NCBI GenBank assembly: GCA_963834385.1
Contig: CAWIBO010000002.1
Location: 896,001 to 960,000 of the forward strand
Length of the DNA stretch: 64,000 nucleotides
Direction: 5' to 3'
Origin: an uncultured Verrucomicrobiae bacterium
GTDB lineage: Bacteria > Verrucomicrobiota > Verrucomicrobiia > Chthoniobacterales > UBA10450
In this document: positions 1 to 64,000 of the stretch, piece by piece
Numbering within the stretch: the first letter of the stretch is position 1
Layout: each line of letters starts with the position of its first letter
The notes under the pieces: generated by a model
Seen by the model: only the letters and a program-made list of their open reading frames with translations
Databases searched by the model: none
Told to the model about the DNA's origin: nothing
Program-made: the position numbers and the translations under genes

Positions 1-647
1 GGCAGGCGGCGGACAACCACAAATACCTCCTGGTTTACTGGCTCTGGGTCCTCTTCTTCTGCCATCTCGTGGCCGACCCGGTCCATCAGCACCGCGCCAT
101 TGCCGTTAATGCCCGCTTTTTCCTCTGCTTCATCTTTCTCCTCGCGGTGGGACAGAAGCTCGCCTCGCCGACCTATCGTTCCGGCGAGATGTTTGAGCTC
201 TTTCTTTACCTGGACGCCCGCTTCACCGCCTTCGGCAAGCTGATCGGGATCGACCCGGAAGTGCCGGAAGCGGTCAAACGGAGCATGGCCTTCTTTCGCA
301 GTCCGTTCTCCGAGGTGATCGATCAGCGGCTGGAGATCCCGGGCACGGACCGGGCCCACCTGGCTTCCCTCATCATGACCTGGTGGGATGTGGTCATTCA
401 GTCCGCCATCGGTGTTCTTTTCCTTTTCCGCCGAAATTTACCGGATCGGCTGGCGCACAGTGCGCTGCTTCTCTTTATCGTCACCACTTATCTCCCAGCG
501 CCGGTTTATGGTTTCGGCTGGATCCTTGGCCTGATGGGTTTTGCTTTGGCTCGCGATCGCTGGCCCGGCTTCGCCGCCGGTTACCTCGCCGCCTTTGTCG
601 CCATCCTGCTCTACCAGATCCCGTGGCGCGACTGGGTCCTCGCGTAA
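1..647 (+). CDS. Membrane protein, HTTM-like (5' truncated by window edge)
   Basis: Frame is open from position 3 (QAADNHKYLLVYWLW...); DNHxYL motif plus several hydrophobic helices. Confidence 0.55.
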   Translation, partial: QAADNHKYLLVYWLWVLFFCHLVADPVHQHRAIAVNARFFLCFIFLLAVGQKLASPTYRSGEMFELFLYLDARFTAFGKLIGIDPEVPEAVKRSMAFFRSPFSEVIDQRLEIPGTDRAHLASLIMTWWDVVIQSAIGVLFLFRRNLPDRLAHSALLLFIVTTYLPAPVYGFGWILGLMGFALARDRWPGFAAGYLAAFVAILLYQIPWRDWVLA

Positions 648-680
648 TTCAACAAACCCTCTCGCGCCCGCCCCTTTCTG

Positions 681-1371
681 TTAATCCTGTCTGCTTTTCC
701 CGCCCGCCACTGCGCGCGCGACCGGTTCCAGCGCCTGCCAGACGGTCTCGGCCAGCTTTTTCTGTCCCTCCGCGTTGGGATGGAGCCGATCGGGCAGGCT
801 ATAGGCCGGGTTGCCCGCCACGCCGGCCAGCAAATAAGGCACAAACGCCGCCCCGTTCTCCTGCGCCAGCCCGGCATAAATCCGGCCAAACGTCGGTCAC
901 GTTGTTTTCCTCCGTGTAATTCGGCAACTGCATTCCCACGACCACGATCCGCACTCCCGGCGAGGCCGCGCGCGTCTGTTCGATGATCGCCTGCAGGTTT
1001 GAGCGGATCGTCTCGAGTGGGACACCCTGGAAAAGGTCGTTGATCCCGAGCTGGACGACCAGGATGTCGACCGGCTGCTTCAGGTGGCGCCCGAGCCGGC
1101 GCAGACCGCCGGCGGTGTTGTCGCCACTCGCGCTCTCGTTCACCACTTCGAAGCGAAGTCCGGCCGCGCGCAGTTTTTCCGCCAGCAACGCCGGGTAGGC
1201 CTGCCGGCGCGGCAGGGTGAACCCGTCGGAAAGACTGTCGCCCAGGACCAGGATCCGTTTCATCCGGGCAGAATCGCGTTTCGGCGCTCCCTCGGCCGCG
1301 GGCATCGCCGAGAGGCCCAGGCCCAGGCAAAGCGCCATCGCAGTTCCCAATTGCCTCGCTCTTTTCGTCAA
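681..1371 (-). CDS. Arylesterase / SGNH-GDSL hydrolase (TesA-like), one frameshift near 890
   Basis: Signal peptide, GDSLS, SGD-T-GG and LGIND blocks. The shifted frame continues FGRIYAGLAQ...PDRLHPNAEGQ (DxxHP) to TAA at 681-683. Confidence 0.85.
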
Positions 1372-1417
1372 TTACGTTCCCCCCTTCACCCGTTGCCGGA
1401 AGCGCATTTCGCCCGGC

Positions 1418-1449
1418 AATCGACAATCAAAACTCGGCAACCGCAAATC
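1418..1449. repeat. Degenerate 7-nt-period repeat upstream of gap
   Basis: AATCGAC AATCAAA ACTCGGC AACCGCA AATC. Confidence 0.4.
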
Positions 1450-1454
1450 TTCTT

Positions 1455-2456
1455 ATGGCTAATTACGGCATCAACGGCTTCGGACGAATCGGGCGCAACG
1501 TCCTGCGCGCCATGTCGCAGAGCGACGTGAAAAAAGTCCGCGCGATCAACGACCTCACCGACACCGCCACCCTCGCCCACCTGCTCAAGTGGGACTCCGT
1601 CCATGGCAAATTCAAGGGCGAGATCGGGCACGACGAAGAGAACCTGATCGTGGACGGCCACAAAATCCGAATCTTCAAGGAGCGCGATCCCGGCGCCTTG
1701 AAATGGAAGGATCTCGGCGTTGACGTTGTCCTGGAATCGACCGGCTTTTTTACCGCGCGCGACAAGGCGGAAGTCCACCTGAGCAAAGGCGGCGCGAAGA
1801 AGGTGCTCATCAGCGCCCCGGCCAAGAACCCCGACATCACGGTCTGCGTCGGGATCAATGACAACCTTTACGATGCCGCGAAGCATCACATCGTTTCGAA
1901 CGCGAGCTGCACGACCAACTGTCTCGCACCGCTGGCCAAGGTGCTGAACGACAAGTTCGGCGTCGAAGCCGGGTTCATGAGCACGATCCACTCCTACACC
2001 AACGACCAGCGCATCCTCGATCTCCCGCACGAGGACCTGCGCCGGGCCCGGGCCGCCGCGGTTAACATTGTCCCGTCGAGCACCGGCGCGGCCAAGGCCA
2101 TCGGCGAGGTCATTCCCGAGTTGAAAGGAAAACTGAATGGCGGCGCCTTCCGCGTCCCGACCCCGGACGGTTCCGTGACCGATTTCACCGCCATTCTGAA
2201 GAACAAAGCCACCGCGGACGAGGTCAACGCCGCTTTCAAAGCCGCCGCCGCGGACAAGAGTTACCAGGGCGTGCTGGAATACTCCGACGAACCGCTCGTC
2301 CTGCAGGACATCGTGGGCAACCCGCACTCGTGCATCTTCGATTCCAAGCTGACCCTCGCCCTCGGCGACAAGTTCGTGAAGGTGGTCGGCTGGTACGACA
2401 ACGAGTGGGGCTACAGCAATCGCTGCGTGCAGATGATGGGAATGCTAGCCGGGTAG
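1455..2456 (+). CDS. gap: Type I glyceraldehyde-3-phosphate dehydrogenase
   Basis: GINGFGRIGR, ASCTTNCL, WYDNEWGYS motifs. Confidence 0.98.
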   Translation: MANYGINGFGRIGRNVLRAMSQSDVKKVRAINDLTDTATLAHLLKWDSVHGKFKGEIGHDEENLIVDGHKIRIFKERDPGALKWKDLGVDVVLESTGFFTARDKAEVHLSKGGAKKVLISAPAKNPDITVCVGINDNLYDAAKHHIVSNASCTTNCLAPLAKVLNDKFGVEAGFMSTIHSYTNDQRILDLPHEDLRRARAAAVNIVPSSTGAAKAIGEVIPELKGKLNGGAFRVPTPDGSVTDFTAILKNKATADEVNAAFKAAAADKSYQGVLEYSDEPLVLQDIVGNPHSCIFDSKLTLALGDKFVKVVGWYDNEWGYSNRCVQMMGMLAG

Positions 2457-2466
2457 GAGATGGGGA

Positions 2467-2722
2467 AGATCAAGATCAGGATTAAGAGCAAGAGCATGAA
2501 AAAGACGCGCGGATCTGCGCCTCCTCCTGCTGCATGCTCCTGATCTTGCTCCTGCTCCCGGTCGAAAACGCCGCGTTCTTCAGGACGCACTGTATTCGGG
2601 ATGCGAGAATTGCGGGCAATAGTGAGAGATCAAGATCAGGATTAAGAGCAAGAGCATGAAAAAGACGCGGGGTCCACCAAGCCTCCTCATCCTCCTGCTC
2701 ATGCTCCTGATCTTGATCCTGC
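2467..2722. repeat. Two hairpin units of 6-nt-period repeats (160-bp period)
   Basis: Perfect 43-bp direct repeat AGATCAAGATCAGGATTAAGAGCAAGAGCATGAAAAAGACGCG at 2467-2509 and 2627-2669. Each is followed by an imperfect inverted arm (...CATGCTCCTGATCTTG...). Confidence 0.9.
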
Positions 2723-2732
2723 TTCCAGGCCA

Positions 2733-3127
2733 ACGCCGATTTATCTCTTCGATCACGAACGACTCGAAGTTTACCAGACATCCGTTCGATTCTGCGGGTG
2801 GGTCGGCAAGTTGATTGAAACCCTCCCGAGAATCGCCGCGCGTGATCAGCTTGATCGCGCCTCCACCAGCATCCCGCTCAATATTGCAGAAGGAAACGGC
2901 AAGTTCTCGGCAGGCCGACCGGAGTCGATTCCTCGAGATGGCGCGGGGTTCGGCACTCGAGTGTGCCGCTTGCCTTGATGTCCTGGTCGCCCGCTGCGTC
3001 ATCCAACAGGAGAATATTTTCGGGGCCAGAAAGCGAGCTGGCCGCGATTGTACGAATGATCATGGGCCTCCTGAAGCGCTTTTCACCGCACGCCGAACGC
3101 CTGCGCGAGGACGAACCCGCCCCATGA
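2733..3127 (+). pseudogene. Four-helix-bundle protein (IVS-protein / Avd-like family); ACG in place of a start codon and two frameshifts (real decay or read errors)
   Basis: Manual translation: PIYLFDHERLEVYQ...ARDQLDRASTSIPLNIAEGNGKFS /+1/ ADRSRFLEMARGSALECAACLDVL /shift/ ELAAIVRMIMGLLKRF...TGA at 3125-3127. QLxRAxxSIxxNIAEG and ARGSxxE are family signatures. Confidence 0.85.
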
Positions 3128-3129
3128 AA

Positions 3130-3212
3130 GACAGGATTCACAGGATGATCAGGATTAAAAAACAGACTCCTCTCACCTCCTCCGCAATCCTGTCCATCCT
3201 GTTAATCCTGTC
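3130..3212. repeat. 27-bp inverted repeat of 9-nt-period units
   Basis: GACAGGATTCACAGGATGATCAGGATT (3130-3156) vs AATCCTGTCCATCCTGTTAATCCTGTC (3186-3212); 3 mismatches. Confidence 0.9.
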
Positions 3213-3223
3213 CTGAAACAACC

Positions 3224-4432
3224 ATGAACAAACTCACCCTGCGCGAGCTGGATGTGCGCGGAAAACGCGTCCTCGTCCGCGTCGATTTCAATGTCCCGGT
3301 CGAAGAGCACGGCGACCATGTCCATCTGACCGACGACACCCGCATCCGCGAATCGCTCCCCACCATCCGGCATCTACGCGAGCAGGGCGCGAGGACGATC
3401 CTGATGGCGCATTTCGGCCGGCCCAAGGGCCAGCCGGTGGAGAAATATTCGCTTCGGCCGGTCGGCCTGCATTTGCATGACCTGATCGATCATCCCGTTG
3501 CTTTCAGCCACGATTGCATCGGCGCCGACGCGGAGAAGATCGTGGCCGAGATGAAGGAGGGCGATGTCACCCTGCTCGAGAACGTCCGCTTTTACGCCGG
3601 GGAAGAGGCCAACGATCCGATGTTCGCCGAGTCGCTCGCGAAGCTGGGCGATCTTTACGTGAACGACGCCTTCGGCGCGGCCCACCGCGCACACGCTTCC
3701 ACCGCCGGGATCACGAAATTTGTCGGAAAAAGCGCCATGGGTTTTCTCATGGAGAAGGAATTGAAATATCTCAAGGGCGAGCTGGACCGGCCGGCCAAGC
3801 CGTTCCTCGTCATCATGGGCGGCTCGAAAGTCTCGGACAAAATCGGGGTGATCAAGGCCCTCCTGGAAAAGGCCGACACCATCCTGATCGGCGGCGCCAT
3901 GGCGAACACCTTTTTCAAGGCGCAGGGCATCCCGGTCGGCGCCAGCCGCGTGGAAGCGGATAAGACGGGCCTGGCGAACGAGCTGCTCGATCTCGCGAAG
4001 AAGAAGGGCGTTCGCTTTCTGTTGCCGGTGGACGTGATCCAGACACGCGAGATCAAGGCGGGCGCGAAGACGGAGAACACGAGCCGCCTCTCGGCCGAGA
4101 GCGGGATCGGGGAGGGCTGGCAGGCGGTCGATATCGGACGCGAGAGCGTGGCGCTGTTCGAGAAAGAGATCGCGCACGCCAAAACGATCCTGTGGAACGG
4201 GCCGGTCGGCATTTTTGAGATCCCGGAGTTTGCGCAGGGGACCAACGCGATCGCGCAGGCGCTTGCGCAAACGGACGCCACCACCATCATCGGCGGCGGC
4301 GATTCCGTGACCGCGGTGCACCAGGCCGGTCTGGCGGAGAAAATGACTTTCATTTCGACTGGGGGCGGCGCCTCGTTGGAATTGATCGAAGGCAAAGAGT
4401 TGCCGGGCGTGGCGGCGTTGACCGACAAATAA
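3224..4432 (+). CDS. pgk: Phosphoglycerate kinase
   Basis: RVDFNVP, NDAFGAAHRAHAS, IIGGGDS, STGGGASLE. Confidence 0.98.
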   Translation: MNKLTLRELDVRGKRVLVRVDFNVPVEEHGDHVHLTDDTRIRESLPTIRHLREQGARTILMAHFGRPKGQPVEKYSLRPVGLHLHDLIDHPVAFSHDCIGADAEKIVAEMKEGDVTLLENVRFYAGEEANDPMFAESLAKLGDLYVNDAFGAAHRAHASTAGITKFVGKSAMGFLMEKELKYLKGELDRPAKPFLVIMGGSKVSDKIGVIKALLEKADTILIGGAMANTFFKAQGIPVGASRVEADKTGLANELLDLAKKKGVRFLLPVDVIQTREIKAGAKTENTSRLSAESGIGEGWQAVDIGRESVALFEKEIAHAKTILWNGPVGIFEIPEFAQGTNAIAQALAQTDATTIIGGGDSVTAVHQAGLAEKMTFISTGGGASLELIEGKELPGVAALTDK

Positions 4433-4454
4433 TCAACAGAATTTACAGGGAGCC

Positions 4455-5222
4455 ATGAGAAAGAAGATCGTTGCGGCCAATTGGAAGATGAACATGACCA
4501 CGGCGGAGGCGGCCTCCTTCGTCCGGGTGTTCCTGCTCGAGCTCGGGGAGGCCTCGGATGTGGAAGTGGTGCTGGTGCCGCCCTTCACCGCCATTGGCAA
4601 GGTGAACGACGCTCTCGGCGACGCGCAAAACATCAAGGTCGGTGCGCAAAACATGCACTGGGAACGGAGCGGCGCCTTCACCGGCGAGATCAGCGCGGCC
4701 ATGTTGCGTGATCTTTTTGTGCGTTACGTCGTCCTCGGCCACAGCGAACGCCGGCAGCTCTTCGGCGAGACCGATGAAATCGTGAACCGCAAAGTGCGCG
4801 CGGCGCACGAAGCCACCCTCAAGCCGATCCTGTGCGTGGGCGAAACCCTGGAACAACGGGAACGCGGCAACGTGGAAAAAATTCTCGGCCTGCAGTTGCG
4901 CGGCAGCCTGGCCGAGGTCGGTCCGAAAGAAATCAGCGAGACGGTCATTGCCTACGAACCGGTCTGGGCCATCGGCACCGGCAAAACCGCCACCACCGCG
5001 CAGGCGCAGGAGGCGCACTCCTTCATTCGCCACACCCTGGGCGAAATCGCGGGCGAGGAAATCGCCGCCAAAGTCCGGATTCAGTACGGCGGCAGCGTCA
5101 AACCGGACAACGCCCGCGCCCTCATGGAGGAACCGGACATCGACGGCGCGCTCGTGGGCGGCGCCAGCCTTGATCCGCGCAGCTTCGCCGAGATCGTGAA
5201 AGCCGGCGGACGCTCAGCCTAG
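4455..5222 (+). CDS. tpiA: Triosephosphate isomerase
   Basis: ANWKMN, GHSERR, AYEPVWAIGTG, YGGSV, LVGGASL. Confidence 0.98.
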   Translation: MRKKIVAANWKMNMTTAEAASFVRVFLLELGEASDVEVVLVPPFTAIGKVNDALGDAQNIKVGAQNMHWERSGAFTGEISAAMLRDLFVRYVVLGHSERRQLFGETDEIVNRKVRAAHEATLKPILCVGETLEQRERGNVEKILGLQLRGSLAEVGPKEISETVIAYEPVWAIGTGKTATTAQAQEAHSFIRHTLGEIAGEEIAAKVRIQYGGSVKPDNARALMEEPDIDGALVGGASLDPRSFAEIVKAGGRSA

Positions 5223-6955
5223 TCGTTGTCGGCCGCGTAGGCTTCCACCAGCGCCACGCCGGTCGGCGCATTGCCGGCGCCGCTCAGGATAAAGGTATAC
5301 TGGCCTGGCGGTCGCACGTTGATAAAGGCCGCCTCCTTGGCGTTGCCCGGGGCGAACCCGGAGGTCGTCAGCTCCGCCGCATCCGGGCTGTTGCCCCAGT
5401 CGTCGTTCGACTCGAGCACGTTCCCCTGCCCGTCACGCAATTGCAGAAAAGGATCGCTCAAGGTCCCGCTGACACCGGCTGCGGCCAGCGTCGGGCCGAG
5501 CCCGCGCAGGATGATCTTCTGCGAACTGCTCCCCGAGACAATCAGTCCCCCAATCATCACCTTGTCGCCTTCGCCCACGAGGCCACGGGTCGAGATGTTC
5601 AGCAACCGCGGGCCCGGCGAAGCATCGAGGTCATAGATCTCGATCAGGCCAAGCCCGGTGCCGTTGCTCGCACCGCGCATAAGGGCGGTGTAATTGGTGC
5701 CGGCGTTGCTCGAGGGCAGCGTGGCCACGATGGCCGACTCGGCGGCGTTGCCCGGCGCCAGCCCGGAATCGATGATGGCCTGTTCATCCTTGCTGAAACC
5801 CCAGTCGTCGTTGGAATCAATAAGGCCGCCCGATCCATTGCGCAGTTCGAGTGTCGGGTTCACCAGGGTGCCGCTCAGCCCGGCCGCGGCCAGGGCCGGC
5901 CCGAGGCCGCGAATCAGCAGGCGGCGCGGAGTGGTGCTGCCTCCGAGGATGAAACCGCCGATGAGCACATTGTCCCCGGTGCCGACCTCGGCCCGGGTTG
6001 AGATATTCGCGAAACGAGGCGGGCCCACCTGCACGTTGGCGTTGAAGACCTGCATGGTCTGCGCGCCATTCAGGTCGGTCGCGGTCACCGTCACCGGCGC
6101 GCTCCCCGCGGCCAACCCCTGCAGGATCAGCTTGGTCCCGCTGATCCGCGCGTCCACCACCGCGCTGTTGTTATCGGAGGCGGTAAAGGACAGCGGACGC
6201 CGAATCTGCGGCAGCGTCACCATGTCGACGAACTTCAGGTTCCCGTTCGGCGGATTGTAAAGCGGAAGCTCGGTGAAGGCCCCGCCGAAATTGTAGCGCG
6301 GCAAGCCCGCAATCGCGTCCGCCACCGTCATCCCGTTGTTCACCACCTGCCCGAAGGCGGTGAATCCCCCATTCTGAAAATCGAGCCCGTTCGGCGGCGT
6401 GCCCCCGTTGTTCGCCAGGTTGATGAACCACTGGCTGGTCGCGCTGTTCGGGTCGGTCGCCAGCTTCGCCATCGCGATTGTCCCGCGCGTGTTCGACACT
6501 CCCGGCTCATTCGGAATCGGCGGCATCCCGTCCACCGCCGTCGGCGTGACCCGGTTCGGCTGCGCGGAGCTTTGCCGGGTGGCAATGAATCCGCCCCCCT
6601 GGATGATGAAATTCGGGACCGAGCGATGGACAAAGCTCGGTGCCAGCGCGCTGATCACCGGGTCCTGCCGGAAATAACGACGTTCATCCACATACTTCAG
6701 GAAATTCTCCACCGTGCGCGGCGTGGCTGATTCAAACAGGTCAAGATCGATGTCCCCCGAGGTGGTCGTCATCCGGACATCAAAGTTCGCGTCCGGATCG
6801 GTGAAGAAATTCATCAGGTCGAGCACCACCTGCCCGGTGGTATAAACCGTGCGATCGCCGATCACGGCGGAACTGACCGGCCCGACGTTCTGCGCCGGCA
6901 GAGTGTTCACGGTGGATATCGCGGCGAGGGCCGCCAAAAGAAGACGAAATTTCAT
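5219..6955 (-). CDS. Secreted cyclophilin-type peptidyl-prolyl isomerase with duplicated C-terminal 'NISTR' domain
   Basis: Signal peptide; TPRTVENFLKY, HRSVPNFIIQGGG, GTIAMAK...SATSQWFIN; two NISTR...IGG...RGLGP...SNDDWG repeats. Confidence 0.88.
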   Translation of the reverse strand: MKFRLLLAALAAISTVNTLPAQNVGPVSSAVIGDRTVYTTGQVVLDLMNFFTDPDANFDVRMTTTSGDIDLDLFESATPRTVENFLKYVDERRYFRQDPVISALAPSFVHRSVPNFIIQGGGFIATRQSSAQPNRVTPTAVDGMPPIPNEPGVSNTRGTIAMAKLATDPNSATSQWFINLANNGGTPPNGLDFQNGGFTAFGQVVNNGMTVADAIAGLPRYNFGGAFTELPLYNPPNGNLKFVDMVTLPQIRRPLSFTASDNNSAVVDARISGTKLILQGLAAGSAPVTVTATDLNGAQTMQVFNANVQVGPPRFANISTRAEVGTGDNVLIGGFILGGSTTPRRLLIRGLGPALAAAGLSGTLVNPTLELRNGSGGLIDSNDDWGFSKDEQAIIDSGLAPGNAAESAIVATLPSSNAGTNYTALMRGASNGTGLGLIEIYDLDASPGPRLLNISTRGLVGEGDKVMIGGLIVSGSSSQKIILRGLGPTLAAAGVSGTLSDPFLQLRDGQGNVLESNDDWGNSPDAAELTTSGFAPGNAKEAAFINVRPPGQYTFILSGAGNAPTGVALVEAYAADND

Positions 6956-7027
6956 AAAGTTCTTACGTTATACACGGTAATCGGGCTGGCCGCATCTCGC
7001 GGCCCTGCGATTTCCTCGCCCCGCCCG

Positions 7028-7699
7028 CTATTTCTTGATCTCGAGATAGGCCCGGGCTGCCACTTTCCCCGTGCCCGGCTCGAATTTTTCGACGCGCATC
7101 TGCTTCAAAAACCAGCGCCCGTCAATTTTTTGCGCGGAAATAACTTCGAAACGTTTCAGGAGCCGCCCCGCCTCGTCATGGCCCTCCATCCGCATCAGCT
7201 CGCCCCCGGCCTGTCCCACCCAGAGCCATACACGCGCGTACTGCGAGTGGGCGTCGGGCGGGCGCAGCTCCAGCTTCCAACAGCGCCGGGTGCGGACGGT
7301 TTCCTCCCCCACCACCCGTGCCTCGCGCCAGTAAAGGAATTTCAAGGCCAGGTCCTCGTAGCTCAACGAGGTGCCGCGGACCGCGCGATCGAACCCCGCC
7401 CCCGAGATGCGGTCGGCTCCCTCGTAGGAAAGCTCCTCCAGTCGCGACTCCGTTTCCCCCAGGCGCAAAAGCAGCGCGCCCGGCGGATTGACGAAGCTGT
7501 ATTTCACCACCGGTCCCTCCTGCGTCAGCCGGAACGGCACCACCAGGCTCTCCTCACGCAACTGCCCCTGCAGATCGAATTGCTGCAGCGATTGCTGGAA
7601 GCGAACGCCCTCCAGGATCTCGCGGGCCGACGGTTGTTCCTCCGCCCCGGCGGAAACAAGGCCGGCGCAAAGGCCAAAAAGGAAGATGAGTCTTTTCAC
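7028..7699 (-). CDS. Outer-membrane lipoprotein-sorting (LolA-like) protein
   Basis: GTG start and signal peptide MKRLIFLFGLCAGLVSAGA; GTSLSYEDL motif, CWKLELRP, KIDGRW. Confidence 0.7.
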   Translation of the reverse strand: MKRLIFLFGLCAGLVSAGAEEQPSAREILEGVRFQQSLQQFDLQGQLREESLVVPFRLTQEGPVVKYSFVNPPGALLLRLGETESRLEELSYEGADRISGAGFDRAVRGTSLSYEDLALKFLYWREARVVGEETVRTRRCWKLELRPPDAHSQYARVWLWVGQAGGELMRMEGHDEAGRLLKRFEVISAQKIDGRWFLKQMRVEKFEPGTGKVAARAYLEIKK

Positions 7700-7766
7700 A
7701 GGAAGGAAAGTTTTCGGTTTTAAGCTTCCGCCGGAACGCCCACATTTCGCGAAGCGACGAATCTCT

Positions 7767-8415
7767 ATGGAGCAGGAGCTCTTTATTTCAATTAACCAGC
7801 GTTGGACCCATCCGGCGCTTGATTTGTTCATGGCCGTCCTGAGCGACTCGGCCATCTGGCTGCCGTTCCTTCTCCTGGCCGGCCTGGGGATGCTCCTGCT
7901 CGGCGGGTTTCGCGCCCGCGCCTTTCTCCTCTGCGCCGTGGCCGCACTCGGCTTTTCGGAACTGACGGTCAATTTCCTCAAGGAAGCGGTGGGCCGCCCG
8001 CGGCCGAAACAATCCCAGGTGGTGCGCATGGTGCAGTTGCAAAAAGTGCGTCCGAAAATTCTGACGCTCTTCCACGCGCCCGAAATTCGCGCCTCCGGCC
8101 CGCGCGACCGGCGGGGGCGCCCGGTCTCGTTTCCCTCCGGCCACACCACGAACAACGCGGCCATCGCCACCCTGCTCGTCCTCTTTTATCCGCGACGCGG
8201 CTGGATCGGTTTCATCGTGGCGGCGCTGGTGGCCTGGTCGCGCGTTTATCTCGGGGCCCATTGGCCGGGTGATGTCGCGGCCAGCCTCTTTCTCGGGCCC
8301 CTGGTCGCCTTCACGGTGGCCCTGCTTTTCGCCCTGCTTTGGCGCCGCCTCGGTCCCTCTCTTCTCCCGGCCGTGGCCGACTCGTCACCCCCGCCTTTGC
8401 CCGCCCCTGCCATGA
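7767..8415 (+). CDS. PAP2-family phosphatase
   Basis: K...GRPRP, SFPSGH and SRVYLGAHWPGDV motifs. Probably ends at an ATGA overlap (8412-8415) once one indel is corrected. Confidence 0.85.
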
Positions 8416-10003
8416 CCATCACCCGCGCCGTCTGGCTTTTTCTCGCGGCCCTGACCGCGCTTCGTCTTCTTCTCATTGGCACAACCAACCTGAGCGGCGA
8501 CGAAGCGCATTACTGGATGTGGTCGGAGCGGCTCGGGCCGGCCTACTTCAGCAAAGGCCCGGGCGTCGCCTTCGCCATCGCCGCCAGCACCGCCCTCTTT
8601 GGTGACACCGAGTTTGGCGTCCGCTTCTGGAGCCCGATCCTCGGCGCCGGCACCAGCCTGCTCCTCTTTTATTTCGCGCGCCGCCTCCTGAACGAGAAAG
8701 CCGCCCTCTGGCTCGTGCTCGGATTGAACGTCACCCCGGCCTTCAACCTTGGCAGCATCGTCATGACAATCGATCCGCTTTCCCTTTTCTTCTGGGTCGC
8801 GGCCATGTTCGCCTTCTGGCGGGCCACCGAGAAGTCGCCCGCCTGGAGCTGGTGGTGGCCGTTCACCGGCTTGCTCGTCGGCGCCGGGTTCCTCTGCAAA
8901 TACACCAACGCGCTCGAGCTGGTTTCCATCGTTCTCGTTCTGGCGGCGGCGCCCCGCCTGCGCCGGGAACTCCGGCGGCCCGGCTTTTTTTCCCTCCTGG
9001 CCTGTTTTGCGGTGGCGCTGATCCCGCCGCTGCTGTGGAACCGGGAACACGCCTGGATCACCCTCGCGCATCTGCAATCGACCGGGGGGCTCGATGAAGG
9101 CCCGCGTTTCCAGCCGGCCGAGGCGCTCGTTTTTCTGGGCCAGCATTTCCTGGTTTATTCGCCGCTCCTTTTCGCCGGGATCGCCTGGGCCGTTTTCCGG
9201 CGCTGGTCGCGCGTCGGCCAGCAGCTCAAGGTGCTCTTTCTCATCTGGTTCGGCGCGCCGGTCTTTGTCTTCTACTTCCTTCTCAGCTTCGGGCAGGCCG
9301 CCGCCATGAACTGGACCGCGCTCGCTTTTCCCAGCCTCGCCGTCCTGGCCGTCTCCTACTGGCAGGAGAAAATCGAGCAAAGCGCGTTCCTCCGCGGGAC
9401 CGCGATCGCCGCCGTGCTGCTGGCCCTCGCCATGAGCGTTGCTCTCCTGAATCTCGACGGGCTCGGCCGCGCCGGCGTGCGCGCCGCGCAAAAGAACAGC
9501 GCCCGCGTGCAGGGCTGGCGCATCTCCGCCCGGGCCGTGGAGCAGGTCCGGCGGGAGTGGGAGGAACGGCTGGGCGAAAAGCTGTTTCTCATCGCCGATG
9601 AACGCGATCGCGCCTCGGAGTTCGCCTTCTATTTCGAGGAGAAGCGCGCGGAAGGCCCGGGCTACCCGCCGGTGTTCATCCCCGAGACGCAGGATCTCCG
9701 GAACCAGTTTTCCTTCTGGCCGCGCTACGATCAGTTTGTCGACGCGCCGGCACCCGCCGCCGGCCCCGCGGCCACTCCGCCGCCCGGGAGCGACCCATAC
9801 ACCGAGCAGGATGGAATCAATCCGTTCACGGGACGCAGCGCCCTTTTTATTCGGGCGGGAAAAAGGAGAATGTGCCGCGCAACATCCGGGCCGCCTTCAA
9901 CTCGGTCGAGCGCGTCGCCACCATCACCGTCCGGCGGCGAGGCGGCCTCCTGCGCGAATTCCAGGTTTTTCTCTGCCGGAACTACCAAACCCTGCCGTTA
10001 TGA
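8412..10003 (+). CDS. ArnT/PMT-like (GT39/GT83) membrane glycosyltransferase, frameshift near 9865
   Basis: DEAHYWMWS...YFSKGP, LCKYT, many TM helices. The shifted frame ends ...CRNYQTLPL* at 10001-10003. Confidence 0.85.
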
Positions 10004-10711
10004 GCGATGGCTCCGGCATGCCCGCTGTTTCCGTCGTGGTCCCTCTCTATAACGAGGAGGAGAACGTCCCCATCCTCCAGCGCGAACTGGAGTCGGCCCT
10101 CGGCGCCTTCGATTACGAGATCGTTTTTGTCGATGACGGCAGCCGGGACGGGACCGTGGCGCGGATCAACCAGGACGGGGGCCGGGTGCGCGTCCTTCAA
10201 TTTGAAAAAAACGCGGGGCAAAGCGCGGCCATGTATGCCGGGCTGCAGGCCGCGCGCGGGCGCATTCTCGTGCTGATCGATGGCGACCTGCAAAACGACC
10301 CGGCCGATATTCCCGGGGCTGGTGGCGGAGGTGGAGCGCGGGGCCGACCTCGTCTGCGGCTATCGCGCCCGGCGCAAGGACACGGTGGTGAAACGGATCA
10401 CCAGCCGCGTGGCCAACGCGGTGCGCAGCCGGTTCACCCGGGATGGCGTGCGCGACACCGGCTGCACCCTCAAGGCCATGAAGCGGGAATGCGCCGGCGC
10501 GCTTGTTCCCTTCAAGGGGATGCACCGGTTCATTCCTGCCCTGATCAAGGGCGCCGGCTATCGGCTGGTCGAGATGCCGGTCAACCATCGCCCGCGGCAG
10601 TTTGGCCAGAGCAAGTATGGGCTGGGCAATCGCGCCCTCCGGGCCACGATCGACATGCTTGGCGTGCGCTGGCTGCTTTCCCGGCAGTTGAACCATAAAA
10701 TCCGCTCGTGA
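10000..10711 (+). CDS. GT2 polyprenol-phosphate glycosyltransferase (DPM/ArnC-like), frameshift near 10315
   Basis: VSVVVPLYNEEEN, VDDGSRD, DGDLQNDP, DTGCTLKA, HRFIP, HRPRQFGQSKY. Confidence 0.9.
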
Positions 10712-10739
10712 CCCGCGGGCGGAACCGGGAAATCGCACC

Positions 10740-10767
10740 TTGTCTTGGCCAAGGGCCGCGATAAGCT
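10740..10767 (+). promoter_or_regulatory. Putative sigma70 promoter
   Basis: TTGTCT-N16-TAAGCT in the intergenic region, followed by AAGGGGAGTAG. Confidence 0.35.
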
Positions 10768-10785
10768 TGCCCTCCCACAAGGGGA

Positions 10786-11148
10786 GTAGAGCGAAAAGAG
10801 GGCTGTATTGACCCCGAGACCCAGCGCGAGCGCAAGCACCACCACCGCGGTAAACCCGGGATTTTTGCGCAAGAGGCGCAGGCCATGACGCGAATCCTGC
10901 AAAAATTCCTCCAGCCAGCGCAGACCCCGCGCCTCGCGGCACTCCTCCTTGCGTTGCTCGAGGCCGCCCAGTTCCAGCGCGGCCTGGCGCTGCGCCTCCG
11001 GCAAATCGAGGCCGTCGGCCAGACCGCGCTCGATTTCCTGCTCGAGATGATGTCGCAGTTCTTCGTGCAACTCCCTTTCCACAGCGCTGCGACGGAAAAA
11101 TGAGCGCAGCCGGAGCGAGCCCATGCGAAACCAGCGCGCGACGCTCAT
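10786..11148 (-). pseudogene. N-terminal fragment of an ADOP-type (MacB-like) ABC permease
   Basis: LRSFFRRSAVERELHEELRHHLE...FLQDSRHGLRLLRKNPGFTAVVVLALALGLGVNTALFSL; homology stops after ~120 aa. Confidence 0.85.
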
Positions 11149-11290
11149 GAGGCTTCCTTCAAGCGGATGACGCTCCCGATGGCCTGCGAGAGGCGTTCCC
11201 AGTTTGCCGTCTCGCGCGCGAGATGACGGCGTCCGGAGGAAGTCAGCGTGTAAAACTTGGCGCGCCGGTTGTTCTCGGTCGGTTTCCATC
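11145..11290 (-). pseudogene. C-terminal half of a PadR-family regulator
   Basis: WKPTENNRRAKFYTLTSSGRRHLARETANWERLSQAI; ATGA overlap with the permease fragment; N-terminal half absent. Confidence 0.85.
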
Positions 11291-11292
11291 CC

Positions 11293-11757
11293 ATGTCGCT
11301 GGCCAGTCTTCTTTCTGCCGACCAGATCATCCCCGAGATGAGCGCGACCGATCGTTGGACCGCCATCGTCGAGCTGGTCGATCTGCTCGCCGCGCGGCAA
11401 CAGATCAAGCCGGAGGACCGCGACAGCATCCTCGCCGCGCTCAAGCAACGGGAAGAAACCATGAGCACCGGGATCGGCTTCGGCATCGCCATCCCGCACG
11501 CTTCCTCCGATCGCATCAGCGAGGTCATCGCCGCTTTCGGCCGCTCTTCCGCCGGGATCGAGTTCGATGCCCTTGATAACGCCCCGGTCCGGTTTGTGGT
11601 CCTTTTTGTCGTCCCGAAGAACCAGTTCCAGACCCATCTCCGCACTCTCGCCTCCATCGCCAAGTTCCTGAACGACCGCACCGTGCGCGACAGCCTTGCC
11701 GAGGCCGGCTCGGCCGACGAGATCCTCGCGGTCTTCCGCGATCACACGCAAAAATAA
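11293..11757 (+). CDS. PTS IIA-like (Fru/Ntr-type) protein
   Basis: REETMSTGIGFGIAIPH, GIEFDALD, HLRTLA. Confidence 0.92.
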   Translation: MSLASLLSADQIIPEMSATDRWTAIVELVDLLAARQQIKPEDRDSILAALKQREETMSTGIGFGIAIPHASSDRISEVIAAFGRSSAGIEFDALDNAPVRFVVLFVVPKNQFQTHLRTLASIAKFLNDRTVRDSLAEAGSADEILAVFRDHTQK

Positions 11758-11775
11758 CGCGGGACGCGCGCCGCC

Positions 11776-13485
11776 ATGCAAACGTTTCAGGCGATACTCG
11801 CCCGCCGGGTCATTGATGCGCTCCGCGACCTCGGTCTGCCGGAAGCCGGCGATGTCACCCCCTCAGCCGATGGCCGCTTCGGCGATTACCAGTCGAACGC
11901 CGCCCTGATCCTGGCCAAACAGCGCCGGGAGAACCCGCGCGAGCTCGCGGAAAAAATCGCGGCGCAAATCAAGGTGGAGGATCTGTGCGCGGCCGCGCCC
12001 TCGGTCGCTGGGGCCGGTTTCATCAACTTCACCATCAAGGCCGCGGCCGCCGGCGCGCGCCTGCTCGATCTCCTGCAGGACGACCGACTCGGTGTCGCGC
12101 CCGTGGAAGCCCCGCGCCGAATCGTGATCGATTTCGGTTCGCCCAACGTGGCCAAGCCGATGCACATCGGTCACATCCGCAGCAATACCCTCGGCGACGC
12201 CCTGGCCCGCATCGCCGCCTTCCTCGGCCACGACGTCATCCGCGACAATCATCTCGGCGACTGGGGCACGCAGTTCGGCATGGTCATCCACGGCTGGAAA
12301 CATCTGCTCGATCGCGAGGCCCTGGCCCGCGACCCGATCGCGGAGCTGGTGCGGATCTACAAGGAGACGAATGAGAAAGCCGCAGCCGACGAGGCCGTGC
12401 GCGAGGTTTGTCGGGAAGAGCTGGTCCGATTGCAGGCCGGCGAAGCGGAGAACACCGCCATCTGGCAGGAATGCGTAAAGCTCTCCCTCGGGGAATTCGA
12501 GGCCACCTACGCGCTCCTCGACATTCACTACGACATCCAGCGCGGGGAAAGCTTTTATAACGACCGTCTCGCCGGCGTGGTCGAGCGCCTGCTGCAAAAA
12601 GGAATCGCCGAGCCGAGCGAAGGCGCCGTGGTGGTCTTCTTTCGCGATATCCCCGATCTCGCCGACAAACCGTGCATCATCCGAAAACGCGACGGCGGCT
12701 TCAATTACGCCACGAGCGACGTCGCCACGATTGATTACCGCCTCGACGATCTTGGACGCGACACCCTCTGGTACGTGGTGGGCGCGCCCCAGACCCTGCA
12801 CTTCCGCCAGATCTTCGAGATCGCCCGGCGCGAAGGACGCGTGGCTGATTTTCGCCACATCCCTTTTGGCAGCATCCTCGGGGAGAACCGCAAACTGATG
12901 CGGACCCGTTCGGGCGAAAGCGTTTCCCTCAGCGATGTGCTCGACGAGGCCATGGAACGCGCCCGCAAAATCGTCGAGGAGAAAAGTCCCGAACTCAGCG
13001 CGGACGAGAAGGCCAGGATCGCGCGCATCCTCGGGATCGGCGCCATCAAGTACGCCGAGCTCTCGCAATACCGTATGACCGACTACGTTTTTTCCTGGGA
13101 CCGGATGCTTTCCTTCCAAGGGAACACCGCGCCCTACCTGCAGAACGCCTACGTCCGGATCCAGTCGATTTTCCGCAAGGCCGGCGAAGTTCCGGCGAGG
13201 CCCGCGGAGGTTTCGCTGACGGAACCGGCGGAGGAAATGCTGGCGAAGAAACAGGCGCAGTTTGCCGAGATGGTGCCCGCCGTTTTGAACGATTTTCGGC
13301 CGAACCTGCTGGCCAGTTACCTTTTTGAGCTGGCCAACCAGTTCCACGCCTTTTACGAGGCCTGCCCCGTCCTGAAGGCGGAGGAACCGGCGCGCGCCAC
13401 CCGGCTCGCCCTCTGCACCCTCACCGCCCGCATCCTGCACCGGGGCCTGGAACTTCTCGGGATCGAGGTGCCGGAGCGGATGTGA
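11776..13485 (+). CDS. argS: Arginine--tRNA ligase
   Basis: SPNVAKPMHIGH, NHLGDWGTQFG, GNTAPYLQNAYVRI. Confidence 0.97.
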   Translation: MQTFQAILARRVIDALRDLGLPEAGDVTPSADGRFGDYQSNAALILAKQRRENPRELAEKIAAQIKVEDLCAAAPSVAGAGFINFTIKAAAAGARLLDLLQDDRLGVAPVEAPRRIVIDFGSPNVAKPMHIGHIRSNTLGDALARIAAFLGHDVIRDNHLGDWGTQFGMVIHGWKHLLDREALARDPIAELVRIYKETNEKAAADEAVREVCREELVRLQAGEAENTAIWQECVKLSLGEFEATYALLDIHYDIQRGESFYNDRLAGVVERLLQKGIAEPSEGAVVVFFRDIPDLADKPCIIRKRDGGFNYATSDVATIDYRLDDLGRDTLWYVVGAPQTLHFRQIFEIARREGRVADFRHIPFGSILGENRKLMRTRSGESVSLSDVLDEAMERARKIVEEKSPELSADEKARIARILGIGAIKYAELSQYRMTDYVFSWDRMLSFQGNTAPYLQNAYVRIQSIFRKAGEVPARPAEVSLTEPAEEMLAKKQAQFAEMVPAVLNDFRPNLLASYLFELANQFHAFYEACPVLKAEEPARATRLALCTLTARILHRGLELLGIEVPERM

Positions 13486-13567
13486 GCGCTGATTTGCGCT
13501 TGAGCCCGCGTCGTTGTAAGGAATCCGCCCCTCGAACCCGTTCGTTCACCTCAACTTTTCCCGACCC

Positions 13568-14125
13568 ATGGCAGCAGCAAACGACCTCCGTAAAGGCCAG
13601 GCGATCAAATACAATGGCAACACCGCCATCGTCCTCGACGTCCAGCATCGCACCCCGGGCAACCTTCGCGCCTTCGTCCAGGCCATCATCCGCTACATCA
13701 ACACCGGCAAAAGCGCCGACGTCCGCTTCGGCAGCACCGACAAGGTGGAGCTGGTCGACATCGAGCGGAAGACGCTCGAGTTCAGTTACAAGGATAACAC
13801 TGGCATCCATTTCATGGACCCGCAGACCTATGAGACCGTCACCCTGCAGGAAAACCTGCTCGAGGAGGCCCAGGGTTATTTGGTGGAAAATCTCCCCGTG
13901 GAAGTGCTTTACGCCGAAGGGCGCGCCGTCCAGGTCGAGCTCCCTTCCTCCGTCAGCCTGAAAGTGACCGAGTCACCCGAAGGCCTCCGCGGCGACACCG
14001 CCAGCAACGTGACCAAGCCCGCCCTGCTCGAGACCGGCAAAACGGTCAACGTTCCTCTCTTCATCAACGAAGGCGAAACGATCAAGATCGATACCCGCAC
14101 CGGCACCTACATGGGCCGCGCCTAG
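13568..14125 (+). CDS. efp: Elongation factor P
   Basis: HRTPGNLRAF, FMDPQTYE, RGDTA...KPA.LETG, VPLFI, DTRTG.Y.GRA. Confidence 0.97.
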   Translation: MAAANDLRKGQAIKYNGNTAIVLDVQHRTPGNLRAFVQAIIRYINTGKSADVRFGSTDKVELVDIERKTLEFSYKDNTGIHFMDPQTYETVTLQENLLEEAQGYLVENLPVEVLYAEGRAVQVELPSSVSLKVTESPEGLRGDTASNVTKPALLETGKTVNVPLFINEGETIKIDTRTGTYMGRA

Positions 14126-14134
14126 GCGCAAAAC

Positions 14135-14520
14135 GAATCAGGAAAGCAGGAACCAAGGAATTTACCGCCCCTTGCTGGCGTTCCTGGCTTCCAAATTCCC
14201 TTCCCCTCTCCGCGACCTCCGCGCCCACCGCGTGAGGCTCCCCGGTTCCGCCAACCCCGGTAGGGCGCCCTACACCAAACGGAGAAGAATCAGGAAAGCA
14301 GGAACCCAGGAAAACTCACCGGTGGTCCCCTTCCTGCGTTCCTGGTTTCCAAATTCGCTCTTCTCCCTCCGCGACCTCAGCGTGAGGCTCGCCCGTTCCC
14401 CTAATCCCTGGAGCGCGTCCTACACTAAACCAAGAGGAATCCGGAAAGTGGGAAACCACCAAAACTCACCAGTCTTCCCCTTCCTGCGTTCCTGGTTTCC
14501 AAATTCGTTTCCCTCTGCCT
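14135..14520. repeat. ~2.5 tandem copies of a ~150-bp composite palindromic unit
   Basis: Units start with GAATC(A/C)GGAAAG at 14135, 14287 and 14437. Each contains TTCCTGG(C/T)TTCCAAATTC; the first two also contain CTCCGCGACCTC...GCGTGAGGCTC and CCTACAC. Confidence 0.9.
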
Positions 14521-14556
14521 AAGCTCCCGTGATCCCATGAACCCGGCAGCCTTCTG

Positions 14557-15375
14557 ATGAGCCCCCGCAAGAGGTCCACCCGAGTTCGGCCCCAACCGCG
14601 CGGCCGGGTGAAGATCCCTCCCTACGTCGTCCCAACCACGCGCCGACCACCCGGGCCGGAGCCGCTCATGGTGCCGACCAAATGGGTCAAATTCATCGTT
14701 GCCCTCTTCCTGCTCCCGATCTGTCTGATCCTGAGCCAGACCTTTTTCACCGTCTTCACCCGGGCGACCATGACGCAGCGCCTCTGGGCGGGGGAAGAGT
14801 TCTGGTTCTTTTCCCTCGGCGTCGTTCTCTGGCTGATCGCCTTCTTTGGATTGCCCCGTCCGCTGGTCCTTTATGTTTTCGGCCACGAACTGACCCACGC
14901 GCTCTGGGTCTGGCTCATGGGCGGACGGGTCTCGCAGTTTCGCGTCAGCCGGGAAGGCGGACATATCGTGACTGACCGGAACAATTTCTGGATTGCGCTC
15001 ACCCCCTACTTCATCCCGATCTACAGCATCCTGGCGCTCGCGGCCTATGGAGTGGCCAGCCTGTTCACCGGGATGCAGCCTTACGGCCGCCTGCTCTATG
15101 CGGTGATCGGCGTGACCTGGGCTTTCCACTTCACCTTTACCTGCTCGATGATCCCGAAGAAACAGAGCGATCTCTCGGAGAACGGGACCTTTTTCTCCCT
15201 CGTCCTTATCTACCTGATGAACCTGCTCCTGCTCGTTTTCATGCTCATCATTGCCTCGACGGAGGTGAGCTTCGCCAACTTCGGCCTCGAGCTCGGCGCC
15301 AATCTTGGCCGGTTCGCCGACAACGTTCTCCTGCTCTTCGACCGTTTTGCGCGCGGCGCGCACTCCCCTTACTGA
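14557..15375 (+). CDS. Membrane protein with HExxH motif (M50-like metallopeptidase)
   Basis: GHELTHALW, ALTPYF, QSDL, multiple TM helices. Confidence 0.65.
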   Translation: MSPRKRSTRVRPQPRGRVKIPPYVVPTTRRPPGPEPLMVPTKWVKFIVALFLLPICLILSQTFFTVFTRATMTQRLWAGEEFWFFSLGVVLWLIAFFGLPRPLVLYVFGHELTHALWVWLMGGRVSQFRVSREGGHIVTDRNNFWIALTPYFIPIYSILALAAYGVASLFTGMQPYGRLLYAVIGVTWAFHFTFTCSMIPKKQSDLSENGTFFSLVLIYLMNLLLLVFMLIIASTEVSFANFGLELGANLGRFADNVLLLFDRFARGAHSPY

Positions 15376-18261
15376 GTCGCCAGCGCGGCAAACGGAAAAT
15401 CGGCCAGCGCCTCGGCCAGAACAAGCTGCGCGCCGTCCTGTTGAAACACGCGCCCGGTGTGAAGATCGCGCCATGTCGCTCCGGCCAGGTCCGGCGGCAG
15501 TTCAACCGCCGTCTCCAGCCAGCGCTCGCCCACGGGCGGAAACCCGACCCGCGAGGAAAGCCGCGGCGTCACCACGATCAGCGTTTTTCCTTCATGCCGG
15601 CGCGCGTAAGCGACCACGGAGTCGGCGTGACTGCCGGAAGCCGTCAGCGCCTCGTAACTGCCGCTGCAAAACAGCCCGGGATGCTCGCGCCGGAAATGGA
15701 GCAGGCGCGTCGTGGCCAAAAGCTTGATCCGCCCATCCGGCCAGTTCTCGAGCAGCTCGGCCGGGCGCGCTCCCGCCAGGGCCGACAGCATCTGGCGGCG
15801 CCGCTCGTAGTCCACCGGCCGGCGATTGTCGGGATCCACCATGCTGTCGTCCCAGATTTCGGTTCCCTGATAAAAATCGGGCACGCCCGGCACGGTCAGT
15901 TTCCGGATGGTCTGCGCTGAGTGAGTTGATTGCCCCCAGTCGCGCCAGCTCGCCGGCAAACGGGAGAAAGGCGCGGAACGAGTTGTTGCGCGATCCCGGG
16001 GCGAGCAGCTTTCGCGATGAACTCGCCGACCGCGTTGTCCCAGGCCTCATTGGGCTGGATCCAGCTCGTGTTGAGCTTGGCCTCCTTCAGCGCCTTCGCC
16101 ATGTAGGCCTGGATTCGCTCGATATAATTCCCGTCCACTTCCGGCGCCGGTTCCCCGTTCGCCTGCAGCGGCCAGGTCCCGAGGAGAATCTGGTAAAAGA
16201 GATATTCCTCGTTCGCATCCGGCGCTTCCTCCTCCTCCAGGCGCGTCTTGTGGCGCCGGTTGAGCGTGCGCCATTTTTGCAGGCCGCTCCGCCAGGCACG
16301 CGGTTGCTCCGAGATCGCCGCCATGCGCGCCCGCACATCCTCGCTCCGCTTGGTGTCGTGCGTGGAGGTGGTCAGGAGCGAGTGCGGCCATTTCTCCGCG
16401 CCGGTCTGCGTTCCGCTCGTGAAACTCCGCGAGGGACAATCCGAAACGCTGGGGTTCGCCCCCAACCTCGTTCAGCGCCACCAGCCGGTTGTAGATATAG
16501 AAGGCCGTGTCCTCGAGACCCTTGGCCATGATCGGCCCGGTCGCCTGTTGAAACTTGAGCACAAATGTTCGTGGTCGCGCGCGCCTCGTCATCCAGGTGT
16601 CTCCGGGAAACGGAACAACAGGACGTCGCGCAGGAAATTGAAGACCGATTCCTCCAGCGCCGGGTTCCGGCGTTTGGCCGACGCTGACCGCGCGCTCCAC
16701 CACCAGCCTGTCCTCCTCGCTGACCGGCCGACCCGGGGCGAGATAGGTGCGGTAGACCGGGAAACAGGCAATGATTTCGCGCACCGCGTGGTTCAGCGCG
16801 TCGAGGGTGAAATCGCGGAACCAGCGGTTCTGTTCCGAGAGTCGATCGAGCATGCTCCCGAGCACGTTCACGTCGTTGGCCAGGGAAAGCCGCATCACCA
16901 GCCGCTTCTTCGCGTAGACCAGGTGCCCGAAATGCAGGTTGTGCCCGAGGAAACGCTTGAAGATCGCCGCTGATCGTCCGTCTCGGCCGAGTGTCCACCA
17001 GCAGCCCGACCGCGTCGTTCGTGAAATCGTATCCGGTGGTCCCGTGCACCGGCCATTCCGCGCGCAGTTTCTCGTGGCCGCTCAGGATCTTCTCGATCAG
17101 CAGGTAAATGAACGCGCCGTCCGGCCCCGGCTTCCCGCTGCCTGACCTCGGCACAGACGCTGCTGCAGTTTCTCGAAATATTCGCGTGGACGATAAAGAC
17201 CGTCCGGATGATCGATGCGCAATCCGGTGATGGCGCCCTCCGCCACCAGTTGCAAGAGCAGGCCGTGGGTGGCCTCGAAGACCTCGGGCAATTCCATCCG
17301 GATCGCGGCGAGGTCGTTGACGTCGAAGAACCGCCGGTAATTGATCTCCTCCGCCGCGACCCGCCAGAAAGCAGAGACGGTAAGCTTGCGCGTTCGAGCA
17401 CTCGTGCGAGCAGATCAAAGCGTCGCGGGTCGCCGGCCGTGCCGTTGATCTTCTCGACCGCCTGCTCCATGGCCGTCGCGCACGCCGGCGCCTCGTGCGC
17501 GCCGCTCGAGACGCCGTTTGACGATCTCTTTCTCGCGCGCCCGCTCGGCGATTGTTTCGGGTCCGTCTCGCTGCGCTTCGGCAGGTACTCGAGCGCGGTC
17601 CGGATGCTCTGGAGCTCGGAAACGGGTGACCAGCGTCTTGATGCTCACCGTAGCGGTGGAATCTCCGCCCTGCGGATACGCCAAGAATTTCGAGCACGAC
17701 CTGCAGGATTTGCCCGTAGCTCCGCGGGTGATCGGGAACGGTTGTCAAAGTAATGGAGACAAAACGCGCCGCCCTCGTAGGCCAGCTTCAGCTCGCCGCG
17801 CTCCAGCACGCGCCCGTATTGGTCGCCCAGCATCGGCAGCAGCACGCGGTTGTCGAGTTCGCCCTTCAGCGGATGCAAGTCAATGTCGAAGTAGCGGCGC
17901 GTAAATCGAGCTCGGCCCGTTCTCGAGCACGTCCATCCACCAGAGTTGGTCGGCTCGCCGATGCCCATGTGGTTCGGCACGAAATCGACGATCAACCCAT
18001 CCCGTGACGCTGCAGTTCCGCGCACACGCGTCGAAATCCTCCGGCGTACCGATCTCCGCGATTCAGCTGGTTGTGATCGATGACGTCGTAGCCATGCATG
18101 CTGCCCGCACCGCGCGGAAATACGGCGACGCATACACGTCGGTGATACCAAGGTCGTGCAGGTAGGACACGATTCCTGCGCGCTCCCGGAACGTGAAACT
18201 CCTTGTTGAACTGCAACCGGTAGGTGGCTGACGGAATGCGTGGCTGGACGGGGTCTGGCAT
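15369..18261 (-). CDS. treY: Malto-oligosyltrehalose synthase, many frameshifts
   Basis: [87 protein letters not shown], spread over several frames. Confidence 0.92.
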
Positions 18262-18386
18262 GCGAAAAGGGGGGCTATTCTGATCGTTCAATTATCGCTC
18301 CCCGACAAGGGAGAGGCCGGCCCGGCGGCGAAAACGGGGCAGATACCGCTTTTCTCAGGCGCGCCCTTGGCTAGCGTTGCCGCCCG

Positions 18387-20828
18387 ATGACAGGTGCAGA
18401 ATCAGTTCCGCGTCCTCCCGGGGCGGTCGTCTGGTCGCTCCCGCTGGTCATGCTGCTGTTTATCGGGTCCGGCGCGGCCGCCCTCATTTACGAGGTGGTC
18501 TGGCTGCAGCTCCTTCAGCTTTCCATCGGTTCTTCGGCGCTCTCCGTGGGCGTGCTCCTCGGCACCTTCATGGGTGGCATGTGCCTTGGAAGTTTTTTGC
18601 TGCCCCGCTTCCTGAAACCGGCCCATCACCCGCTGCGGGTTTACGCTTTCCTGGAAGCGGGCATCGGTCTTCTTGGCCTGGCTTCCCTTTACCTGGTGCC
18701 CATGGCCGGGCGTCTTTACACCACGGTGGCGGGGAGCGGACCCGCCAGCGTTTTCCTGCGCGCGCTCGTGGCCGCGGCGGTCCTGTTGCCCCCCACGCTC
18801 CTCATGGGCGCCACCCTCCCGGCCATCGCCCGGTGGGTCCGGGCAACGCCCCGGGGCGTGCAATGGCTTGGATTCTTTTACGCCGGCAACATCGCCGGCG
18901 CCGTCGCCGGATGCCTGCTCGCCGGCTTTTACCTGCTCCGCGTTTTCAACATGGCCACGGCCGCCTTTGTCGCGGTCGGTCTTAATCTTCTGGTTGCGGG
19001 CCTGGCCTTTCTCCTCGCCCGGCCCGCGCCTCCCGTGATCATCGAGGAAACGCCCACCCACGCCGGCCAGCCGCCCGGCTCACGCCTGATCTACCTGGCC
19101 ATCGCTCTCTCGGGATTCACGGCACTCGGCGCGGAAGTGATCTGGACGCGCCTGCTCGCTCTCCTTTATGGCGGTACCACCTACACCTTCTCCCTGATCC
19201 TCGCGGTTTTTCTCACCGGCCTCGGGATCGGCAGCGGGATCGGCGCCCGCCTGGCGCGCGGTCTGGCCAGCAGCAGCGTGGCGCTGGGCTGGTGCCAGGC
19301 TGGTCTTTGTCTCGCCCTCGCCTGGGGCGCTTATGCCACCGGAGCGGCCCTGCCGTTCTGGCCGGTCAACCCGCAGCTCAACACCGGGAACGCCTTCAAA
19401 TTCCAGCTCGATGTCATGCGCACCCTCTTCGCTCTTCTCCCGGCGGCCGTTCTCTGGGGCATGTCGTTCCCCCTCGCGGTCGGGGCGCTGGCCGGGCGCG
19501 GCCAGGATGCGGGACGGCTCGTCGGCGGGGTCTACGCCGCCAACACCCTCGGGGCCGTGCTCGGCGCCCTCGTCACGGGCCTGGTTCTCGTCGGCACGGT
19601 CGGGAGCAGCGTGGCCCAGCAAATCTTCATCCTCCTCGCCGCGGTCGCGGCTTTCGCCGCCTGGTTCGCCGGCGCCAGACCGGACGGAATGCCGGGGCGC
19701 CTGCTTTGGCAGGGCACGGCGGCGACCCTGGCCGCCACTTTTGTCCTGGCGGTGCCGCCGCCACCCGCGCTCCTGATCGCCTACGGCCGTTACGTCGCCG
19801 TCTTCGGCCATCAAAGCGAGGTGATCTACGCCGAGGAAGGGGTTACGGCTTCGGTCGCGGTCAGCCGCACGGCGGAAGGCGTGGTCTTTTATCACAATGC
19901 CGGCAAGGCCCAGGCCTCCAGCCGCCCGCACGACATGCGCCTGCAACGAATGCTCGGGCATATCACCACGCTGGCGCCGCGCAACCCGGAGAAGGTCCTC
20001 GTCATTGGCTGCGGCGCCGGCGTCACCGCCGGTGCCGTCTCGATCGATCCCCGGGTGAAAAAAGAGATCATCGCGGAGATCGAGCCGGTCGTTCCCCGGA
20101 TCGCCTCGCGCTATTTCGGCGACCATAACTTTCACGTCATCAGCAACCCGAAGGTGAGCGTTCACCTCGATGATGCGCGCCATTATCTCCTCACGACCGA
20201 CGAGAAATTCGACGCCATCACTTCCGACCCGCTCGACGCCTGGGTGAAGGGGTCCGCCACGCTGCATACCCGCGAATTCTTCGAGGAGGTAAAACAACAT
20301 CTTCGGCCGGGCGGCGTGGTCACGGTCTGGGTGCCGCTTTACGAGAACACCGAGGCCTCGGTGAAAAGCGAGATCGCCACTTTCTTCGAGGTTTTTCCCG
20401 AGGGCGCGATTTTTGCCAACACCATTGGCGGGCTGGGCTACGACCTGGTGCTCTTCGGCCAACTGGAGGGAGCGCCCATCCAGGTCGATGAAGCCGAACG
20501 TCGTCTCGAGGACGCGGCCCATCCGGAAATGTTCGAGTCCCTGCGCGAGATCGGCATCCTCTCCGCCGTCACTCTTTTCGGCACCTATGCCGGCAACCGG
20601 GCTGACCTGCGGGAATGGTTGCAGGACGCCGAGATCAACACCGACGGGAATCTCCGGCTGCAATATCTCGCCGGGCTGGGCGCGAGCATGTACCGCAGCG
20701 GGCCCATCTTTCGCGAGATGGTCCGGAACGTCCGTTACCCGGAGAATCTATTTGAGGGCGATCCCGAAACGCTGCGCGCGCTCCGGAACCACATCGAAGG
20801 CAACCTGAGCGGCGGCCGTCCCTTCTAA
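18387..20828 (+). CDS. Fused MFS-like membrane / spermidine-synthase-like SAM-dependent protein
   Basis: SGAAALIYEVVW and duplicated TM module; VLVIGCGAGVT, EIEP, DDARHYL, FDAITSDP. Confidence 0.88.
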   Translation: MTGAESVPRPPGAVVWSLPLVMLLFIGSGAAALIYEVVWLQLLQLSIGSSALSVGVLLGTFMGGMCLGSFLLPRFLKPAHHPLRVYAFLEAGIGLLGLASLYLVPMAGRLYTTVAGSGPASVFLRALVAAAVLLPPTLLMGATLPAIARWVRATPRGVQWLGFFYAGNIAGAVAGCLLAGFYLLRVFNMATAAFVAVGLNLLVAGLAFLLARPAPPVIIEETPTHAGQPPGSRLIYLAIALSGFTALGAEVIWTRLLALLYGGTTYTFSLILAVFLTGLGIGSGIGARLARGLASSSVALGWCQAGLCLALAWGAYATGAALPFWPVNPQLNTGNAFKFQLDVMRTLFALLPAAVLWGMSFPLAVGALAGRGQDAGRLVGGVYAANTLGAVLGALVTGLVLVGTVGSSVAQQIFILLAAVAAFAAWFAGARPDGMPGRLLWQGTAATLAATFVLAVPPPPALLIAYGRYVAVFGHQSEVIYAEEGVTASVAVSRTAEGVVFYHNAGKAQASSRPHDMRLQRMLGHITTLAPRNPEKVLVIGCGAGVTAGAVSIDPRVKKEIIAEIEPVVPRIASRYFGDHNFHVISNPKVSVHLDDARHYLLTTDEKFDAITSDPLDAWVKGSATLHTREFFEEVKQHLRPGGVVTVWVPLYENTEASVKSEIATFFEVFPEGAIFANTIGGLGYDLVLFGQLEGAPIQVDEAERRLEDAAHPEMFESLREIGILSAVTLFGTYAGNRADLREWLQDAEINTDGNLRLQYLAGLGASMYRSGPIFREMVRNVRYPENLFEGDPETLRALRNHIEGNLSGGRPF

Positions 20829-20876
20829 CCTTCGTCGCCGCCAGATCCGGCACATTTGGGGCACACCCCGTCCCTC

Positions 20877-20905
20877 AATCCTGCAAAAATCCTGTTCATC
20901 CTGTC
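20877..20905. repeat. Solo arm of the 9-nt ATCCTG repeat family
   Basis: AATCCTGCAAAAATCCTGTTCATCCTGTC, similar to 3186-3212; lies between convergent genes. Confidence 0.7.
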
Positions 20906-20935
20906 TAAAAAACGACGGCGCGGAGCGGGCAAGGC

Positions 20936-21908
20936 TCAGACCAGTTTCAGCCGCGTCAGGTCCTGCGAATCCACCAGGCCCACCGGCATGTTGGCATCGT
21001 CCACCACGACAAGGTCGTCAATCCGGTGGCGCTGAAGCAGGTTCAACACTTCCACCGCCAGCCTGTCCCGGTGCACCGTGACCGGGTTCAGGGTCATCAG
21101 GTCGGCCACGAGGCGTTCGCCGATGCGCGGGTCGCTTTGAAAATGCCGCGCAAAATCGCCGTGCGTAAAGATTCCCAGCAAAGCCCCGTCGGCCCCCGCG
21201 ACCACCGCCGCGCCGGCCCGCACCGTGGTCATGGCCCCGAGCACCGCGCTGATCGGCGTCTTCCGGGGCGACCAGGGCGAGGGCCTCGCGCGGACGCATG
21301 ACCTGGTGCACCCGGAGAAGCAGGGTGCGCCCGATGGTGCCGCCCGGATGGAACTTCGCAAAATCCTCCTTCCGAAAACCGCGCGCCTCCAGCAGCACCA
21401 TGGCGAGCGCGTCGCCGAGGGCGAGCATCACCGTCGTGCTCGAGGTGGGCGCCAGGTTCAGTGGGCAGGCTTCCTGTTCCACATTCACATCGAGGGTGAT
21501 GTCAGCCGCCTGGGCCAGGGTCGATTTCGGGTTGCCGCAGAGCGCGATGATCCTGACGTCAAAACGCGCGATGGCCGGCAGGACACGCAGCACTTCCTCG
21601 GTCTCGCCGCTGGAGCTGAGCGCCAGGACCACGTCGCCATCCGCCATCATGCCGAGGTCGCCATGGAGGGCGTTCAGGGAACTGAGAACCATGGCCGGCG
21701 AACCGGTGCTGGTGAGGGTGGCCGCGATCTTCTTCCCGATGTTGCCCGATTTGCCGACCCCGACCACGACGATCTTGCCCCGCGCTTCCTGGGAGGCGCG
21801 GATGGCCTCGATCGCCCGGGTGAAATTGTCGTCCAAACGGTCGCGTAACCGTTGCAGCTCGGAAATTTCGATCTCGACGACGCGGCGCGCCTTCCCTAAG
21901 TAGTCCAT
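20936..21908 (-). CDS. kdsD: KpsF/GutQ arabinose-5-phosphate isomerase (SIS+CBS), frameshift near 21285
   Basis: GVGKSG, ATLTSTG, HGDLG, EACPLNLAPTSST, FHPGG, GIFTHGD. Confidence 0.92.
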
Positions 21909-21981
21909 CGCCGGTGATTGTGCGTGGAGCGCATTCTCCGGGCAAGTTTTAGCGTAACGCCTTAACCTCGACCGCCCACCT

Positions 21982-22281
21982 ATGAAACATCTCCTTTTGC
22001 TCCTCCTGCTCGGCCTTCCCCTCGGCGCCTCCGGGGCCGATTCCTCCTTCAGCCGTTCCGTCGACCGGGAGCAACAGCAGCGGGTGGAGCGGCGCAACGC
22101 CGTCATGCGCCGGGCCGACGTCAATGGCGTGGTCGCACGCGGCCTGCGCGGCGGCAACCCGTTCCAGATGCTGAACCCCAACGCGCCCGCCCGTTACGGC
22201 ACCGCCGAGGAAAGCATCATGTACGACCCGTATACCGGGAAATGGAACGGCATCCGCTTCCTTACCATCTATTTTGACTGA
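21982..22281 (+). CDS. Small secreted hypothetical protein
   Basis: Signal peptide; GNPFQMLNPNAPARYG core. Confidence 0.7.
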   Translation: MKHLLLLLLLGLPLGASGADSSFSRSVDREQQQRVERRNAVMRRADVNGVVARGLRGGNPFQMLNPNAPARYGTAEESIMYDPYTGKWNGIRFLTIYFD

Positions 22282-23456
22282 CGGTGCGGTGCCAGCGGCC
22301 GTCCCCCGGGAACGGCCGGTCGTCGCCTGTTATTGCGCGACGTTTCTCAAGCCGGAGATGCTTCACATCTACCGGCAGATCACGGCGCTCGAGCGGTTCC
22401 GCGCCGTGGTCATCGCCCGAAAACGCGAGGAACCGGAGCGGTTTCCCTTCGGCGCGGTCACGCTCGTGCCGCGCCCGCCCACCCACTGGCTCCGGCGTCT
22501 CTGGTTCCGCGATATCATGGACGCGCCCTGGCAGATCTCGCAGTCGGAGCAGAGCGCGCTCCTCGCGCTCCTGCGCCAGGCCGGGGCCGACCTTCTCCAC
22601 ATCTATTTTGGGCACATCGCGGTGCATCTGCTCCCGCTCCTGCGCACCTGGCCCCGGCCTGTCGTGGTCTCTTTCCACGGCGCCGATGTCATGGTCGACA
22701 TGAACAAGCCCGCTTATCGCTACGCGACCGTGCAGATGCTGCACCTCGCCCGGCTCGTCCTTGTCCGCTCCGCTTCGCTCCGCGACGGCCTGGTCCGTCT
22801 CGGCTGTCCCGTGCGAAAAAATCCGGATCCATCGCACCGGGATTCCTCTCGACCAGTATCCCTTCGTGGCCCGGACCTGGCCGGACGACGGCGCCTGGAG
22901 GCTGGTGCAGGCCTGCCGGTTGATCGAGAAAAAGGGATTGCAGACAAGTCTGCGCGCCTTTGCCCGGTTCGCGGAAAAATATCCGGCGGCGCGGTTCACC
23001 GTGGCCGGGGACGGTCCACAGTTGGCCTCGCTGCAGGCGCTGGCGGCCGAGCTGGGGATTGCGGAGAAGGTCTCTTTTGCCGGGATGCTTCGCCAGAAGG
23101 ATCTGCGCGACCTCTTCGAGCAATCGCATCTCTTTCTTCATCCCAGCCAGCTGGGGAGCGATGGGAACCAGGAAGGCGTGCCCAACTCCATGCTGGAGGC
23201 CATGGCCAGCGGCCTGCCGGTTTTCGCCACCACGCACGGCGGCATCCCGGAGGCGATCGAGGACGGGACCAGCGGTCTGCTCGTGCCCGAGCAGGACCAC
23301 GCCGAACTGGCCCGGGTGCTCCTGGAGACCGTCCCGCACCCGGAACGCCTCGCTGAAATCGCGACGGCAGGCGCGGCCACCGTGCGCGAACATTTCGAGA
23401 ACAGGACGCAGGTGCGGCGCCTGGAGGATTTCTATCTCGAAACCCTGCCCGGCTAA
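22274..23456 (+). CDS. GT4 glycosyltransferase (WcaL-like), frameshift near 22818
   Basis: SFHGADV, RLIEKKG, DGNQEGVPNSMLEAMASGLPV, HGGIPE. Confidence 0.9.
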
Positions 23457-23477
23457 GCCGGCGCGAAACCGCGCGCG

Positions 23478-24518
23478 CTACGCCCCGAGCCGGTTGAAAA
23501 ATTCGCGGAGCCGGGCCGCGCCCGCGGCGAAGGACAACTCCGCCTTGGCCCGGCGCTGTGAGTCGGCCACCGTTTCCGCGGCAAACGCTTCGTCCTGCAG
23601 GAGCCGCACTGCCAGCGCCAGCAGTTCCCCGGGAGCCCGGGCCGGCGCGCAAAGATCAGGGAAGGCGATGCGGTCCACCGCGCCGTTCCCGCCCAGGCAC
23701 GGCATCCGGCACAGGAGCGCGTCGCCCGCCACCTGGCCCGGGACGAAGCTGCTGTCGAGTTGCACGACGATCTTGTGATGGCCCACTTCGCGCAGGTAAT
23801 CGGCATAACGGAAGCGCCGCGTCAGGACGCGCAGCCGGTCTGCCGGAAAATCGAGCGCGGCGAGAAGCTTGGCCCCGGAGCGCCCGTCGAAATTGAAAAC
23901 GGTCACCCGTTCGCCGGTCGCGCGCGCCAGCACCAGCGCCGCCAGATGATTCCGGCTCGGCACCTCCCATTCGCGCGTGCCGACAAGAATGCCGGTGCGC
24001 TCCCGCGCCGGCCGCGAAAAGTTCCAGCGGTCGTCACTCACCGGATAGGGCGTGGGAATAAAGGCGACCCGATCCCGTTTTTCCTGCGGAAGACAGTTTT
24101 CCACAAACGCCGCCGCTTCCGGGGTGGTCGCGACATAGCCGTCCGCCGCGCGCAACAGGCGTTGCCAGCGCTGGAGGCGGTCGGGCCGGCGAAGCTGCTG
24201 CGCAATCTGGTGCAGGCCGGTTTCCTTCAAGGCCAGCGCCACGACGCGTCCCGCCTTCTTCAAAGCCGCCAGCGCGCGCTCCGCTTCCTTGAAGTCGCCG
24301 CGCAACAAGAGCAACACCGGCGTCTTCTCGGCCAGGGCCGCCCGGATGTCGCGCTGGAAACTTCCGCTCGTGCAGGCGGCAAAGGCATGAAAGTTCACCG
24401 GGGCATGCCCCGGCCCGGCTTCCCCCGCCCCGGCCGGAAACTGCTGCGCCGGATCGCGTCCGCCCGGGTTCAGCACGGTCAGCCGAAAATTCGCCGGCCG
24501 CGCAGTCGCGCCTACCAT
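23478..24518 (-). CDS. Hypothetical protein, possibly GT-B fold
   Basis: 346-aa ORF with host-like codon use; PGQVAGDALLCRMPCLG resembles a GT-B C-terminal motif. Confidence 0.6.
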   Translation of the reverse strand: MVGATARPANFRLTVLNPGGRDPAQQFPAGAGEAGPGHAPVNFHAFAACTSGSFQRDIRAALAEKTPVLLLLRGDFKEAERALAALKKAGRVVALALKETGLHQIAQQLRRPDRLQRWQRLLRAADGYVATTPEAAAFVENCLPQEKRDRVAFIPTPYPVSDDRWNFSRPARERTGILVGTREWEVPSRNHLAALVLARATGERVTVFNFDGRSGAKLLAALDFPADRLRVLTRRFRYADYLREVGHHKIVVQLDSSFVPGQVAGDALLCRMPCLGGNGAVDRIAFPDLCAPARAPGELLALAVRLLQDEAFAAETVADSQRRAKAELSFAAGAARLREFFNRLGA

Positions 24519-27072
24519 TCTTCTTCCGGTTCCTCCACCGGTTCAGCCGGCAGGATCCGTTCCCGCCGCTCGTCGGCCCCGACCGCCTCAGCCTTTCTGA
24601 CCTCGACCGGTTCGTTCGGCTCCGCGCGCCGCACTTCAATCTCATCTGTCGGCGCCAGGCGCTCCTCCGCCGTGGGCCCGACCGGCTCGGCCCGCAGCAC
24701 CGGCTTGGAGGGATCAGGCAAATCTTCTTCCGCGGCGGTCACCGTGGCGGGCTCGGGCATCGGCGTCGGTGTGGCCACCGGCGGCGGCGCTTCGGTCGAC
24801 CGCACCGCTCCCCACGGATCGCGGTCGGCCAGCAAGGCGGGACCTTTCACGTTCACCGGCGAAACCTGCTCGGTGTCGACCGCCAGCGCGGCCCGCGGCC
24901 ATTCCGCCTGCGGCAAATCCCTGGCGATCGGCCGGCGCGGCCCATGGACGTTGCAGGGATCAACAGGGCGCTGCGCCCTCGTCGCGATCTCCTGGTAGGT
25001 GGTGCGACGTGTTCCGGCCGGCGTGCTTTCGAAACATTTGTCGGTCGCGAGCAGGCCTGACTTCGAGCAGACCTCGACCCGTTCCAGGCCGCCCGGCATC
25101 TTGATCTCGCGCGGCGGATACCGCGTCAGCGACGCGTTCATGATCTCCGTCCAGACCGGCAACGCGATCTCGCTGCCAAAAGCGCCGCGATAGATTTTGC
25201 GCGGCTTGTCGAACCCGGCCCAGACCACGCAGGTGAGGGCGCTGTCGTAGCCGGCGAAAAGCACATCGGTGAAATCGTAGGCGGTGCCGGTCTTGCCCGC
25301 GGCCGGCATTTTCTTGAGCCCGTATTTTTCGTAGGCGACCCGCCCGGTGCCCTGCTCCAGCGCGTCGACCAGGCACGAATGCACTTCATAGGCGATCTCG
25401 GGCTTGAGCACCGTCCGCCGGCTCCGGTCGATGCGAGGCTGCCAGACGACGTTGCCATCCTTGTCCGTGATGCGGGTGAGAAGATGGGTCGCGGTGGGCC
25501 GGGTGCCGCCATTCGGGAAAATCGTGTAGGCCAGGGCCAGCTCGGCGATGGTGAACTCGCTCGCGCCAAGAAACGTGGCCGGGAAGGGGCGCAGCGCCGT
25601 CTTGATTCCGGCGTTGCTCGCCAGTTGCAGGACGGCTTCCACGCCCGGCTGCATCCCAAGCCGGACGGTCGCGCTGTTTTTCGATTTGGCCAGCGCCTCG
25701 CGCGCGGTGATCGGCCCTTCGTACCGGTTGTCCGGCCGTTCCGGTCCCCATTCCCCGAGGATGCCGGTGGTGCCGCCGATCATCACCGTCCGGTTATCGA
25801 GCGCGGAATCGAGCACCACGGTTCCGGGATACGCCCCTTTCTCGAAGGCGGCCGCGTAGACAAAGGGCATCATGGCCGTGCCGACCGGCCGCTTCGCCTG
25901 CAGGGCCCGGTCATACTCGGTGTGCTCGAAATCGCGCCCGCCCACGAGGGCAAGAATGCCGCCGGTACTGTTATCGAGGGCAATGACCGCGCCCTGCAGA
26001 TAATCCGGTCGGCGTGCTGCTTTTTCGCGCCTTTCTTAAATGAGGCGGCGTAATCGGCGTAGGTCTGGTGCGAGTAACCCTCGGTCTGCTCGGCCGCGGC
26101 CAGCGCGGCCCGGAGCGAGTCTTCGGCCACTTTTTGCAGTTCCACATCAATGGTGGTGTGAATGCGGAACCCCTCGTTCATGGCCCGTTCCCAGCCGACC
26201 GCGGCGATGACCTGCTGCCGGATCTGGTCCACCGCGTAGGTCTGGCCGCGCGCGCTTTGCTTGCTCCCGATGATGATATCCTGCGATTGCGCCGCCTCCG
26301 CCGCCCCGCGGCTGATGAAACCCAGCTCGCGCATCCGGCTCAGGACCAGGTTGCGCGCCTCGCGCGACGCGGAAAGACTCGACCAGGGCGAAAGCTTGTT
26401 CGGGCTCTTGAGCAGGCCCGCGAGGGTGGCTGATTCCGCCAACGACATTTCCTGCGCCGGTTTGCCAAAATATCCGCGCGCGGCCGCTTCCGCTCCGTAG
26501 AGTCCGCCGCCGAAATAAATCCGGTTCAGGTAAAGCTCCATGATCTTCTGCTTGCCGAAATGTTCCTCGATCCGGCGGGCCAGAAAGATCTCGACCAGTT
26601 TGCGCCGGAAGGTTTTCTCCCGCAGGGAAAAGCTGTTCCGCGCCAGCTGCTGGGTGATCGTGCTCGCCCCCTGGCGGACCGAACCCGAGGTCACGTTCTT
26701 GAGCGCGGCCCGGACAATCCCGAAAAAATCGTAGCCACTATGGGTGTAAAATTTCGTGTCCTCGATCGCGACCACCGCGTTGACCAGGTCGCGCGGCAAC
26801 TGGTCGTAGGGAATGGTCTCGCGGTTTTCGACGTAGATCTGGCCGAAGATCTTTTCGTTCCGGTCCAGGATCACACTGGCCGATTCCATTTTCTCGAGCT
26901 GGTTGAGGTCGTAGGTCTCGGCGTGCTCCCGCAGTTCGCCCACAAGATAGAAGAGGTAAATCCCGCCCACCATGACCCCGAGAGCCACCATCGCGGCGAC
27001 CGCGTAAAATTGCGGGGTGCCCACCCAGCGCTGGCGAAAGCGTTTAAGCGGAGTTTGTTCGAAGTAGGACAC
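24512..27072 (-). CDS. Class A penicillin-binding protein (PBP1A family), frameshift near 26005
   Basis: EDTKFY.H, QGASTITQQLARN, YLNRIYFG; KSKN and AGKTGT in the transpeptidase part. Confidence 0.92.
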
Positions 27073-27140
27073 TGGCTTCCGAGGGCAAAAGGCGGCTGGT
27101 GCGGCCGCGCAACTTAGGTGCAGTTCCAACGAAAATCCAA

Positions 27141-28307
27141 ATGCCTGTGCACTCAAGTGCCGGTTCACCGCTTCTAACCGACTTCCTCCGCGGGATTCTC
27201 CGCCGGGAAGGCCCGCGGCCGTTCCGCTGGTTCATGGAGCAGGCGCTCTATCATCCGGAACACGGTTACTACAGTTCCGGGCGCGCCCTCATCGGCCGGC
27301 GCGGCGATTTCTTCACCAGCGTCAGCGGCGGCCCGGTCTTTGGCCGGCTCCTCTGCGGCCAGTTCGCGGAGATTTGGGAACAACTCGGGCGCCCGGCCCC
27401 GTTCACCCTCGTGGAACAGGGCGCGCACGACGGCCAATTCGCGCGCGACGTGCTCGAGGCCGCAGCCGCCGATCATCCCGCTTTCCTGGCCGCGCTGACC
27501 TACCGCATCATTGAACCGTTTCCCGTTTTGCGGGAGCGCCAGGCCGAAAGGCTCCGGCGCTTCGCGCCCTGCGTGCAATGGGTGGCGGAGGTCGAGCAAC
27601 TGTCCCCGTTTACGGGCGTTTTCTTCGCCAACGAGCTCGTGGACGCCTTCCCTGTGCATCTGCTCCGGCGCGATCAGGCGGAGGGAGCCGCCTGGCAGGA
27701 ACGCCATGTCGCGGTCGAGCAGGATGACTTTGTCTGGCGCGACGAAAATCTTTCCTCCCCGGCGCTGCCGGCGCACATGGAAAAGCTTCCGCTGCCGGCC
27801 ACCGGTCCCTACCAAACCGAAATCAACCTGGCCGCGCCTGCCTGGATGACCGCGCTGGCTCCCAAGCTCGAGCGCGGCCTTCTTCTCCTCGCCGATTACG
27901 GACTGTCCCGGAACGAATTTTTTGCGCCGGAACGCCGGGAGGGAACGCTTCGTTGCTATGCCCGTCACCAGGTGATGCCTTCACCGCTCGAGGGCATCGG
28001 CGAGACTGACATCACCGCGCATGTGGAATGGACCAGCCTGGCCGAAGCCGGGCTGGGCACAGGGCTGTCCCTGGCCGGCTTTGTTGATCAGCATCATTTC
28101 GTCACAGGACTGCTCGCCTCCGACCCGGGCCGCGCGGTCTACGACTCGCTCGATCCAGCCGGGCGGCGCGGGCTGCAAACCATTTTGCATCCGCAATTTC
28201 TCGGGATTGCCTTTCAATTCCTCGGTCTGGCCCGGAACCTGGAAGGCGGATTGAGCGGCTTCCAGTTTGCCTCGGGTTCAGCGGCCCGCCTTGGGCTTGC
28301 CTCATGA
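27141..28307 (+). CDS. SAM-dependent methyltransferase, MidA/NDUFAF7 family
   Basis: FMEQALYHP..GYY, GDFFTS, EQGAHDG, ANELVDAFP, DYG, DITAHV. Confidence 0.9.
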   Translation: MPVHSSAGSPLLTDFLRGILRREGPRPFRWFMEQALYHPEHGYYSSGRALIGRRGDFFTSVSGGPVFGRLLCGQFAEIWEQLGRPAPFTLVEQGAHDGQFARDVLEAAAADHPAFLAALTYRIIEPFPVLRERQAERLRRFAPCVQWVAEVEQLSPFTGVFFANELVDAFPVHLLRRDQAEGAAWQERHVAVEQDDFVWRDENLSSPALPAHMEKLPLPATGPYQTEINLAAPAWMTALAPKLERGLLLLADYGLSRNEFFAPERREGTLRCYARHQVMPSPLEGIGETDITAHVEWTSLAEAGLGTGLSLAGFVDQHHFVTGLLASDPGRAVYDSLDPAGRRGLQTILHPQFLGIAFQFLGLARNLEGGLSGFQFASGSAARLGLAS

Positions 28308-29044
28308 ACGGCCCGGAATGGATTCTCGTCGCGGCTTTCCTGGCTGCGGCTTTTCTCTACGCCAGCGTCGGCCATGGCGGCGCCTCCGCTTACCTGGCCG
28401 TGATGGCGCTGGCCGGCGTGGCCCCGCTCCTCATGCGCCCGTCGGCCCTGGTCCTGAACGCCGCGGTTTCCGGTCTGGCGCTTCTTCATTTCGCGCGGGC
28501 CGGTTGGTTTTCGTGGCGGCTCTTCTGGCCGTTCGCGCTCCTCGCCGTGCCGCTCGCCTTTGTCGGGGGACGCATCACGCTGGCCAGCGGACATTACCGG
28601 TTGTTGCTCGGCGCGGTTCTTCTTTTCGCGGCGCTCCGCCTTCTTTTCTGGAAATCTTCAGATTCAGCCGCGGAACGCCGGATTCATCCCGCGCTGGCTC
28701 TTCCCCTCGGCGCCCTGCTTGGGTTGCTCGCCGGCATGACCGGGGTCGGCGGCGGCATTTTTCTCTCCCCGCTGCTCGTCCTGTCGCGACTCGCCACCGC
28801 CAAGGCGGCGGCCGCCGTCTCGGCCGCTTTTGTCCTGGTCAACTCCCTGGCCGGCCTGCTCGCGCTCTCGCCCGCGTCGCGCCAGTTCCCGCCGCAGTTT
28901 TCCTGGTGGATCGGCGCTGTCCTCGTGGGCGGCGCCGCCGGTTCCTGGCTCGGCTCCCGCCGTTTTCACGTCCCTCTTCTTCTCCGGCTCCTCAGTCTGG
29001 TGCTCGCGCTCGCCGCTGCTAAACTCCTTCTTACCGCCAAATGA
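28304..29044 (+). CDS. TauE/SafE-family sulfite exporter
   Basis: SVGHGGASAY, GMTGVGGGIFLSP. Confidence 0.88.
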   Translation: MNGPEWILVAAFLAAAFLYASVGHGGASAYLAVMALAGVAPLLMRPSALVLNAAVSGLALLHFARAGWFSWRLFWPFALLAVPLAFVGGRITLASGHYRLLLGAVLLFAALRLLFWKSSDSAAERRIHPALALPLGALLGLLAGMTGVGGGIFLSPLLVLSRLATAKAAAAVSAAFVLVNSLAGLLALSPASRQFPPQFSWWIGAVLVGGAAGSWLGSRRFHVPLLLRLLSLVLALAAAKLLLTAK

Positions 29045-30015
29045 TCGACCCCTTCTCGCGCACCATCGATTACCTGCGCATTTCCATCACCGACCGGTGC
29101 AATGAGCATTGCCTTTATTGCCTGCCGGAAGGGTTTTCGGACTGGATGCCGCGGGCCGAGATTCTTCGTTACGAGGAAATCATGGCGGTGGCGGAAACAG
29201 CCGCCGCCCTCGGGGTGCGCAAATTCCGCATCACCGGCGGCGAACCGCTCGTGCGCAAGGACGCGGTCTCTTTCATCCGCGATCTCGCCGCCCGGCCCGA
29301 CATCCCCGAGGTGGCTCTCTCGACCAACGGCACCCGGCTCGCGCCCGTGGCCGAAGAACTCGCCCGCGCCGGCGTCCGCTCGGTCAACGTCAGCCTCGAC
29401 GCCCTTGATCCCGCGATTTACCGGCAGATCACCGGGAGCGATCTCGCTGACGTGCTCCTCGGCCTGGCCGCGGCCCGGGACGCCGGCATCCCGCAGATCA
29501 AGCTCAATGCCGTTCTCATGCGCGGCATCAACGAATCGCAAATTCTCCCGCTGGCCGAGTTCGCCGCCGCCGAGGGTTATCTTCTTCGCTTTATCGAGCT
29601 GATGCCGGTGAGCCTGTCCGCGCGCCTGACCGAGAAAAATTTCTTTCCCATCGCGGAAGCCCGCCGCCTCCTCGAGACCCGCAGCCGCCTTGTCCCCTCG
29701 CTGGCCCGCCACGGGCACGGCCCCGCGATCTACCACGAGATGCCCGATCTCGGCGCCACCGTCGGTTTCATCGGGGCGCTGACCAACCACCAGTTCTGCG
29801 AATCGTGCAACAAGATGCGCCTGACCGCCGATGGCATGATCCGGCCCTGTCTCGGGCAGCACGGCGAGGTCGATCTCAAACCGGCGCTGCGGCCGCAGAT
29901 TGATCGCGCCCTTCTGCGCGACCGGCTCCTGATCGCGCTGCACGCCAAGCCGCTGGCACACGCCTTTCGCGAGGCCTACGAGCCGGGACGGATCATGACG
30001 GCGATCGGCGGATGA
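29041..30015 (+). CDS. moaA: GTP 3',8-cyclase
   Basis: LRISITDRCNEHCLYC, FCESCNKMRLTADG..RPCL, C-terminal GG. Confidence 0.97.
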   Translation: MIDPFSRTIDYLRISITDRCNEHCLYCLPEGFSDWMPRAEILRYEEIMAVAETAAALGVRKFRITGGEPLVRKDAVSFIRDLAARPDIPEVALSTNGTRLAPVAEELARAGVRSVNVSLDALDPAIYRQITGSDLADVLLGLAAARDAGIPQIKLNAVLMRGINESQILPLAEFAAAEGYLLRFIELMPVSLSARLTEKNFFPIAEARRLLETRSRLVPSLARHGHGPAIYHEMPDLGATVGFIGALTNHQFCESCNKMRLTADGMIRPCLGQHGEVDLKPALRPQIDRALLRDRLLIALHAKPLAHAFREAYEPGRIMTAIGG

Positions 30016-30251
30016 TTGTTCGTTTCTTTGCCCAGACCCGCCGCCAGACCGGCTGCGCCGAGACAGAAATCGCGGTGGAGCAGCCGATCGACGCCGACGA
30101 ACTTTGGCGCCGTCTTGAGAAAATGTTTCCTGGCATCGCCGGCACGCGCACCGGGACGCGTCTCGCGCGCAATCATGAGTTCGCGCGGGCGGACGCGGTC
30201 TTTGCCGGCCACGATGAAGTTGCGCTCATTCCTCCCGTCTCCGGCGGATGA
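30012..30251 (+). CDS. moaD: Molybdopterin synthase sulfur carrier
   Basis: DEVALIPPVSGG C-terminus. Confidence 0.93.
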   Translation: MIVRFFAQTRRQTGCAETEIAVEQPIDADELWRRLEKMFPGIAGTRTGTRLARNHEFARADAVFAGHDEVALIPPVSGG

Positions 30252-30625
30252 AGATTTCGATTCGGATTTCGCAGAGCGCGATCAGCGAAGGGGATGCGCC
30301 GATCGCGACCGACGGCTGCGGCGCGCTGGCCGAGTTTCGCGGCGTGGTGCGGCCGGAGGAAGCGGGCGCCGCCATCGCCGGGCTCGATTACGAGGCCTAC
30401 CAGCCGATGGCGGAAATGGAGATGGAGCGAATCCTGCGCGGTCTCACCCCGCAATTTCCCTGTGAAGCCGTCACCGTCGTGCACCGGGTCGGCCACGTCC
30501 CGGCCGGCGAGACTTCCCTCCTTGTGCGCGTGGCCGCAAAACATCGCGCGGAAGCGTTCGGCCTGCTCACGGCGTTCCTCGACCGCTTGAAGGAGGACGT
30601 GCCGATTTGGAAACTGCGGCCATGA
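30248..30625 (+). CDS. moaE: Molybdopterin synthase catalytic subunit
   Basis: FRGVVR, YEAYQPMA, HRVG, HR.EAF, LKEDVPIWK. Confidence 0.95.
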   Translation: MKISIRISQSAISEGDAPIATDGCGALAEFRGVVRPEEAGAAIAGLDYEAYQPMAEMEMERILRGLTPQFPCEAVTVVHRVGHVPAGETSLLVRVAAKHRAEAFGLLTAFLDRLKEDVPIWKLRP

Positions 30626-31825
30626 TCACGCTCGCCGAGGCTTTTGCGCGTGTCTGCGAGGCCGCCGTCACCCTGCCGGCGGAGGAAGTCTCCCTCGACG
30701 AGGCGCGCGGACGGGTGGTGCAGCGCGCGGTCGTGGCGGACCTCGATTCGCCGCCGTTTGATTGCTCGGCCATGGATGGATATGCCGTGCGCGAGCCGGC
30801 CGGCAGCACCGGTTTTCGCTGCGTCGATGAGGCCGGCGCGGGCGACGCGCGTGAACTGCATCTCGCGCCGGGCGAATGCGTCCGCATCTTCACCGGCGCC
30901 CGGGTTCCGGCCGAGAGCCACCCGCGTCATCATGCAGGAGGAAGTGACCCGCGACGGGGATCATGTCCGTGTGCAACCGCATGAGGCGCCCGCATTCATC
31001 AGGCGCCAGGGCGAGAACTGCCGGCGGGGCGCGATCGTGCTCCCGACCGGCGCCACCTTGACGCCCGTTGCGCTGGCGGCAGCCGCGTCGTGTGGCGTGA
31101 CCACTCTCCCGGTGCCGCGCCGCGCGCGGACCGTGCATATCGCCACCGGCGCCGAACTGGTCGCCCCGGAGACAACCCCCTCCGGCACGCAGATCCGTGA
31201 TTCCAATTCCATCCTGGTCCGCGCTTTCCTGGAGCAGAACAACGCCCTGCTCCGGCATCAGGAGCGGACCGGGGACGAGATCGAGGATAAAGGGGGCACG
31301 ACGCCGGATTCATGGCGGCGTCACACGGATGAGTGCGATCTCCTGCTCATCTCCGGCGGGGCCAGCGTGGGCGACCGTGACCGGGCACGATCGTTTTTGC
31401 TCGGGCAGGGTTTCGAAATTGTTTTCGACAAGGTGAACCTGCGCCCCGGCAAACCGACCATCTTCGCCACGCGCGGAGCGCAGCTCGCGTTTGCCATTCC
31501 CGGCAATCCCGTGTCGCATTGGGTCGTGCTCGAACTCCTGGTCCGTCCCGCGCTGCGCCGGCGGCACGGTCAATCTCCCGCCCGTGTGCTCGCGCAGGGA
31601 AATCTTGCGGCCGAGTTTACCTGCCGGCCCGACCAGCGCGAGACCTGGTGGCCCTGCCGGGCCGAGCCCCGGGAAGGCTCGGGTTGGGAATTGAGCCCGC
31701 TCCCGTTTGTCAGCTCGGGAGACGTCATGACCATCGCCGGGGCCAACGCCCTTCTTCCCCTTCCATCCGGCCAGGAAAAGTTGCCCGCAGGCCCGGTTTC
31801 CTTTCTCCTCTCTGCCCATGAGTGA
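30622..31825 (+). CDS. moeA: Molybdopterin molybdotransferase, frameshift near 30915
   Basis: PPFDCSAMDGYA, IFTGA, TGAELV, DSNS, SGGASVG, RPGKP, PGNPVS. Confidence 0.93.
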
Positions 31826-32267
31826 AGGGTTTTCCCATCTCGATGAGACTGGCGGTGCCCGCATGGTCAATGTCGGGGCCAAGGCCGACCAGAAGCGCCG
31901 GGCCCGCGCCGGCGGTTCCCTGCACTGCGCGCCGGAAACGATCCGGCTCCTGCGCGAACGCGCCCTGCCCAAGGGAGATGTCCTTACCGTGGCCAAGATC
32001 GCCGGGATCCAGGCGGCCAAGCAGACCAGTTCGCTCATCCCGCTTTGCCATCCGCTTCCGCTGACGCATGTCGACGTCTCCTTCGCCATCGCCGACGACG
32101 CCATCCAAATCGAGGCCGTGGCCGAGACCACCGGCAAGACGGGCGTGGAGATGGAGGCGCTCACCGCCGTCGCCGTCGCCGCCCTTACGCTCTACGACAT
32201 GTGCAAGGCGGTCGACAAGGGGATGTCGCTTCGCGAAATTTCGTTGCTCGAGAAGACCAAGGAATGA
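31818..32267 (+). CDS. moaC: Cyclic pyranopterin monophosphate synthase
   Basis: KGDVL, LIPLCH, TGVEMEAL, YDMCKAVD. Confidence 0.97.
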   Translation: MSEGFSHLDETGGARMVNVGAKADQKRRARAGGSLHCAPETIRLLRERALPKGDVLTVAKIAGIQAAKQTSSLIPLCHPLPLTHVDVSFAIADDAIQIEAVAETTGKTGVEMEALTAVAVAALTLYDMCKAVDKGMSLREISLLEKTKE

Positions 32268-32752
32268 AAGTCGCGCGCGTTACCCTGAGCGACCGCGCAA
32301 GCAACGGGGTCTACGAGGATGCCAGCGGCCCGGAGATCGAGCGCATCATCGGCGAATGTTTCGCTGAACCGCTGGAATGGTCGCGTGCCATCCTCCCGGA
32401 CGACCGCGCACTGATCGAGGAAGCGCTCCGCCGGTTGGCCGATCAGGAGGAATGCCTGCTCATCGTCACCACCGGGGGGACGGGACCGGCGCCGCGTGAT
32501 GTCACCCCGGAAGCGACCCGGGCGGTGCTGGAAAAGGAACTGCCCGGGTTCGGCGAGCTGATGCGCGCGCAAAGTTATGCCCGGGTCAAGACCGCCATTC
32601 TTTCCCGCGCGGTTGCCGGCGTGCGCGGGCAAAGTCTCATCATCAACCTGCCCGGGCGTCCGAGCGCAATCGGCGAAACGCTTCCCCTGCTTCTGCCGGC
32701 CATCGCCGAGGCGCTCGACCACGTCGCCGGGTTCCGGCCAGCCTTGCGTTAA
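32264..32752 (+). CDS. mog: Molybdopterin adenylyltransferase
   Basis: SDRAS.GVYED.SG, TTGGTGPAPRDVTPEAT, INLPG.P. Confidence 0.93.
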   Translation: MKVARVTLSDRASNGVYEDASGPEIERIIGECFAEPLEWSRAILPDDRALIEEALRRLADQEECLLIVTTGGTGPAPRDVTPEATRAVLEKELPGFGELMRAQSYARVKTAILSRAVAGVRGQSLIINLPGRPSAIGETLPLLLPAIAEALDHVAGFRPALR

Positions 32753-33711
32753 ACCGGCGGGCTTTCCTTCGACGCCATCTCCACCGCCTCGGGCGGCGGT
32801 GTCTCGAGCAGCGCCTCCGCCACGGAAGACGCTTCGTCGCGCCCTTCCAGCCAGCCCGCCACGCGTTTTCCAAAGTCGCGCGGACGCTCCGCAAAAAAGC
32901 GCCCGGCCAGCTCGGTCGCCGCCTGGAGCAGCTCGCCTTCGCTCCGGGCGACCAGCTCGAGCAATTCGCCGCGCTCGCCCTGCCAGTCGGGTTCCGGATG
33001 TTTCTCCACCCGTTCCGCCAAAAAACTCAGGTCATGCGCTTTCCCCAGCATGTCGGTCAGGTTCCTGATCTCGTCGCATATCCTGCGCAGCACCACCGGA
33101 TGATGCGGGCGGATGATCCGCACCTGATACCAGAGCCGTTTCGCCTGTTTGCGCAGTTCATGGAAACATTCGGCCGTCGGTTTTTCCTGGGCGCGCGCGA
33201 GCGCCTCCCGCCCGCATTTGTAGGTGGTCTGTAGGCACCGGGCATATTGTTTCGGGCCGAACTTCTCCAGGCTCCAGCCGGCCACCGCCTCGCGCACCGG
33301 GCAGAGCCGCGGGATCGCTTCCACCTGCCATTCGGCAAAAGCGGAGAGAAAATTCTGCAAATCGAGCAGGAGCGTCTCCTCGACCTTGCGAAAACCGCCA
33401 TTCTTCTTCCCGACCTGCTGCAGCTCGCGCACGGTCTGCAACCGCACCTCGGCATCGCGCACCTCCGAGACCAGCCGCCCCGTGTCGCGCAGCCGGCGAT
33501 CGAGCCGCTTAAATTCACGGCGACCAATCTCCTTTTCCACCAGGTGCAAAACCGCCCGCGCCTTTTTGAGATGCTTGCGCGTCTGGTGCACCGGCGACCC
33601 CTCCGTCTCCCGCTCCCCCGTGGCAATTTCGAGCGCGCGCCGCACCTGCCCCAGACAAAGCCGACGCAACGCCTCCCCCATCTCCTCCCCCCGCTTCACC
33701 TGAAAACTCAT
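32749..33711 (-). CDS. CHAD domain protein
   Basis: VHQTRKHLKKARA, RDAEV, FHELRKQAKRLWY, LGKAHDL. Confidence 0.9.
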   Translation of the reverse strand: MSFQVKRGEEMGEALRRLCLGQVRRALEIATGERETEGSPVHQTRKHLKKARAVLHLVEKEIGRREFKRLDRRLRDTGRLVSEVRDAEVRLQTVRELQQVGKKNGGFRKVEETLLLDLQNFLSAFAEWQVEAIPRLCPVREAVAGWSLEKFGPKQYARCLQTTYKCGREALARAQEKPTAECFHELRKQAKRLWYQVRIIRPHHPVVLRRICDEIRNLTDMLGKAHDLSFLAERVEKHPEPDWQGERGELLELVARSEGELLQAATELAGRFFAERPRDFGKRVAGWLEGRDEASSVAEALLETPPPEAVEMASKESPPV

Positions 33712-33720
33712 GCGCCCCCC

Positions 33721-33750
33721 TTCTTCCTTCTTACTTCTTACTTCTTACCT
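33721..33750. repeat. 7-nt tandem repeat
   Basis: TTCTTCC TTCTTAC TTCTTAC TTCTTAC, intergenic. Confidence 0.7.
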
Positions 33751-33758
33751 TTGCCCCC

Positions 33759-34649
33759 TCAGTGGCATCCAAAACACTCTTCCCCCTCCAGTTCCACGTC
33801 GATCGTGACATGCTCAAACGCGTCCCCGGCCAGTTCCTCGCGCAATCGTTGCTTGGCCTCGGCAATCTGCGTTCGGTCGCTGGTCGCCGCCATGACAATA
33901 TGCGCCGAGAGGACGTGATGTTCGCCGTCGAGCGTCCAGGTATGCACATGGTGTGAAGAGACCACGCCGGGCAGGGCGTTGATCCGTTTCTGGAAAATGT
34001 CGGCATCAAAACTTTCCGGCGCGCGCTGCAGGATGATGCCGAGCACGCCTCGCAGGTTGCGTCCGACGTTCCAAAGCACAAAGAGCGAGATGCCGATGGA
34101 AAGCAGCGGGTCGAGCACCGGCAGATCCCAGATTGCCATGGCCACCGCCCCGAGCAGGACCGCGCCCCAGCCGAGCACATCCTCCAGTAGATGCCAGCTC
34201 ACCATCTTTTCGTTGAGCGAACGGCCCCGCCGGGTCCGCCAGGCGGCGAACCCGTTCACCGCGATCCCGAGCAGGGCCAGCCCGATCATCCCCGGGACCC
34301 GCACCGGGGCCGGCGTCATGATCCGCTCCACCGCGTGCCAGACGATGATCCCCAGGCCGACGACCAGGACCAGGCCGGTGATGAGGGCGCCCAGCACGGA
34401 AAAGCGCCGGTAACCGTAGGTGAAAAGGGCGTTCGGATCCTGCCGCGCCCGTTTTTGCAGATACCAGGAAAGACCAATCGAGAGGGAGTCACCCCCGTCG
34501 TGCAGGGCATCGGAGAGAATGGCGATGCTGTTCGTCCAGAGGCCGCCCGCGATCTCCACCAGGGTAAAGGCGAAATTCAGGAAAAAGGCCAGCTTCAGGT
34601 TGCCGGTGCCGTCACCGCCGTGCTGATGCCCGTGAGATCCTCCTGCCAC
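33759..34649 (-). CDS. Cation diffusion facilitator (CzcD/ZitB-like)
   Basis: His-rich N-terminus, SIAILSDALHD, TYGYRR, HLLED, HVHTW. Confidence 0.93.
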   Translation of the reverse strand: MAGGSHGHQHGGDGTGNLKLAFFLNFAFTLVEIAGGLWTNSIAILSDALHDGGDSLSIGLSWYLQKRARQDPNALFTYGYRRFSVLGALITGLVLVVGLGIIVWHAVERIMTPAPVRVPGMIGLALLGIAVNGFAAWRTRRGRSLNEKMVSWHLLEDVLGWGAVLLGAVAMAIWDLPVLDPLLSIGISLFVLWNVGRNLRGVLGIILQRAPESFDADIFQKRINALPGVVSSHHVHTWTLDGEHHVLSAHIVMAATSDRTQIAEAKQRLREELAGDAFEHVTIDVELEGEECFGCH

Positions 34650-34705
34650 AAGGATTCTTCTAGAAAGACTCGCTCATCGGCGCAACATTTGTCAGCATCG
34701 ACCCT

Positions 34706-36775
34706 GTGACTCCATCCTCAGTCGGGGACGGGTCCGGTGCCGGCAACGGCGCGGGATCCGCCGCCCCTTTAGCGTCTCAAGGCGGCGCGCCCGCCTCGGA
34801 ACGGGCCGATTTGCGCCCTGAAAACATCGACGACGCCGTCATCCGGCTCGCCGGCAATTCGCAGGACGGCATCCAGACCGCCGGCGCTTTTCTCGCCCGG
34901 CTGGCCGGCCGCTCCGACCAGGACGTCATGACCTACATGACGATTCCCTCCACCATTTCCGGTGGCCCTTCCATTTTCCAGGTCCGCATCGGCACCGGCG
35001 AAGTCCTTTCCGCGGGCGACGAAGCCGATTTCTTGGTCGCCTTTTACCAGCACAGTTACCAGGACCATGTCTCCTTCCTGCGCGAAGGCGGCGTGCTCCT
35101 TTACGATTCCGATAACGTCGAGCCGGATCTCGACGACAAACGTTTCGTTTATGTCGGGGTGCCGATCACCGGCCTGACCGTGGAAGCGCTCGGCGGCACG
35201 GCCAAGGACAAGGGGAAAAACATTTTCGTCCTCGGGTTGATCGCCAAGATTTTCAGCCTCGACGTCGAGAAGCTCGCGACGCTGATCAAGGAGAAGTTCG
35301 CCGGGAAAGACGAGAGCATCGTCAACACCGCCATCATGGCTTTCACCGCCGGTTACGCTTATCCGGTCGGCAAGGTTCTCAGTCACCAGTACAAGTTCGA
35401 GCAGATCCAGCGAACGGATGGCCGGGCCCAGATCACCATGGACGGCAACCAGGCGCTCGCCTACGGCCTCATCGCCGGCGGCATCCGTTACGGCGCCGGT
35501 TATCCCATCACCCCCTGGTCGTCGGTCATGGAAATTCTCCGGCGCGAACTCCCAAAATACGGCGGGCTCTTTGTCCAGTCGGAGGACGAGCTCGGCGCGG
35601 TTTCCACCGCGCTCGGTTTTTCTTATTCGGGTAACCTCGCGGTCACCGGCAGCGCCGGACCGGGCATCTCGCTCAAGACCGAGGCGATCGGCTGGGCTTC
35701 CATGGCCGAGATCCCGCTCATCATCATCAACGTGCAACGGGGCGGCCCCAGCACCGGTCTTCCGACCAACGTCGAACAGAGCGACCTTCACCAGGCCATC
35801 TACGGCGGACACGGCGACAGTCCGCGCGTCGTTCTCGCCGCCCAGACGGTGGAAGATTGCTTTTATATCGCGATCGAGGCGGCGCGCATCGCGCGCAAAT
35901 ACAGCACCCCGGTCTTTGTCCTGAGCGACACCTCGCTGGCCACCCGGATCGAGGCGTTCGACGAACCGAACCTGGGCGAGCTGATGCTTGATCCGAAGCC
36001 GGATCTTTCGCCGCGCCAGACGTTCAAGCCTTACCCGCTGGACCAGGTGACGCAGCATCTGCCGCCCGGCACCCGCATTCTCGACGGCAAATACCCGCTC
36101 GTCACCGGGCTCGAGCACGACGAAATGGGGCACCCGACCGGCAGCCCGAAATTGCACATGGCCATGACGGCCAAGCGCCGGGTCAAACTGCAGAAGCTGG
36201 CGGAGGAATTGCCGGTCCCGGAAATTTACGGCGACCCGGAAGGCGAGTTTCTGCTTGTGGGCTGGGGTTCAACCTACGGGCCGATCCACGACGCGGTGAA
36301 AAAGGCGCGCATAGCCGGGCACCCGCTCTCCGCGATTCATCTGCGGCATATCCATCCGTTGCCGAACGGCCTCGAAACCATCTGGGCGAAGTTCAAGAAG
36401 ATCATTGTGGTAGAGATGAACGACCAGGGGGTCTACGGCTACGGTCAGCTCGCGACCATCCTGCGGGCACGCTATTGCGAACCGAAGATCAGCGGCCTCA
36501 CCAAGACGGACGGGCTCACCTTCCGCGTAAAGGAGATTCTAGCCGCACTGGGCGAAGATTACGCCGCCGCGGGCGAGACCATGCGGCCGCGCCTCGGTGA
36601 AGCGCGCGGGACCACGCCGGCACCGAGCACCGCCGCCGCCACCAGCCGCGCCGAAGCCAAGGTGTCAGCCGCGCGCGACCGCGCCCAGGATAACACCCCG
36701 ACCAAGCCCGGCACCGAAGCCATCCTCGCCTCCTCCGGCAGCAATGAAACCCGCGAAACCGAGCGGGAGAAATGA
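34706..36775 (+). CDS. 2-oxoacid:ferredoxin oxidoreductase alpha subunit (KorA-like)
   Basis: GYPITP, QSEDEL, SAGPGISL, QRGGPSTGLPT, TGLEHDE, GWGS. Confidence 0.95.
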   Translation: MTPSSVGDGSGAGNGAGSAAPLASQGGAPASERADLRPENIDDAVIRLAGNSQDGIQTAGAFLARLAGRSDQDVMTYMTIPSTISGGPSIFQVRIGTGEVLSAGDEADFLVAFYQHSYQDHVSFLREGGVLLYDSDNVEPDLDDKRFVYVGVPITGLTVEALGGTAKDKGKNIFVLGLIAKIFSLDVEKLATLIKEKFAGKDESIVNTAIMAFTAGYAYPVGKVLSHQYKFEQIQRTDGRAQITMDGNQALAYGLIAGGIRYGAGYPITPWSSVMEILRRELPKYGGLFVQSEDELGAVSTALGFSYSGNLAVTGSAGPGISLKTEAIGWASMAEIPLIIINVQRGGPSTGLPTNVEQSDLHQAIYGGHGDSPRVVLAAQTVEDCFYIAIEAARIARKYSTPVFVLSDTSLATRIEAFDEPNLGELMLDPKPDLSPRQTFKPYPLDQVTQHLPPGTRILDGKYPLVTGLEHDEMGHPTGSPKLHMAMTAKRRVKLQKLAEELPVPEIYGDPEGEFLLVGWGSTYGPIHDAVKKARIAGHPLSAIHLRHIHPLPNGLETIWAKFKKIIVVEMNDQGVYGYGQLATILRARYCEPKISGLTKTDGLTFRVKEILAALGEDYAAAGETMRPRLGEARGTTPAPSTAAATSRAEAKVSAARDRAQDNTPTKPGTEAILASSGSNETRETEREK

Positions 36776-36779
36776 GGAT

Positions 36780-37170
36780 AATTTGGAAGCCAGGAAATCC
36801 AGGAAATGGAAAAGAACTTTTGAATCAGGAAAGTAGGAACACAGGAAAGTGAGGAGAAGTGCTCTTGGACATTCGATCTCAAACCTTCCCGCTTTCTCCT
36901 GCTTTCTTGTTTTCCTGATTAATGAATTTGGAAACCAGGAATCCAGGAAGAGGAGAACAGAACTTGAATCAGGAAAGCAGGAACACAGGAAAAGGAAGAG
37001 AGACGCTCTTAAACGCTCGTCCCCAAACACCAGTCCCTCTCTTCTTCCTGCTTTCTTGTTTTCCTAATTCATTTTCCTGGCTTCCTGGTTTCCAAATTCA
37101 ATCCTTTCCTGCGTTCCTCCTTTCCTGATTCATCTTCATGGTTTCCAAATTAAATCCTTTTTCCTGATTC
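36780..37170. repeat. Nested palindromic array of CAGGAA/TTCCTG repeats
   Basis: Arm A (AATTTGGAARCCAGGAA..CCAGGAA) at 36780 and 36925; arm B (GAATCAGGAAAGYAGGAACACAGGAAA) at 36822 and 36966; reverse complements at ~36893, 37045, 37074, 37105, 37135 and 37160. Confidence 0.92.
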
Positions 37171-37173
37171 CTT

Positions 37174-38121
37174 ATGAGCACTGAAACCCTTGTCCCCTCG
37201 TCGTCCGCGGAGCAGCCGCGGGAGAAATTAACCAAGAAGGCGATCACGGCCGATCACCCGACCTGGTGTCCGGGCTGCGGCGATTTCGCTGTGCTCGCCT
37301 CCTATTACAAGGTGCTCGAGAAACGGCAGGTGGAGCACGAGAAGATCGTGACCCTCGCCGGGATCGGTTGTTCCTCGCGGTTCCCGTATTTCGTCAACGG
37401 CCATGGCGCCCATTTCATCCATGGTCGCGCCGTTCCGCTCGCGTCCGGGATCAGCCTGGCCCGGCCCGATCTCCATGTTTTCCTTTTCGGCGGCGACGGC
37501 GACGGTTTTTCCATCGGCGGCAACCATCTCGACCATGGGGCGCGCAAGAACATCAACCTCACCTATTTCATCATGGACAACTTCGTCTACGGCCTGACGA
37601 AGAAGCAGACGTCGCCCACCTCGCCGCTCGGGTTCAAGAGCAAGACCGATCCGCAAGGCTCGATTGATCAGCCGGTCAACGCCATGAAGAAGCTGGTCGC
37701 GAGCGGCGCCACCTTCGTCGCGCGCACGCATGCCACCCAGGTGAAACACATGATGGAGATGATCGAGCGCGCCATGGACCATCCCGGGTTCAGCGTCATC
37801 GAATGCTTATCCGAGTGCGTCGAGTTTTATCCTGACGTTTTCGACCCGGCCGATCCGCGCAAAGGCGGCAGCTTCGAGGTCATCCAGGAAAAGAAGTGGG
37901 ACAACACTCCCGAGGACGAGCTTCGTCACGATGTCACCGACGAGCTGGCCGCCTACAAGCTCGCCCAGCTCCCCTTCCCCGGCGTCTTCGGCGTCTTCTA
38001 CCAAAACGATCGCCCGACCAAGAACGCGCTCGAGAAGAAGTGGGTCGATACGACGCGAGAGAAGCTCGGCCAGCCGAGCGATCTCCAGCTTCTCCAGAAG
38101 ACTTTTGATCGGATGAAGTAA
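37174..38121 (+). CDS. 2-oxoacid:ferredoxin oxidoreductase beta subunit (KorB-like)
   Basis: WCPGCGD, GIGCSSR, HGRA, GDGDG..IGGNH, YGLTK.Q.SPT. Confidence 0.95.
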   Translation: MSTETLVPSSSAEQPREKLTKKAITADHPTWCPGCGDFAVLASYYKVLEKRQVEHEKIVTLAGIGCSSRFPYFVNGHGAHFIHGRAVPLASGISLARPDLHVFLFGGDGDGFSIGGNHLDHGARKNINLTYFIMDNFVYGLTKKQTSPTSPLGFKSKTDPQGSIDQPVNAMKKLVASGATFVARTHATQVKHMMEMIERAMDHPGFSVIECLSECVEFYPDVFDPADPRKGGSFEVIQEKKWDNTPEDELRHDVTDELAAYKLAQLPFPGVFGVFYQNDRPTKNALEKKWVDTTREKLGQPSDLQLLQKTFDRMK

Positions 38122-38328
38122 CGCGTCGGCTCTCCCCGATAACGCTTAATCGATAAGCGAAGCGCCGCAGAAAGCTTTCGGCCGGTTGTAGAGGTCAAAG
38201 ACCGGGAGTCGGGGGAATCGCGGTTCTCGGCCTGCGCCGCGGCCTCGCCATAAAAAAGGATCTCCTGGGGCGAAGGCGGTGCGTAGGCGCGGCTTGGCAA
38301 AGCCGGCATATTTGTTCTAATCGGTCGC

Positions 38329-39714
38329 GTGGAGCGCGCCGGTTACACCTTTTTGGCGGTGATGCTCTTCGTCGCGGGCTCGTCGGCGCGGGGGGATGCG
38401 ATCGATGATTATGTGAGCGAGCGCATGCGCGAGCTGCGGCTGCCGGGGCTGGCGCTGGCGGTGGTGCGCGATGGACAAGTGCTTATAACGCGCAGTTACG
38501 GCAGCGCGGACCTGGAGATGAACGCGCCGGTGACAGCGGAGACGGTTTTCGAGCTTGGCTCGGTCACGAAGCAATTTACGGCCGCGGCAGTGATGTTGCT
38601 GGTCGAGGAAGGCAAGGTCGGCCTGGACGACAGCATTGCGAAGCATTTATCGCAACTGCCAGCGGGGTGGCGCGGGATCACGGTGCGCCATTTACTCAAC
38701 CATTCTTCGGGCATCCAGGAGTATCTCACCGTGCCGGGGCTGCCGGTCGCGGCGCATGCGGCGGAAAGTTTCGACGAAATGACGGGTCTGCTCGGAAAGC
38801 GACTAAAGCTGGAATTCGCCCCGGGGGAGACGTGGGCCTACAGCAACAGCGGCTATCTCTTGCTCGGCAACATCGTCGAGCGCGCGAGCGGACAATCGTA
38901 TTGGGAATTTCTGCGCAATCGCATCTTCACGCCACTCGGGATGAAAGCGACGCGGAGCAGCGATCCGCGCGCGGTGATTCCCCAGCGCGCGGCGGGTTAC
39001 GGCTGGCGTGAGGGACGGTTTGAGAATCGCGCAGCGCTTTCAGAAAATGCGCAAGGGGCAGGCGCCATCGTCTCGAACATCGGCGACATGGCGCGCTGGG
39101 AAGCAGGCTTGCATCGCGGGGAGTTGCTGAGGAAAGCCAGTTGGGAACAGATTTGGACGCCGCTCCGGGTGAGCAGCAGTCCGGTCGCGCCCTTCAGTTA
39201 TGGCTTCGGCTGGGTGGTCGATTGGGAGCATGGCAAACGCGCGGTTTTTCACAGTGGCGGGACGCCGGGGTTTTCCTCTGCCTTTCGCCGATATCCGGAG
39301 GAAGGGCTGGCGGTGATCGTGTTAACAAATCATGGCGACCGGATTTTGGATCATCTGCCGGTTGAGATCGCCGGCCTGGTCGAGCCGACGCTGGCGCGCG
39401 CACAGTCGGCGACCGATCCCAATCCCGAACGTAGCGAACGGCTGACGAAGGCGCTACGCGCCGTCTTGAGCGGAAAGCCCGACCCGAAGCACCTCACACC
39501 GGCGATGCAGCTCTTTCTGAAAACGACCAGCGGCAGTGGATTAAGCGAGTGGGTGGCATCGCACGGCGAGTTGAAGTCGCTGACCTATTCGCAAACGGAG
39601 CGCGCCGGGGAAAACGACACCTTGCGCTACCGCGCGGTTGTGGGCGACGCGCACCTTTGGTTCAGTTTCACCCTGACGAAAGACGGTAAGATCGCGCAGC
39701 TCGTATGGTGGTAG
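38329..39714 (+). CDS. Serine hydrolase, beta-lactamase class C-like
   Basis: SVTK (SxxK), LLNHSSG, YSNSGY, HSGG. Confidence 0.92.
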   Translation: MERAGYTFLAVMLFVAGSSARGDAIDDYVSERMRELRLPGLALAVVRDGQVLITRSYGSADLEMNAPVTAETVFELGSVTKQFTAAAVMLLVEEGKVGLDDSIAKHLSQLPAGWRGITVRHLLNHSSGIQEYLTVPGLPVAAHAAESFDEMTGLLGKRLKLEFAPGETWAYSNSGYLLLGNIVERASGQSYWEFLRNRIFTPLGMKATRSSDPRAVIPQRAAGYGWREGRFENRAALSENAQGAGAIVSNIGDMARWEAGLHRGELLRKASWEQIWTPLRVSSSPVAPFSYGFGWVVDWEHGKRAVFHSGGTPGFSSAFRRYPEEGLAVIVLTNHGDRILDHLPVEIAGLVEPTLARAQSATDPNPERSERLTKALRAVLSGKPDPKHLTPAMQLFLKTTSGSGLSEWVASHGELKSLTYSQTERAGENDTLRYRAVVGDAHLWFSFTLTKDGKIAQLVWW

Positions 39715-40003
39715 AACGGGAATGGCGAAGCTTGGAGGCGTCCCCGGATGAAGATCACATCGTCAGCGGCTTACGATTGTCCCTCCCTTCCGGGAACCGA
39801 CGCGCACGGCGGTTTCGTCGGGCCGAGACGATCGTTGGTCTCATTCACGAGACTGGTTGCTGCCCGGAAGTCTCAAATTGGCGACGCGCCCAAGCTCCGT
39901 CAAAAGCCTGCAACTTGGCAAGGCGCGCCGTGACACTGACGACGAACTTCCCGCGGCGGGTCAGGCTTGTCTCTGGCCGCCGGTTTCTGTAGACATCGTG
40001 TCG

Positions 40004-40594
40004 ATGACTGGTGACGCGATGCTGTGGCGCGTGGCGCGGATCGGTGCAGTGGTGGCGCCGATATTGTTGCTCGTCGGCGATTGCATCGCGATTTGGAGTT
40101 TTAATTCCATCTCGTGGACCGTGCTGCTTTGGCTGTCCTTTGTTTGTTTCGTTCCCCCGCTGGTGGGGCTGGTGATCGCGGTGAGCCGGTCGCGGCCGCT
40201 GCTGGCCGCTGTCGCCGGAGTGGTCGTTCTGATAGGCACAATGGCAGGTGCCGGGATGCAGGCATATTTTCGGACCGCAATCGCTCTACAGAACGGCGGG
40301 CAGGATGCCGCGCTCGCTTTTCTGCGCACGCAAGCTGTCATGCCGCTGACGACGCAGGCGCCGGGAATCGGGTTTCCGATGGGGTTGCTTTTGCTTGCGT
40401 TCGGTCTCTGGCGGAGCCGGCTTGCGGCATCATGGGTGCCGGTCACGCTCGCGCTGGGCGGGCTGCTATTCCCCGTCGGGCATGCCGTGCAAGTAAGCTG
40501 GGCGCTCGTGGCAGGCGATGTGGTGCTCGCGGTTGCGTTCGCTGCGCTGGGGATGCACGTCCTGCGTCCGGCAGGAGTTGCGGCGACGAGTTGA
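40004..40594 (+). CDS. Hypothetical membrane protein
   Basis: About 6 hydrophobic helices. Confidence 0.65.
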   Translation: MTGDAMLWRVARIGAVVAPILLLVGDCIAIWSFNSISWTVLLWLSFVCFVPPLVGLVIAVSRSRPLLAAVAGVVVLIGTMAGAGMQAYFRTAIALQNGGQDAALAFLRTQAVMPLTTQAPGIGFPMGLLLLAFGLWRSRLAASWVPVTLALGGLLFPVGHAVQVSWALVAGDVVLAVAFAALGMHVLRPAGVAATS

Positions 40595-40736
40595 TCGGCA
40601 AGGCGGCGGCGAACTTCGGTGCTCCATCTGAAATTGAAGAAGAGACTACTTCCCCCTCTGGGCTGGGGGTTGCTGCCCGGTGGACCTCAGACTGGTGCCG
40701 CGCCTAAGCTCGGTTGAAAGCGAACGAAGCGATTTT

Positions 40737-42638
40737 TTAGTAGTTGAGTTCCCCTGGGAGGGCGACGGTCTCGCGATAGGGCAAGCCCAACTCATACAGG
40801 GCGATCTCGGTGAGGAGTTGGTCAGTCAATGAACGCAGACCGCGCTTTTCGGCCGCTTCCAGGGCGCGGCGGGCGGTGGCGATCGCTTGCGAGAACTGGC
40901 CATTTTCGGCCTGGGCGGCGGCCAGGGTGTGAAGGAAGAAAGGATCGCTCCCGCCGGAGATTTCGTCTGCCCGGAGCGACAGCCCGAGCGCGCGCGGTCC
41001 GTCCCTCAACGAGTCATCCGGCGCGGTGGCCAAGACCCAGGCGAGGTTGGTTTGCGCCACCGGCGACGAAGGCTGCATCGCCAGGGCTCGCTTGTAACTC
41101 GCCACGGCTCCCCGGAGGCGTCCCTGTCGGTAACGGATTGCGCCGATCGAGTTATGGGCCCGGAAGTCTGGCCAGAGTTCGAGGCTTTCCTCGAAATGTT
41201 CCAAGGCCCTTTCCGACTCGCCTTTTTTCTCCGCTATATGGCCAAGGTTGTGGTGGACCGCGGCGAGCGTGACCGGTTGTTTCAGCGCGATCTCGAGCAC
41301 TTTGCGGAGATGCCATTCGGCTTCGTCCAGCTTTCCCTGTCGCAGCCGGATGATCCCAAGGTTGCCCTGGGCAAACCATGACCCCGGGTTCTTCGACGCC
41401 GAATCGGCATAACAGGCCTCGGCATCCTTGAAGGTGGCGCTGTGCCGCCAGGTTTGGGCCGTCAGAGCACCCAGGACCACCACGCCCAAGCCGATCCCGA
41501 CGTTCCGTCGCCAGACGGGCCCGCGCCCGAAATATGTAGCACCGACGGCGGCGAGCGGGGCCACGATCCCGATGATCGGAAGATATTGGAAATGGTCGGC
41601 GACCCAGCGCGAGAGAAAGATGCGGACATCGAAAAAACCGAGGACCGGAAACAGCAGAAGCGTGAAGAGGAACAAGCCGGCAAAGGCGCCGCGCCATTTT
41701 CGCCGGATCATCCACACGCTCGTGAGCAGGAGGAGCGCGCCGGCTGGGTAAAAATATTGCCACGCGGACGAGGCGCTGATGTTCCACCGCGGATACATCA
41801 TCATGAGCGGTTCGGGCCAGAAAATCTTGGCCAGGTAAAACCAGAAGGCCTGTCCCGCCAGGAGGATCCGCTCGACCGGTGAAAGATCGAAGCCCGGGCC
41901 TTTCGCCCCGCTAAACTCGCGTTCCATCCAGCCGGTGGCGACGGCCCCGGCGATGCCCAGGAGAAAAAAGGGGAGGAGCGGGCGAACGTCGCGCCGCCAT
42001 TCGATCCGACCGCGCCGCCACCAGAGCGCAATCAGGATGAGTGCCGGCAGAAAACCGGTCACGGTCTTGGCGAACAACCCGACCACGACAAAAAGGGCGG
42101 CCAGACCGTAAAACTTCCGGTCTCGAAGTTCATCAAACCGCAGATAGGCCAGCACCGCCGCGAAAAGGAAAAGGGCGGAGAGGATGTTCTTGAGCTCGTT
42201 CAGGTAGGCGACCGACTCAACCTGGACCGGGTGAAGGGCGAACAGGGCCGCGGCCAGCCACGCGCCCGGCATTTGCAGACGGCGAAGGATGGCAAACAGC
42301 AGGAGAGCGACGCCCACATGCAGGCTGATGTTCAGGAGATGGTGCCCCAGCATGGACGAGCCCCAGAGGCGGTCTCCCAGCCAAAAAACCGAATCAACCA
42401 GGGGATGGTATTGCTGGTAAAGGCTGGGCTTGACCCAGAAATTGACCAGACCTTCCACGGAACGATCCTCCGCCCGCGGGAGATGAAGCAGATCATCCGA
42501 AATCGGGCGGCCATGCCAGGCGGGCTGGTAGGCCAGGAGGGTCACCGCCAGCAGGCAGAGAGCGAAAACGCCGGCCCGGATCGTGCCGCTCCATGGGTCC
42601 AGGTCCCTCCGGGAATGAATCGGCGCAGCGGGTGACAT
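40737..42638 (-). CDS. TMTC-like GT-C membrane protein with C-terminal TPRs
   Basis: SDD, QYHPL, LFALHPVQVESVA, ADHFQYLP, then TPR helices. Confidence 0.85.
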   Translation of the reverse strand: MSPAAPIHSRRDLDPWSGTIRAGVFALCLLAVTLLAYQPAWHGRPISDDLLHLPRAEDRSVEGLVNFWVKPSLYQQYHPLVDSVFWLGDRLWGSSMLGHHLLNISLHVGVALLLFAILRRLQMPGAWLAAALFALHPVQVESVAYLNELKNILSALFLFAAVLAYLRFDELRDRKFYGLAALFVVVGLFAKTVTGFLPALILIALWWRRGRIEWRRDVRPLLPFFLLGIAGAVATGWMEREFSGAKGPGFDLSPVERILLAGQAFWFYLAKIFWPEPLMMMYPRWNISASSAWQYFYPAGALLLLTSVWMIRRKWRGAFAGLFLFTLLLFPVLGFFDVRIFLSRWVADHFQYLPIIGIVAPLAAVGATYFGRGPVWRRNVGIGLGVVVLGALTAQTWRHSATFKDAEACYADSASKNPGSWFAQGNLGIIRLRQGKLDEAEWHLRKVLEIALKQPVTLAAVHHNLGHIAEKKGESERALEHFEESLELWPDFRAHNSIGAIRYRQGRLRGAVASYKRALAMQPSSPVAQTNLAWVLATAPDDSLRDGPRALGLSLRADEISGGSDPFFLHTLAAAQAENGQFSQAIATARRALEAAEKRGLRSLTDQLLTEIALYELGLPYRETVALPGELNY

Positions 42639-42719
42639 GGAATAAATTTAGGGAAACCGGCGTTACCCGGATGGAGAAAGGTTGACACGATAATCTACGC
42701 TGAGCATAAAATCGCGGCG

Positions 42720-43517
42720 ATGAAGAAGTGTTTTGCCGTGATCGCCGCTGTTGTCCTTTCGTTTACCCTTCCGGTTATCGCCGGCCCGGAACCGTTCAAG
42801 TCCACCGCCAAGGAGGTCGCGCCTCTTCCTCCGCCGCCACTCTTTGACTGGACCGGCTTTTACGTCGGCGTGCAGGCGGGTTGGCGCATGAATGATTATC
42901 ATTGGAACGAGGCGGACAACGATCAGCGCGAAATCGATGTGGACGGAAATTTCGATGTCGGCTTCGCCGGTTTGCAAATCGGATACAACCGCCAGGTGGC
43001 GCGCTGGTTCGTCATCGGCGTGGAAGTCAGCGGCACCTACGGTCAATCGGACGACCATCAGACCCTCCGGATTACCGACACGCGCGAGATTCTGCATTTC
43101 GGGACGGAGAACGACTGGGGCAGCACGTTTGCCCTGCGCGCCGGATTTACCCTGCTGGAAAACAGGCTGCTGTTGTTCGCCAAGGGTGGCGGTGCGCTCA
43201 GTCACTGGAACTACGACTACGTAAACGACCAGACGCTCGCCAACAGCGCCATGCAGCCCCAGTTCGACCGGTGGCATGAGGAGGAAAACCGGATCAGCCC
43301 GCTGGTGGGCGCCGGGGCCGAGTATGCCATTGGCCGCCATTGGACCGCGAAAGCGGAATGGAACCGGGTCTTTGGCGGCAGCCGCACCCTGCGCAGCACC
43401 CTTCTGCGGGACGACGATCCGGATACGGAGGGGGCGGAAGGCGACATCTCCGGATACGGCCACAAGATCGATCTCGAGCAGGACAACGTCTTTCTTGGGC
43501 TGAACTACAAGTTCTAA
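42720..43517 (+). CDS. Outer-membrane beta-barrel protein (Omp25/31-like)
   Basis: Signal peptide, WTGFYVG, GLQIGYN, GAGAEYA, C-terminal GLNYKF. Confidence 0.88.
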   Translation: MKKCFAVIAAVVLSFTLPVIAGPEPFKSTAKEVAPLPPPPLFDWTGFYVGVQAGWRMNDYHWNEADNDQREIDVDGNFDVGFAGLQIGYNRQVARWFVIGVEVSGTYGQSDDHQTLRITDTREILHFGTENDWGSTFALRAGFTLLENRLLLFAKGGGALSHWNYDYVNDQTLANSAMQPQFDRWHEEENRISPLVGAGAEYAIGRHWTAKAEWNRVFGGSRTLRSTLLRDDDPDTEGAEGDISGYGHKIDLEQDNVFLGLNYKF

Positions 43518-43578
43518 CCGATCGCGCTCTTTTTCGAGGGGACGCCGGGGGAAGGTAGCCGGCGCTTCCCGAGTCTCT

Positions 43579-44496
43579 TCAACGCGGGAACCAGTCCCGG
43601 ACCAGGGCGCCGACCATGGACAGGCCGATGAGCGCATAGAGAGCGCGATACCGCGCCTGGAATGCGCGGATGCCGGCGGGCGTGAGCCCCGTCCGCAGGG
43701 TCTGGACCGACCAATAGAGGTGCAAGGGAAGGAACAGGGCGGCCAGGAGCACGAGCGGGCGCGGCAGAATGCCTGACCAGGCCAGGGAAGCCAGGTAGGC
43801 GTAACAAAGGGTAAACAGGCTCAGGCCGGCAAAGAAAGTCAGGCGCGCGCCGAAGAAGACCGCGTTGGTCCGCACCCTGTTTCCCCGATCGTAATCAAAG
43901 TCGCGCACCTCCTGGTTGAGATGGCCGGCGGTAAAAGTCAGGGCGAAAAATAGCCCCAGGAACACGGACCGCTGGTCCACCGCGGCGAAAAGGGAATATC
44001 CGAGAAGAAAGTGGAGCAACCCGCCAAGAAAATGGATCAGGGAGGAGATAACTGGTCGCCCCTTCCCGTTTAGCCACGGATGGGAGTAAACCATTCCGAG
44101 GACGGCAATGGTGCCGGCAAGGAGCAGGGTCTGGGTCGACAGGAAGAGAAAGAGCAACAGGCCGGCCCCGAGCAAGACCAGCGAGAAGAGCAACAGGGAC
44201 CTCGCGCCGGGCACGCTCTCGGACGCGCGAGGATTGAGCGGCCCCGGCGTGAGACCCTGGGCCGCATCAGCCCAGTCGTTGAAGACAAAGACGTGCGCCA
44301 CCAGGAGGAAACTCGCGACGGCAAACAGCAGAACCGTCGCGGCCATTTCAAGGCCAAGGGCGCCCATGGAGAAGGCGACCCCGAGGAAGGGCGCACCCTG
44401 TAAGACCACGATCTCGCCGAGCCGGGCCCGAAACTGGGTCCACGGGATGTACGGTTGGCATGGTGGCCGGAACAGCGTTTGTCGACGGTCGATCAA
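43579..44496 (-). CDS. UbiA-family prenyltransferase
   Basis: FNDWAD, YSHP...KG.P, NQEVRDFDYD...VRT, TM helices. Confidence 0.82.
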   Translation of the reverse strand: MIDRRQTLFRPPCQPYIPWTQFRARLGEIVVLQGAPFLGVAFSMGALGLEMAATVLLFAVASFLLVAHVFVFNDWADAAQGLTPGPLNPRASESVPGARSLLLFSLVLLGAGLLLFLFLSTQTLLLAGTIAVLGMVYSHPWLNGKGRPVISSLIHFLGGLLHFLLGYSLFAAVDQRSVFLGLFFALTFTAGHLNQEVRDFDYDRGNRVRTNAVFFGARLTFFAGLSLFTLCYAYLASLAWSGILPRPLVLLAALFLPLHLYWSVQTLRTGLTPAGIRAFQARYRALYALIGLSMVGALVRDWFPR

Positions 44497-44511
44497 CCAT
44501 TGGTGGTTCCA

Positions 44512-46122
44512 TCAGGGACGCCATTCGGAGGCCAGCAGGAGCGGGATGTTTTCATGTTCATGAACGCCCGGACTCTTCGACGCCACGAGTTCCATGCGCA
44601 CGGCATGCCGCCGCATAAAGCTTCCGAGTTGTTCCGACCACGCCATCCGATACGCGCTGAAACTCCAGCCAAACTCCGGGTCCGGCGCCGGCGTCAGCAT
44701 CATCGGCCGCCTGCCTTCCGGCGGAACATTCATTCCGCCCACGATCCAGATGCGATGTCCGGATTTCAAAGTGGCTCTCATTTCGCGCTCCAGTTCGTCG
44801 AGGGGGAAAAAAGCGCTCATTCTTTCCTTCAGGAGATCGTAACGGTTGATGCGATGCTCGCTCAGCGGCGGAACCGTGATCCAGCGGACCGGGCCTTGAT
44901 AATAGCGGTGAAAAGAGATCCCCAGCGACCACGGATTGACCACGATGAGATCGCCCGGGACTGCCGCTTCCTCCAGCTTTTGCGCAAGGCGATCGATGTT
45001 CGTCTGGCGCACCGTCACTTCCGGCCAGAGAAAAATGGGCAGCACGGCGGCCAGGCCGAGCGCGCAGACCATCCGGGCGACACGAACGCCGCGCCCGTCG
45101 CGCAGCACCGAGACCGCGAGGTCAAGGGCAGCGGCGAGCAAACAAATCAGCGCGAGGAAGTAGCGCGCGTTCGGTTCGTTTTGCAAAACCCACATGAAAG
45201 CGAAGCAGATCGCGCTGGTGCCGGCCATGGCGAGAAAGGCGAACGCGAGCAGGTCGCGCTCCGACCCGGGTTTGTCGGCGCCTTTCCCGGCCCGCCAGCG
45301 CCAGGCTCCGAAAAGAGAGAAAACAATCACGCCCGCCCAAATGAAGGCCATGACCGGCACCGGCGCGCCCCCGGCATTGAGCAACTGTCGGCCGAGCGAT
45401 GCAGCCGTGGGTTCCGCCGTGAGCACCATTGCGTAGTCCTTTGTCCCCTGGAAAACCCGGAGCAGATAGGGAACGTAGGACAACCCACAGACGAGTCCGA
45501 CCCCGGCCAGGAGCGCGGCCCACTTGAACCTTCGCCGCCGTAAAAGAACTACGAACGCGGCCAGAAGAATTCCGGGGACCAGCGCCCCGTTAAAATAAAG
45601 GCAATGCATGCCGGCGAGATAAACCGCGAAGGACGCAGCCAGTTTTTGGGGAGACGGTTCGGTGATCAGTTTTGCGGTGACGGTAAACGCGAGGATGATC
45701 AGGACACCGCCGAGGCCGTAACCACGAATGGAAGTGCCGGTGGTCAGGAAAACCGAGTTCAGGCCGGCCAGGGCCAGGAGCACAAGGGGCACATCGCGCC
45801 GAAGCGTTCGGGAATGGAACCAGGCGACTCCGATGAGGGCGACGCCTACGAAAAAGCCGAAAACGCGCAGGGCCAGATCGCTCGTGCCCGTGAGCGCGGT
45901 GTAAGCCCGCACGATGGTCGGGAACAACAGCGGAAACGAAGTGTATTGCGCGTTCGTCACCATCTCGGCCACGCCGGGCATCCGCGCCAGTTGCAGGGCG
46001 TCGCATTCGTCGCGCCAGAGCGCGCCGGCATGCCAGGCCTGCACGGCCAGGAGAGCAAGCACCACCGCCGTCAGGAAAAGGGCGGCCAGCGTTTCCGCGC
46101 GTTTCAGGTTGAACCCGGCCAT
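44512..46122 (-). CDS. GT-C fold membrane glycosyltransferase-like protein
   Basis: LWRDE after TM1, RGYG, ~12 TMs, periplasmic C-terminal domain. Confidence 0.7.
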   Translation of the reverse strand: MAGFNLKRAETLAALFLTAVVLALLAVQAWHAGALWRDECDALQLARMPGVAEMVTNAQYTSFPLLFPTIVRAYTALTGTSDLALRVFGFFVGVALIGVAWFHSRTLRRDVPLVLLALAGLNSVFLTTGTSIRGYGLGGVLIILAFTVTAKLITEPSPQKLAASFAVYLAGMHCLYFNGALVPGILLAAFVVLLRRRRFKWAALLAGVGLVCGLSYVPYLLRVFQGTKDYAMVLTAEPTAASLGRQLLNAGGAPVPVMAFIWAGVIVFSLFGAWRWRAGKGADKPGSERDLLAFAFLAMAGTSAICFAFMWVLQNEPNARYFLALICLLAAALDLAVSVLRDGRGVRVARMVCALGLAAVLPIFLWPEVTVRQTNIDRLAQKLEEAAVPGDLIVVNPWSLGISFHRYYQGPVRWITVPPLSEHRINRYDLLKERMSAFFPLDELEREMRATLKSGHRIWIVGGMNVPPEGRRPMMLTPAPDPEFGWSFSAYRMAWSEQLGSFMRRHAVRMELVASKSPGVHEHENIPLLLASEWRP

Positions 46123-46126
46123 GATC

Positions 46127-47339
46127 TTAAGACCCCTCCGAACGGTCCGACGGCATGCTGCGGGCGATTCGTTGCGGTCGAAGCGGCCGAATTCCGAGGC
46201 CAAGACGCTGAATCAATCCCACCGAACCGACCAGGCCGTCAGCGAGGACGCGCGGCAGCATCATCGGCAGGCCCACCGCACAAAAGGCCGTCACGGAAAG
46301 AAACGAGGGGCGCACCCGGCGCAGGACCCGGCGTTCATAGACACGGCCTTTGTCGTCCGGGGCGATGCGATCGTCGCCCAAGACGCCTGCGGCGATGCGG
46401 CCGGAATCGATGGCAAAGGAAATTCCTTCCCCGGAGAGCGGATGAATCAGCGAAGCGGCGTCGCCCAAGCAAAAGATACCCCGGACCCCAGAGGCGGCGG
46501 GTGAGTCGTCCGTTCCATTTGAACTTCGCGAGATTGAGCGGATAACCAGTGGCCGTTCCCTCGAAACGACCCGCGCCCAAATAGTCGCGGACTTCCCGCG
46601 TCTGGCAGTAGTGGCGGAACCGTTCGCGCAGGATTCGGTTGTTGGTGGTGTTGCCGTAACCAATGTTCGCGCAACGTTCGCCATCTTTGACGAACGGAAA
46701 AATCCAGAAGTAACCGCGATGCTCGAGATCGAAGAAGAAGATCAGGCCTTCCGTGGTCTCGGGGATGCCCCGGACATACTGGCGCAGGGCGTGGATGACG
46801 TAGTCGCCGTCGGTCGGACCAGTGGCGCGGCGCACCAGGCTCCGGCTGCCATCCGCGCCCACCACCAGATGCGCGGTGACTGTCCGTTTTCCTTCCTCCG
46901 TCTGTAAATGCACCCCGCGCACCCGGTCCCGCTCCATGAGGAGATCGGTCACGGAGGCGTTCTCCAGGGTCTCCGCGCCTGCCGCAACCGTGGCCTGCCA
47001 GAGCGCATGGTCAAACTCGAGCCGAGGAACGACGTCGAGGGTCCGGCCTTCGCGGCGGAGGCAGCCGCCCGGGTAATGCAGGATCTGAAGCTCCGTGAAC
47101 GAACGGGAGGGCGTCAACGCCGCCAGCTCCGGAAAGACTTCCCGCAAACTCGGGATGGCCTGGTAGGTGAGACCATCCCCGCAGATTTTATCGCGCGGGA
47201 ACCGCGCCTTATCGAGCAGGAGCACCCGCTGCTTTGTTTTCCCGGCGAGAAGCGAACGGACAAAGGCGCAACCCGCCGGACCTCCCCCCACGACGATGAC
47301 ATCGTAGTCCGGCTGCTCTTCTCCCCTTAAACTCTTCAT
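46127..47339 (-). CDS. Geranylgeranyl-reductase-family flavoprotein, frameshift near 46470
   Basis: VGGGPAG, FPRDKICGDG, R..FD..L, GADG, GYFWIFP; GDAA.LIHPLSGEGI in the shifted frame. Confidence 0.88.
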
Positions 47340-47541
47340 GGCGCCGTAAAGACCGGACTCTCCCGGCGATTACAGCGGTTCCGCAGGTGAAACAAGAGCA
47401 GATTCACCACGATGCGGTTCCTTGGGCGCGCAAGGATCCGGGCGAGGAGCATCGGGGCCGCATCGATGCGGGAAAATGGGTCTCGCCGTTTCAACGGCGG
47501 CGAGACCCCTTCTTCCTGCAGAGAGCCCTTGGCGGGAATTC

Positions 47542-47898
47542 CTACTTGTCGGTCATCGTTGGCCGGCGGGTCGCGCCAGGCCGTGGTGTCGCGGAAGGCG
47601 TTGGAGTGGCCTTCGCCGCCGGGGTGGCACTAGCCTTGGGAGTGGCCGTTGGACTCGGGCTCGGTTTCTGGGGAGGCCTTGGGATGTTACCCAAATTTTT
47701 TGTGGCAGAGTCTCGATCAATTTCCGCCTGAGTAGGGGAGCTTAAAGTAGTTTTGTCCTGTTTAACCGTCTCGCTGTATTCGGTGTTGGGAGCACGCGTG
47801 CCCGACGGAACAGGCGAAGGCGTGGGTGTTTGCGCGGGTGAGAGGGTCACTCCCAGAACGAGCGAGGCACAGATCAATGACGGCAGGGTCGGTTTCAT
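47542..47898 (-). CDS. Secreted Pro/Thr/Ser-rich hypothetical protein
   Basis: Signal peptide followed by QTPTPS; low complexity. Confidence 0.65.
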   Translation of the reverse strand: MKPTLPSLICASLVLGVTLSPAQTPTPSPVPSGTRAPNTEYSETVKQDKTTLSSPTQAEIDRDSATKNLGNIPRPPQKPSPSPTATPKASATPAAKATPTPSATPRPGATRRPTMTDK

Positions 47899-48090
47899 CC
47901 CAGCGGGTTTAGCGGTTTCTTTGCAGAACGCATAGATAAATGTCGTCATGTCATCCAGGTGATGAAGAGATGAGCGGACGGGAGCGCGCGCAAAACTGCA
48001 CCGTCAAAAATCGCAATTCATGACTCCCGTCTTGACTTCCGGCACGGGAACGGATGTCGTGCAAAAGCGAAGACGGACGGTATTTCTGCC

Positions 48091-48789
48091 ATGACATCAC
48101 CCTCGCCGGTCCCCAAAGCGCGGCTGGCCGGGCTCTGCTGGTTGCTCTGCTTCGTCGCGAGCGCCTTTGGCCTGTTTGTTGGGACCAGGTTGATTGTCCC
48201 CGGCAAGGCGGCGGAAACAGCCGCCAATCTTCTCGCGCACGAGATGCTTTTCCGCGCCGGCACCAGCGCCATGCTGGTCTCCGGCGCTTTTTATCTCGCT
48301 GCGACCCTGCTGGTTTATCAACTGCTGAAACCAGTCAATCGCACCATCGCGCTCCTCGGCGTTTTCTTCAGCCTCACGGGATGCGCCGTCGGGGCAATCG
48401 TCTGCCTTCTCGATTTTGTGCCTCTGCTCCTGTTGAAAAACGCTGCCTATGCGAATGCGCTGGGCCTGGAACAGGTGCAGTGGCTGGCGCTGCTCTCCCA
48501 GCAGGTTCGGGCGCAGGCCAACAACCATGTCGGACTTGTTTTTTTTGGACTCCACTGTTTGACCGTGGGCTTCCTGATTGTGCGCTCGACTTTCCTGCCC
48601 CGTTTCCTCGGCCTCTTTATGCTCTTTGCCGGGATTGGCTGGCTCACCTTTCTTTGGCCGCCCTTCGCCCGCCTTCTGGCACCGTATAACATGCTGCCCG
48701 GCGCGCTCGGCGAGCTCGTGCTCAGTCTTTGGCTCCTGGTGAAGGGAGTGCACGAAACGCGCTGGCTGAAACAGGCCGGCCGGGATTGA
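48091..48789 (+). CDS. DUF4386-family membrane protein
   Basis: ARLAG, LLKPVN, FFGLH, GELVLSLWLLVKGV. Confidence 0.85.
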   Translation: MTSPSPVPKARLAGLCWLLCFVASAFGLFVGTRLIVPGKAAETAANLLAHEMLFRAGTSAMLVSGAFYLAATLLVYQLLKPVNRTIALLGVFFSLTGCAVGAIVCLLDFVPLLLLKNAAYANALGLEQVQWLALLSQQVRAQANNHVGLVFFGLHCLTVGFLIVRSTFLPRFLGLFMLFAGIGWLTFLWPPFARLLAPYNMLPGALGELVLSLWLLVKGVHETRWLKQAGRD

Positions 48790-48790
48790 A

Positions 48791-49498
48791 ATGAACGATC
48801 ACCCTGTAATCACCAGTGCGCAGCACAAAGCCGCCCGGCTGGCGGGCGCGCTTTACCTCGTGCAAATGGCGGTCGCCATCTTCGGACAGGTGCTGGTGCG
48901 CGACCGACTCGTGGCCGGCGGCGACGCCGCCCGGACGGCGCAGAATATCCTCGAGAACATGCGCCTCTTCCGGCTCTCCATCGCTGGCGATCTTCTCGTT
49001 TATACCACGGTGATTGTCCTGGTCTGGACACTTTATGTCATTCTTCGACCGGTACAACGGGAGGGAGCCCTGCTCGCCGTTCTTTTTCGGCTGGCGGAGA
49101 ACGCGGTGCTTTGCGCTTCCACGGTTTGCGCCATGCTGGCGGCGAGGCTGATCCAGCCGCCCGACTACCTCAACACCTTCGCCCCGGACCAATTGCAATC
49201 GCTTGCCCGGCTGATCCTCGGCACGCAGGGACTGACCATGAATGTTGGCTTTATCCTGCTCGGCTTCGGTTCCGCCATCTTTGCCTGGCTCTTCCTCAAG
49301 TCGGGCTACGTTCCGAAAATCATCGCTGGCTGGGGCATCTTTGCCTCGCTCATCCTGGCCCTGGTCACGCTGGCCGCCATCGTTTTCCCCGAGCTGAGGG
49401 CGACTCTCGGTCTCACCTTCATGATGCCGATGTTCGTCTATGAGGTGGGGCTGGGCCTCTGGCTGCTGATAAAGGGGATTCGCGCGCCCGTCGCCTAA
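48791..49498 (+). CDS. DUF4386-family membrane protein
   Basis: AARLAGALYL, KSGYVPK, EVGLGLWLLIKGI. Confidence 0.85.
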   Translation: MNDHPVITSAQHKAARLAGALYLVQMAVAIFGQVLVRDRLVAGGDAARTAQNILENMRLFRLSIAGDLLVYTTVIVLVWTLYVILRPVQREGALLAVLFRLAENAVLCASTVCAMLAARLIQPPDYLNTFAPDQLQSLARLILGTQGLTMNVGFILLGFGSAIFAWLFLKSGYVPKIIAGWGIFASLILALVTLAAIVFPELRATLGLTFMMPMFVYEVGLGLWLLIKGIRAPVA

Positions 49499-49542
49499 GG
49501 TTCGGCGCTGGATGATCAGGCCGCGCGGCGTTTAAAGAGCAA

Positions 49543-51045
49543 TTAACGCGGCACGGCCGTGGTCGTTTCCAGGGCGGCGGGTTCCATTTCCGCCTTGTCG
49601 GTAATCAGCCGGCGGAGGAACGGGATCAGGACGACCAGCGCCACCCCGACCACGAGGGCGCCAAGGCCAAGCGCGCCGAAGAGCTGCGCGTATTCCGCGT
49701 TGGTCGCGGCCGCGGTGGTCCCCTTCGGCTCCGGAATCATCCCGGAGAAATCACCGGCGAAGAGCGAAGCCAGGCCGGTGACCAGCATCCAGCTTCCCAT
49801 CATGATCCCCTGATACTTCCGCGGGGCCAGCTTGCCGATCATGGCATAGCCGATCGGGGAGATCAGCAGCTCGCCCACGCTTTGCAGGACGTAGCTGGTG
49901 AAGAGCCAGCCAAACGCGCTTCGGCCGTCTCCCCCGGCCAGCTTGATCCCGAGTGGAAGAATAAGAAACCCGAGGGCCATGAGGAGCAGCGAGGTGGCGA
50001 ACTGCTGCGGGATATCGATGCGCCAGCCGCGGGCCCGCAGCCGGGCGAACCACGCCGCGAGGAGTGGTCCGCCGATTACGATGCAAACCGTGTTGATGTT
50101 CTGGATCCATTGCGGCTGGATCTCGATCCGGCCGATGAAAAGATCGACGTTGTGGACCGCGAAGAGCATCAGGCCGCTCGGCGCCATCTGGTAGAGCGAC
50201 CAGAACCCAAGCGAACCGAGGGTCAGGATCAGGTAAGCTGTCATGTTTCGCCGTTCCCGCCGGTCGGGATGCCGCAGGGTGAGATAGATCAGCAGGAGCG
50301 CCATCGCGGCCGAAATCCCCTTGAAAAGCGTCTCAGTTCCTTCCGGGCGCTGAAGCATGAACCAGACAAGCGGAACCAGACCGACCAGGATGGCGAGGCC
50401 GGCCACGAGACGAAGCTGGAACTGCCGGGGATTTCTCTCGAGCAACGGCGTGTCCCGGTCGGCCAGGGTGCCCCAGGAGACAAGGGCGAGGATGATCGCG
50501 ACGAGATTCCCGAGGGTGGCAAAGATGAAGAGGCTCGTGTAGTTCTCGGTGCCCTGGAAATAGCCGGCGACGGCGAACCCAACAAAGAAGCCGACGTTCA
50601 TGCCGGCGTAGTTCCAGAGGAAGGCCGCTTCCCGGCGCGAATCCTCCGGGGTAAACCGCTGGGTCAGCATCATGTTGATGCAGGTGACGTTGAGTCCGCT
50701 GCCGGTGAGGAAGAAGGCGAGGCCGACGTAGAACATGGCGAGCGAGCCGAAAGCGATGCAGGCGCATCCGGCGGCCTGGGCGGCCATGCCGCCGACGAAA
50801 AGGTTCCGGTTGGAAAGGAACCGCCCACCGAGGTAACCCCCAAAGAGATGCAGCCCGTAGTTGAAGGCTCCGAAAACCCCCATGAGTGTCGTCGCCATCC
50901 TGACCGGGAGCTGCAGATGCTTGGTCGCGTAGAGAACGAGGGTCGAATAGAGAACCGCGAACCCAAGGGTGGCAAAGATTTGGATAAAGAAGAGGACCGC
51001 CGTTCCTTCCGGAGCCCTGGCCACAAGCCGTTTCAACGATGTCAT
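49543..51045 (-). CDS. POT/PTR-family peptide:H+ symporter (MFS)
   Basis: GGYLGGR, FLWNYAGMNVG, GELLISPIG, MMGSW. Confidence 0.9.
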   Translation of the reverse strand: MTSLKRLVARAPEGTAVLFFIQIFATLGFAVLYSTLVLYATKHLQLPVRMATTLMGVFGAFNYGLHLFGGYLGGRFLSNRNLFVGGMAAQAAGCACIAFGSLAMFYVGLAFFLTGSGLNVTCINMMLTQRFTPEDSRREAAFLWNYAGMNVGFFVGFAVAGYFQGTENYTSLFIFATLGNLVAIILALVSWGTLADRDTPLLERNPRQFQLRLVAGLAILVGLVPLVWFMLQRPEGTETLFKGISAAMALLLIYLTLRHPDRRERRNMTAYLILTLGSLGFWSLYQMAPSGLMLFAVHNVDLFIGRIEIQPQWIQNINTVCIVIGGPLLAAWFARLRARGWRIDIPQQFATSLLLMALGFLILPLGIKLAGGDGRSAFGWLFTSYVLQSVGELLISPIGYAMIGKLAPRKYQGIMMGSWMLVTGLASLFAGDFSGMIPEPKGTTAAATNAEYAQLFGALGLGALVVGVALVVLIPFLRRLITDKAEMEPAALETTTAVPR

Positions 51046-51150
51046 CGGGCGCTCATTTCGCGTTGGACACCTGTCAAAGTCAAGGCCCGCCCGAGAGGAC
51101 CAGATCGGTCCCTGCCAGCCAAACGCCGAAGTTTACATCAGGCGCATGCT

Positions 51151-51178
51151 CCCAGGCTCGACGGAGTCTCGCCCTACC
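51151..51178 (-). repeat. REP-like element copy 1
   Basis: Reverse complement GGTAGGGCGAGACTCCGTCGAGCCTGGG. Confidence 0.8.
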
Positions 51179-51239
51179 AGAGAAGTGGTTCCCCGGGCTT
51201 GCCTCGCCCAGCCCGGCTTGTCCATCATGAGCGCCGCTT

Positions 51240-51515
51240 ATGAAGACTCTTTTGCTTACCTCTCTCCTCGGCGTGGTCGCGGGCGCTTCTTCGCTGACGT
51301 ATCAGGTCGTGCAGATGCTGGGCGGACATAACGGACGCTACGAGATGACAGTGCTCGCGAACGGAGAAGGGGTGGTCACTCTCGACCGCGAGACCGGCAC
51401 GGTTCGCTACGTCTACGGGCGCGATGTCATCCCTCCGGTGCAATGGGCGGTCGAGTTCAAGCCGGGATCCTCGATCGGCCAGGTCATGCCGCACGACTGG
51501 CGACCGCACGAGTAG
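51240..51515 (+). CDS. Small secreted hypothetical protein
   Basis: Hydrophobic N-terminus; GRYEM...LDRETGTV. Confidence 0.65.
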   Translation: MKTLLLTSLLGVVAGASSLTYQVVQMLGGHNGRYEMTVLANGEGVVTLDRETGTVRYVYGRDVIPPVQWAVEFKPGSSIGQVMPHDWRPHE

Positions 51516-51526
51516 CGCGGCGCCCC

Positions 51527-51554
51527 GGCAGGGCGAGACTCTGTCGAGCCTGGG
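51527..51554 (+). repeat. REP-like element copy 2
   Basis: GGCAGGGCGAGACTCTGTCGAGCCTGGG; 26/28 identical to copy 1, inverted. Confidence 0.8.
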
Positions 51555-51636
51555 AAAAAAAAGAGCCGCGGGCAGTGACGGAAGACTGCGAGGGGCGTGT
51601 GCGCTCCCCGGAGGCGAAGGAACATTTACCCCGCCA

Positions 51637-52554
51637 TCAGACGTAATCGGTCTGCTGAACTTCGAAAGTGTCGTAGCATCGTTCGGCCGCGGGGCTTCGA
51701 CCGAAGGCGTATCCGAGCATTTCGCCGGCGGCCTGGCTGGCCAGGCCGCAGGTGAGCACCGGCCATAACGCCGGGCTGAGTTCGTTTTGGCTGATGACCC
51801 GGGCCGCTGCGTCGCGATAACGACGGAGCAGGACCACCGGAATCAAGGGTGCGCCGAGGGCATACGCGATTCTGCGTAGACGCGACCAGTGCTCGCTCCG
51901 GACGGAAGCGATGACGCGTCCGGCAACCAGGCGTTGCCGCAGCCATGGCCCGGTTTGCGCGAAATTGGTGTGCCCGATCCTCGCCGCCGGTTCGAGTCGG
52001 ATTTCGCCGCGCGCGGCTCGAATCCGCGCCATCATCTCTTCGCCCTGCGCTAAAATTGTGCCGAGTTCATGACCCAGTCCCAAAAGAAAGGCGCGATCGT
52101 AAGCCGCGTTGAAGAGAGGGGCGCGCGCGAGCCGGCCGCCAGGTTGACCCGCGAGCCAGAACGCGTAACCATTGATCAAACCGGCCCAACTGACGAGAGC
52201 GGGCGGATTTTCGTTCTCGAAAACAGGTACGGCCATGGTTGCTCCGGCGCGCAAAGCCGCCTCCAGCAGGTCGAACATTTCCGGGCGTGGAAACGAGTGG
52301 GTTTCGCCCATGAAAACGGCCGGGGCCAAGGCGGCGCGAATGCCGGCGGCGCGCGCCTCAGTCAGTGGATAAATGCTTTCCCGCTCGATGATCCTCAGGC
52401 CGTCGGCCGGATCGAAGATCGTGCCGGTGGGAGCAATCACGATAATCTCGAGGCGACATTGCGCTCCCGATTGTCTGATCGATTCGAGGACAGGCGCAAT
52501 CCGGCGAGCCGTATCTGTGACCAGGATGACTGCCAGATCGGGCGTGGTCATCAT
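51637..52554 (-). CDS. GT2-like glycosyltransferase
   Basis: LAVILVT, LEIIVI, ARAAGIRAA, FMGETHSFP, GEMLGY; start codon overlaps the P450 stop (TGATG). Confidence 0.7.
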   Translation of the reverse strand: MMTTPDLAVILVTDTARRIAPVLESIRQSGAQCRLEIIVIAPTGTIFDPADGLRIIERESIYPLTEARAAGIRAALAPAVFMGETHSFPRPEMFDLLEAALRAGATMAVPVFENENPPALVSWAGLINGYAFWLAGQPGGRLARAPLFNAAYDRAFLLGLGHELGTILAQGEEMMARIRAARGEIRLEPAARIGHTNFAQTGPWLRQRLVAGRVIASVRSEHWSRLRRIAYALGAPLIPVVLLRRYRDAAARVISQNELSPALWPVLTCGLASQAAGEMLGYAFGRSPAAERCYDTFEVQQTDYV

Positions 52555-54026
52555 CAGTTCACACGACGGAGGACGATGTTCATCTTCGCATGCGGGCGCC
52601 AGTGAAAGCCGGAGAATTCCCATGGCTCGATCGCTGCCGCCGAAATGTCGAAGGTGCCCGCGAGGGAACCCAGATAATGCCTGCCGATGGCCCGGGTGAG
52701 ATGGTCGCCGGGACACCGGTGCGGTGTGAATCCGAACGGAACGCACGTCGGCCGCGAAGGCGCGGAGAGGAAACGGTCGGGATCGAACTGTTCCGGTCGA
52801 GCGAACGCTTCCGCCAGGCGGTGACTTTCCGCGATACAAAGCCTGACCTGCCAGCCCGCCGGGATGCGGAAGCCATTCCAGTCGATCGCCGTGCTGGTGC
52901 GACGCATCAAGAACTCGCTTTGATGCAACCGAAGCGTCTCGCGCACCATTCGGTCTGCGAGTCCGCCAGGTTGCAAAGCGTCCGGCGTGCCACTCGCCAT
53001 GGCGGCACGCAGATCCTTCATCCAGCGCGGGTTCGTGCCGGCGACCGCGGTGAGCCAGACAAGCAGATCGGTCACGTCGATGCGACTGCTGTGAAGCGCA
53101 TAGGCGAGATTTCCCAAAACACGGTCGAGCGCGATGGCTTCGGGCTGATCGGCCGCGAGACGGGCCAGGAAGGAAACGCGTCCATGGTCCAGCGCCACGC
53201 GCCTCATATTTGCGATGATCTCCGTCACGGCCCGGCGCGCCTGCGCCTTGCCGGCCCGGTGGAGGCGGCGGTAATCCGCGACGTGATACAACTTCAGCAG
53301 GGCGCCTGTTTCCGTGGCGCCCAGTCCCAGAAAAAGGAGCATCATGACGTTGCACACCATGCGGTCGAGCGACTCACGAAGCGGTGCATCCGCTGCGACC
53401 GCCACGAGGGCACTCTCCGCCTCGATCGCCATTTGAGTTGTGTAATGCTCGACCACCTCCGGAGCGAGCGCGGAACGCATGAAACCGGCCATCTCCGTGT
53501 GTGCGGCACCGGCCAGAAACCGGACAAAGCCGCCCGGCACGATGTCGTTGAACGGAGCCGGCGGCACGAAGAGCGCCTCGTTATGGGACCGCAAAAAATC
53601 AGCAATGCGCTCGAGGCCAACGATGCCGACGGCCGGAACTGTAAAGTGTGGAAATTTGAAAACGGGACCGAAGCGGTCCGCCTGTTTCTTATAGAAATCC
53701 GGATCGCTCCACGGTCCCGGCGCGAGAAAGCTGAGCGAGCCGGGGGGAAGACCGCGTTTTCTTCCATAGCCGGGGCGACGGACGATCGCGTTGGCGACGA
53801 AACATCCGCCGGAAAAACCGGCCGCGAGCACGAGCAGGAACGGGCTGAGAAAAACCACTGCGAGAATGACGGCTGCTAGTGCAACGAGCGATCCCGCCAG
53901 CGCCACAGGCAGGAACGGAAAGCCGCGGAACCTTTGCCGAACGCCGGGGACAAGAAGAAGCCGGGCCACCGGCAGGAGCGGAAGCAACGCAACGAACAAA
54001 AGAGCTGCCCTGGCACCAACGCTCAT
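52554..54026 (-). CDS. Membrane-anchored cytochrome P450
   Basis: N-terminal TMs, LPPGS, VRETLR (ExxR), PEQFDPDRF, PFGFTPHRCPG heme loop. Confidence 0.88.
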   Translation of the reverse strand: MSVGARAALLFVALLPLLPVARLLLVPGVRQRFRGFPFLPVALAGSLVALAAVILAVVFLSPFLLVLAAGFSGGCFVANAIVRRPGYGRKRGLPPGSLSFLAPGPWSDPDFYKKQADRFGPVFKFPHFTVPAVGIVGLERIADFLRSHNEALFVPPAPFNDIVPGGFVRFLAGAAHTEMAGFMRSALAPEVVEHYTTQMAIEAESALVAVAADAPLRESLDRMVCNVMMLLFLGLGATETGALLKLYHVADYRRLHRAGKAQARRAVTEIIANMRRVALDHGRVSFLARLAADQPEAIALDRVLGNLAYALHSSRIDVTDLLVWLTAVAGTNPRWMKDLRAAMASGTPDALQPGGLADRMVRETLRLHQSEFLMRRTSTAIDWNGFRIPAGWQVRLCIAESHRLAEAFARPEQFDPDRFLSAPSRPTCVPFGFTPHRCPGDHLTRAIGRHYLGSLAGTFDISAAAIEPWEFSGFHWRPHAKMNIVLRRVN

Positions 54027-54116
54027 CGCGCAGGGCATCCGGTGTCACGGCGTCGAAGTCAAGCGATCAAAGCCCGCCTGGCCTACGCTTCGCAGGACTA
54101 GCTGCGCCTTCTCCAG

Positions 54117-54140
54117 GGCCCGACAGAGTCTGGCCCTGCC
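54117..54140 (-). repeat. REP-like element copy 3
   Basis: Reverse complement GGCAGGGCCAGACTCTGTCGGGCC; 22/24 identical to copy 2. Confidence 0.75.
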
Positions 54141-54153
54141 GGCGGGCGCAATG

Positions 54154-54816
54154 TCAGCTTTCACGAAGATCGCGGACGCCACCGGGAATTTCAGCGAGGG
54201 CGCTGAGCAGATGGTCGGCCCGCCCCTGATAATCACGCAGGTCGACGAAGCGGGTATCGGGGATTCCCACCACGCGCATACCGGCTGCTTTGCCGGCCGT
54301 AATGCCGGAGAGCGAGTCCTCGATGACAAGGCATTTCGCGGCGGGAAGATCGAGCGCGCCGGCGGCGCGCAGATAAATATCGGGATGCGGCTTGCCTCGC
54401 TCGACTTCGTCACCGGTCACAATCACCTCGAAGAATCGGGTCAGACCGTGACGAGCGAGGAACGGCCGGGCGGAGGAACCCACCGAGCTGGTCGCAACGG
54501 CCAGGCGCAGACCCATGGCCTGCAATTCGCCGAGAACATCCGACACCCCGGGAAAGAGACCGATGCGGTCGGCGAAAAATCCGGCCGCGATCTCGCCGCG
54601 CCGTTGCATCATCGCTTCCGTCGAGGCGGAGATGGCAAAAGTCTTCCGGTAAAACTCGATGGCCTGCCGGTAGTTCACGCCCAGCACGTCGCGATGATGT
54701 TCGCCGCGATAGGTGACGCCATGCTCAGCCAAAAGGGAGGCATCAATCTTCGTCCACCACGGCTCGGAATCGGCCAGAATCCCGTCCAGATCGAAAATGA
54801 CCGCGCGCAAAGTCAT
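54154..54816 (-). CDS. HAD-family phosphatase (beta-PGM/CbbY-like)
   Basis: IFDLDGILADSE, ATSS, GKPHPDIY, IEDSLSG. Confidence 0.92.
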   Translation of the reverse strand: MTLRAVIFDLDGILADSEPWWTKIDASLLAEHGVTYRGEHHRDVLGVNYRQAIEFYRKTFAISASTEAMMQRRGEIAAGFFADRIGLFPGVSDVLGELQAMGLRLAVATSSVGSSARPFLARHGLTRFFEVIVTGDEVERGKPHPDIYLRAAGALDLPAAKCLVIEDSLSGITAGKAAGMRVVGIPDTRFVDLRDYQGRADHLLSALAEIPGGVRDLRES

Positions 54817-54915
54817 GGCCATACCGAAGGAGTAGCCCGGCTCCCGCCCTCGTCTAACAGCTTTTCTCCAGCGTCCCGCCCGGACGACCGGGCGGGACAC
54901 GGAAAAGCGGCGGGA

Positions 54916-55290
54916 TCAGTCCTGGTCGGGGACGGTTTTGCGCGACTGTCGCCGCGTGGCGCTGGGCGAAGCGGCCGGGGAGGCGGTGGCGGCCGGAGAA
55001 GCGGAGGCCGCCGGTTTGGCCGGGATCACGGTGAAGGTCGTCACGGGGACGGGGGTCACGGGCGGCTTCGCCGGCTGGGCGAGCGATTTGCTGACCGCGG
55101 GGATGCTCTGGGTCGTGGCATCGTGGAAGGCTTTGGCCGGATCGGTATAGGGCGTTGCGCTGGGAACGGGCGTGGCCTTCGTCGAGGTGGGCGTCGTCCG
55201 GGTGACGGGCGTGGCCGAGGGAGTGGGTGTTTGCGCGAGCGCCAGGGTCGCACCGGCCAGGATGAGGGTAACTGTCAGTTGTGTCTTCAT
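54916..55290 (-). CDS. Secreted Pro/Thr/Ala-rich hypothetical protein
   Basis: Signal peptide followed by QTPTPS. Confidence 0.65.
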   Translation of the reverse strand: MKTQLTVTLILAGATLALAQTPTPSATPVTRTTPTSTKATPVPSATPYTDPAKAFHDATTQSIPAVSKSLAQPAKPPVTPVPVTTFTVIPAKPAASASPAATASPAASPSATRRQSRKTVPDQD

Positions 55291-55406
55291 TAGTAGTGGG
55301 GGGTTTAGGCTTCCTCCGCCCCGACGAACAGCTAATTCGCTCTCTTACAGGGCATCATTAACGCCCGGGAGATCAATCTGCCCAGCGATCGGCATCGAGC
55401 GATGCT

Positions 55407-55838
55407 CTACCGCTCCTTTGAACGTCGTCTTTCCCGTTTTGAAGACGATTTCGCGGCGGCATTGCCGGGCGCAACGTCCTCTGGAGCCAGGTTGTTCTGG
55501 CCCACGGCGCCGGAATCAACTGGCTTGCGCGGCACTTTTGGGGTCGCCGGTTTGATTCCGGGACGATCATTCGCCCCAGAGCCCACTTCCGAACGACTGG
55601 GCGTTTTCTTTTTGCTCTCCTGGTCGCGCATGCAGTCCTTGTATTTCTGCCGCGAATACTGCCAGCAATGCGATTCGGAGCCGCCGGCTTTGCGGCAACC
55701 ATCATAAACTTCAACCTGCCGGCTGCTGCAGATGTCCTCGGCGGTGCGCTCTTTCTTTTCCGCCTGCAATCCTGGCGGGATGGCCAGGAGCAGGATGAAC
55801 GAGAGCCAGGCAAACCGGGAAAACAATGAAGCGATCAT
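55407..55838 (-). CDS. Secreted hypothetical protein with four cysteines
   Basis: Signal peptide; C-x10-C-x9-C-x10-C; basic low-complexity tail. Confidence 0.6.
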   Translation of the reverse strand: MIASLFSRFAWLSFILLLAIPPGLQAEKKERTAEDICSSRQVEVYDGCRKAGGSESHCWQYSRQKYKDCMRDQESKKKTPSRSEVGSGANDRPGIKPATPKVPRKPVDSGAVGQNNLAPEDVAPGNAAAKSSSKRERRRSKER

Positions 55839-55891
55839 GCGAATCCTCCTGAAAATAAAGGCGGGATGTTAGATTGCGCCCGAGGCGGAGT

Positions 55892-57778
55892 TCAAGCCTG
55901 AATCCTTTCGAGTTCGTGCCAGCGCGCGTAAAGCTTTGCGACCGTCTCCCGCGCGCTTTTCAGCCGGGTTTCGAACTCCTTCATCTCCGCCGCCGGCCGG
56001 GTGTAAAAATCGGGCGCGGCAAGGATCGATTCCAGATCCGTCACAGCCCCCTCGGCTTCGAGAATCCGCGCCTCCATCGTTTCCCATTCGCGCTTTTCCT
56101 TGTAAGTGAACTTGCGCGCCCGTCCCGGACCAGGGATGGCGCCCGTTTTGTCGGCCGAGACCGGGGAAGCAGACGGCGCCGACTGGGCGCGTTCCAGGCG
56201 CTTCTCCAGGTAGTAATCGTAGTTGCCGACGTGGTAGCCGACCCTGCCATCCTCCTCGAAAGCGAGGATGGAGGTGCAAACGCGGTTCAGAAAATAGCGG
56301 TCGTGACTGACGACGATGACGCAGCCGCCAAAGGCGACCAGCGCTTCCTCGAGCAAACGCAGCGTGGCCAGGTCAAGGTCGTTGGTCGGTTCATCGAGAA
56401 TAAGGACGTTCCCGCCGCGCTTCAGGATTTTGGCGAGGAGAACCCGGCTCCGTTCACCGCCGCTCAGGTGTGAGATCTTGGTGTTGATCCGATCCTCGCT
56501 GAAGAGGAACCGCCGCAGGTAGGCGCGCAGACTGATCCGTTCGTTCCCCAGGGTGACGCTCTCGGTGCCCGTGCCGACTTCCTCCCAGACGGTTTTGTTC
56601 TCATCAAGCAGAAGCCGGTTTTGATCGACGTAATTGATCTCGGTGCGCGCGCCCCGCTCGACCGTGCCGGTGGCGGGAGGCAGCTCACCGAGGATCACCT
56701 GGAGGAGGGAAGACTTGCCGACGCCGTTGCGGCCAACGATCCCAAGTCGCTCGCCTGCAGCCAGGCTGAGATCAAGGTCGCGGAAGAGGGTGCGGCCGCC
56801 CTGGGCCACGCTCAGGCCACGCAGGTCCAGAATGCGGTTGGCCAGCTTCGGCGGCGTGGGAATGACCAGCTCCACGTCGAGCTCGGCTTCCGGGCCCTCC
56901 TGCGCGGCCATCTCAAAATAGCGTTCGACGCGATCGACCGACTTGGTCCGGCGCGCCCGGGGCGCCCGGCGGACCCATTGCAATTCGCGCTTGAGGAACT
57001 TCTGCCGTTTTTGCTCCTGCATCTCCTCGACCGCCTGCCGTTCGACCCGGGCCAGCAGGTAATCGGTGTAATTGCCCTCGTAGGAATTAAAGCGTCCGCG
57101 AGAGAGCTCAACGATCCGTGTGGCGACCCGGTCGAGAAAGTAACGGTCGTGCGTCACGAAAAGACAGGTGCCGGCATAACGCGCGAGAAATTCCTCCAGC
57201 CATTCGATCGAGCCGGTATCGAGGTGATTGGTCGGCTCGTCCAGGATAAGGAAATCCGGCCGGGCCAGGAGCGCGCGACACAGGGCGACCCGGCGTTTTT
57301 CCCCGCCGGATAGCGTGCCCACGACGCGTTCCGGTTCCGGCGCATGCAGGTTCGTAATGAGCGACCTGGTCCGGTGCTCGAGGTTCCAGCCGTCGACCCG
57401 GGTGATCTCCTCGAGGAGAAGCGCGCTGCGCGGGCTGTCTCCCGGAAGGCGCTCGTATTCCGCGATCAGATCGAGAATCCGCTGCGCCCCGCCGAGGACG
57501 CTGTCGTGCACCGTGGCGGCGTCATCCAGCCCTGATTGCTGCGGCATGTAGCCGGTAACCAGATCGCGCTGGCGGGTGAACTCCCCGGCATCAGCGCGGG
57601 CCACGCCGGCAGCGATCCCGAGAAAAGTCGATTTGCCCGAACCGTTGCGACCAACCAGACCGACATGCTCGCCCGCGTGAAAAGCGATGGTTGCGCCATC
57701 GAGCACCAGCGTCGTGCCGTAACGGACGACGAGGTTGCTGGCGCTGGCCACGACAGAGGCGGCGGCTGATTCAGGCAT
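55892..57778 (-). CDS. ABC-F family ATPase (Uup-like)
   Basis: Two GRNG.GKS / LSGGE / LDEPTN cassettes, no TMs, C-terminal coiled coil. Confidence 0.93.
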   Translation of the reverse strand: MPESAAASVVASASNLVVRYGTTLVLDGATIAFHAGEHVGLVGRNGSGKSTFLGIAAGVARADAGEFTRQRDLVTGYMPQQSGLDDAATVHDSVLGGAQRILDLIAEYERLPGDSPRSALLLEEITRVDGWNLEHRTRSLITNLHAPEPERVVGTLSGGEKRRVALCRALLARPDFLILDEPTNHLDTGSIEWLEEFLARYAGTCLFVTHDRYFLDRVATRIVELSRGRFNSYEGNYTDYLLARVERQAVEEMQEQKRQKFLKRELQWVRRAPRARRTKSVDRVERYFEMAAQEGPEAELDVELVIPTPPKLANRILDLRGLSVAQGGRTLFRDLDLSLAAGERLGIVGRNGVGKSSLLQVILGELPPATGTVERGARTEINYVDQNRLLLDENKTVWEEVGTGTESVTLGNERISLRAYLRRFLFSEDRINTKISHLSGGERSRVLLAKILKRGGNVLILDEPTNDLDLATLRLLEEALVAFGGCVIVVSHDRYFLNRVCTSILAFEEDGRVGYHVGNYDYYLEKRLERAQSAPSASPVSADKTGAIPGPGRARKFTYKEKREWETMEARILEAEGAVTDLESILAAPDFYTRPAAEMKEFETRLKSARETVAKLYARWHELERIQA

Positions 57779-57857
57779 GGGCCGGAAAGGTCGAACGCCC
57801 TGCCCCGCCCGTCCAATGCGGAAGGAACCGGACTTGGAGGGAGAGGCTTGATGGCGC

Positions 57858-58613
57858 ATGATCCCGGCCATGGTTTCCGACCCGGCTGATCCCGTTCGCC
57901 TCGCGATGTGGTCCGGGCCGCGCAACATTTCCACCGCCATGATGCGCGCATGGGGCAACCGGCCCGATACCGTGGTGGTGGACGAGCCGTTCTACGCCTT
58001 TTATTTGCACCGGACCGGCGCCGGGCACCCCCGGGCGGGGGAGGTCATGGCGCAGGGCGAAACGGACTGGCAGGCGGTAGTGGCCAGGCTCACCGGCGGG
58101 CTCCCGGAAAATTGCCGAATCTTCTACCAGAAACAGATGACTCATCATTTCCTTCCCGGAATCGATCGGGCCTGGCTCGCGACCGTTTCCAACTGCTTCC
58201 TGATCCGGGACCCGGCCGAAGTGATCGCCTCCTACCTGCGAAAACGCGAAGAACCGACCCTGGACGACCTCGGCTTCGTCCAACAGGAGGAGATCTTTGA
58301 GTTTGTCCGGGACGCCACCGGGAGAACACCGCCGGTGGTGGATGCGCGTGACGTGCAGGAGGAACCCCGGCGGACCCTGCAACTCCTGTGCACGGCGGTC
58401 GGGGTCGAGTTCAGCGAAGCGATGCTTTCCTGGCCGCCCGGTTTGCGCGCCACTGACGGAATCTGGGCGAAGCATTGGTATGGCGAGGTTGAACAATCAA
58501 CCGGGTTCCGCAAACCGCGGGCGGAAGCGCCGGTCATCCCTGCGCATCTCGATGGCGTGCTGCAAGCGGGCCGGACCATCTACCACCGGCTGCGCCAATT
58601 TCGGCTCCATTAA
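57858..58613 (+). CDS. Sulfotransferase-like P-loop protein
   Basis: MWSGPRNISTAMMR, DEPFY, KQMTHH, FLIRDP, WAKHWY. Confidence 0.85.
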   Translation: MIPAMVSDPADPVRLAMWSGPRNISTAMMRAWGNRPDTVVVDEPFYAFYLHRTGAGHPRAGEVMAQGETDWQAVVARLTGGLPENCRIFYQKQMTHHFLPGIDRAWLATVSNCFLIRDPAEVIASYLRKREEPTLDDLGFVQQEEIFEFVRDATGRTPPVVDARDVQEEPRRTLQLLCTAVGVEFSEAMLSWPPGLRATDGIWAKHWYGEVEQSTGFRKPRAEAPVIPAHLDGVLQAGRTIYHRLRQFRLH

Positions 58614-58617
58614 AATC

Positions 58618-59529
58618 ATGCTGCAAACATTCGACCCGCGGAATCGCGACCTGATCATCAACCTAAATGGAGAACTGCTCCATCGTGACAAGGCCGGGAT
58701 CAGTCCGTTTGATTCCGCCGTGCAGGGGGGCGACGCCGTTTGGGAAGGGCTCCGACTTTATCGGGGACGCATTTTCAAGCTGACCGAGCACCTCGCGCGG
58801 CTGCGGGCCTCCGCGGAAGCGCTCGCTTTCACCGCGATCCCGGCCGACGCCGCCATCATCGAAGAGATCAGGCGCACCCTGGCGGCGAACAGGATGTTCG
58901 ACGGCGTTCATCTCCGGCTTACCCTGACCCGCGGGAAAAAGATCACCTCCGGGATGGATCCGCGTCTCAACCAGGACGGGCCGACGCTGATCGTCCTCGC
59001 GGAACACAAGGCGCCCGTCTACGCGAAAACAGGATTGTCGCTGGTGACCAGCCGGATTCGCCGGCCACCGCCCGAGGTGCTCGACCCGCGGATTCATCAC
59101 GCCAACCTCCTTAACTCCATCCTGGCCAAGGTCGAGGCCAACCAGGCGGGCGCGGACGACGCTCTCATGCTCGATCTGCGCGGCTTCGTCGCGGAAACAA
59201 ACGCGACCCATCTTTTCCTTGTTCGCGGAAGCGAGGTCGCGACCCCGTTTGTGCGGGCCTGCCCGGATGGGATCACGCGGGCCACCGTCCTGGAGATCTG
59301 CCGGGAACACGATATTCCCTGCCGCGAAGCCAACCTTCGACCGGAGGAGTTCCGCGAAGCGGACGAGGTTTTTTGCACCGGCACGATGGGCGAACTGGCG
59401 GGCGTGACGCGTCTTGATGGTCGCGCGATCGGCGATGGCAAAGTTGGGCCGGTGACAAAACGGTTAAGCGACCTTTACGCCGCACGCACTGCCCGGGAGG
59501 GAACAGAAGTTGCCCCGGAGAAACCCTGA
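58618..59529 (+). CDS. Class IV aminotransferase
   Basis: GDAVWEGLR, HLARL, ANLLNSILAK, DDALML, GITR, ADEVFCTGT. Confidence 0.92.
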   Translation: MLQTFDPRNRDLIINLNGELLHRDKAGISPFDSAVQGGDAVWEGLRLYRGRIFKLTEHLARLRASAEALAFTAIPADAAIIEEIRRTLAANRMFDGVHLRLTLTRGKKITSGMDPRLNQDGPTLIVLAEHKAPVYAKTGLSLVTSRIRRPPPEVLDPRIHHANLLNSILAKVEANQAGADDALMLDLRGFVAETNATHLFLVRGSEVATPFVRACPDGITRATVLEICREHDIPCREANLRPEEFREADEVFCTGTMGELAGVTRLDGRAIGDGKVGPVTKRLSDLYAARTAREGTEVAPEKP

Positions 59530-59544
59530 AACCCATTCAGGCGG

Positions 59545-60315
59545 CTAGGATTCTGTCCCGAAAACCGTTTGGGCCGCCTGACGCAATGCGCCCATCATCT
59601 CGCGGTAAGGCCCGGGCCCATGGCTGAGACGCGCCACCCCCAGCCGGGCCAGGTCGGCCACCGAGGGCGTTTGCGCGGACATGTAGATGTTTACCGGCAA
59701 CGGGCAGGCGGTGCAGAGCCGGCCGATCAGGACGGGATCGGCCAGTCCGGGAACAAAAAAGCCGCTGGCCCCGGCGCCGGCATAGGCGCGGGCGCGCTCC
59801 AGCGCCTCTTCCATCAGGACTTCCGCGGGCGCCCCTCCCTGAAGAAAAAGATCGGTGCGCGCGTTGATAAAAAAGGAAGTTCCCGCCGCCGCGCGCATCG
59901 CGGCAATCCGGGCACACTGATCGTCGGTCGCGTGGATCCCGTCGCTGCCGATCTTCCCATCCTCGAAATTACAACCGACCGCACCGGTGTCGCAGAGTCG
60001 CCTGGTGTTCCCGCCCACGCCGGCGGGGCTCGTCGCGTAGGCGCCCTCGAAATCGATGGAAACGGGCAGCTCCACCGCCGCGACAATGCGCCGGGCGTTT
60101 TCCAGGACAAGCTCGAGCGGAATCTTCTCGCCGTCCGCGAAGCCGAAGGCGGCCGCGACTGACCAGCTTCCGGTCGCAAGGGCGCGCGCACCGGCCTCCG
60201 CCACGATGCGGGCGCTGCCCGGGTCCCAGATGTTGAAAAGAATCAGGGGATCGCCCCGTTTATGCAGCGCGGCGAACCGCTGCCCCGGGTCCACCTCTTG
60301 CGGGCGGGCGGCCAT
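59545..60315 (-). CDS. Isocitrate lyase / PEP mutase family protein
   Basis: NIWDPGSA, ATGS, SIDFEGAY, NFEDG, INARTD, AGASGFFVPG. Confidence 0.9.
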   Translation of the reverse strand: MAARPQEVDPGQRFAALHKRGDPLILFNIWDPGSARIVAEAGARALATGSWSVAAAFGFADGEKIPLELVLENARRIVAAVELPVSIDFEGAYATSPAGVGGNTRRLCDTGAVGCNFEDGKIGSDGIHATDDQCARIAAMRAAAGTSFFINARTDLFLQGGAPAEVLMEEALERARAYAGAGASGFFVPGLADPVLIGRLCTACPLPVNIYMSAQTPSVADLARLGVARLSHGPGPYREMMGALRQAAQTVFGTES

Positions 60316-62088
60316 TTACGAAGGCGAAGGGACGCCGATGCTGCGGCCAGCGGCGGATTCCGTGTGCTGGATCTGCATCCCGACGATGCAAACGTCGTCC
60401 GAGAAATTTTCGCTCTGCGAATACCTGCGGATGTCAGTCACGACCTGCTCGAAAAACTGTTCGGGCGGCAGCGCCGCGTGGCGCGCCACCGTGACTTCGA
60501 GTTGCGCCTCGTCGAACGAGGCTCCCGTGGCATTTTCCACCTCAAAAAGTCCGTCGGTGAAAAGCATCACAAGGTCGCCCGTGGCCATGGGCCGGGTGCA
60601 GGTGGCGTAGGAAGCGCCGGCAAAGATTCCCATGGCCGGCCCGCGGGCGTCCTTGCCCTCGAGCCGTTCCACGAGCGAACGGCTCCGGCGAAGATGGAGC
60701 GCGGTCGGATGCCCGGCATTGGCAAAATGAAGCTGGCCCCGCTCGACGTCGGCCACGACATAAAAACAGGTCGCGAACATGGTCGTGCCGGCCTGCTTAA
60801 AAATCACCGCGAGCGCCTTGTTAATCCGGGTCAGCAGCCTGCCCGGGTCGTGGGCCAGCTCGGAATGCTCGTCGATCAGGCCCCGGATCATCCCGGTAAC
60901 AAGAGCGGAACGCACCCCGTGCCCCATGACATCGCAGATCAGAACGCCGGCGGCATTTCGGCCCACAGGAAAAATGCTGAAGAAATCGCCACTGACATCA
61001 CCCGTGGGGAAATAGAGACTGACAAAGCGCAGGGCGCTCTGGTCAGGCGCGGCCCCGGGGGGAATGCCGGGGAATTGCTGGGGCAGGAGCGCGACCTGGA
61101 GTTCACGCGCCATCTGCAGTTCCTCCTCCATTTGCCGATTCTTTTCGCGCAACTCCTGGGTGCGTTCGGCCACGCGCTGTTCGAGTTGCGCGTTAAGCGC
61201 GATCAACTCCGCCTGGGCGGCGTTGCGCGCCGCCTCGGCCCGGTCAATGCGGTCGCCCACCAGGCGCGAGACCTGGGTGACGATGGCGGTGAAGACGAAA
61301 ACAAAGGCGAGCGCGCTGAGGGCTGAGTAGAGGGCCGGGTTGACCCGGAGCCGTTCCATCACGGAAACACCGATCCACCCGCTGAGGAGGGTCACGGCGA
61401 TGACGACCGGAATGAAAGCGCGCAAAAGCAGCGCGCTGGTGGAATCGCCCAGGAACCGGCGCAATGGCCAGGCCCATGGGCCGGCCGCCCCGACCAAGGC
61501 GAGACCGCAAAGAAAAAACCCGCACGCGGTTGAGAGGGCGACTGGAATGATGGTGCCGCCATAAAGAAGCGGGGTCCCGTACCAATAACCGACCAGGACA
61601 ACCGCGCTGATGACGACGGTAAGCGCACCCAGGATACCCGCTGATCGCCGGACGGCCGGAAGGGTGAGCGCCAGCAGACCAAATCCGCTGAAAAGAAACG
61701 TCAGCGCCGTCATCGGCGCCATCCGACCGGTGGGCACGGCGCCGAACATCTCCGGGTTTCGCACAAACCACGCGTCGATCCCGAAGTGATAACCGCCCAT
61801 GAACTCAATCAGCTTGGTCAGCCCGACAACCAACACGGCGCTGGCGAGCAATCGTGGAAAGAGCCGGGGAGTGATCCCGCGTGCAAAAAGAATCAGCCCG
61901 ACCCCGAGGAGGGTGAAGCAAAGCGCGGTGCTCGGCGCCATCGGGATGTAACGGGCGCGCACGCTCGCCAGCAGGGGCAGCCCCGAGATCCAGCCGATAA
62001 AAGTCAGGCAGGCAAAAACGAGCGTGAGCGAAGCACACCCCAGGGCGATGCTGCGATACCAGCCTCTGGGTGCCGTCTCGTCGGGCAT
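60316..62088 (-). CDS. Membrane sensor with SpoIIE/PP2C phosphatase domain
   Basis: About 8 TMs, coiled coil, SGDFF, CDVMGHG, NAGH, FTDGL, DDVC. Confidence 0.9.
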   Translation of the reverse strand: MPDETAPRGWYRSIALGCASLTLVFACLTFIGWISGLPLLASVRARYIPMAPSTALCFTLLGVGLILFARGITPRLFPRLLASAVLVVGLTKLIEFMGGYHFGIDAWFVRNPEMFGAVPTGRMAPMTALTFLFSGFGLLALTLPAVRRSAGILGALTVVISAVVLVGYWYGTPLLYGGTIIPVALSTACGFFLCGLALVGAAGPWAWPLRRFLGDSTSALLLRAFIPVVIAVTLLSGWIGVSVMERLRVNPALYSALSALAFVFVFTAIVTQVSRLVGDRIDRAEAARNAAQAELIALNAQLEQRVAERTQELREKNRQMEEELQMARELQVALLPQQFPGIPPGAAPDQSALRFVSLYFPTGDVSGDFFSIFPVGRNAAGVLICDVMGHGVRSALVTGMIRGLIDEHSELAHDPGRLLTRINKALAVIFKQAGTTMFATCFYVVADVERGQLHFANAGHPTALHLRRSRSLVERLEGKDARGPAMGIFAGASYATCTRPMATGDLVMLFTDGLFEVENATGASFDEAQLEVTVARHAALPPEQFFEQVVTDIRRYSQSENFSDDVCIVGMQIQHTESAAGRSIGVPSPS

Positions 62089-62193
62089 GGCCCAGTGTCG
62101 GCCAATCCCGGATTCTGTCCAAATCTAACGCACCCGGCCAGGAAGGACCCTCTCCCGCGTTTCAAAAGTGTGAAGAACAGCGGTCTGAAGGGA

Positions 62194-62844
62194 ATGGCAG
62201 CGGCCCGCAGAAAGTTTCTGCGTTATTTTCCCGGGGGTTTTCGCGATGAGACCTACCTCGACTGGGAACGCGGCTACAAATGGGAGAGCCACGAACGCTG
62301 GGAGGAGGCGCTCGGGCGCGACACGTTCCGGCGGCTCCTCGCCGAGGGGAAACATGGGGAGATCGCAGCGCGCGCCGTGCGCACCGAACAACGCGCGCGG
62401 CACAGCATGATCTTTTCCTTCGAGAAAATGGCGCTGCGCGACGCCGTGAAACCAGCCGCCGGGGCCCGGCTTTTCGCCACCGGTCTCTACGAGTTTTTGC
62501 ATGGTCGCGGGGACGAGGAAAGCCGGTTCACCGCCTGGGTGGAGACGGTGGCCCGCCTGCCCCGCCGCCAGACACGCGTGCTGACCTGGCCGCTTGTCAC
62601 GGTCTGGGGTTTCCTGGCCCAGCCTGACCGGCATTTCTTTCTGAAGCCAAACGTGACCCGGGCGGCGGCGCGGGCCTGCGGCTTCGCCCTGGATTACCGT
62701 TCCCGCCCGAACTGGGCCACCTACGCGAGCCTGCTCGATTTTGCCCGCCGGCTCCGAAGCGATCTGCGGGATTTGCGGCCGCGTGACATGATCGATCTGC
62801 AATCCTTCGCCTGGGTGCAGGGATCGGACGAATATCCCGGCTAA
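62194..62844 (+). CDS. Conserved hypothetical protein
   Basis: Host-like codon use; FPGGF.D.TY..WERGYK, LTWPLVT, LKP, DMIDLQSF.W. Confidence 0.7.
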   Translation: MAAARRKFLRYFPGGFRDETYLDWERGYKWESHERWEEALGRDTFRRLLAEGKHGEIAARAVRTEQRARHSMIFSFEKMALRDAVKPAAGARLFATGLYEFLHGRGDEESRFTAWVETVARLPRRQTRVLTWPLVTVWGFLAQPDRHFFLKPNVTRAAARACGFALDYRSRPNWATYASLLDFARRLRSDLRDLRPRDMIDLQSFAWVQGSDEYPG

Positions 62845-63611
62845 AGAAGTTTCCCGGCCACCTCGGCGAGCGATCGGCCGGAAACATCCGGCTGGCGCAT
62901 GGCGGGCGAGACGCGCGGTTGTTTGCGCGCGAGATAACCGGTCTTCAGGCCGGCGCCGGCCGCCCCGGCAATGTCCCAGCCGTGGGCCGCGATAAGGGCC
63001 AGCTCGCCGGGCGAGACCGCAAGTGTCCTGGCGGCGTGGTGATAAACGGCCGCCGCCGGCTTCCATTGTTTCACCTCGTCGATGGCAATGAACTTCTCGA
63101 TCGCTTCCTCGATCCCGGCGTTCCGAAACATCTGGCGGGTGGTGTCGGCGCTGCCGTTGGTAAGACAGGCCACGCGGACGTTGTTCTTCCGGAGGAACTC
63201 AATTCCTTCCCTCACATCCTCGTGCAACGGCAGGGAGGCAAAGGCGCTGATGACCTTTTGCATCGTTTCCGGCACCGCGGGCAGATTGTTCTCCAGTAAA
63301 AGCACCTCCAGCGTCCCGGTGGCGATCTCGCCAAACGGTCGGTAGGTGCCGATGACCTGCAAAGCGAAAGCATCGCGCAAAACGCGCGGGAACCAGACCT
63401 GAAGAGAACCCTCCGGCAAACCCAGCGCCTGCAGCTTCTGCTCAAGCGGCGTGATGTCGAAAAGAGTCTCGATGACGTCGAGAACAACGGCTTTGGTTTT
63501 CATAGGTTCGGTTTTGGGAGAGGCGGCGAAGACCGGGCGAGGCGAGATGATCAGGCTGCCGCCGGCGAGGGCGAGGAGGCGAAGATATTTTCGGCGAGTC
63601 AGGCGCAACAT
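62841..63611 (-). CDS. Haloacid dehalogenase type II-like protein with putative Tat signal
   Basis: LDVIETLFD, LTNG, WKP...VY, AAHGWDIAGA; N-terminal TRRKYL followed by a hydrophobic stretch. Confidence 0.85.
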   Translation of the reverse strand: MLRLTRRKYLRLLALAGGSLIISPRPVFAASPKTEPMKTKAVVLDVIETLFDITPLEQKLQALGLPEGSLQVWFPRVLRDAFALQVIGTYRPFGEIATGTLEVLLLENNLPAVPETMQKVISAFASLPLHEDVREGIEFLRKNNVRVACLTNGSADTTRQMFRNAGIEEAIEKFIAIDEVKQWKPAAAVYHHAARTLAVSPGELALIAAHGWDIAGAAGAGLKTGYLARKQPRVSPAMRQPDVSGRSLAEVAGKLL

Positions 63612-63707
63612 GACAGAAAGGTAATCGTGGATGGCCGGGGAGACGTTTGCATCCATGACCACGTCCCCGGACGTTTCATGGGAGAGTCAGCGAAAGGAAA
63701 ATCTCTT

Positions 63708-64000
63708 ATGTCGAAATCAGCTTTTGTCATCCTGGCGGCGGGCGATACGCCGGAAAGCCTAGGCCGTGTCGTAAACGCTTTCATGGCAGCCTATGAGTAC
63801 GCCCAGGAAAGCGGCGGCGAAGCGAAGATCATCTTCGACGGGGCCGGGACCATGGCCGCGGCGGCCTTCGCAAAGAAGGACCACAAATATCAATGATCTC
63901 TTCGAGAAGGTGCGCGGACAGATCGAGGGCGCCTGCAGCTACTGCGCGAACGCGTATGAAGTGACTGACAAGGTGAAGGAGGCAAAGATCCCCCTCATCG
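63708..64000 (+). CDS. DsrE-like protein (frameshift near 63892; runs off window)
   Basis: AAAGGA RBS; GRVVNAF, IIFDGAGT, then DLFEKV...GACSYCANAY in the +1 frame. Confidence 0.75.

Follow-up and report, generated by a model that had tools for sequence, protein, structure and literature searches.

Intervening-sequence-like cassettes with a four-helix-bundle gene at the gap-pgk junction, and a broken member of the class in a Verrucomicrobiae genome

The spacer between gap and pgk and its broken gene

The region described here is the spacer leading from gap to pgk, at 2457-3223 of the window (by which we mean the whole stretch of 64,000 nucleotides that was analysed), with tpiA coming after pgk. 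On its upstream side lies gap (GAPDH; 1455-2456, + strand), an ORF of 333 aa with orthologues at the same position in relatives that are 78-87% identical to it, and on its downstream side pgk (3224-4432, + strand), an ORF of 402 aa with orthologues in 138 of 150 other family genomes; these three host genes, which we take to be gap, pgk and tpiA from motifs on their ORFs, are all intact. A further gene at 681-1371 on the minus strand, presumably GDSL-esterase-like judging from its motif, is split by a frameshift near 890 that may be an assembly error.

Two hexamer hairpin units follow gap on the + strand: unit 1 at 2466-2558 (purine arm 2466-2499, pyrimidine arm 2515-2558), which duplicates the 5' module of the cassette in diverged form, and unit 2 at 2627-2723 (purine arm 2627-2659, pyrimidine arm 2682-2723), whose pyrimidine arm is the cognate 5' arm of the gene behind it and whose build is found again in two relatives, G018 and G130. 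The 160-bp period noticed in an earlier sequence-only reading was recovered as 46-nt copies that are 98% identical (2467-2512 and 2627-2672), the 5' module being duplicated in this spacer, and both hairpins fold better than all of 200 shuffles (z -3.1 for unit 1 and -4.7 for unit 2). The inverted repeat of 9-nt units proposed downstream of the gene is likewise present, with arms of 27 bp at 3130-3156 and 3186-3212 that are 89% complementary, start 3 nt past the TGA at 3125-3127 and also beat 200 of 200 shuffles (z -6.5); it forms a solo hairpin of the CAGGATT type (3130-3212, + strand). The same reading had the gene caged by these hairpins, a picture that has to be given up: the 5' and 3' hairpins belong to different repeat families and pair with each other at only 74% over 23 nt, and therefore the gene does not lie inside one stem. 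Nor is the 9-nt hairpin a part of the cassette, since it stands alone at the gap-pgk junction in at least nine genomes of five genera and is to be regarded as a separate element; further copies occur elsewhere in the genome to which the window belongs (G000), and in G185 an arm resembling the CAGGATT type stands beside a GxxExxY gene.

Between the hairpins lies a broken four-helix-bundle gene (2656-3127, + strand) of the FDHEK-type subfamily. Its family was confirmed by profile search, two of its ORF pieces matching PF05635 (E 3e-10 and 1e-4) and TIGR02436 (E 5e-9 and 1e-3): the N-terminal piece lies above the curated cut-offs (40.7 bits against 33.8 for Pfam, 36.3 against 24 for TIGR02436), the second piece lies below them and the third had no match. 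That the ORF is not intact had also been seen correctly, the gene being split over three frames: the first shift falls somewhere from 2656 to about 2735, and two others lie close to 2910 and 3025. No start codon is in frame with the gene, and the ATG at position 2656, inside the second purine arm, is itself out of frame; in G018 and G130, which carry copies of the same type, a start codon at the matching position is in frame. In the G130-type group, to which the window copy belongs, an extra purine arm stands in front and the start codon lies within that arm; the window gene and the gap-pgk gene of G130 are sisters (SH-aLRT 96), at 70-71% identity. It also ends short, the acidic tail and the cognate 3' hexamer arm of its relatives being absent, and with this arm missing there is no terminal stem round the ORF.

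It is unlikely that the frame defects of this copy are long-read assembly errors in a gene that is really intact. Candidate frameshifts do number at least 175 in the assembly, a minimum rate of 0.07 per kb, and the gene still matches 31 of 33 conserved columns, both of which would suit such errors; at 0.07-0.2 per kb, however, two or more indels within 0.47 kb have a probability of 0.0005-0.004, the missing tail and 3' arm are not explicable by indel errors, and the neighbours gap, pgk and tpiA are intact. Because the background frameshift rate is too low for defects so clustered, the window copy is likely a pseudogene in a mixed spacer, a composite relic in which the ORF would have broken and the cognate 3' arm been lost, with an unrelated 9-nt hairpin now in place. 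With three frame defects and one arm gone it is no candidate for the autonomous member that it had been suggested to be, and as a relic it adds little by itself.

The gap-pgk junction across the family

Among 150 family genomes examined, 138 have a pgk match and 43 of these carry the gene directly before pgk. The 139 loci examined yielded 136 spacers, which make the junction a natural experiment, a single site that is found filled, empty, half-deleted or replaced. An intact cassette consists of a pyrimidine arm, the gene and a purine arm, in about 480 bp. Full-length cassettes occupy 44 spacers (G000 included), and 30 are of 15 nt or less; of the remainder, 16 have REP-like hairpins, 9 have hairpins of 9-nt units and 6 hairpins of 8-nt units, 6 are internally deleted forms, 6 have a single hexamer arm, 2 are mixed and 17 could not be classed, these classes being approximate, as they were assigned by regular expressions that gave G135, G087 and probably G003 a wrong extra label. 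The unpublished genomes G002, G007, G014 and G151 contribute two REP-like and two empty spacers and a single tree row, and nothing reported here has them as its sole basis; all counts over relatives overstate independence, the genomes being related.

The idea of a discrete cassette of gene plus repeats between co-oriented genes is thus found realised at this site, without any transposase in the cassette, as had been stated, and the 30 empty sites show that it is not fixed family-wide. Occupancy is mixed in eight of the ten genera with at least four genomes and zero in the remaining two; at five loci from other families, gap adjoins pgk in four and a cassette is present in none. The junction also holds other small genes unrelated to the cassette in G163 (L103) and G029 (L038), and in G058 the site immediately behind tpiA (L198, G058:C5:228483-230630) holds a four-helix cassette that belongs to the nuoH-nuoI clade, 2.5 kb away from that genome's gap-pgk cassette, an arrangement that may stem from rearrangement or misassembly.

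Arm statistics were obtained from 40 same-site cassettes (G000, G008, G129, G090, which contains N, and G097, whose gap lies outside the locus, were left out). In 35 of the 40 the arms pair with z below -3, placing the ORF inside a terminal stem in these relatives. The stem begins at most 5 nt from the gap stop in 28/40 and ends at most 15 nt from the pgk start in 36/40, the 3' arm is in frame with the cassette ORF in 39/40, and the stop codon of that ORF falls between -8 and +16 nt of the pgk start in 36/40, overlap being commonest. An SD-like word precedes pgk in 29 of 40 carriers, as against 2 of 30 empty sites. Five of the six internal deletions retain an in-frame mini-ORF ending at the pgk start (p 0.018 under random frames), a result partly expected from microhomology between the gene start and the arm.

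This geometry suggests how the insert may be tolerated. The cassette would be co-transcribed with gap, and its arms would pair in the mRNA as a stem of about 30-35 bp hiding the ribosome-binding site of pgk; translation of the cassette ORF through the 3' arm would open this stem and pass ribosomes on to pgk, and with coupling restored in this way the insert would be nearly harmless. A translational-coupling model of this kind also suits the window copy, in which the ORF is broken and the 3' arm missing.

Site fidelity, exchange between hosts and the likeness to rRNA intervening sequences

The subfamily protein tree comprises 87 proteins and 128 columns and is unrooted (the window copy, the partial proteins of G114 and G044, and L174 were omitted), with site labels that were mostly set by eye and checked for representatives. 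On this tree the cassette proteins cluster by insertion site and not by genome: the gap-pgk label requires 2 changes against 29.3 when shuffled, and the nuoF-nuoG, nuoH-nuoI and beta-CASP-upstream copies form one clade each across genera, the livG-livF copies not being a single clade. Since two copies of genus g8 from another site nest within the gap-pgk clade, jumps between sites do happen but are rare, and insertion between co-transcribed genes, as the sequence-only reading envisaged it, does not amount to free movement, the lineages staying at one junction.

Conflict with the host genera was assessed in 40 of the 43 carrier genomes, G129 and those lacking gap or pgk coverage being omitted. 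In these genomes the pgk tree groups g8, g10 and g17 each as a clade (SH-aLRT 99). The cassette gene rejects genus monophyly in four of four AU tests (g8 0.0005, g10 0.0016, g17 0.003, g41 0.027), as compared with 1 of 12 for pgk blocks of equal length and 3 of 8 for gap blocks. G142 and G075 have Gap proteins that are 96% and Pgk proteins that are 94% identical but cassette proteins that are only 67% identical, with saturated synonymous sites; in G131 and G076, Pgk is 88% identical but the cassette protein 91%. Cassette synonymous sites are saturated at a pgk pS of 0.37-0.43 in three pairs (G142/G075, G149/G131 and G078/G156), and in other pairs the cassette pS is lower than that of pgk. As close hosts with distant alleles occur together with the reverse pattern, rate alone cannot explain both, and the cassette gene has likely been exchanged between genera at the same junction. 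The gene is under purifying selection like that on pgk, with dN/dS of 0.05-0.07 in the six unsaturated pairs of nine examined.

The DNA would most likely be exchanged by homologous recombination in gap and pgk. Correlations between flank and cassette gave no clear signal of co-conversion in the gap and pgk codons, which is compatible with old tracts: the partial correlation is -0.17 over the final 20 codons of gap, and over the opening codons of pgk it is +0.16 when 20 are taken (8 of 500 permutations) and +0.05 when 10 are taken (127 of 500). In g8 and g17, blocks of the gap genes themselves (e.g. L049, L056, L058, L060 and L077) reject genus monophyly with p 0.002-0.005, in a pattern unlike that of the cassette, which is why gap itself seems to have been exchanged between lineages.

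Among known elements the closest match is the intervening sequence (IVS) of 23S rRNA, as known from helix 45 of Coxiella burnetii and from Leptospira, in which, according to the available text of PMC4990558, a terminal stem of about 30 bp with short tandem repeats in the arm encloses a PF05635 ORF in its loop. The Coxiella IVS has a 28-bp terminal stem with tandem heptamers and an ORF in the loop, is excised by RNase III, is sporadic and was acquired horizontally (same text), and horizontal transfer of Leptospira IVSs is also cited there. One fixed site, sporadic presence, horizontal transfer and ORF decay are features that this account gives for IVSs, and the cassette is likewise sporadic, site-fixed, horizontally exchanged and subject to decay of its ORF. 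It differs in lying at a stop/start junction of protein genes and in a unit of 6 nt in place of the 7 nt of the IVS as described there; its 3' arm is translated and carries the SD-like word of the downstream gene, and cutting by RNase III, a gene for which is present in G000 but whose action on the cassette is only putative, would split an mRNA. No Rfam match was found in 56 loci scanned, and the cassette sits between gap and pgk, not in an rRNA gene.

Free-standing homing endonuclease genes are known for a fixed site, patchy presence, purifying selection, and decay followed by re-invasion. The distribution of the cassette fits this picture, but it has no nuclease domain and showed no clear flank co-conversion, and any drive is putative.

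The reading that we prefer, at a probability of about one half, is that the ~480-bp cassette is an IVS-like selfish element, faithful to its site, which decays and is replaced by allele exchange between lineages, and whose protein would bind its own repeat type and thereby favour its own cassette in cis. Drive is putative in this reading, and against it stand a protein with no known catalytic site and with RNA or DNA binding that is putative, flanks that do not follow the cassette, and livG-livF copies that are not one clade. The swaps could moreover be explained by passive recombination without any action of the protein, because gap blocks also reject genera in 3 of 8 tests.

Passive recombination is also what a host-useful post-transcriptional module would employ, an explanation that we consider possible but rather doubtful, in which the stem protects gap mRNA or gates pgk translation and the pentamer tunes it. 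Intergenic stems bring about segmental mRNA stabilisation, and if any hairpin can partly do the job, the unrelated REP-like, 9-nt and 8-nt families at the junction find a natural place; purifying selection equal to that on pgk and the exchange of gap itself across genera agree with this as well. Such a module does not sit easily, however, with 30 of 136 junctions empty in genera of mixed occupancy, nor with the presence in one genome of as many as nine genes of the family, whose repeat types differ and whose operons are unrelated, and a regulator acting in trans would need no site-bound lineages.

Related genes, repeats and folds

The genome of the window (G000; 2.9 Mb, 89.6% complete) has, by profile search, eight PF05635 loci and three PF13366 (GxxExxY) loci, as well as a ninth four-helix gene, broken, that was spotted by eye at C5:549205; the window subfamily is represented by one gene copy only. 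By eye, inverted arrays of short tandem repeats flank all 11 listed loci, and the unit differs from gene to gene. A family-wide link with short-period inverted repeats had been proposed and is upheld: a neutral finder run on these loci and on loci from the order gave arms of the same period on both sides in 22 of 32 IVP loci, and in 14 of 30 GxxExxY loci. More distant loci of the window subfamily have period-6 arms in 42 of 48 cases (control 0/36), among them loci in records labelled Planctomycetota, Bacteroidota, Lentisphaerales and Desulfococcaceae, and several of the loci have the opposite arm polarity; other four-helix subfamilies have units of 7 or 8 nt. The 55 periodic inverted-repeat pairs of G000 include none within a called gene and many without a gene in the loop.

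Several repeat arrays without a cognate gene were seen in passing. Hairpin clusters of 8-nt units of the CAGGAAA type, with no gene inside, lie at 14131-14510 of the window after an operon gene and at 36780-37140 between two genes for 2-oxoacid:ferredoxin oxidoreductase subunits, and a lone 7-nt arm at 33719-33751 lies between a cation-efflux gene and a CHAD gene. Elsewhere in G000, C2:249719-250494, C5:791753-792444 and C2:2543-3273 are intergenic mosaics of interleaved 6-, 7- and 8-nt arms with no cognate gene. At C2:395292-395803 an ORF of about 150 aa, which from its motifs we take to be RAYT/IS200-like, lies inside a palindrome pair. At the nuoF-nuoG junction, G000 has a frameshifted GxxExxY gene with 8-nt arms (L012, C3:254595-255064), and at least six relatives have a four-helix/hexamer cassette there.

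These neighbours raise the possibility of a non-autonomous passenger, moved by the GxxExxY PD-(D/E)XK nuclease or by a RAYT-like transposase and with the four-helix protein as an accessory, which we regard as improbable. The GxxExxY genes do have the same arm-gene-arm build and share a junction with the cassettes (nuoF-nuoG), PF05635 and PF13366 are concordant in 37 of 41 cases across the order (25 with both, 12 with neither, 2 + 2 with one), and the presumed RAYT-like ORF stands in a palindrome; but shared ecology or genome size could produce the co-occurrence, arm unit and length differ between the two families, and GxxExxY is present in 126 of 151 family genomes and has no match at E 1e-15 in the carriers G018, G024, G071 and G115 (two of which are 73-74% complete).

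Other element classes were considered and set aside. An insertion sequence or MITE does not agree with the missing transposase, the one subfamily gene copy in G000, the site-bound clades and the variable outer ends of the arms (target duplication at the cassette ends was judged by eye only). The REPIN-RAYT system was rejected as there is no HUH transposase, the ORF pieces matching PF05635-type families only. In the accounts available, REP elements share with the cassettes intergenic hairpins, solo copies and clusters, and a cognate gene for each repeat type, and REP-like hairpins occupy 16 of the 136 gap-pgk spacers; by the same accounts the cassette differs in arms that are tandem hexamer arrays and not short palindromes, and in lineages that are site-bound and exchanged between genera. 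Comparable repeats are the intergenic heptamers of Beggiatoaceae, cyanobacteria and Bacteroidetes, which form short tandem arrays just 5' of start codons and within operons and for which a repeat-binding regulator was proposed (PMC4679880, main text). The words "S23", "intervening", "pentamer" and "Avd" do not occur in that main text, which therefore makes no connection between the heptamers and the PF05635 family. A search for literature on "tandem inverted repeats" in Quinella found nothing, and no description of such cassettes outside rRNA or in protein-coding operons came from a search that covered subscription papers thinly; the window feature belongs, as a broken copy, to a widespread class of IVS-like cassettes for which that search gave no printed description.

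The window copy was represented in structural comparisons by the intact same-site protein of G009, modelled as a four-helix bundle (pLDDT 85.7). Its nearest counterparts are Xcc0516 (2GSC) and BT_0352 (2RLD) of the S23/IVP family, with HMM E values of 2e-21 and 8e-21 and a TM-score of 0.89 normalised by target, from which the window subfamily differs in an added acidic dipeptide tail encoded by the arm. Both of these are pentamers, and the cassette protein is predicted to be a pentamer like Xcc0516 and Avd. Five repeat units for five subunits may be one rule behind the arms, and constant stem length fits equally well: the 5' arm has five units in 23 of 40 same-site cassettes, and in a neutral count arms of 7- or 8-nt units have 4.4 units against 5.5 for hexamers, with a length of 31-35 nt in all three.

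The fold is also that of Avd (4DWL, 8UBE; TM-score 0.79-0.82 by target, with 0.82, an rmsd of 2.0 and 8% identity for 4DWL), the accessory protein of diversity-generating retroelements (DGRs). The available text of PMC10053308 describes Avd as homologous to PF05635, that of PMC3936711 places IVP genes inside cas loci as well, and according to the available part of a preprint (bioRxiv 10.1101/2023.10.23.563531) the DGR reverse transcriptase depends on Avd, which binds stem-loops of RNA. A DGR itself was excluded at this locus, which has no reverse transcriptase, template repeat or variable repeat, and G000 (at 89.6% completeness) has no PF00078 match.

It is highly improbable that the cassette is an RNA-level retro-element, whose stem would be cut from the mRNA, bound by the Avd-like protein and copied back by a reverse transcriptase in trans. 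In its favour one may cite, apart from Avd, the presence of RNase III and the fact that 10 of the 11 cassette genes in G000 are co-oriented with both neighbours (e.g. metK-ahcY and nuoF-nuoG), but co-orientation is no proof of retro-mobility because promoterless expression alone yields it. Only 12 of 151 family genomes have a PF00078 match, and among them are 4 of the 43 carriers and 7 of the 95 non-carriers (p 0.74). The stems show no strand bias of their G-U pairs either: the sense strand was the stabler of the two in 22 of 40 stems and in 20 of 39. The propagation at RNA level that had been suggested from the sequence thus finds no support in either co-occurrence or strand bias. Viral contigs contributed one weak relative among 24 candidate stretches.

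Returning to the IVS-like selfish element, a wider form of this reading, which we put forward tentatively and consider unlikely as a whole, would make the four-helix cassettes homing elements without nuclease or reverse transcriptase: an Avd-like pentamer would recognise the tandem repeats specific to its subfamily, with about five units in each arm, and drive the cassette into the empty allele of one operon junction, the cost being hidden by rebuilt translational coupling. The IVS would then be the particular case of insertion into rRNA, Avd would be a member that was domesticated, and such elements would have left many of the orphan intergenic repeats of 6-9 nt as footprints. The IVP/S23 family has been known for three decades with no function assigned, and short intergenic tandem repeats have no agreed origin. 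At the gap-pgk junction the protein of this family is seen to be under selection, to keep to a single repeat type and a single site, and to pass between genera, and the question of its function can now be put more directly: whether it binds its repeats, whether RNase III cleaves the stem, whether translation is coupled and whether alleles are converted.
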